A stretch of 32,000 bases of DNA, from contig JBHLKY010000026.1 of the NCBI GenBank assembly GCA_048886185.1, forward strand, positions 17,437 to 49,436, in the 5' to 3' direction. This document shows, one piece after another, positions 1 through 32,000 of the stretch (the stretch's first letter is position 1; every line of letters starts with the position of its first letter). The translations under genes and the position numbers were made by a program. This DNA is from Candidatus Hermodarchaeota archaeon (GTDB lineage Archaea > Asgardarchaeota > Heimdallarchaeia > Hodarchaeales > Hodarchaeaceae). The notes beneath the pieces are model-generated. The model ran no database searches, was not told the DNA's origin, and was given only the letters and a program-made list of their open reading frames with translations.

Positions 1-1218
1 TTGGCGGTTATGCATCAGGAGGTGTCCATTTACAATTAATGAATGAACATCGCTTCCATTGGCAGCATAAACAATGTTAGAAATGATACTATGTATAGGT
101 TTAAGATGAGGTGAATGAAAATTAATAATAACAAGATCTGCTTGATTACCTACCTTAATTAATGAATCAGGATGAAAATTTCGCCTGAAAGACCAACAAG
201 TATCTTCAAGTACTTGTTCGGCTGGATAAAGAGCTGGATCCCATCTTGATGCAGAAATTACATTGGCTCCTTCACGCATCTCACGCCATAAATCCAATGT
301 ATTGTTAGAGGCACTACCATCAGTACCAATAGAAACAACTGCTCCTAAGGCTCGTAATTCTGGGATTGGAGTAATTCCTCCATAAGCTAACTTTTGAGCT
401 GAAACAGGGCACCATCCGATAGTCACATGATGCTTTCCAAGAATATTTACTTCCCTTTGGGTAATCCAAGTGCAATGGGCTATTATTTCTTTAATTCCTT
501 CTCTAAAGAATCCAATTTGGGCAAGTCTTTCGACAGGTGGGACTCCATATTTATCCTCAGAATTAAGAACTTCTTTTCGCGTTTCTGATGCATGCAGCAT
601 AAGGGGAATATGATGGTTTTCCGCTAAATCAGCTGCTTTCAGAATAATCTCTTCTGGTACAGTCATCTGACTATGTGGAGCTATTGCTGCATTGAGGAGA
701 GAAGATTCTTTTACAAGAGAAATTACACGCGTAAATTCTGCTAATTGAAATTCATACCCTCCTTGATCAACAAAAGCACTTGGTAGTATCCCTGCGCCTA
801 GCCATCCTCGTAACCCTGCCTGTTCCATTACTTTTCCCACTGAAGTTTCATGAAAATAGAAATCTGCAGCTCCCCCTGTTCCAGCTTTGATCATTTCCAG
901 GCAAGCTAATTCGGTTCCTAATACAATCCATTTTGCGTCAAATTTACCTTCAATTTTCCAGACATCTTGAAGCCAATCTATTAAGGTTTTATTGTCTGAA
1001 TAACCTCTTAATAAAGACATAGGTAGATGAGTGTGGCTATTGATCGGAGGAGGTAAAACAACAAGGGATTTTCCGCTGACAATGAATTCTGGATCGGGCA
1101 TTTGGGCATCTGATGCTATATCACTGATGATATTGTCCTCTATTATGATGTTAGCTCTGATAATTTTACTAGGATCAGGTTCTGGTATAATTGAAACATC
1201 TTTTAGTAATAAGTCCAT
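1..1218 (-). CDS. Amidohydrolase family protein, MTA/SAH deaminase-like (3' end runs off the window)
   Basis: Hand-translated minus-strand frame from ATG at 1218, absent from the ORF track because it lacks a stop inside the window: MDLLLKDVSII...PPINSHTHLPMSLLRG (HxH metal motif), LEMIKAGT, MLHASE, AHCTW, GTDGSASNN, ADLVII...NIVYAANGSDV. Confidence 0.85.
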   Translation of the reverse strand, partial: MDLLLKDVSIIPEPDPSKIIRANIIIEDNIISDIASDAQMPDPEFIVSGKSLVVLPPPINSHTHLPMSLLRGYSDNKTLIDWLQDVWKIEGKFDAKWIVLGTELACLEMIKAGTGGAADFYFHETSVGKVMEQAGLRGWLGAGILPSAFVDQGGYEFQLAEFTRVISLVKESSLLNAAIAPHSQMTVPEEIILKAADLAENHHIPLMLHASETRKEVLNSEDKYGVPPVERLAQIGFFREGIKEIIAHCTWITQREVNILGKHHVTIGWCPVSAQKLAYGGITPIPELRALGAVVSIGTDGSASNNTLDLWREMREGANVISASRWDPALYPAEQVLEDTCWSFRRNFHPDSLIKVGNQADLVIINFHSPHLKPIHSIISNIVYAANGSDVHSLIVNGHLLMHNRQ

Positions 1219-1471
1219 AAAAATTACTCTCTTCAGTCATAAAATATCCTACTCAATCAATGTGATAAGAAGCTTGATATTCTCCTCAATTTTTAGAGTT
1301 ATAGTATCTAAAGCACTGTTCAACTTCATAGATGAGGATTACTTAATGAAAATGTTCAATATTAAAATTTTATCTTACACTCTAAAAAAACAAATTTTTA
1401 AAGCATTACCTTTTACCTATATCTATTATTAAACTTGTATTGAGAATATCAGTAATATTGTCGGTGATATT

Positions 1472-2914
1472 ATGTCAGAGATTGTGTTGCAGGGTAAGCT
1501 TGTGGATTTGAAAACTGCAGTAGAAGAAACAGTAGAAGAGAAATGGCAAACTAAATCGCTAAAAAAACAAATTGAAGCAGCAGGATTAAGAAGAAAAGGG
1601 TTTATGATGCCTTTAGATGCAGTGGATGTTACAGAGAGAGATATTTCGTTAGCTAAGCAATTTATGCCAGAGATGCAGTTATCAGGAATCGAATTGCGAG
1701 GAGAACGTAAATCCAAGGCTTGGGGAGGATCATATTTTAGAATTCTAGAAAGTATTGAGGAAAATGATGAGCGCTGCATTCAGTGGATATATGTTTGGAC
1801 CAAACAACGGTTTTTTATTTCTCTCTGGATGACTGTTCTCCCCTTATTCGCACTTGGTTTAATGGGGACATTAATATACTCTTACCTCTCATTTAAGTCA
1901 GCATTAATTTCTGTAGTTCTTATTGGGGGGATTTTCTTTCTTTTAGGAGCGAGAGAGTTGTATTCGGCAATCAAGGGATTAACAAAAGGTAGATACTACT
2001 TTAGTAATGGCCAGCTTTTCATTATTTTTGGAATCGTCTTTTGGGCGCTTTTGGGTGAGATTTATATTAGTAAAGGTTCTCAAAAACAAGAGCTCATTGA
2101 TGGTGCAGAGTCTTGGCATGAACTCCCAGTAGGTCAAGAAATAGTGGATAATGTTTCAAACACTCTTAATTTGGAGTATATGCTTAAAATATCCTGGATT
2201 AGTGTGCTATTTTTCGTTGCAGCTATAGTGGCATTGGTTCTCTGGAAATGGGAACCTCCTTCATTTACACATGTAACTCATGCTATGGATTGGGCACCTT
2301 TTTTCATTTATATTCGTAAAAAAGATAATAAATGGCAATTAGATAAAGTTAGATATGATCACTTTCATTATTACGCTGAAACATTAACTTATGACAACTT
2401 GAAAAAGCAAAAAGCCATAACAAAGGATCAGAAACCACGATTTGAAATCGCTAATTTTTGGCACAGTTTCCGACCCAATGGAGGATTCAATGATTGGGTT
2501 GCAGTTTTATTTGGTCTTATAATTGTAATAATCTCGGTATTATTAGCAGTGATTTCTTTCACTAGTTTTTCTGATAGAGTTTTATTAACACATGAGGTTG
2601 TTCGTTTTGTTATAGTCCCCTTACTGTTATTTATTGGAGTATACTTGATTTTTGCTAGATGGCCTACAAATGTCGTCAGTAAAAAAATTAAATTATCAGA
2701 TCCAATCTATTATCTGACTGAAAATCGCTTACGAATATTCTGGAATTTGAGAGGAGAAGAACCCGCATTAAAGGTTCGATCAAAACTTCAAGATCCATTC
2801 ATGGACGATGAGGATTTTGGTACATTCCGAGACGATCTTGAACAGATTGTGTTTTACAATTTACTCCCTAAAGTCAGAGAACTTGAACAAAAAGACTTCT
2901 TCCAGAGATTGTAA
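1472..2914 (+). CDS. Multi-pass membrane protein with a putative Vps62/NPP1-like soluble fold
   Basis: 480 aa ORF with about 6 hydrophobic segments. Motifs LAKQFMPEMQL, QWIYVW, HAMDWAP and FWHSF occur in the order typical of Vps62/NPP1-like domains. Confidence 0.55.
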   Translation: MSEIVLQGKLVDLKTAVEETVEEKWQTKSLKKQIEAAGLRRKGFMMPLDAVDVTERDISLAKQFMPEMQLSGIELRGERKSKAWGGSYFRILESIEENDERCIQWIYVWTKQRFFISLWMTVLPLFALGLMGTLIYSYLSFKSALISVVLIGGIFFLLGARELYSAIKGLTKGRYYFSNGQLFIIFGIVFWALLGEIYISKGSQKQELIDGAESWHELPVGQEIVDNVSNTLNLEYMLKISWISVLFFVAAIVALVLWKWEPPSFTHVTHAMDWAPFFIYIRKKDNKWQLDKVRYDHFHYYAETLTYDNLKKQKAITKDQKPRFEIANFWHSFRPNGGFNDWVAVLFGLIIVIISVLLAVISFTSFSDRVLLTHEVVRFVIVPLLLFIGVYLIFARWPTNVVSKKIKLSDPIYYLTENRLRIFWNLRGEEPALKVRSKLQDPFMDDEDFGTFRDDLEQIVFYNLLPKVRELEQKDFFQRL

Positions 2915-2916
2915 GA

Positions 2917-2947
2917 TTCCTTTCTTTCTCCTCTCCTCTCTTTTTCT
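2917..2947 (+). terminator. Pyrimidine/T-rich tract, possible archaeal intrinsic terminator
   Basis: ttcctttctttctcctctcctctctttttct lies directly after the TAA at 2914. Confidence 0.4.
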
Positions 2948-3351
2948 ATTCAGAGCTTAAGTGGTCCTATAGAACCTGATCTGCTAGTCAATAGACTCTT
3001 ACTTTTCATGGCTTCTGATATTTACCATCTTTTGTGCCATTCGTAGATATTCTTCTATTTGCACCTTATGTACTAGTTCTTTCATGGATATTTTGTCTTC
3101 TATAAGGTTTTGGGATGAATCTTATGCACTATTTTCCATGAAGAAAGTTAATGGGTTCATCTTACGGAGAATATTTTCTCCAACGGGTGAAAGTTCAAAA
3201 GTTCTGCTAATTTCTTTTCTTTGTTAATCAATATTAAACTAAACAAAAATTCAAGTTAATTTGATAAATCTCACTAAAATATCTTTAAAGGCCTAATACT
3301 TTATTTAAAGGACTCAAAATACCCACATTCAGATAAATTTTTCAACATTAT

Positions 3352-3357
3352 GGAGGT
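3352..3357 (+). promoter_or_regulatory. Shine-Dalgarno GGAGGT
   Basis: GGAGGT sits 7 nt before the in-frame ATT at 3365, the same spacing seen at 4352-4365. Confidence 0.6.
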
Positions 3358-3364
3358 ATAAGAA

Positions 3365-4258
3365 ATTAAAGACGATTGGACTCATAATTATAAAAATGTA
3401 GGTGAAATAAAAATCCATTATGTCGAGGAGGGTTCTGGAGACTTAATCATCTTACTTCATGGATTTCCTGATTTTTGGTACTCGTGGAGACTACAAATAC
3501 CAGTATTATCAAGAAACTTCAGAGTTGTTGCTCCAGATTTACGTGGGTATAACAAAAGTAGTAAACCTAAAGGTGTGGATAATTATTCAACTTCTGTTCT
3601 TGTCAACGATATCCTTGGTCTTATGGAAGCTTTAGGAGAAGAAAAAGCAGTTATTATAGGTCATGATTGGGGTGGTTTTATAGCGTGGAACCTGGCAATG
3701 AAGTCGCCCGAAAAACTATCCAAGCTTGTTATTATCAATTGTCCTCATCCTATACCACTTTTAGAAGCATTCTGGTCAATGCGATTTCAACAACTACAAA
3801 AAAGTTGGTATGTCTTTTTTTTTCAGATCCCAAGGATTCCTGAAGAAATAGCGAGTAAAGATAATTACGAGGTTCTTCAAAGAATGCTCCTTGGTTCTGT
3901 CAGCTCTAAACAGGTATTCAAAGAAGAAGATATACAAAAATACATCGAGGCATGGTCCCAACCTGGAGCATTAGAGGCGAGTATCAATTACTATCGGGCA
4001 AACTGGAACATCACCCAGATACTTTCCATTAAGAAAGAACATCAAGAAGAACTTATTCAAAGGTTTCCAAAAATAAAATGTCCTACACTGGTAATTTGGG
4101 GGGAAAAAGATGTTGCGTTAGATAGATCGTTAACATATGGTTTGGAAGAACACATAGAGGGATCACATAAGATAGTGTATCACCCTGAATTTGGACATTG
4201 GATTCATGTAGAAACACCTGAATTTGTTAATAATACAATTCTATCGTTCCTCAAATAA
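3365..4258 (+). CDS. Alpha/beta hydrolase, epoxide hydrolase family (probable ATT start)
   Basis: The frame is open upstream of the track's start at 3575 and encodes IHYVEEGSG, LLHGFP, and APDLRGYNKS. Downstream are the GHDWGG nucleophile elbow, lid tyrosines (SWY, NYYRA), EKD and GHW. Confidence 0.9.
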   Translation: MKDDWTHNYKNVGEIKIHYVEEGSGDLIILLHGFPDFWYSWRLQIPVLSRNFRVVAPDLRGYNKSSKPKGVDNYSTSVLVNDILGLMEALGEEKAVIIGHDWGGFIAWNLAMKSPEKLSKLVIINCPHPIPLLEAFWSMRFQQLQKSWYVFFFQIPRIPEEIASKDNYEVLQRMLLGSVSSKQVFKEEDIQKYIEAWSQPGALEASINYYRANWNITQILSIKKEHQEELIQRFPKIKCPTLVIWGEKDVALDRSLTYGLEEHIEGSHKIVYHPEFGHWIHVETPEFVNNTILSFLK

Positions 4259-4351
4259 GACTTGCAGTTTTCTTAAAAAGAAACATGGAGTTCAGACCCT
4301 ATATAACCCATTCTGATAATGATTTAAAGGGCACATTTGCGTTCATTACTT

Positions 4352-4357
4352 GGAGGT
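4352..4357 (+). promoter_or_regulatory. Shine-Dalgarno GGAGGT
   Basis: GGAGGT sits 7 nt before the ATG at 4365, which places the true start there rather than at the TTG at 4350. Confidence 0.7.
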
Positions 4358-4364
4358 TGTTCAG

Positions 4365-5294
4365 ATGAAAAAGTACAGGCAAATAGATGAGAGTGAAATC
4401 TCAAACCAATTCTTAATCAGTGAGAGTACCTCAGAAAATGAGATGAAAATAGTTCAGAAAGGCTTAAAGGATCATAATAAGAAATATCCTGGTGGGGAGT
4501 TAGACATTCCTACCCCAGATGTCAGTTTAGTATTAAAGGATGATAAGGGGAATGTCGTAGGGGGAGTAATAACGAGTATGCTGACTGGAATCATGCATCT
4601 TGAGGTTTTATGGGTGGATGAAAAGTATCGTGGTCGTGGTTATGGTAGAGATCTTGTGTTGCAGGCTGAAAGAATTGGGAAAGAAAAGGGGTACCCAGCA
4701 TCGCAAACGTGGACCTTCTCATTCCAAGCACCTGAGTTTTATCAAAGAATTGGTTACAATATTGTGGGAATCTTTGAAGGTTATACTGATGGAATCATTG
4801 AATATATCCTCCTGAAGAAATTCAGGTCAATTGAAGGGCTGGAGAACAAGGATATTGAACCAAATCGTAATGGATTTACCATTTCTGAAGATAAATCTAA
4901 GGAATCAATGGAGATTCTTCACGAAGGATTACGTAAATATGTCAGAAAACACGTTGGTGAATTAAGAAAGAATTATCCTGGAATAGGAATCAAATTAATT
5001 GGAAAAAATGCAGAGGGTCAAGTTATTGGGGGATTACAAGCTTATACAACACTTAAAGCTGTGCATATTGAGAGTCTCTGGATTGATGGAAAATATCGTA
5101 ACCAAGGTTATGGTAGAGAACTCTTGATGACTGCAGAAAGAATTGCGACAGATAATTACTGCATTTCAGGATTAGTTAATGTTTTATCATTCCAATCCCC
5201 AGAATTCTTTCAGAACCATGGATATAAGATATTCGGGATTTCTGACGGCTACCCTAATGCCATAAAAGAATACTTTCTCATTAAGAAATTCTAG
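4365..5294 (+). CDS. Tandem GNAT family N-acetyltransferase (two domains)
   Basis: Two homologous halves with acetyl-CoA motif A (LWVDEKYRGRGYG and LWIDGKYRNQGYG) and matching SFQAPEFY/SFQSPEFF and LLKKF/LIKKF segments. Confidence 0.9.
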   Translation: MKKYRQIDESEISNQFLISESTSENEMKIVQKGLKDHNKKYPGGELDIPTPDVSLVLKDDKGNVVGGVITSMLTGIMHLEVLWVDEKYRGRGYGRDLVLQAERIGKEKGYPASQTWTFSFQAPEFYQRIGYNIVGIFEGYTDGIIEYILLKKFRSIEGLENKDIEPNRNGFTISEDKSKESMEILHEGLRKYVRKHVGELRKNYPGIGIKLIGKNAEGQVIGGLQAYTTLKAVHIESLWIDGKYRNQGYGRELLMTAERIATDNYCISGLVNVLSFQSPEFFQNHGYKIFGISDGYPNAIKEYFLIKKF

Positions 5295-5525
5295 GCTAGC
5301 AAAGGATCATATTTGGCTTTGTATATGTCCATGGTTTTCAGAGCTTTTTCCATGGATAGAAACCTGCCAATGCCATTTTAAATCCTTTTTTATTGTCACT
5401 TAAATTACTATTTCTCATCCCTTGTACAATTTCTCGAATTTAGGAAGCATTCAATTGTACGATGGTACAAAATAATATAAAAGTACAAAAAATCTTTTCC
5501 CTTTGTTAATTCTTGAGGAATCAAA

Positions 5526-6866
5526 GTGAATTTCTATAAAGAAGAGCTAGCTAATTTCATCCAAGCAAGGCCACAATCGGAAAAATTATGGAAAAGATCC
5601 ATTGAGATTATTCCTGGAGGTGTATCGCATAATATACGAAACCTAGGCCTTCCCTCCATCGGAGCTTTTCCTGTATTCATTAAATCTGGACATGATGCAT
5701 ATTTAATTGATGTTGACGGTTTAAAATACATTGATTTCTGGCAAGGCCATTATTCAATGCTCCTTGGTCACAAACATCCTGTAATCCAGCAATCTATTAA
5801 GGATAAATTAGAAGAAGGCTGGCATTTTGGAACTGTGACTGAGGATCAAGTTAAACTAGCAGAAATCCTTATCAGTGATAATCCGAGCATTGAAGAGGTT
5901 AGGTTTAGTTCTAGTGGCACTGAGTCAACAATGTATGCCACTCGTTTAGCCCGAGCATATACAGGTAAGTCATTTATAGCTAAAGCCAAGATGGGGTGGC
6001 ATGGTTATGCAGATACATTATTATATAATGTTAAGGCACCTTTTCTTGGTAAAGAGGGTAATGGAATTCTTCCAGAGGATCAAGCTGGAATTATGACATT
6101 TGAGATAAATAATGAGGAAACAGAGAAGTTAATCAGAGATAATGCACATGATTTAGCAGCAGTAATAATAGAACCAGTATTAGGTGGTGGAGGAGGCTTT
6201 CCAGTTAACCTTGACTTCTTAAAGATGCTTAGAGAAGTGACAGAGGAGTTGGACATTCTCTTAATCTTAGATGAAATCATTACAGGATATAGATTTTCCT
6301 ATGGGCTATTTCAGAATGAATTGAAAATAATACCAGATATGACCACGATGGGTAAGATCGTTGGTGGGGGATTAGCAATTGGCGTTGTGGGTGGAAGAAA
6401 AGAAATATTAGAACAAGCTAACCCACAATTGAATAATCGTGTTTGGACGGGGGGAGGTACCTTTTCTGCTCATCCTTTGAGTATGGTTGCAGGCTTAAAA
6501 ACCTTAGAAATCTTAAAGAAATCTCCTGATGACTACGATCGTACCAATCAACTTGGGGCAAAATTCCTAAACGAATTGAATAAGTTTTTTATCAGTGAAA
6601 AGCTCTCTTTTATCGCCACAGGGCTAAAATCTTTTATTACCATACATGTCTTATCGAAATACAATGAAAATTTAGACTTTACGAGAATTGTTCATTTAAC
6701 TGATAAAAAGCGCGAAGCTTTATTACAGTTAGCATTATTAAATAGGGAGATTAGTGGAATGCATGGTATTGGTGCTCTTTCTTTTATACATACTTCAGAC
6801 CATATTCGCCATACTCAAGAAGCTCTTGAAAATATTGCTCTCCCTATCTCAAATATGAAATTCTAA
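5526..6866 (+). CDS. Class-III PLP aminotransferase, glutamate-1-semialdehyde aminomutase-like
   Basis: GTG start after a GAGGA SD-like motif. Motifs IPGGVS, YIDF, LLGHKHP, SSGTESTM, IIEPV, LDEIITGYR, PLP lysine in MGKIVGGG, and GTFSAHPLS. Confidence 0.85.
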   Translation: MNFYKEELANFIQARPQSEKLWKRSIEIIPGGVSHNIRNLGLPSIGAFPVFIKSGHDAYLIDVDGLKYIDFWQGHYSMLLGHKHPVIQQSIKDKLEEGWHFGTVTEDQVKLAEILISDNPSIEEVRFSSSGTESTMYATRLARAYTGKSFIAKAKMGWHGYADTLLYNVKAPFLGKEGNGILPEDQAGIMTFEINNEETEKLIRDNAHDLAAVIIEPVLGGGGGFPVNLDFLKMLREVTEELDILLILDEIITGYRFSYGLFQNELKIIPDMTTMGKIVGGGLAIGVVGGRKEILEQANPQLNNRVWTGGGTFSAHPLSMVAGLKTLEILKKSPDDYDRTNQLGAKFLNELNKFFISEKLSFIATGLKSFITIHVLSKYNENLDFTRIVHLTDKKREALLQLALLNREISGMHGIGALSFIHTSDHIRHTQEALENIALPISNMKF

Positions 6867-6882
6867 TGGATTTTTTGAAATA

Positions 6883-7257
6883 TTAAGAGATTTCTAACTT
6901 TTTCACCATTATGGAAATCAATTCTCGTTTAGAAATTAAGCTAATTTGTCTTTTCTTTTTAGCAATATGTCTTGCTCTGTGGGAGAATCCCATAGAGGAG
7001 ATAATTAAAACTTGATTAAGTTCAGGACATACTTTAAGCAGCTCCTCTGCTTTGTGGATTTGGCCAACGCCAACAATTCGCTTCCAATCCCTAACAATAA
7101 CTCCAATATTTTCTGATTTTTCATCTGGCCGTGTTAACACATAAGATAACAGAGAATCAGCTAAAGGATGAGTCAGTAATTGCATAGGGTGGTGTGTGAC
7201 AAAACCTAGTGATTCAAATACTGTTGCGACAAGGTTAACTAAGGGCTTTGTGTACAT
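6883..7257 (-). CDS. Mrr-cat/PD-(D/E)xK restriction-endonuclease-fold protein, paralog B (probably catalytically inactive)
   Basis: Start set at ATG 7257 (MYTKPL) by alignment to the neighbouring paralog. Pattern LVATVFESLGF...GVIVRDWKRIVG...LIISSMGFSHRA...ISLISKREL. Confidence 0.6.
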   Translation of the reverse strand: MYTKPLVNLVATVFESLGFVTHHPMQLLTHPLADSLLSYVLTRPDEKSENIGVIVRDWKRIVGVGQIHKAEELLKVCPELNQVLIISSMGFSHRARHIAKKKRQISLISKRELISIMVKKLEIS

Positions 7258-7540
7258 AATTGAATCCCTGATTATTATATGTTTAAGATAACGATGATAA
7301 TTGTGTTTATAATTTCCCGTAATACCTAAATAAGATAAAACCAGTAGATACTTAAATAAGATAATGTGTACCAATGGAAAAAGTAATTATAACGACCTAA
7401 AACACTAATTTCAGAATCACGCCGACATAATTTATTTCTACATTTTTTAGACAAAAGTCCAAAAAGTTCCTTTAAAATGTGTTGAAAAGGCTGAAATAGG
7501 TTTTCTGTATGGTAGCTGTCTTATAAGAATCTTGAGCTCT

Positions 7541-7924
7541 TTATAAAACTTCAACCCGTTTGTGTAATAAAGAAATTAACTCTCCACGTGAAATCAATCC
7601 AATTCCGACTCTTTTAGCTAAGCGTGTGGCTGAATAAGAGAAACCCATTGAAGAGACAATCAATACACGATCAAGCTTTGGACAAGCGTGTAATAGCTCC
7701 TCAGCTTTATGAATTTGACCAACACCCACAATTCGTTTCCAATCCCTAATTATTACTCCAATGTACTCTGGTTTCGGATTAACACGCTTTAATACGCAAG
7801 ATAAGCGAGAATCCGCAATGGGATGTTTTAATATTTGCATAGGGTGAAGTATAATAAATTCCAACGCGTTAAAAACTGTTGTGACAAGATCGCTCAGTGG
7901 TAGATCGGTGAAGTTATTGGACAT
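7541..7924 (-). CDS. Mrr-cat/PD-(D/E)xK restriction-endonuclease-fold protein, paralog A (probably catalytically inactive)
   Basis: 127 aa, roughly half identical by eye to 6883-7257, with an identical RDWKRIVGVGQIHKAEELL block. Confidence 0.6.
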   Translation of the reverse strand: MSNNFTDLPLSDLVTTVFNALEFIILHPMQILKHPIADSRLSCVLKRVNPKPEYIGVIIRDWKRIVGVGQIHKAEELLHACPKLDRVLIVSSMGFSYSATRLAKRVGIGLISRGELISLLHKRVEVL

Positions 7925-8243
7925 GATTCAATCTCAGTATGATTTTAGAATGAATATAAATATTTACAGATATTTCTATATAGAGAATATAGAAGTGTGA
8001 TTCTACACTTTTCCCACGATATATTCCTAGGATAAGAATCTAAGTACTACAGCCACAATACTAAACCAAAAATGAAGAAAATGATACTGGAATTTGTTAG
8101 ATAAGCCGACTTTAATCTTTTTTTAATGAATACATCCGACAATATTCAGTTTAGATTGAATAATTAGAAAAACAGATTATTATCCTTCGATGAAATCTAA
8201 TTTTTTAAATATTAAAGATTTTCCGAACCATGTGAGAAATTAA

Positions 8244-9308
8244 ATGTCTTTGATCATGAGAGCTCCTGGAAGGATTGTACTATTTGGAGAACACCAAGAT
8301 TATCTTGGACTTCCAGTTATTCCCGCTGCAATAGATTTGTATATGACAATCAAAGGGAAGGAGTCCAAATCAAATATCTATCATATCGATTTACCAGATA
8401 TTCAAAGCTCTTTGTCTTTTCACGCAAATAACATAAAATATCAATTTCCTCGCGATTACCTCCGCTCTGGAGTGAGGGTTTTACAGGAAAATGGCATTAT
8501 TCCAAATAATAAAGGTGCCTCTGCCGTTATTACTAGTAAGATTCCAATGCAAGTAGGACTATCCTCTTCTAGTGCTTTATGTGTGATATGGATTTCTTTT
8601 CTCGCAGAGCTTTTTGATAATCCATTGACTCCTATGGAAATTACACGATTCTCTCATCAGGCTGAGGTTCTGGAATTTAATGAACCTGGTGGGATGCAAG
8701 ACCATATGGCAATCTCTCATGGGTACGTGAATTTTGAGGAGTTTGATCCGATTAAGTGTACTCGTCTCCAAATTGATTTACCTGGAATTGTCATAGGAAA
8801 TTCTCTAGAGAGGAAAGATACGCTTAATACATTAGCAACCATTAAAAATGGGGTGAAGAGGGGTCTTGAATACATGAAAGTATCAAAGGTTCGAGAATTA
8901 TCGATTGATGAAGTTAAGAAGTTAACTCCAGTTAAAGGACAACTAGATCAGTTCTCTCTTAATGCATTAAAATCAGCTGTTATAAATTATAAGATAACAA
9001 AAAAAGCACAGATAGAGCTCCAGAAAGCATCCACAGCTTGGGATAGAGAATACATTGGAGATCTTATGACCAAACACCATGTTTCACTTCGCGATTTTCT
9101 AGGAATTAGCACCCCAAAAATCGAATCTATGATTAAGGCTGCCATGGATGATGGTGCCTTAGGCTGCAAAATTACGGGATCAGGACATGGTGGATGTATG
9201 ATTGCTTTATGTCCTGGTCATGAGAGAGATGTGAGTCAAGCAATTCAGAGTGTTGGTGCTAGTGCCCACATCGCTCAAGTTGCTTCAGGTGTATTCAGAG
9301 TTGACTAA
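8244..9308 (+). CDS. galK: Galactokinase-like GHMP kinase
   Basis: APGRIVLFGEHQDY, PMQVGLSSSSA (GHMP ATP loop) and KITGSGHGGC. Some substrate-motif residues differ from canonical GalK. Confidence 0.75.
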   Translation: MSLIMRAPGRIVLFGEHQDYLGLPVIPAAIDLYMTIKGKESKSNIYHIDLPDIQSSLSFHANNIKYQFPRDYLRSGVRVLQENGIIPNNKGASAVITSKIPMQVGLSSSSALCVIWISFLAELFDNPLTPMEITRFSHQAEVLEFNEPGGMQDHMAISHGYVNFEEFDPIKCTRLQIDLPGIVIGNSLERKDTLNTLATIKNGVKRGLEYMKVSKVRELSIDEVKKLTPVKGQLDQFSLNALKSAVINYKITKKAQIELQKASTAWDREYIGDLMTKHHVSLRDFLGISTPKIESMIKAAMDDGALGCKITGSGHGGCMIALCPGHERDVSQAIQSVGASAHIAQVASGVFRVD

Positions 9309-9410
9309 CGCATTAAAAAGTGCTAAAAGAATTTTAATGAATTTATTTTAACTAAAATGAAAAGCATCTTCAACAATAAATCCTGAATTTATAGGCATTT
9401 AACAAAGTTT

Positions 9411-9893
9411 TTGGGGTTTGATTCGCAAATGATTCCAGTAAAAGATAAATTTCCCTTTAAGTGGATGTTAAAAATTATAACAACATTAGAAAAAGACAGT
9501 CCACTTACTTCCTTACAGATCGCGAAATCAATAGGCTCCTGTGTTTCAGATGCAGCAGAAGTAACTCGTATGTTGCATTATATAACTTCCTTTGGTAAAA
9601 TCGAAGCAAATTCAGGAGGTGAATGGAGAATTTTTCGAAAAAAAGAATATAAGGGCCCTCCCCCCAAGAATTATAAGGAAAATTATGGCCAAAATCTTGA
9701 AAAAATTATTCACATTCTCACAGAAGAAGCACAGACTATTGAGGAGCTAATGCTAAAAATTTCACTTGAAAAACATGACCTAACTGAAGATCTATCTTTC
9801 CTGGCATTAATAACGGAAAAAGGATATATCCATTTACAGGAAAGCAGTTATCCTCAGCAGTGGAGCCTTAAATTTTGGTCCTCTAGCTTCTAA
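9411..9893 (+). CDS. Hypothetical protein with two putative winged-helix domains (alternative start ATG 9429)
   Basis: Two wHTH-like segments: IITTLEKDSPLTSLQIAKSIG...GKIE...WRI and IIHILTEEAQTIEELMLKI...GYI...WSL. Confidence 0.5.
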   Translation: MGFDSQMIPVKDKFPFKWMLKIITTLEKDSPLTSLQIAKSIGSCVSDAAEVTRMLHYITSFGKIEANSGGEWRIFRKKEYKGPPPKNYKENYGQNLEKIIHILTEEAQTIEELMLKISLEKHDLTEDLSFLALITEKGYIHLQESSYPQQWSLKFWSSSF

Positions 9894-9932
9894 AAATAGC
9901 TTACGTGGTAATTCATTTACTTTTTAAGGAAT

Positions 9933-12275
9933 TCAGAGTAGTTGGATATTCTTTCCATCAAATGAGATCATGCCACGAATAGATAACATTCTAAGAACTG
10001 GGACGATTTCATTTTCATTTCGATTAAGTAAAAGACATAGTCTATCAGTGGTCATATTTGGATTAAACTTCAAAATTGAAATTATAGCTTCAATAGCTTC
10101 TGATGACTCAGAAACACGATCAGCAGACCCTGATCGGGTACTACTTTCACTAGTACTAAGATGACTAAAGATGGTTTGAAAAATGATTATTCTATTAAGG
10201 CATTCCTCAAACACAAAAGTTAATGCTTCATTTCTAGATATTGTATGGGATCCAAGAGTTAAATCTCCCGCAGAAGCAAATTCAATTAGCTTTTTAGTAG
10301 CTAAAAGTGCTTGGTTTGACATAAAGTCAATATAAAACAGTCCTCCATGTTCTGTTAATGATTCCGCAAGATCTAACGTCTTTGTTGCTGTTCGTTGTAA
10401 AGATAGCTCTTCATCTCGAAGAATAAATGCATAACGAATATTTCCTTTAACAAGTTTTTTTAGGCGTCGAAGACTTTGAAAAACTGTTGCTGAATGCTCG
10501 GAATTGTTGATCTCGATACCTACGGACGTTGGACCTCTAGGAGTTTGATATGTAAAGACTAAATCTAGCCCTTTAGTATCTCTTTCAATTAGCTGACGGT
10601 CTATCCTGACATTAAGAATCGTCAATCCATATAAAGGTCTTTGACGTTCAATAGAAGCATTGAGGATTTCATAAAGAACCCCTTTTAGAAAATCACGTCG
10701 CACTGGATGTGGGAATGCAAAAATCTCCTGCTCAAATTCTCGTGCATATTGAGCCCATTTTCTCTCTAAAAACCCAATGACTTCACTCGAAGTAGATATT
10801 GGGGGGGATATTGTGCTAGATTCTAATGATTCCAAAAGATCTGTTACTGAAGGAGTCATTGAGGGAGCCGGAGTCATTGGCAGAGGGTAAGGTATTGACT
10901 CAGGTACTGGTTTATTAATATCAGGAAATAATTCTTCCAGTGCATCCATTTCTTCTGGTTTCAAATCAATTATTGCTTTGGTACTTTCTTCGGAAAGCTC
11001 AGCTGAGGCAAGAACTTTGTCTGGAGTCATTGGGGGGACTCCTGCTACAGCAACAGCTGTTTTCTTGTCTTCTTCGTGAATTTCTGCCTCAGATAGCTTA
11101 TAAATTCGTCCTCGATCTTTAAATTCATTCAATCTATCACGTAAATGTCGAAGAAATAGACGAGGATTTCCATTCGCATTTCTATTTGCTATTGCGATGT
11201 AATTTTCTGAGAACGGATAAGTTGGAAATGGGGGAGAGACACCTGAGTCACGAAAGACTGTCTCAAGTCTAGCTTTTGCTAATAACACAGCATTTTCAGA
11301 AGTTAATCGTTCTAGAGATGTAATATAATCGATTCGTTGGCGTGAATATTCTGGAACTTCGTTTTGAATAGATTCGTTCCAAACTACAGATTGCACCATC
11401 GCTAACACAAGAAGGTGGGTACATTGATTATATAAGTTGGTTAAAGAATCAAAGAGAAGTTGAATCCCATTGTCTCGTTTGAAACGAATATAAATTGATT
11501 CTAATTGGTCGAAGCTTAGTAAAATTGGTTTTTGGGCAAGAGCGGAGATAGTTTGAAGGATAGAGAGGGCCCGATTTTCAGTACTAATAGAACTTGGGAC
11601 ATCTAACAATGCGAGATCGGTTTCTGATATTTCAATACCTGAAAGCCATTTAAAAGCTGTAGGCCGTATGTCAGGGTTCAGAGTGTGGAATAAAACTTCA
11701 AGAAACTGTATATCTATATCAGGATGGACACTAGCAAGATAATCAATGGCCAGTTTTCTCAAGTCGGAAGAATAAAATCTTTCAAGTTCAAAAGTGAAAA
11801 TTTTCACAGGATCATGAATAAAAGAATTAAGTAGATCATTTGCTGCTGGATTATTTGAAAGACCATCACTTAAGGCTCGTAAAACAATTTCGCCAATAAA
11901 TCGTTCTAAGGGACTATAATTCTCCTCAATCCCCTTTTTACGTAGACTAATCATTATTTCTTGGAGAATATGGCCATAAATTCTTTGTAAATCTCCTAAA
12001 GGGCGGATACTAACGAATAAATAATCCCATTCTTCTGCAATTCGTCTTAAACGTGATAGAACATGTGTTTTTCCAACTCCAGCATCTCCCAAGATCATGC
12101 ACATCCCAGATCGCCCAGTAGATCTCACCTCATCCAACGTTTCAAGTACAACGCGACTGGCTTTTCTGTTTATCTCTGGGACATCAATCACTTCTGCTTG
12201 CCAAGGATCTCCTACTGAAGTGGATCGAAATGGATTTACTTTCCCTAAGATAAGCGCATCATATATCTCGGCCAA
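9933..12275 (-). CDS. AAA+/STAND-like P-loop ATPase with REase-like domain and C-terminal wHTH
   Basis: TTG start. Walker A GDAGVGKT, Walker B LLSFDQLE, putative Arg finger RQRI and sensor GNPR. These are followed by a Pro/Ser/Thr-rich linker, LDLVF...VGIEIN, and a terminal wHTH-like segment. Confidence 0.75.
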   Translation of the reverse strand: MAEIYDALILGKVNPFRSTSVGDPWQAEVIDVPEINRKASRVVLETLDEVRSTGRSGMCMILGDAGVGKTHVLSRLRRIAEEWDYLFVSIRPLGDLQRIYGHILQEIMISLRKKGIEENYSPLERFIGEIVLRALSDGLSNNPAANDLLNSFIHDPVKIFTFELERFYSSDLRKLAIDYLASVHPDIDIQFLEVLFHTLNPDIRPTAFKWLSGIEISETDLALLDVPSSISTENRALSILQTISALAQKPILLSFDQLESIYIRFKRDNGIQLLFDSLTNLYNQCTHLLVLAMVQSVVWNESIQNEVPEYSRQRIDYITSLERLTSENAVLLAKARLETVFRDSGVSPPFPTYPFSENYIAIANRNANGNPRLFLRHLRDRLNEFKDRGRIYKLSEAEIHEEDKKTAVAVAGVPPMTPDKVLASAELSEESTKAIIDLKPEEMDALEELFPDINKPVPESIPYPLPMTPAPSMTPSVTDLLESLESSTISPPISTSSEVIGFLERKWAQYAREFEQEIFAFPHPVRRDFLKGVLYEILNASIERQRPLYGLTILNVRIDRQLIERDTKGLDLVFTYQTPRGPTSVGIEINNSEHSATVFQSLRRLKKLVKGNIRYAFILRDEELSLQRTATKTLDLAESLTEHGGLFYIDFMSNQALLATKKLIEFASAGDLTLGSHTISRNEALTFVFEECLNRIIIFQTIFSHLSTSESSTRSGSADRVSESSEAIEAIISILKFNPNMTTDRLCLLLNRNENEIVPVLRMLSIRGMISFDGKNIQLL

Positions 12276-12419
12276 GTTATAGCCCTCAGTAAAATTACTA
12301 TTTGTAGACTTGAATTCAAACTATCTTGATGTATCTTGTTCTTTTCGCTTTATTAAGTACACATATTAGTAAAACAATATCTACACAATATTTCTCTAAA
12401 GTCATTTTTGTTTTAATTG

Positions 12420-13499
12420 TCACATTAATCCATCAATTGTATCTAAATATGTTTTTAATTCCTTTAATGTTCGATCTCCCATATGGGCTATTCGAAAATT
12501 CTTTTCCTTAAATTCCCCATACCCTGTAGCAAATAAGTAGCCTTTTTTCTTAAGATCTGCTTTAAGCTGAACCACATTTACGCCGAAGCTATTCACACAA
12601 GTCACTGTGTTTGATGCTACGGCCTTATCGGCAAATAATGTAAGTCCTTTATCCTTCACCCACTTACGGGTATAATTTCCCATTTCTGTATGTCTAGCCC
12701 AGCGATTCTCAATTCCTTCTTCATCAATTATTTTATGAAGTTGATATTGTAAGGCATAATAAATGGGAATAACAGGTGTTGCAGGCTGCATCCCTTTTCG
12801 ATCATGATACTTCTTAAGAGTGAGAAAATCAAAGTACCACCCCCGATTGGGGACAGTTTTGGCCATATTCATCGCTTCATCCGATATTGATGCAACAGCT
12901 AAACCAGGAGGCAGTGCCATACATTTTTGTAATCCAAAAAGGTAAATATCAATCTCCCAGTCATCTACTCGTGTTTCAACACCTCCCGCGGATGAAACTG
13001 CGTCCACAAACAACATACAACCATGGTTTTTAATGATTTTGTACAGATCCTTAATGGGAGTTGTAACGCCTGTAGATGTTTCATTTTGTGTTATGCAAAC
13101 GGCATCATACTCCTTTTCATCTAATTTTTCTTGTAATTGTTGAGGTGATACTGCTTTCCCCCAATCTATCTTTATAGTGTCAGCTGTTTTTCCATTCATG
13201 GTAGCAATTTCATACCAACGTTCAGCAAAAGCTCCGTTGATGACATTAAGTACACCTTTCTTGTGCACACAATTTCGAATTGCAGCTTCCATTAATCCTG
13301 TGGAAGATGATGTAGACAAAATAATCTGATTGTTTGTAAATAACATTTTTTGTAAGTAGGAAGCAATATCTTGATGTAATTCTCCCATTGTCTCACTACG
13401 ATGAGCTATCATTGGCAAAGCCAATTTTTCCCTGCAATCCTTCGAAACGTTAACAGGTCCAGGTATAAATAGATCTAAAAAGTCATTTTCATCGATCAT
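12420..13499 (-). CDS. Class-V PLP aminotransferase (alanine-glyoxylate/serine-pyruvate family)
   Basis: LFIPGPV, SSSTGLMEAA, NETSTGV, VDAVSS, PLP lysine in GLQKCMALPPGL, and FRIAHMG. Confidence 0.92.
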   Translation of the reverse strand: MIDENDFLDLFIPGPVNVSKDCREKLALPMIAHRSETMGELHQDIASYLQKMLFTNNQIILSTSSSTGLMEAAIRNCVHKKGVLNVINGAFAERWYEIATMNGKTADTIKIDWGKAVSPQQLQEKLDEKEYDAVCITQNETSTGVTTPIKDLYKIIKNHGCMLFVDAVSSAGGVETRVDDWEIDIYLFGLQKCMALPPGLAVASISDEAMNMAKTVPNRGWYFDFLTLKKYHDRKGMQPATPVIPIYYALQYQLHKIIDEEGIENRWARHTEMGNYTRKWVKDKGLTLFADKAVASNTVTCVNSFGVNVVQLKADLKKKGYLFATGYGEFKEKNFRIAHMGDRTLKELKTYLDTIDGLM

Positions 13500-13789
13500 A
13501 ATAGAAGTCTCCTTATAAAACTACCATGAAAGATAGAGCTTTCTCGGAGAATAAAGTTTTGGGTAATGAACTCTGTAGAGATATTCTTTTTAAATAATTC
13601 AATAAATGATCATTACACCTCTGTGATCATGGTTACTGTTCTTCTGGATTATTCATACAAAGAATATGGTGTGATTGGCATTTAACTTCAGCTAATAAAC
13701 AAATCGATAGTTTTCCCATTTTTTCTTGTTGACGTAAAAATAAGGTTTTATAGCTGTAGGATGATTGATTTCAATGCGGTTGTAGCATC

Positions 13790-16700
13790 ATGATTTCCTT
13801 GAAATACCAGAAATTCCTCTTAATCAGTCTAATATGTATTATCCTAATTCTACCCATCAGTTATGTTGCCAATATAACTTCAAACACAGTAGCTATAAAA
13901 GATTTAAAGATACCTCCACAGAATATTAATCAAGAATCTGCAATGGTTAACCTACTCTTCTCATTTAATCCATCTGAACGAGAAACTATCACACAGGTTA
14001 TAAATCAACTCAATCCTTCCTATATACACCTTTATCGTAATTTTGACGTAGGTTTTGTGACTATTCAAGAGAAAACTTTGCCAATAATCCAGAAGAATTA
14101 TCCACAAATTTACTCGCGCCTCCATAGATCCCAAAAAATACAGGTGATTCCCTCAATCGAACATTTTAGACCATTGATGGCAGTGGAAAGTCTCCAATCA
14201 AGTTATATTTCCCCTGCTGAAATCATAGGTGCTCATGGATTGTGGAACAAAGGAATCGATGGTTCAACTGCTAAGATAGCGATTATTGATTCTGGAATTG
14301 ACGGAAGTCCTCCTCATGGGGATTTTAATGGTAGAATTGTTTATGAGGAGTCATTTGTTAAAGCTAAATATGGATATGGGGCTGGTTCAGAGGAAGACGA
14401 ACGAGATTACCATGGACATGGTACACACGTTGCTGGAATTGCTGCTGGGGCTGGTAAGGATTATAGAGGAATCGCTTATAATGCGAATTTGGTAAACCTA
14501 AAGGCAGCTGATATGTCGGGCCACTCCACTCAGGAATCAATGCTTGCAGCAATTGATGAAGCTATCGAGCAATCAGTTGATGTTATATCAATTTCCATTG
14601 GATTTGGTGAATCACAGCCGTGGGGTTCAGGAGATGAACTCACACTTGCAGTTGACAGTGCTGTAGATGCTGGAATATCTGTAGTTATTGCAGCTGGTAA
14701 TGAAGGTTCTGAAGACCAATTAGCTTCCATTGGTACACCAGGGTCTGCATATAAAGCCATTACCGTGGGTGCGACAAATGGGAGTACCAGTGTCGCTTCT
14801 TTTTCGAGTCGTGGGCCTTCCTTTGATTATAAAGTGGATCCTGACATTGTGGCTCCAGGCGTCCAAATTATTGCCCCATTAGCTCCTAATTGTCTAATTG
14901 AGCTTGCATATGAATCGTTAATTGATGTTGAAACCGGACCCATTGTGTTAGGAGATTATTTCATACTTTCAGGAACTAGCATGGCCACACCGGTCGTTAG
15001 TGGGGCCGTAGCTCTCCTTAAACAACAATATAAGGAAGCCACACCTGCAGCAATTCGGGCTGCACTTCAAGAATCAGCCATTGATATGGAGGACTCCATT
15101 TATGCACAAGGAAGTGGATTAATTAATGTGGCTGGGGCCTCTACAATTCTAGAACTTACAAAACAAAATGATGGATTTAATTTAATCTCATCCCTTCCTA
15201 AGGCGGAAACTGATGAACCTGTTGAATTTTCGGAAAGAGTTACTTTTCCTGGAGATCATTCACAAATTGGTATTTCCTTCGTAACTGGAACAAGTGGTAC
15301 TATTACTTGGGATATTTCAAAATCATTAGAAGATTTCCTTCACATTGATAAAACGCCACATATTCAATCTAGTGCTGGATACTTTGAAAAAATAGTAAAT
15401 TTAACAATTCCGCTAAATACTGCTCCAGGGGTTTATCAGGGAAATATCGATTACACATTTCTCGATCATACGTATTCAATTCCCTTACTTTTAAATGTAA
15501 GTAATCCCAACTCTAAAATATACTGGGATACACATTACACGGGCAAAGATGATTCCTCATTTTTTAATTATCGTGTTTTGGATAGGCTTCTGGCTTCTAA
15601 TCAGCATTTTGATATCAATGAATATGATACTGCTTTTACTTGGCAAAATTTATCCCAAAACGATATTCTCGTCCTTACCGATTTGGAATACCCCATTAGT
15701 AATCAAGAACTCAGCTTTATATCAGACTTTCATAATCAAAACGGATCTATTTTGCTTGTGACTTCAGTTTTTCCATATTTCAATCCTGATCCCTATTTGA
15801 AGGTTTTGAATACTCTTGGGATTTCAGCAAATCTCACAGATCGATTAAATTACGTTAACTATACAGATAACGGCCGAGAACGGGAAACCAAGTCAGTACC
15901 TCCTCAAGACATTGTCTGGGATAAGGAAGATCCTTTATTTAAAGAGGTCGATAAACTACCTTTCAGAATGGGAACTGCTTTTTCAGTTGATGAAGGGGAT
16001 TCGAGTCTTAAATTTAAGACACAGATCCAGGGTCGGCCCTATTATGTTGTAGCAGCTTATGAACCAAGCAATAGGGGTAAAATTTTAATCTTAGGAAGTG
16101 AGCTCTGGCTTTATTCGTCCTTCCTCTTTACAGAGGATGGACAAAATTTTGTGAGAAATGTTTTTAATTGGCTAAAACCTGAAACTGGGTTGACTGTCAA
16201 TTCACAAATTTCCTCTAATGATCGTCAGCTGGAGATTTCAGCTTACTATAATGATGATTTACCTCTCTCTGTTGAAATCACTTTTTCGAATGATAGTCAA
16301 AAATTAGAAAGTAATATCCCTTATAATACAACTCTACAACATCATCGATTCATTGTTGAATTAGGAGAAAAACAAAATCAGAAGATATCAATAATTATTA
16401 AAAATACTACCAATACGCTTAAAAAATTTGACATTTTCGATTTAGATAATCTTCCTGATATAACAAGTATTGAAGCAGATTTCATTACTTCTTCTAATGT
16501 ACCAATACCATCATGGGCTGATGAAGAGGATTATGAATTTATAATAGATCAAGGAATTGATTTCTCTCTTTCTCATACGGCTTCTAGCTCAATACAATCT
16601 AATTTATTGATATCAAATCAACTTGAAGACAGTTTTGAGGTTATAATTCCCCCTCTCGATGAAATAGAGGAGATTATAATCGAAACTGAATTATTAAATA

Positions 16701-17542
16701 ATTCTAATACGCAAAAATCTCTTTCTTGGCAGATTCCAGAAAACTTTCCTACAGGATATTATTCATATGAAATTCAAGTCTGGATTGAGATTGAAGAAAA
16801 TTTTACCATATTACTAGATATAAATAGAGAATCTTTCTTTATCCCTGATTCCGAACCAATTTTTGATGTCAGAAGCACGATTGGAGAAAAAACACTTGAT
16901 TCTTATCGTAATATTCAAACAACAGCAGATATCCCCATTTGGAACCCAGGCCAGAGTATTCAGATGCAATTAATGGGACAAGATGACAATAGTAACGAAT
17001 TCAAGGTTCATGTGCAATTAATTCACTATTATTTGTGGTTTGTTGATAGAACTGTTTTAAAATATTTTGAAATTCCGCAATCTACCTCCAATGAAAGTGA
17101 AAATATTGGATCATTTTTAGTACCCACCAAACCAATACCGCTACCAGAAAACGAGGATTTTAAGGTGGAGATAAACAATCAGATATTCTTTCTCTTGATT
17201 TTTCTTCGTGATGAACAAGGAAATTCAAACATCGAAGTAATTTTCTTTAAGATCAGCTCTTCTACCTTCTTGGATATCGATGTGTTGTACATTGTTGTAT
17301 TCGGAGTTTTAGCAGTTATTGTTTTGCTGGTTGTGATTATTATCATCCAAAAAAGGACTAGCTATCGTGCACCTCAGTACATGAGGCCAGAATACACTTA
17401 CCAAACTAGATATTATCCATCATCGCCTGAAAGAATCGCTGTACCAAAGAGATTTTGCTATAATTGTGGAGCTGTAATTATTCCTGGAGCTAAATTCTGT
17501 AGTTCATGTGGGAGGCAGCTATCACTAGATGACGAAATATGA
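13790..17542 (+). CDS. Membrane-anchored S8 subtilisin-like serine protease with Ig-like and GATase/IFT52-like domains, TM helix and cytoplasmic zinc ribbon
   Basis: N-terminal signal/TM. Catalytic triad IIDSG, HGTHVAG and GTSMATP, plus oxyanion AAGNEG. C-terminal TM VLYIVVFGVLAVIVLLVVIIII followed by CYNC...CSSC. Confidence 0.92.
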   Translation: MISLKYQKFLLISLICIILILPISYVANITSNTVAIKDLKIPPQNINQESAMVNLLFSFNPSERETITQVINQLNPSYIHLYRNFDVGFVTIQEKTLPIIQKNYPQIYSRLHRSQKIQVIPSIEHFRPLMAVESLQSSYISPAEIIGAHGLWNKGIDGSTAKIAIIDSGIDGSPPHGDFNGRIVYEESFVKAKYGYGAGSEEDERDYHGHGTHVAGIAAGAGKDYRGIAYNANLVNLKAADMSGHSTQESMLAAIDEAIEQSVDVISISIGFGESQPWGSGDELTLAVDSAVDAGISVVIAAGNEGSEDQLASIGTPGSAYKAITVGATNGSTSVASFSSRGPSFDYKVDPDIVAPGVQIIAPLAPNCLIELAYESLIDVETGPIVLGDYFILSGTSMATPVVSGAVALLKQQYKEATPAAIRAALQESAIDMEDSIYAQGSGLINVAGASTILELTKQNDGFNLISSLPKAETDEPVEFSERVTFPGDHSQIGISFVTGTSGTITWDISKSLEDFLHIDKTPHIQSSAGYFEKIVNLTIPLNTAPGVYQGNIDYTFLDHTYSIPLLLNVSNPNSKIYWDTHYTGKDDSSFFNYRVLDRLLASNQHFDINEYDTAFTWQNLSQNDILVLTDLEYPISNQELSFISDFHNQNGSILLVTSVFPYFNPDPYLKVLNTLGISANLTDRLNYVNYTDNGRERETKSVPPQDIVWDKEDPLFKEVDKLPFRMGTAFSVDEGDSSLKFKTQIQGRPYYVVAAYEPSNRGKILILGSELWLYSSFLFTEDGQNFVRNVFNWLKPETGLTVNSQISSNDRQLEISAYYNDDLPLSVEITFSNDSQKLESNIPYNTTLQHHRFIVELGEKQNQKISIIIKNTTNTLKKFDIFDLDNLPDITSIEADFITSSNVPIPSWADEEDYEFIIDQGIDFSLSHTASSSIQSNLLISNQLEDSFEVIIPPLDEIEEIIIETELLNNSNTQKSLSWQIPENFPTGYYSYEIQVWIEIEENFTILLDINRESFFIPDSEPIFDVRSTIGEKTLDSYRNIQTTADIPIWNPGQSIQMQLMGQDDNSNEFKVHVQLIHYYLWFVDRTVLKYFEIPQSTSNESENIGSFLVPTKPIPLPENEDFKVEINNQIFFLLIFLRDEQGNSNIEVIFFKISSSTFLDIDVLYIVVFGVLAVIVLLVVIIIIQKRTSYRAPQYMRPEYTYQTRYYPSSPERIAVPKRFCYNCGAVIIPGAKFCSSCGRQLSLDDEI

Positions 17543-17584
17543 ATAATAAATTTAGAAAAAGAGTTTAAACTGAACAAATGTAAA

Positions 17585-17604
17585 TTTTTTCTTTTTTGTT
17601 TTTT
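17585..17604 (+). terminator. T-rich tract, probable archaeal intrinsic terminator
   Basis: ttttttcttttttgtttttt lies about 40 nt after the protease stop, in the gap between convergent genes. Confidence 0.5.
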
Positions 17605-17871
17605 CCGACGAATCTCATTTCTTGGAGAGTAGTTAAATTCGTCCTTCTAATACCCTTTATTTCATCTCTTTCTTTAGCAATTTCCGCTAATGTCCTTTCT
17701 AGTGAAATCATGGTTAATGTTGTTTTCTGGAGAAGGATGAGGGAATTAAAAAAACTCTCAGATTTCTACTTTCACAAATGGTCTTGCTAGTTGTTTATTT
17801 GGTAATTTTTAGAATCTTGTCTTAAAACAGGATAGAGTTGGCGAGATAAAAATCTATGTTTAATGCTAAAA

Positions 17872-20160
17872 TTAAATTATAATTGAGGAATCATTTTTTA
17901 ATTCCTCTCTTAGCAAATCTTCTAAAATCATGATTGCTACATTCTTATCAAGCGGAAAATTATCATTTCCACATTTGGGTGATTGTACACAACTCGGACA
18001 GCCATCCTTGCATTCACAGTCCTTAATGAGATTTAAGACATTTCTCAATAATCTATCACATTTCTCGAAAAGCTGTTCTGAAATCCCAATTCCTCCTGGA
18101 AATCCATCATAAATAAACACCTTAGCTTTTCCATCTTCAGGATAACTGGGATAAGAAGTGCCCCCTATGTCCCATCGGTCACACATTGCATACATCGGGG
18201 ATAATGCTATAGTAGCATGCTCCATGGCGTGTATTCCCCCAGGAAAATCAAGCATATCGTCATGTAAACGATCGACAATGGTTTGAGGGATTTCAATCCA
18301 AAGTGCTTTGGTAATAAATTCCAAGGTGGGTAAATCCAGAGGTAATATTTCTAGAACTTCATCATATGTTTTTTTTCGATATGAATGATATTGTTCAGTG
18401 ACTTTAACTTCTCCAAAGAATAAGGGAAATCCATTATCTTTAATTATTAGTTTTTTTAAAACCGTGACCTCTGAAGTACTCATTGCCTCTGTATAGTAAT
18501 CTACTTCGATCGGGGAAGCATATGCCTTTCTTTTGGAGAGGTTTAAGACCTCTACCAAGTATGTTTCTCCTTGATGGATAAGTATTGCTCCTTCATGGGC
18601 TTCTCGATAAGCCTGTGGGACGCTCAAGGTTTCAAGGAGGATTTTATTAGCTAAAACTTCAATTGTATCTGTAAATGCAGTATTAAGGCTAACAATTGAT
18701 GCAGGTCTTTCAGAGGCGTTACTTGTCAATCCTGCTGGAACTATTTTGACTAATTGGTCTTGTCGTAATTCTTGGGCAATAATTTTTCCTTTATCTCCCC
18801 ATATATTCTGAATTTCTTTAAGAGATAGAGGGATTTCAGCAGCAGCACAAAGAATGTGACCTTTCAGAATGTAAGGATTTTGGAGATCAATAATTGCATT
18901 TTCTGGATTTTTCTCAAGAAAATAATCTGGATGTTTTCCAAGAAATTGTTGGAGTGGGTCTTCAAAAAGCACTAAAGTCGCTAAGGAGGGTCGTAGGGTT
19001 CTCCCAACTCGACCAATTTGTTGCCAAGTAGAAATGATAGTACCAGGGAAGCCTGATAAAATAACTGCATCTAGATTGCCTATATCTATTCCAACCTCTA
19101 GCGCATTCGTAGAAACAACAGCTTGAATCATACGATCACGAAGTTTATCCTCAATTTGACGTCGTTCTACGGGACGATAACCTGCACGGTAAGACATCAC
19201 TTGGGTATGATCTAATTCACTGTATTGAAGATCATTTTTAGTCCACAAGGAAATGAGTTCAGCCATCCGTCGTGATAATGTGAAACAGAGTGTTTGATAA
19301 TTAGCTTTAAGATGCTGAACTAATAAATCCCGAGTTTCTTGATGGGGGGAACGCTTCTTTAGCTTATATCGGTCGATAAAGGGAGGATTCCATAAAACAA
19401 GGTGTTTAGTACCATATTCTGCTCCATCATTTTTAATAATTTCAACAGGTTTTCCAATAAGTTTAGTTATAAATTCCTCTGGATTATTAATTGTTGCAGA
19501 AGAGAGTATATATTGAGGCATGGCTCCATAGTGATTTGTAATACGATTCAATCGTCGAAGTAATTGAGCAACATTAGAACCAAAGACACCTCGATATTGG
19601 TGTGCCTCATCTATAACTATAAATCTCAGATTTCTGAAAAATCGATCCCATTTGTGATGCCAATCAAGGTATTGATGTAACGCATATGGATTTGAAATTA
19701 TTACGTGAGCAAAGTTCCGAATCCCAGGTCTTTGTTCAGAGGGTGTGTCACCATCGTATATGTAGGGGCGTAATTTTCCATTCAAAACTTCATTCAGTTC
19801 CTCAAGTTTCTTTAATTGGTCATTGGCAAGAGCTTTCATCGGATAGAGGAACAATGCGGTCGTTGCTCGCTTTCGTGCGATCATGTTTGCCACGGAGAGG
19901 GAAAAAATTAGGGTTTTCCCCGAAGCAGTTGGCGTTGTTATAACTACGTTCTTTCCTTTTTGAATAGCATTCATAGCGGCAGCTTGATGGCAAAATAATC
20001 TCATCTGACTTTTTTCTAACCATTCGGTTAATTCTGGTTCTAAATCAAAATCTAAAGTTCCATATTCAGCCGATTTGGCTGGAATTGTGGCTTTGAATAC
20101 TATCTGTTGGCGATAGGAGGAATTCGATTCTATATCCCTAAGAAATTGTTCAACCTTCAT
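17872..20160 (-). CDS. DEAH-box helicase with DUF1998/Zn domain (MrfA/SftH/YprA/Hrq1 family)
   Basis: TPTASGKT, IDEAH, SAT, STNALEVGIDIG and QIGRVGR. C-terminal CDRWDIGG, FIYDGFPGGIG and CECKDGCPSCVQSPKCGNDN. Confidence 0.93.
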   Translation of the reverse strand: MKVEQFLRDIESNSSYRQQIVFKATIPAKSAEYGTLDFDLEPELTEWLEKSQMRLFCHQAAAMNAIQKGKNVVITTPTASGKTLIFSLSVANMIARKRATTALFLYPMKALANDQLKKLEELNEVLNGKLRPYIYDGDTPSEQRPGIRNFAHVIISNPYALHQYLDWHHKWDRFFRNLRFIVIDEAHQYRGVFGSNVAQLLRRLNRITNHYGAMPQYILSSATINNPEEFITKLIGKPVEIIKNDGAEYGTKHLVLWNPPFIDRYKLKKRSPHQETRDLLVQHLKANYQTLCFTLSRRMAELISLWTKNDLQYSELDHTQVMSYRAGYRPVERRQIEDKLRDRMIQAVVSTNALEVGIDIGNLDAVILSGFPGTIISTWQQIGRVGRTLRPSLATLVLFEDPLQQFLGKHPDYFLEKNPENAIIDLQNPYILKGHILCAAAEIPLSLKEIQNIWGDKGKIIAQELRQDQLVKIVPAGLTSNASERPASIVSLNTAFTDTIEVLANKILLETLSVPQAYREAHEGAILIHQGETYLVEVLNLSKRKAYASPIEVDYYTEAMSTSEVTVLKKLIIKDNGFPLFFGEVKVTEQYHSYRKKTYDEVLEILPLDLPTLEFITKALWIEIPQTIVDRLHDDMLDFPGGIHAMEHATIALSPMYAMCDRWDIGGTSYPSYPEDGKAKVFIYDGFPGGIGISEQLFEKCDRLLRNVLNLIKDCECKDGCPSCVQSPKCGNDNFPLDKNVAIMILEDLLREELKNDSSIII

Positions 20161-20166
20161 CCTAAC

Positions 20167-22536
20167 TCACAACGAGCTTGTCTCTTCTCCCTTAATAGAG
20201 CGACCATAGTTATCTCGAGTGATATTGATAGAGTGAGGGAATTGGTCTGCAATTTCTTGGAGGTGAGTAATTAATATAATCTTAAACTTGTTTGTTAGTT
20301 GAAAAAGCTTCTTTACAAACGCTTGCTGGGCTTCTAAGGTATCAAGTGATCCTAAATCCCCCTCATCAATGAAAAGGGTTTTCTTAGTTGCACTTGGGAT
20401 TCGCTCTCCTCGACCAAGTTCAGATATCTCCTCACTGATAGCTAAACGTAAAGCTGCGTTAATCTGAGTTCTCTCCCCTCCTGAAAATGTTGCTATATCG
20501 CGTACTCCTTCCGGAACCTTTACTAAAATCTCAAATCCCATCCCTTGTCTTCCTGATTCGACTTTCTGAAGTTGAAGATTAGAGAATCTGTTGTTAGTTA
20601 GTTCAGCTAGAATTAATGAGGCCCGTTTGCCTAATCTTGGCAACACTTTATTAATGGCATAAAATGGTGCCCCCTTAGTATGAAAGACTTCATTTTTTAG
20701 TTTTTCAAGGATCTCTTCCTCTTTGACTAGTGTTTTGACCTCTTCTTGTAATCCAATAATTTCAGGTTTAAGTTGCTTCAATTCCTTGATTTGAACGATT
20801 AAGTTTTTTTTCCGTTCTTCTAATACAGTTATTTCTTTATCGAGGGCTCGTTCTTCCTTCTCCTTAGTCTCTAAATTCTCTATTAAAGTATCAAATTCTT
20901 TCCTAAATGTTGGAAACCCTTTGAGGCTATTTCGAAGATCATCGATCTCTTTTATTACTTCTTTCACCTGATTTTCGATAGTAACCACCTTGGAGGTAGG
21001 ATCAACTTTATTTTCTGTCTTTTCTCTGATAATTTCGTATTTTTCTTTAATTTCTTGGTTGGATTCATGTTCATTCCGAAGAGTAGCTAATCTTTGCTTT
21101 TTCTCTGTTGAGAAATCAAGCTTTTTTAGCTTCTTTCTTTCTGTACACAGTTCTTCATCGTCAGATTTCTTTTCTTGTTTTAGTCGGCTTTCAAGTTCTT
21201 GAACTTCTTCCTCTAGCTCATTAATTCTTTGACTAATTTCTGAAAGGACAAAAGAGTCCTGATTGATATTTTCTTTCTCCTTTTGTAATTCTTTTAGATC
21301 CTCTCTAGCCTTAAGTTGTTCATTACGTAATTCTTGCAAGAGTTTTTCAGAAAGGTTCCATGATTGTTCTAATGAAATTCGTTGAATCCGCTCTAGCAGC
21401 CTCCCTTCTTGATTGAGAATTTTAAATGCAGTTTCATGATCAATAGATGTACTCAAATCTTTAGTTCTCTCTTGTTCTTTCTTGAGTCGCTTCAGTTTCT
21501 GTTTCAGATCCTTTTCTAATGTCTCTTCTTTTTTACGACTTTTCCTTTCCAAAAGGTTTAGATGGTTATTGATAAGCTCATAATCTTCTTCAAGACCCTC
21601 TAGTACTCTAATCTCTTCTTCTAAATTCTTTGCTTTCTTGATTTGGGTATCTAATTCTGACAATTGCTTTTGAAGTTTTTGATAGCTTTCCAACTCTTTA
21701 CTTGCTTCTATGAGATCCTCCTGTTTTGATCTTAAACGAATTTGGGCGTTTTCCTGAGTAGCTTGTATATTCAGATACTTTTCTAATATTGTCTGTTGTT
21801 CTTTTTCTGTTTTTCTTAATTTTTCAATTGCTTCTAACAGAGAATTATGTTTTTGCCTTTTATTAATTATTTGGGGTTTTACCTTAGTTAGTTCTTTTTC
21901 TAGTTGATCTATTTTGGAGATCTCTTCAATTTTAGCCTTTAATTCCCCTTCTTTTTGATTCTTCTTGTTTAGTACTTCCTGTAATCGTATCTGTACATCT
22001 CTAATCGCTTTTTCGAAAATATCTAATCGAAATAGATTTTGAAGAGTTCTCAGTCGTTCTGCTGATGATTTTGAACCAAGTGCCTTCATTTCATCCTGAC
22101 GAATAATGGTGGAATTAACAAATGATTGATAATTCATTCCAAGAATGGTTGATCGAATTTTCTCATTTAACTCTGGTATTTTTCCTGGAACACGGTCTCC
22201 ATCAATGAATAGCTCAAGATAACTTTTTCCTTGCTGATCACGTCCCCGCTTAATTCGCACCACATTCTCTCCTATTCGAAATTGACATAGAACTCTCCCA
22301 TTTTTGTTACAAATATCTTCAATTTTGACTGTTTGTAAATCTAATCGTGAACTTTTCCCAAAGAGAACAAATGTAAGAGCATCAAGAATTGTAGATTTAC
22401 CTGAACCCGTGGGCCCCGCAATAACGATATTAGGTGCTTTGAAATTAAAAGTAACAGGAGTATGGTAATTCATGAATCTATATAAGCCAATTTTTTGAAG
22501 GTCAAATCCTAGTCCTATCCGTGCCGTAGAATTCAT
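20167..22536 (-). CDS. rad50: Rad50/SbcC SMC-family ATPase lacking a CxxC zinc hook
   Basis: GPTGSGKS, Q-loop IRQ, long coiled coil, signature FSGGE, Walker B FIDEG and H-loop ITH. ATGA overlap with mre11. Confidence 0.9.
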   Translation of the reverse strand: MNSTARIGLGFDLQKIGLYRFMNYHTPVTFNFKAPNIVIAGPTGSGKSTILDALTFVLFGKSSRLDLQTVKIEDICNKNGRVLCQFRIGENVVRIKRGRDQQGKSYLELFIDGDRVPGKIPELNEKIRSTILGMNYQSFVNSTIIRQDEMKALGSKSSAERLRTLQNLFRLDIFEKAIRDVQIRLQEVLNKKNQKEGELKAKIEEISKIDQLEKELTKVKPQIINKRQKHNSLLEAIEKLRKTEKEQQTILEKYLNIQATQENAQIRLRSKQEDLIEASKELESYQKLQKQLSELDTQIKKAKNLEEEIRVLEGLEEDYELINNHLNLLERKSRKKEETLEKDLKQKLKRLKKEQERTKDLSTSIDHETAFKILNQEGRLLERIQRISLEQSWNLSEKLLQELRNEQLKAREDLKELQKEKENINQDSFVLSEISQRINELEEEVQELESRLKQEKKSDDEELCTERKKLKKLDFSTEKKQRLATLRNEHESNQEIKEKYEIIREKTENKVDPTSKVVTIENQVKEVIKEIDDLRNSLKGFPTFRKEFDTLIENLETKEKEERALDKEITVLEERKKNLIVQIKELKQLKPEIIGLQEEVKTLVKEEEILEKLKNEVFHTKGAPFYAINKVLPRLGKRASLILAELTNNRFSNLQLQKVESGRQGMGFEILVKVPEGVRDIATFSGGERTQINAALRLAISEEISELGRGERIPSATKKTLFIDEGDLGSLDTLEAQQAFVKKLFQLTNKFKIILITHLQEIADQFPHSINITRDNYGRSIKGEETSSL

Positions 22537-23756
22537 TTAAATTCCTCCACTTGGGATATAGCGGCATCTAGAATTTCTAAACCTTTATCACGAAGTTCTT
22601 TTAGATAAGGATAATCAGAGTATTGTTCAGATACAAATTCAGAAAATAAAACTAGAGGATCTAAAATTAAATCTGGTAATACGATTTCTTTGATTGCTTC
22701 TGAGGTGTGCCAATTAATTTCATAATGAAAAGCTTTTTTATCTAGAACCTGGTGGATTCGGGGAAGAATAATGCGTTTTTGAAGGAAGGATGGGATTTCA
22801 ATTTCAATACGGACAATTGCTTGTTCAATGTTTTGAGGTAAACGCTTCTGAATGAAATCAGTGGGATTTTGAGTCTCTTTTGGGACTTCAATATATTCCC
22901 TGATTAATGTACGAGGATTATTTGAAAAAAAATCTATTTTTTTTGTCTTAGTATCATATACATAAAAACCCTTGTCTTCTTTTACTTCTCCAAAATCTAC
23001 TCGTTCAAGAGATCCTGGAACTAAGAGTTTTCCTCGGATTTGAGCAGTATGAATATGCCCAAAAACGGCCAAATCAACCTGTTCTAGTGGTAACATGTCC
23101 TCCTTAAATTTAAATTCATGTGGTAATTGGTCTGGGTAGGGAATAATACCAATTTTAGATCCTTCGACATAAAAATGACCCACAATGAACTTAACCTTTG
23201 TATCTAGTTGGTCTACTTCATGTTTAATCCAATCACGAAATAGCTGTTGGCTACGAATCATATATTGATTTCTATCAATTTCTTCTCCTACCTGCTCCTC
23301 TGCATACACTACAGCTTGAGTTGCTGTCATATAGGGAAGAAGAACAAATCCAATTTCCTCACCTGTGTTGCGGGCTTTAACCTTTTGGGTTTGAGGCCAT
23401 CGGACAGCATAACTACTTGGAATAATTTCAACTTCACCTATAGGAGATCCTTTCTCAATGATTTGCGGTGAGTCATGATTACCTCCTACTAGTACTATCG
23501 GAATTTTGTGAGCAAGTAGGGGTTGCCAGATTCTTTCCCTAACTTTCTGCAAAAGTGTTTGTCCAATAGTAACGCGATCATAGAGATCTCCACAGATCAC
23601 AAAAATATCGATTTGTTCATCTATCGCATATTTAACAACACGAGCTAATGCCTCAACGAAATCCATTGTACGATCGCTTATACCAGTTCGAAGGTTAACA
23701 CGATATGAATAGCGAATACCAATATGAACATCAGAAACGAATAGAATTTTCGCCAT
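22533..23756 (-). CDS. mre11: Mre11/SbcD DNA repair nuclease
   Basis: Phosphoesterase motifs SDVHIG, GDLYD, GNHD, GHF, GHIH and PGSLER. Confidence 0.93.
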   Translation of the reverse strand: MAKILFVSDVHIGIRYSYRVNLRTGISDRTMDFVEALARVVKYAIDEQIDIFVICGDLYDRVTIGQTLLQKVRERIWQPLLAHKIPIVLVGGNHDSPQIIEKGSPIGEVEIIPSSYAVRWPQTQKVKARNTGEEIGFVLLPYMTATQAVVYAEEQVGEEIDRNQYMIRSQQLFRDWIKHEVDQLDTKVKFIVGHFYVEGSKIGIIPYPDQLPHEFKFKEDMLPLEQVDLAVFGHIHTAQIRGKLLVPGSLERVDFGEVKEDKGFYVYDTKTKKIDFFSNNPRTLIREYIEVPKETQNPTDFIQKRLPQNIEQAIVRIEIEIPSFLQKRIILPRIHQVLDKKAFHYEINWHTSEAIKEIVLPDLILDPLVLFSEFVSEQYSDYPYLKELRDKGLEILDAAISQVEEFK

Positions 23757-23770
23757 CTTGGATCAGTGTG

Positions 23771-25366
23771 CTATTTTGGTTTGAAAAGATCACTTTTTTC
23801 GTCATCAGACAATTCTTGAAACCTCTGTTTTAATCGGGTTCCCACATGAGACACTTTCCATTTAGCAGTCATAGTCTGATCAGTGTATTTTAAGACGTCC
23901 ATAGCCGTGGGTGCTTTAATAGCATCCCCAAACATCAAAACTGTTCTTGGTGGCATTGCTTTAACAATTGCACGCCATGCTGCAGGATCTACTGGCCCTG
24001 AAAGTGCTCCTGTAATATCTTTTGGATCATTTAGTGAAAGAATGAATCGATTTGCTAATTGAGACAATATTTCTGGATCGATTCTTGAGGGACGTTGATC
24101 TACCATTGCTAATACAAGTTTGAATTTTCTCATTTCTCGTGCTAGCCGATCAAAAATCGTTCCTCGTGCAATTGCTGGATCTAAGAATTTATGTGCTTCT
24201 TCGAGTAATACAACCAGGTGGGGGTATTCTGTCATATCAACCATTTCACTATACGCCTGATATAGTCGTCTGGATAGGATATTTGCCACAAACAAATATG
24301 CAAAAAAATCTGCTCCATATTTCCCGAAATCAATGACTATAGATTGACCCGATTTGAGGTAGGTTAAAACTTTATTCAAGGTTCCTTTTCCAGGTGGAAC
24401 AATAAATTCTAGGCGTTCCAAGCGAGAAATTCGTCTACTTAACGCGCTTAAAGTCCCACGCGTTGCTTGGAAGGGATTGGGATCAGCAAGAGCTGCATGT
24501 GAAATCGCTTCAACTAGTGTTTGACCAGGTCTATTTCGATTTATCTCATAAATTGCGTCTATCATTGCAGGACTTAGATCTTGGAATGCTACGACAATAT
24601 CCTGGGGTGTAATCTCATCTTCTCCAATGAGTAACACTTCATCAAGATCCTTACTTGTTTTTGGATCTAATCCTAACAGAGTAATTTTATCTTCAAAAAA
24701 GAATTTGAGACCTGCTGATTGATCAGCTCTACTTCTCCAACCATATTCTGATTGCATATCAAAAACTAAAACTTGGGCAACTTCAAGTTGAATGATATTT
24801 CCCAATATAATTTTATTAAGAAAAGTTTTTCCTGAATGTGTTCTACCAAAAATTCCAAAAGGAACCTGTACCAGTTCTTTAAAATCGATAGGAATTTCAA
24901 ATCCTTCCACACCCCGTAAAGTTCCCACTGTCTGTGAAAATTCGGGAAGATCAGTTTGGTATACTCTATTCACATCTACCTCATTAGCGAAACGGCCAGT
25001 TGAAAAATAAGGAGGTAGTGTTTCAAATGAATAAGTCCTACTTGTTTCTTTATCAATCATCTGGACACATTGCAGTTCTGCAGTACTATAAAACGTTCGT
25101 CCCCGTGCTGTTTCAATAGTAGTCATTGGTATTGTACTTCGCAATTTCTCGGCATTTGCCAACATTGTGACGGCATTACTTGTAGGGAATGAGATATCAG
25201 CTATAATACAAAAAAAATCATACCTATTGCCTTCGACCACTGCTGGATATCCTATTCTGACTTCTTCACTATCAGTTTTCAGTTTCAAATGAATAGCGGA
25301 ACTAACAGCACCTGAGATTACTTCTCCAAGAATTTTATCTTTGTTTTCCAATCTATAACTCTCCAT
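23771..25366 (-). CDS. herA: HerA bipolar helicase/ATPase
   Basis: N-terminal HAS-barrel-like segment, Walker A GRTHSGKT, FDMQSEY, LLEEAHKF, REMRKF and DQRP. Confidence 0.92.
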   Translation of the reverse strand: MESYRLENKDKILGEVISGAVSSAIHLKLKTDSEEVRIGYPAVVEGNRYDFFCIIADISFPTSNAVTMLANAEKLRSTIPMTTIETARGRTFYSTAELQCVQMIDKETSRTYSFETLPPYFSTGRFANEVDVNRVYQTDLPEFSQTVGTLRGVEGFEIPIDFKELVQVPFGIFGRTHSGKTFLNKIILGNIIQLEVAQVLVFDMQSEYGWRSRADQSAGLKFFFEDKITLLGLDPKTSKDLDEVLLIGEDEITPQDIVVAFQDLSPAMIDAIYEINRNRPGQTLVEAISHAALADPNPFQATRGTLSALSRRISRLERLEFIVPPGKGTLNKVLTYLKSGQSIVIDFGKYGADFFAYLFVANILSRRLYQAYSEMVDMTEYPHLVVLLEEAHKFLDPAIARGTIFDRLAREMRKFKLVLAMVDQRPSRIDPEILSQLANRFILSLNDPKDITGALSGPVDPAAWRAIVKAMPPRTVLMFGDAIKAPTAMDVLKYTDQTMTAKWKVSHVGTRLKQRFQELSDDEKSDLFKPK

Positions 25367-25369
25367 ATT

Positions 25370-26410
25370 CTAGCGTGTAATGTCATCTAAGTGACGATGG
25401 AAAGGATCTCTTTCCATTTTTTCATTGATTAAAAGATATTGTAGTAATTCTTCCTCAAATCCGAGAATAGTTGCTGCTTCTATTAATTCATGATTGTACA
25501 TATCTGGAACTCGTCGTAATAAGGCTGCAATATTATGAGCATCAACCAGTGGGAATGGGTAACCTGGGCAACTGTCAACCTTAGAATAATAAGCAAGATG
25601 AGAAAGGATTGTTTTAATTGGCCGATTTTCATGAAGTACAGCATCTACTCGGAAAGTTTTTATTGGATGAGGGTGTAATTTTGCTAGAAAAGTTTTTCCT
25701 AGTGGAGGAAAAACTTGTTTTCCAACTGGAACCTCTTTAATTTCAGTATATAACATACGGGGATCATTTTTAGTTAATTGTTTAACCAAAGCTTCATCAG
25801 TAAGGTTCGAATTCAATCGTTTTGTTGTATTACGTTTTGATACTCCAATTAAGGTATTATTATTTTCAGCACAAACCTCTCTTAAGTTCTTGGCAGCATC
25901 CTCAATTTGTTTTATTTGGACATATGTTAATGCTCCATCCATAACAATAATTGAATCCGAATATTTTTTCGCCCAATCTTCTGCTAATTTATATTCTTCA
26001 AGTTCTCTTAATTGAGAGAGTATTCCTTGAGCAGTTGGACGTCTACCTAAAACTTTTTTTATTTCCTGATGAAAAGCTTTCACTTCTTGGTCATAATTAA
26101 GTATATCTAGATTATTCGGTGCAATTAAGGCTGGAACGTCTTTATGGATTTGATCAACAAGTCTGAGAGTTTTTGACAGAGCTTGATATTCATAAACAAC
26201 TACTACAGCTCTAATGATTGCTATTCTTGCGTTAACATCAGGATTATACCAAATCCAGCGGTTCGAGCCATCGACAGCAAGCATTTTTGGTGGAATGTCT
26301 TGATATGTAAATTCATGGAATGAAAAAGAGGGATTACTTTCTGCGTCTTTTATTGCTTGACTTTGCGTATTCTGGATTTGCTTTAAGAATTGTTGAAACA
26401 GTTCTTTCAC
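25370..26410 (-). CDS. nurA: NurA 5'-3' nuclease
   Basis: GTG start after an AGGAG SD-like motif. Motifs AVDGS, MDGAL, GVSKR and GYPFPLVDAH; stop lies 3 bp before herA. Confidence 0.9.
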   Translation of the reverse strand: MKELFQQFLKQIQNTQSQAIKDAESNPSFSFHEFTYQDIPPKMLAVDGSNRWIWYNPDVNARIAIIRAVVVVYEYQALSKTLRLVDQIHKDVPALIAPNNLDILNYDQEVKAFHQEIKKVLGRRPTAQGILSQLRELEEYKLAEDWAKKYSDSIIVMDGALTYVQIKQIEDAAKNLREVCAENNNTLIGVSKRNTTKRLNSNLTDEALVKQLTKNDPRMLYTEIKEVPVGKQVFPPLGKTFLAKLHPHPIKTFRVDAVLHENRPIKTILSHLAYYSKVDSCPGYPFPLVDAHNIAALLRRVPDMYNHELIEAATILGFEEELLQYLLINEKMERDPFHRHLDDITR

Positions 26411-26752
26411 TAATAATAACTCCTAAACTATCTTAACCCCTGGCTCAAATAAAAAACTATTAGGATGATTCGCTTTTAAGCATATTGAATAATTAACCCT
26501 TTTATTCATTGACATCGCAAGAATCAAAGTTATTCTTTTCTGGTTTTCCGAATGATTAATTTAGAGGATTTTAAAATATATATAATATTTAGGAAGATAA
26601 AGTGATGATACAAACTGGTTAATTCAATATTGTACAATTATTAATGATGATTAGGAGGGTCATTTCACTTTTTAAGAAAGATTATTAATCTTTCAAACGA
26701 ATTTATACCAATAATTTTTATTATTTTATTATGAAGTTCCGAGTGATTTTCG

Positions 26753-27973
26753 ATGACTGAAACCAACCAACGATTACAGCTTGAAAAGAATTTTAAAAAA
26801 GGGAAGATTCCATTTGCTCAAGATGTTAACGAATACAAGAGATTCTCTGAACGAAATACAATTTTTGCTAGAGTGGTTTGGGATGAAACTTTTTCTTCTT
26901 ATAGACGTCCTATTACAGAGCGAGCCTCAAAAAAAGTGAATAAGAAAGGTTACAGTCGAATTGGTTATGCAGCACAAGAAGCCTCTTGGACTGTATATGA
27001 TCACTTTCAAGGAGCCTTTGATTGGAATAGCGTAGGAGGAGTCAGTGACAAAAAAATTCTTCCAACACAGATATCTACCACTCTACCAAAACTGGAATCA
27101 ACTGATATCAAATCAACTACCCAATTGATAAAACGGGTCAGCCAGATTTTTGGTGCCTGTGGAGTAGGAATAACAAAACTTGATCCCGAGCTTCCATTTA
27201 TCTTTACAAATAATAGAAGGAATGAATCAATAGACTTTCCTGAGGAGATGAAATATGCTATCGTTATGCTTATAGAGATGGATTATCATGCCTTGAAAAC
27301 TTCACCTGCGCTTCCATCAAGTATAACAACTGGAAATGGTTATTCTAGGATGGCATTCGCAATTGCATGTATGGCTCAATTTATACGAGAATTAGGGTAT
27401 CATGCGATTCCATCAGGGAATGATACTGGATTATCAGTTCCTTTAGCTGTGAAGGCTGGATTAGGGCAATTTGGACGGAATGGTCTCCTTATAAATCCTA
27501 AATACGGGCAAAGGGTGCGAATCTGTAAGGTTTTTACTGATATGCTCTTAGTTCCTGACAAACCAATAGATTTTGGTGTCACTCAGTTCTGTCGCGTCTG
27601 TAAAAAATGTGCTCAATACTGTCCCTCACAATCGATTCCATATGACACGGATCCTACCTGGGAATCTCCTTGGGACACAATTTCAAATAATAATGGAATT
27701 TATAAATGGTATGTCAATGTTGACTCATGTTATAACTTCTGGGTTAAAAATTCCGCTGATTGTTCAAATTGTATTCGCGTTTGTCCCTTCACAAAACCCC
27801 TAGGAATCGCTCATGATATAGCACGATTTTTTATAAAGCATTTCCAGTTTTTCGACAGAATGTGGGTTTGGATGGATAGTTTTATGGCAATTTTTCCATG
27901 GTGGCGATACGGGAAAAAAGACGATCCCGAAATATTTTGGTTGTCAAAGAAATATCTTGGAAAAAAAATATGA
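26753..27973 (+). CDS. rdhA: Reductive dehalogenase (RdhA)-like cobalamin/2x[4Fe-4S] protein
   Basis: ERNTIFAR, YSRMAF, AGLGQFGRNGLLINPKYGQRVR, FCRVCKKCAQYCP and C...CSNCIRVCPF. No twin-arginine motif. Confidence 0.8.
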   Translation: MTETNQRLQLEKNFKKGKIPFAQDVNEYKRFSERNTIFARVVWDETFSSYRRPITERASKKVNKKGYSRIGYAAQEASWTVYDHFQGAFDWNSVGGVSDKKILPTQISTTLPKLESTDIKSTTQLIKRVSQIFGACGVGITKLDPELPFIFTNNRRNESIDFPEEMKYAIVMLIEMDYHALKTSPALPSSITTGNGYSRMAFAIACMAQFIRELGYHAIPSGNDTGLSVPLAVKAGLGQFGRNGLLINPKYGQRVRICKVFTDMLLVPDKPIDFGVTQFCRVCKKCAQYCPSQSIPYDTDPTWESPWDTISNNNGIYKWYVNVDSCYNFWVKNSADCSNCIRVCPFTKPLGIAHDIARFFIKHFQFFDRMWVWMDSFMAIFPWWRYGKKDDPEIFWLSKKYLGKKI

Positions 27974-28003
27974 TTCAATCTTTTGATCTCTGGACGTGAG
28001 AAA

Positions 28004-28996
28004 ATGAAAGTTTTATTTGGTCTCAGAATTCCTCCTGAGTTACAGAAACATTACCGAGATAATATACCTGAAAATATTGATCTAATTTTTCCCGAGGTAA
28101 TAACTGATGATATTCTACTAGAATTTGCTCCAACGATAGATGTTCTCGTTGCATACCAATTATCCCAAGGATTTATGGAGAAAGTTGAAAAGTTAAAACA
28201 TATTCAAGTTCCCTGGACAGGCTCTGAAACACTTGATTTTTCTCTACTTAAACAGTATCCACATATTACAGTCTCAAATTCACATTCCAATTCCTTAGCG
28301 ATCGCTGAACATGCAATCTCCCTTTTACTCTCTGCAGCTAAAAGAATTACATATCGTGACTCTTATATGAGGAAGGGAGATTGGTCTCCACGTTACAATG
28401 ATGAGAACTCTTATTGGATTTCAGGAAAAACTCTTGGAGTGATAGGTTACGGAGCAATCGGTGAGAAGGTGGCTAAAATTCTAAGAGGTGGGTTCAATAT
28501 GAGAGTTCTTGCCATTAAACGAGATCCAACTCGATTTAATCAAAATAACCATATTGATTTTATGGGAGGCCCGGAAGATCTCTCTCAAATCCTTGATGAT
28601 TCGGATTTTATCCTTATCTCCGTACCACTGACAACGGAAACAGAAGGAATGATTGGGAAGAATGAGTTACAACTAATGAAAAAGACAGCCATCATTGTAA
28701 ATATCTCACGCGGCTCTATAATTGACGAAAAAGCTCTTTATGAACATCTCATGCAGAATAAAGGTGTAATTGCTGCATTAGATGTGTGGTATAATTATCC
28801 CAAAGATAAAAAAAATCCAATTACACTTCAAAATTACCCATTCGAAGAGCTAGATAATGTGGTTATGAGTCCACATTCCGCATTTAAGGTTCTTGAGAGA
28901 GAAAAAGTGTTCACTGAAGATATCATTACTAATATCTCATTGATAGCAAAAAAGAAATCCCCCATAAATCAGCTCAATTTAGATTTGGGATATTAA
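28004..28996 (+). CDS. D-isomer-specific 2-hydroxyacid dehydrogenase (alternative start TTG 27983)
   Basis: NSHSN...AEHA, Rossmann GVIGYGAIG, VNISRG, ALDVW and SPH. Confidence 0.92.
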   Translation: MKVLFGLRIPPELQKHYRDNIPENIDLIFPEVITDDILLEFAPTIDVLVAYQLSQGFMEKVEKLKHIQVPWTGSETLDFSLLKQYPHITVSNSHSNSLAIAEHAISLLLSAAKRITYRDSYMRKGDWSPRYNDENSYWISGKTLGVIGYGAIGEKVAKILRGGFNMRVLAIKRDPTRFNQNNHIDFMGGPEDLSQILDDSDFILISVPLTTETEGMIGKNELQLMKKTAIIVNISRGSIIDEKALYEHLMQNKGVIAALDVWYNYPKDKKNPITLQNYPFEELDNVVMSPHSAFKVLEREKVFTEDIITNISLIAKKKSPINQLNLDLGY

Positions 28997-29392
28997 TACC
29001 AGATTTCTCGTCTGTCTTGTACTGGAAAAAACATCATCAATGGCTATTTTAAATTACAAAAGAATATAGCATACCTAGATATATAGTTTCATCAATTCAT
29101 TCATAAGAGTTCAGTCAATCATGGTAAATTAAATATCAAAAACTCCTATCTGTCTCATAACGTTGGATACGACTAGTTTTTTATATAAAAACGAATGTGA
29201 ATCAATACAAATATTTTTCAACGAACACTTATGAGATGAATTTTCAAAAATGCTTTATAACGAATTTCCAAACCTTAAAGCAACAAAATTCTGGCTTAGC
29301 AATGATATTTTTATCGTTCACAATGATATACCTGTGGATTCTCCTCACTCAGAAACAACAGTCATAATAGATCAAAAGAATAAGGATTGGGT

Positions 29393-29782
29393 TTATTCTA
29401 GATAGCTCAGAAGCTGCTCACTATTGGAAATATCTGAAAGAGTTTCGCTATTTACGACAAACAGAGGGGTTCGGAACCCCTTAACTGTAAATTTTATTTT
29501 ATTCCACAGGCTTTTACCAATGTCGACAATCTTAATATCGATTCCAGTGTTTTCTTGCACATATTTAGCTATATTTATTGCATTCCAATCTTTATCGGAA
29601 TAGAAGCGTCCGACACAATCACCTACTTCATCAAGATTGACAGTTGGGTTTTTATAGCTTATAAATCCCGCGCGACTAAATCCCTTGCCACGAAGTCTTT
29701 CAGCACCTTGTTGACTCGCAATAGATCTTGTATCGATATTTATCGACTTGACATATAATATAATCTTACTCTGTTCAGTCAA
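29393..29782 (-). CDS. Hypothetical protein, possible thioredoxin-like fold
   Basis: TTG at 29782 follows a GAGGGG SD-like motif; the track's start at 29842 is probably too early. Segments IILYVK...IKIVDI...TPLFVVN...EQLLSYL. Confidence 0.5.
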   Translation of the reverse strand: MTEQSKIILYVKSINIDTRSIASQQGAERLRGKGFSRAGFISYKNPTVNLDEVGDCVGRFYSDKDWNAINIAKYVQENTGIDIKIVDIGKSLWNKIKFTVKGFRTPLFVVNSETLSDISNSEQLLSYLE

Positions 29783-30264
29783 ATATTGCCCCTCATCATT
29801 TTCTTGTGTTAACACATATATTCTAGAAAGAGAAACCCACATTTTTCACAGTATGTATATATACCATATATCACTAATGATATGAGCAATAATTGTCAAT
29901 CTATCTTTTTCTCAATTACTTCTCTGTGCCTTTCTTTATTAATTTTTTCATCTGAACGAAGCCGATTTTTCGAGAATAAAATACATGTTGATTTTGAAAT
30001 TAAAATTTCTTCTTCTTTATCAGTAAAAACATTTAAAATCTGTCTACACGCGTTTTTCAATTGTATATCCATTTCAATTGTTCTAGGAGCGTGTGTCATA
30101 TCTGATAGTTTAATCCAGATTTCCTCCGATACATCACCATCAAGATCGTTTATTAAAAGAAAAATATAAACGCGAGTGTTTCAAAAAAGCAGCTAAAGTA
30201 GCCACCAAAGTGTTCCCCAAAAGCAGTTTTTTTAAATCTAATTTGATGAATTGATTCATGAAAA

Positions 30265-30948
30265 ATGTTTTGGTATGATAGTATGTTAAGAAAATCTAAA
30301 TATAAAATCCCCAAATTGGGAAAACTATTTTTGATTTCGACCAAATGGCCAATTAGTGGTTTTACAGCAATTATTATTTTCTGTGTTTTTACTTTTATTG
30401 CTATTATTGTCTCTCCTACACCATTAACAGCATTAAATAATAACTTAAGTTCATTAGGAGATTTCTATGATAATCCAAACGGTGCTCTGTTTTTCAATTT
30501 AGGTATGGTTTTTTCAGGTCTATTTTGCATTTTCCTCTACTATGGACTTTATTACAGTTTTTTGGAGAAAAATAGTCATTCTTTGATGAATATTCAAATA
30601 ATTGCTGGACTTCTTAATAGTTTTGCTCTTATTATGGCAGGAATTTTTTCTGAAACAATGGAAACTTACTCTATTCATGAATTTTGGAGCTTGGTAATTT
30701 TTATTACATTTTTACCAATATTATTCTGTATTAGCACAATTCTACTTGAATATCCAAAATATAAGAAGATTGCTTATTATGGGTTTATTGTAGCTTTAAT
30801 TGATTTTATTTTTCTTATTATGCTTATGTTTAGTGGCATTGAAACAAATATTCCTATTTTTGAATGGTTTTCTGTATTTTCCTATATTGGGTGGATTGGT
30901 TGGCTTTCATTAAAAATAGAACTAAGAGAATTATTAGCCAATCAATAA
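30265..30948 (+). CDS. DUF998-like multi-pass membrane protein
   Basis: About 6 TM segments, with NNLSSLG...FFNLGMVFSG, AGIFSE and a conserved-looking His (IHEFWS). Confidence 0.7.
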   Translation: MFWYDSMLRKSKYKIPKLGKLFLISTKWPISGFTAIIIFCVFTFIAIIVSPTPLTALNNNLSSLGDFYDNPNGALFFNLGMVFSGLFCIFLYYGLYYSFLEKNSHSLMNIQIIAGLLNSFALIMAGIFSETMETYSIHEFWSLVIFITFLPILFCISTILLEYPKYKKIAYYGFIVALIDFIFLIMLMFSGIETNIPIFEWFSVFSYIGWIGWLSLKIELRELLANQ

Positions 30949-31168
30949 TTTAATACTACCTCTTCTAAAACGTAAATTCCTCCTCGGTTGAATGAAATGC
31001 ATCAAAGATAACCTATGCCTTTCATTCATGCTCACTGCGACTCCCTTTAGGTAGACCATATTCTGTCTATGAAGATATAGATATTTATGTTAATGATAAT
31101 TCAGAAATAACGTCTTCAGACAACAGAAGATTTACGATTTCTGAATCATGACAAGGGTCTTTTATTCG

Positions 31169-31214
31169 ATGTTTAGCACTCTATGAACAGCATGTCTAGC
31201 ACTCTATGAACAGT
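31169..31214. repeat. Two tandem 23-bp direct repeats
   Basis: atgtttagcactctatgaacagc followed directly by atgtctagcactctatgaacagt (2 mismatches). Confidence 0.9.
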
Positions 31215-31290
31215 ATCATTCAGTGGAATATTTTTTACCCCGAATAATATGTTTTTAAGAACTGAGTTATTATTAATTTTGGCGATACTT

Positions 31291-32000
31291 TTGAATAACA
31301 AGGTAAAATTTGGCATATATATTGCTAACCATGGAATTACAAGTAATCCACAAGATTACATCAAGTTAGCTAAGAGTGGGGAAGAATGTGGATGGGATGG
31401 TTTCTTTTTATGGGATCACGTTTTTCTACCGTGGGCAACAGATCAAGACGTCTTAGATCCATGGATTATATTGTCTGCAATAGCTACTCAAACGAATAAA
31501 ATCACTATTGGTACAACAGTAACACCATTAGCAAGAAGAAGGCCAATGATAATAGCAAGAGAATCTATTACAATAGATAGACTTTCTAGTGGAAGATTTA
31601 TTCTTGGTGTGGGTTTGGGATCAACAGCAGAATTAAAAGCTCTAGGTGAAGAGGAGAACCCTAAGATTAGAGGGGATATACTTGATGAATCTTTAGAGAT
31701 TCTAAAAGGTTTGTGGTCTGGAAAACCCTTTACTTTTGATGGAAAACACTTCAAAATAAAAGAACCAGTTAAATTTAAACCAGAAGGTAATATAAAGATC
31801 TGGGTCGGAGGTACATGGCCAAACAAAAAACCATTTCGACGGGCTGCGAAATATGATGGAATTTTTCCATTGAAAGCTGGATCTGATCCCTCATTATATC
31901 CTGAAGATTATCAAGAAATTTTAAGTTATATTAGAAAGTATCGGAAATCACTAGACTCATTTGATGTTGTAAAAAGCATTGTAACCGTTGGAGACAAAGA
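31291..32000 (+). CDS. LLM-class (luciferase-like) flavin-dependent oxidoreductase (3' end runs off the window)
   Basis: Hand-translated from TTG 31291: KFGIYI...EECGWDGFFLWDHV, DPWIILSAIA, IGTTVTPLARRRP, DRLSSGRFILGVGLG and IWVGG. Confidence 0.92.
   Translation, partial: MNNKVKFGIYIANHGITSNPQDYIKLAKSGEECGWDGFFLWDHVFLPWATDQDVLDPWIILSAIATQTNKITIGTTVTPLARRRPMIIARESITIDRLSSGRFILGVGLGSTAELKALGEEENPKIRGDILDESLEILKGLWSGKPFTFDGKHFKIKEPVKFKPEGNIKIWVGGTWPNKKPFRRAAKYDGIFPLKAGSDPSLYPEDYQEILSYIRKYRKSLDSFDVVKSIVTVGDK

Follow-up and report, generated by a model that had tools for sequence, protein, structure and literature searches.

Helicases of the MrfA/Hrq1/RecQ4 type are conserved from bacteria to humans, but how they work, and with which partners they repair crosslinks and breaks, is poorly understood. 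In a member of the Hodarchaeales, an order of archaea that has been put forward as the nearest to eukaryotes, such a helicase gene directly follows genes of the NurA, HerA, Mre11, and Rad50 families, which raises the question whether the five genes form one repair unit and what this unit would do. The window analyzed here, i.e. the whole stretch of DNA under consideration, comprises 32,000 nucleotides of a MAG (G000).

Architecture of the locus

Between positions 17872 and 26410 of the window, the ORF listing contains exactly five co-oriented ORFs on the minus strand, arranged in the order nurA-herA-mre11-rad50-helicase. The genes and the bordering intergenic regions are as follows:

26411..26752, minus strand: upstream intergenic region, common to a divergent rdhA-like gene; candidate promoter
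25370..26410, minus strand: divergent member of the NurA nuclease family, 346 aa, GTG start (Pfam NurA, PF09376, 1.9e-12)
23771..25366, minus strand: HerA-family hexameric ATPase/translocase, 531 aa (Pfam DUF87/HerA central domain, PF01935, 9.7e-16)
22533..23756, minus strand: Mre11/SbcD-type phosphoesterase nuclease, 407 aa (Pfam Metallophos, 2.2e-16)
20167..22536, minus strand: Rad50/SbcC-type ABC ATPase with a long coiled coil, 789 aa (Pfam AAA_23/AAA_29/SMC_N)
17872..20160, minus strand: MrfA/YprA (SftH/Hrq1-family) SF2 helicase, 762 aa (Pfam DEAD 7.5e-34, Helicase_C, WHD_HRQ1, MZB 2.3e-24)
17543..17871, minus strand: downstream intergenic region, convergent with a subtilase gene; T-rich tracts with a putative terminator role

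The intergenic gaps of 3, 14, -4, and 6 bp, the third being an ATGA overlap of the mre11 stop with the rad50 start, agree with those reported in the first-pass annotation of this DNA and leave no space for internal promoters between the five genes. The annotation had also proposed a single, tightly packed five-gene unit, which is borne out by this spacing and by the recurrence of the gene order in relatives. The operon is bordered by the subtilase gene on one side and by the rdhA-like gene and a 2-hydroxyacid dehydrogenase gene on the other. A Shine-Dalgarno-like AGGAG motif precedes the GTG start of nurA by ~10 nt, and the position of this start is kept in relatives. When the last ~190 nt upstream of nurA are aligned with those of four relatives from the same genus, the Shine-Dalgarno motif is conserved, and the four closer genomes display further conserved blocks. 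Together, spacing and conserved upstream block suggest co-transcription of all five genes. A scan for sigma-70 promoters and intrinsic terminators, carried out without an archaeal promoter model, yielded sites no more numerous than in shuffled sequence. The sequencing runs listed for the locus (n=5) are all DNA metagenomes from sediment or estuary, and four of them are probably the source samples.

A divergent, hook-less resection module

The four genes preceding the helicase gene encode proteins with intact catalytic motifs. The NurA match spans positions 2-253 of the 254 positions of the Pfam profile, and D47, E116, D158, and H292 are invariant in eight orthologues, distant ones included. 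HerA, which is better conserved than the other four proteins (83-91% among close relatives), retains invariant Walker A (G174..G179 K180) and Walker B (EEAH, E389-H392) motifs. In Mre11, the catalytic residues D9, H11, D57, N93, H94, H194, H234, and H236 are invariant in eight orthologues, leaving motifs I-V intact, and the closest solved structures are the Mre11 proteins of Thermotoga and Pyrococcus. Rad50 is closest to the solved structure of Methanocaldococcus jannaschii Rad50 (7.6e-23); its invariant residues encompass Walker A (G41-K47), the Q-loop (Q147), the signature SGGE (S685-E688), Walker B (D724/E725), and the H-switch (H758).

The NCBIfam scores are low: 54-60 for HerA (cut-offs of 800-970), 18.7 for NurA (400), 37-40 bits for Mre11 against the Mre11 models (500-600), and 112.6 bits for the best match of Rad50, the Rad50 model PRK03918 (700). 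Mre11 fits the sbcD subfamily model best, with 76.5 bits compared with a cut-off of 77.65, and Rad50 matches the sbcC model with 91 bits, in which both resemble bacterial SbcCD. We know of no NurA-HerA pair associated with bacterial SbcCD loci. Since the four proteins lie far below the equivalog cut-offs, they are to be regarded as divergent family members rather than equivalogs. Judged by their sequences, the four resection genes of the operon are a divergent family, distinct from the canonical archaeal set.

With the HerA-Mre11-Rad50-NurA operon of Sulfolobus, Pyrococcus, and Thermococcus (PMC13748450), the locus shares the same four families united in one operon, intact catalytic motifs, and translational coupling of mre11 and rad50. 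It differs in its gene order, starting with nurA and herA, in the low scores of all four products, in its short Rad50 devoid of CxxC, in the MrfA-type SF2 helicase as fifth gene, and in a second, more canonical HerA-NurA pair encoded elsewhere in the genome, which scores better than the operon pair. A lone Mre11-like gene, located next to PolB, is also found elsewhere in this genome. The earlier assignment to the archaeal resection module thus stands with regard to families and motifs; identity with the canonical set does not, in view of the missing hook, the scores below cut-off, and the second HerA-NurA pair.

The most conspicuous feature of the module is its Rad50. No CxxC zinc hook was found anywhere in the operon protein (P0001) or in 24 relatives, i.e. 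in 25 family members, and the motif is likewise missing from the ~30 nearest cluster representatives. Among the next 77 matches, Rad50/SbcC-type proteins of ~850 aa, a mid-molecule CxxC is present in 67, unlike in the operon Rad50. In place of the hook, a conserved helical block is located at residues ~355-435 (about 21232-21474). In an AF2 model (mean pLDDT 80.2), the protein is predicted to consist of a head and helices spanning residues 172-617, with the conserved block forming two short helices at the tip of the coiled coil.

A hooked Rad50 was not found in the source genome by protein, family, and tblastn searches, nor in five further genomes (G010, G063, G243, G189, and G254). The possibility that the operon pair is accessory to a second, canonical hooked Mre11-Rad50 pair was considered and rejected, as no such pair was found genome-wide. 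Other Heimdallarchaeia possess a hooked Rad50 of ~940 aa together with Mre11, and the mid-molecule CxxC is present in the hooked Rad50 of G018, G026, and G022. As the sole pair found in most carrier genomes, the hook-less module appears to serve, in most cases, as the organism’s Mre11-Rad50. The canonical pair has not been replaced throughout: G018 carries both types, hooked and hook-less, and G008 and G002 encode an additional hooked Rad50-like protein of 839 aa.

The helicase and the reach of its linkage

The fifth gene product combines a DEAD/DEAH core, a winged helix, and a C-terminal Cys-rich MZB (DUF1998) domain in one polypeptide, which ends directly after the MZB domain without any nuclease fusion. 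It aligns with positions 3-740 of the 742 positions of TIGR03817 at 716.4 bits, below the trusted cut-off of 874.1, and residues 48-726 match the Bacillus subtilis MrfA structure 6znp (2.2e-138). K82, D184/E185, motif VI, and C715/C717/C721/C724/C730 are invariant. Pfam domains, TIGR03817, and structure match thus uphold the original classification as an MrfA/SftH/Hrq1-family enzyme. In a survey of the YprA family (Bell et al., 2025; PMC12458937), helicases of a repair branch, either MrfB-linked or ‘YprA only’, are set apart from a defence branch, and the sequence of the operon helicase places it in the former.

B. subtilis MrfAB (YprA/YprB), which acts in mitomycin-C repair, and mycobacterial SftH are the closest known counterparts: the helicase matches end to end and displays the same DEAD-HelC-WH-MZB architecture. 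Unlike in MrfAB, MrfB/YprB is missing, and the helicase gene is located behind rad50, in an operon with the nucleases Mre11 and NurA. MrfA has an interaction partner in MrfB, a 3'-5' exonuclease (PMC11194089). As the first-pass annotation had stated for the locus, no exonuclease of this type was detected; the PF13482 profile search and tblastn with the MrfB-like protein of G035 extend this to the whole genome, where PF13482 gave weak matches only, to two long ORFs (848 and 868 aa). An RNase H-fold MrfB-like gene lies directly upstream of the helicase gene in G035, next to P0417, and on haloarchaeal plasmids; the best Asgard matches of the MrfB-adjacent helicases of the P0417 group (50-55% group) are just 57-62% identical.

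Of the 22 species-level genomes of a single GTDB genus within the Hodarchaeales, 19 have rad50 and the helicase gene side by side, with Rad50 identities ranging from 45 to 74%; the arrangement is hence no accident of a single genome, a point the earlier note had left to a synteny survey. In all four further genomes that were read (G003, G008, G010, and G001), the full five-gene order is kept together with both flanks, and this order persists down to about 50% Rad50 identity. The arrangement is present on independent assemblies from several studies and in a closed, single-contig genome (G010).

The linkage is confined to this genus, the sole sampled genus of its family. Elsewhere in Asgard, helicase orthologues are standalone or located behind an MrfB-like exonuclease, and relatives with the same hook-less module carry the helicase gene elsewhere in the genome. 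The operon helicases form one clade (98/100 support) with sisters that are standalone or MrfB-adjacent, which points to a single recruitment event; according to this topology, the helicase gene was placed behind rad50 once, in the ancestor of the genus.

The literature searched contained no description of the five-gene arrangement, and the YprA-family survey (PMC12458937) does not mention Mre11, Rad50, SbcC, HerA, or NurA. The pairing of these two known repair modules is apparently undescribed so far.

Possible roles of the operon

The locus is probably best explained as a vertically inherited, genus-specific DNA-repair operon of five genes, in which the hook-less module has recruited an MrfA-type helicase without MrfB. 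Under this explanation, Mre11-Rad50 would recognize broken, blocked, or crosslinked DNA and then nick or clip it, with HerA-NurA driving resection of the 5' strand. Starting from the 3' side, the 3'-5' helicase would unwind duplex that is blocked or carries a lesion and pass this strand on to one of the module nucleases; Mre11, with its 3'-5' exonuclease, would be the first candidate to substitute for MrfB. The scope of the operon would then comprise end resection as well as excision of adducts or crosslinks. The five proteins may cooperate and might also contact each other physically.

Chance neighbourhood or an assembly artefact in a single MAG might be suspected, given that the source genome consists of 75 contigs with ~5% contamination; the recurrence in 19 of 22 genomes, among them a closed one, and on independent assemblies refutes this for practical purposes. 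A defence function is decidedly unlikely. The first-pass annotation had suggested DNA-end-sensing defence in passing; the operon would in this case be a DNA-end-sensing or foreign-DNA-degrading module akin to YprA-family, Lamassu, or HerA-based systems. Partial PADLOC matches (DruE 1e-41, LmuB 2e-16, anti-phage HerA models, mad3, and mad8) are in line with such a function but are limited to generic ATPase and helicase cores. The patchy distribution of the family (4 of 70 Asgard genera) also fits a defence function, as do the surroundings of the four-gene module on two other contigs: in a JGI metagenome contig, it lies between genes for an OLD nuclease, a type IIG restriction-modification system, GmrSD, and a DUF4011 helicase, and in another Hodarchaeales contig behind a type IIG restriction-modification gene. 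However, the helicase resembles B. subtilis MrfA most closely, from end to end, and shows neither the C-terminal nucleases nor the split architecture of the defence clades. With DISARM (DrmA/B), Druantia (DruE), Dpd (DpdJ/F), and ARMADA (PMC12458937), it shares the helicase core and DUF1998/MZB, whereas PLD/Vsr nuclease, methyltransferase, BrxHII-like helicase, 7-deazaguanine genes, other Dru/Drm/Dpd partners, and an island context are missing here. Flanks that are constant across the genus indicate a stable chromosomal locus rather than an island, and this locus carries the sole Rad50 found in the genome. The assignment of the helicase to the repair branch makes a role in repair or resection more likely than defence. 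Of the machine with an appended helicase originally envisaged, the conserved unit and the repair-type helicase remain, and the defence variant is unlikely.

Within a repair function, the helicase may be a mere co-regulated passenger: relatives harbor the hook-less module without a linked helicase gene, so the module functions without this linkage. A shared DNA-damage regulon could have kept the gene behind rad50, with the helicase acting on substrates of its own and no hand-off taking place. This is possible, though rather unlikely. It agrees with the standalone position of most orthologues in other Asgard, among unrelated housekeeping genes, and with the large ‘YprA only’ class without conserved context (Bell et al., PMC12458937). 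Moreover, the proteins of the linked loci (g1) lack an extra domain or tail suited to docking and equal relatives without the linkage in length, and none of 66 long helicase relatives is fused to Mre11, Rad50, HerA, or NurA domains; the extra domains encountered among them are RNase_T, HNH, DnaJ, and a eukaryotic CDT1-like region. On the other hand, the 6-bp junction and an adjacency unbroken at Rad50 identities of 45-50% are stronger than loose regulons usually show, and the usual nuclease partner, MrfB, was not found in the genome. A predicted complex of full-length Mre11 with helicase residues 245-762 (both supplied as alignments) scored 0.00 without controls and counts neither for nor against contact.

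The most far-reaching proposal, a single machine with the Hrq1/RecQ4-family helicase docked on a hook-less Mre11-Rad50 that dimerizes by a new, zinc-free apex, and with Mre11 or NurA replacing MrfB, is speculative and unlikely. If true, it would offer a compact prokaryotic model of how RecQ4-type helicases and Mre11-Rad50 work together during resection and the repair of crosslinks. In eukaryotes, RECQL4 acts together with MRN, as summarized in a review (Lu et al., reviewed in PMC7947261), and Hrq1 functions with Pso2 in crosslink repair (bioRxiv 10.1101/773267). Both the helicase family (WHD_HRQ1 and MZB) and the theme of pairing such a RecQ4-family enzyme with Mre11-Rad50 or a repair nuclease are shared; the RECQL4-MRN partnership, however, relies on N-terminal regions absent from the archaeal helicase. 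Over its whole length, the latter is 32-38% identical to eukaryotic Hrq1-type proteins. In a quick tree with bacteria and eukaryotes, which includes one over-extended bacterial row (Tsukamurella) on a very long branch and leaves base and deep nodes unresolved, seven of eight eukaryotic proteins form a clade of their own, and none is sister to the operon clade. The suggestion that the locus foreshadows the RECQL4-MRN partnership is not sustained: the linkage arose within a single genus and cannot be the ancestral state. The resemblance is an analogy only, with no ancestry demonstrated, and with the linkage limited to one genus and the function inferred, the locus is a lead and not a finding about the origin of eukaryotes.

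For the probable repair operon, the long-standing join of a helicase to Mre11-Rad50 and NurA-HerA without a detectable MrfB represents an experiment of nature from which candidate partner nucleases emerge. The hook-less Rad50 family, with its alternative conserved apex and with some members occurring as Mre11-Rad50 fusions, is present in several Asgard lineages in genomes without a hooked Rad50 among the proteins found, and bears on the question to what extent Mre11-Rad50 function depends on the zinc hook. The four-gene module of two other lineages has a RadA gene (L049/L050) or a weak Rad51-family match (L055) nearby.

Layout and conservation of the operon

The operon combines a hook-less variant of the Mre11-Rad50-NurA-HerA module, in which the Rad50-like protein lacks the CxxC zinc hook, with a captured helicase of the MrfA/Hrq1 family, both component kinds being already known. 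The five-gene arrangement was not described in the literature searched, and the operon is, as far as we can tell, undescribed. In the ORF listing of the window, five ORFs occupy positions 17872-26410, all on the minus strand:

25370-26410, minus: NurA, 346 aa, GTG start; Pfam NurA
23771-25366, minus: HerA, 531 aa; Pfam HerA central domain
22533-23756, minus: Mre11/SbcD type, 407 aa; Pfam Metallophos
20167-22536, minus: Rad50/SbcC type, 789 aa; Pfam AAA_23/AAA_29/SMC_N
17872-20160, minus: helicase, 762 aa; Pfam DEAD, Helicase_C, WHD_HRQ1, and MZB (DUF1998)

The gaps of 3, 14, -4, and 6 bp between successive genes, as given in the first-pass annotation, are reproduced by this listing. Both flanking genes, a convergent subtilase and a divergent rdhA-like gene, lie on the opposite strand, which makes the block a self-contained unit. 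A Shine-Dalgarno-like AGGAG is located upstream of the nurA GTG, and the final ~100 nt upstream of nurA are conserved in an alignment of four closer relatives. In each of the five proteins, the active-site motifs are intact and do not vary among orthologues.

Rad50-helicase adjacency, which the first-pass annotation had seen in a single genome and proposed to trace by synteny, recurs in 19 of 22 species-level genomes of the GTDB genus, which belongs to the order Hodarchaeales and is the sole sampled representative of its family. Wherever both genes were found (19/19), they share contig and strand and are separated by 5-44 bp (measured between match ends), with identities of 45-74% for Rad50 and 66-85% for the helicase; in the remaining three genomes (71-87% complete) neither was found. 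The order NurA-HerA-Mre11-Rad50-helicase is intact in all four genomes read whole, i.e. G003, G008, the closed genome G010, and the most divergent one, G001, and so are the flanks, with the subtilase on one side and the rdhA-like gene and a 2-hydroxyacid dehydrogenase on the other. To judge from synteny, the locus is stable, vertically inherited, and chromosomal, and not an island. Chance adjacency of the five genes is excluded by the same survey. Between the rdhA-like gene and nurA, the window, G008, and G010 have ~340-370 bp and G003 has ~1.85 kb (L033:4246-6099), which points to inserted DNA upstream of the operon in G003.

The hook-less Rad50 and its module

The first four genes had been taken for the canonical archaeal end-resection module. 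This assignment does not hold, as all four proteins score far under the NCBIfam equivalog cut-offs, and the Rad50 is short and devoid of CxxC. The motif is absent from this protein and 24 relatives, and a mid-molecule CxxC is missing from all ~30 nearest 50%-cluster representatives; it is present in 67 of the 77 next matches (~850 aa). The hook-less Rad50 is a member of a distinct family of about 780-830 aa. The hook is replaced by a strongly conserved apex block (residues ~355-435, about 21232-21474) with the invariant residues A370, L374, G378, L380, R386, I387, E390, W393, I424, and F429, which in an AlphaFold2 model (mean pLDDT 80.2) folds into a pair of short helices at the coiled-coil tip.

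The family is patchy: of the 70 Asgard genera covered by a sample of 301 genomes, four have it. In other lineages, the hook-less Rad50 is likewise encoded in a four-gene unit with an Mre11, a NurA, and a HerA of its own. The order Mre11-Rad50-NurA-HerA is found in housekeeping surroundings in genome G063 (L049/L050) and at locus L055, with a RadA gene near the former and a weak Rad51-family match near the latter. On a JGI metagenome contig, the same order is embedded amid an OLD nuclease, a type IIG restriction-modification gene, GmrSD, and a DUF4011 helicase, and in another Hodarchaeales lineage NurA-HerA-Mre11-Rad50, without the helicase, directly follows a type IIG restriction-modification gene. 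The surroundings of these two helicase-less modules (L051 and L052) resemble defence islands, unlike the window's locus. Three further Asgard lineages carry Mre11 and Rad50 fused in a single polypeptide of ~1190-1207 aa, preceded by HerA; in G189 (L063), the sole fusion contig reaching far enough upstream, NurA precedes HerA. The fusion genes are:

L062, 1285-4854: Mre11-Rad50 fusion
L063, 8557-12132, minus: Mre11-Rad50 fusion
L054, 1625-5248: Mre11-Rad50 fusion

In other Heimdallarchaeia, a hooked Rad50 of about 935-950 aa adjoins Mre11, and in G026 the order is herA-mre11-rad50 with a hooked Rad50. The window's genome (G000; 4.84 Mb, 75 contigs, 96% complete) yielded no hooked Rad50 in protein, family, and tblastn searches, and the second, hooked rad50/mre11 locus whose presence had been raised earlier was likewise not found by them. 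Nor was a hooked Rad50 found in the closed genome G010 or in G063, G243, G189, and G254, all of which possess the hook-less type. The exclusion is not strict, as G018 has both types, and an extra hooked Rad50-like protein of 839 aa is encoded in G008 and G002. In G018, one of the species of the genus, the canonical hooked Rad50 (949 aa, CxxC at 487) and its Mre11 are located on contig C13 (L046:5738-11381), besides the five-gene operon, and are preceded by a gene for an AAA+ (Cdc48-like) ATPase, not by herA.

A second HerA-NurA pair of G000 (contig C3, L029:8378-10623) lies beside rpS3Ae and is better-scoring and more canonical (HerA 118 bits against Pfam DUF87). No Mre11 or Rad50 adjoins it, so the genome holds two HerA-NurA pairs and one Rad50. 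A lone Mre11-like phosphoesterase of 416 aa (contig C5, L060:4784-6034) has no Rad50 partner and lies ~700 bp from the gene for a family-B DNA polymerase; with about 66 bits on archaeal Mre11 models, it outscores the operon Mre11. On the whole, the hook-less pair appears to be the only Mre11-Rad50 pair of the organism, which speaks for a housekeeping function in repair rather than a purely accessory one.

Relationships of the helicase

The operon helicase aligns end-to-end with the crystal structure of B. subtilis MrfA (YprA) (2.2e-138) and over 740 of 742 positions with TIGR03817 (716 bits), and a nuclease fusion is absent. In a survey of the YprA family (Bell et al., 2025; PMC12458937), a repair branch, whose members are 'YprA only' or linked to MrfB, is distinguished from a defence branch (DISARM, Dpd, Druantia, ARMADA, and others), whose members have characteristic nucleases and partner genes. 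The sequence features of the operon helicase fit the repair branch. The words Mre11, Rad50, SbcC, HerA, and NurA are absent from that survey. The MrfB/YprB exonuclease, the usual partner of MrfA, had been noted as missing, and none was detectable in searches of G000.

Outside the genus, orthologues of 40-55% identity occur in 89 of 301 Asgard genomes (at 1e-150), and in the contexts read none adjoins Mre11-Rad50 or NurA-HerA. The helicase stands alone among unrelated housekeeping genes in G022, G063, G243, G189, G254, and the contigs of the relatives P0377 and P0384; the G023 copy lies at a contig start, its downstream side alone being readable. An RNase H-fold MrfB-like gene with the helicase directly 3' of it is found in G035, beside P0417, and on haloarchaeal plasmids. 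In trees, operon-linked helicases form one clade (support 98/100), with the stand-alone helicases as sister and the MrfB-adjacent group as the next branch. The simplest reading is that the helicase was captured once, presumably in the ancestor of the genus. Across the genomes compared, the operon is real, conserved, and limited to that one genus.

The haloarchaeal plasmids (L071, Natronosalvus NZ_CP101159.1; L072; L073) have a common block of tyrosyl-DNA phosphodiesterase, DEAD helicase, MrfB-like gene, and MrfA-like helicase, with integrase and ParA genes near all three. The cassette that follows varies: in Natronosalvus it encodes a distant Mre11-like exonuclease and a 1157-aa SMC ATPase, in Salinirubellus a RecB-nuclease/helicase fusion, and in Natrarchaeobaculum a hypothetical protein and a 984-aa AAA ATPase. 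Judging by this gene content, MrfAB with SbcCD-like pairs is here a loose, independent co-occurrence on mobile DNA.

G000 harbors another, distant MZB/DUF1998 helicase (contig C2, L031:7340-10102; 920 aa, TPR hit at the N-terminus; 30% identity with the operon helicase), which is found in 21 of 21 other genus genomes and accompanied in G000 by a 411-aa protein without Pfam hit and an M28 peptidase/FtsX fusion.

Possible function and the eukaryotic comparison

Archaeal double-strand breaks are resected by Mre11-Rad50 with HerA-NurA (PMC13748450). In mitomycin C repair, MrfA is partnered by the 3'-5' exonuclease MrfB, with which it interacts (PMC11194089, PMC7797055); Hrq1 stimulates the Pso2 nuclease (bioRxiv 10.1101/773267), and RECQL4 enhances resection and the nuclease activity of MRE11 (PMC7947261). 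The operon helicase may supply 3'-5' unwinding to one nuclease of the module, and a single transcription unit would then process broken as well as chemically blocked or crosslinked DNA. We regard this general reading as somewhat more probable than not. The 3'-5' exonuclease Mre11 would be the most natural replacement for MrfB, with NurA as the alternative, and this specific substitution is ranked below the general reading.

Helicase and module might also be merely co-regulated, with no direct cooperation; the module of the relatives works without the helicase and no docking element is visible, and we hold such an arrangement to be possible but unlikely. Partial PADLOC matches and the defence-type neighbours of some module relatives point to a defence role of the five-gene operon. 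Against it stand the placement of the helicase in the repair branch, the fixed position in the chromosome, and the lack of signature partner genes, and such a role appears quite improbable.

Over its whole length, the helicase is 32-38% identical to eukaryotic Hrq1-type proteins (fungi, plants, Corallochytrium, Vitrella), several of which contain a CDT1-like region. The earlier idea that the operon foreshadows the RECQL4-MRN partnership is not upheld: its linkage is a derived feature confined to a single genus, and the likeness to eukaryotic RECQL4-MRN is thus a functional analogy and not evidence of ancestry. In a quick tree of bacterial (Nocardia, Brevibacillus), haloarchaeal, Asgard, and eukaryotic helicases, seven of the eight eukaryotic sequences group in a clade of their own and the archaeal ones in another, joined at a poorly supported base.
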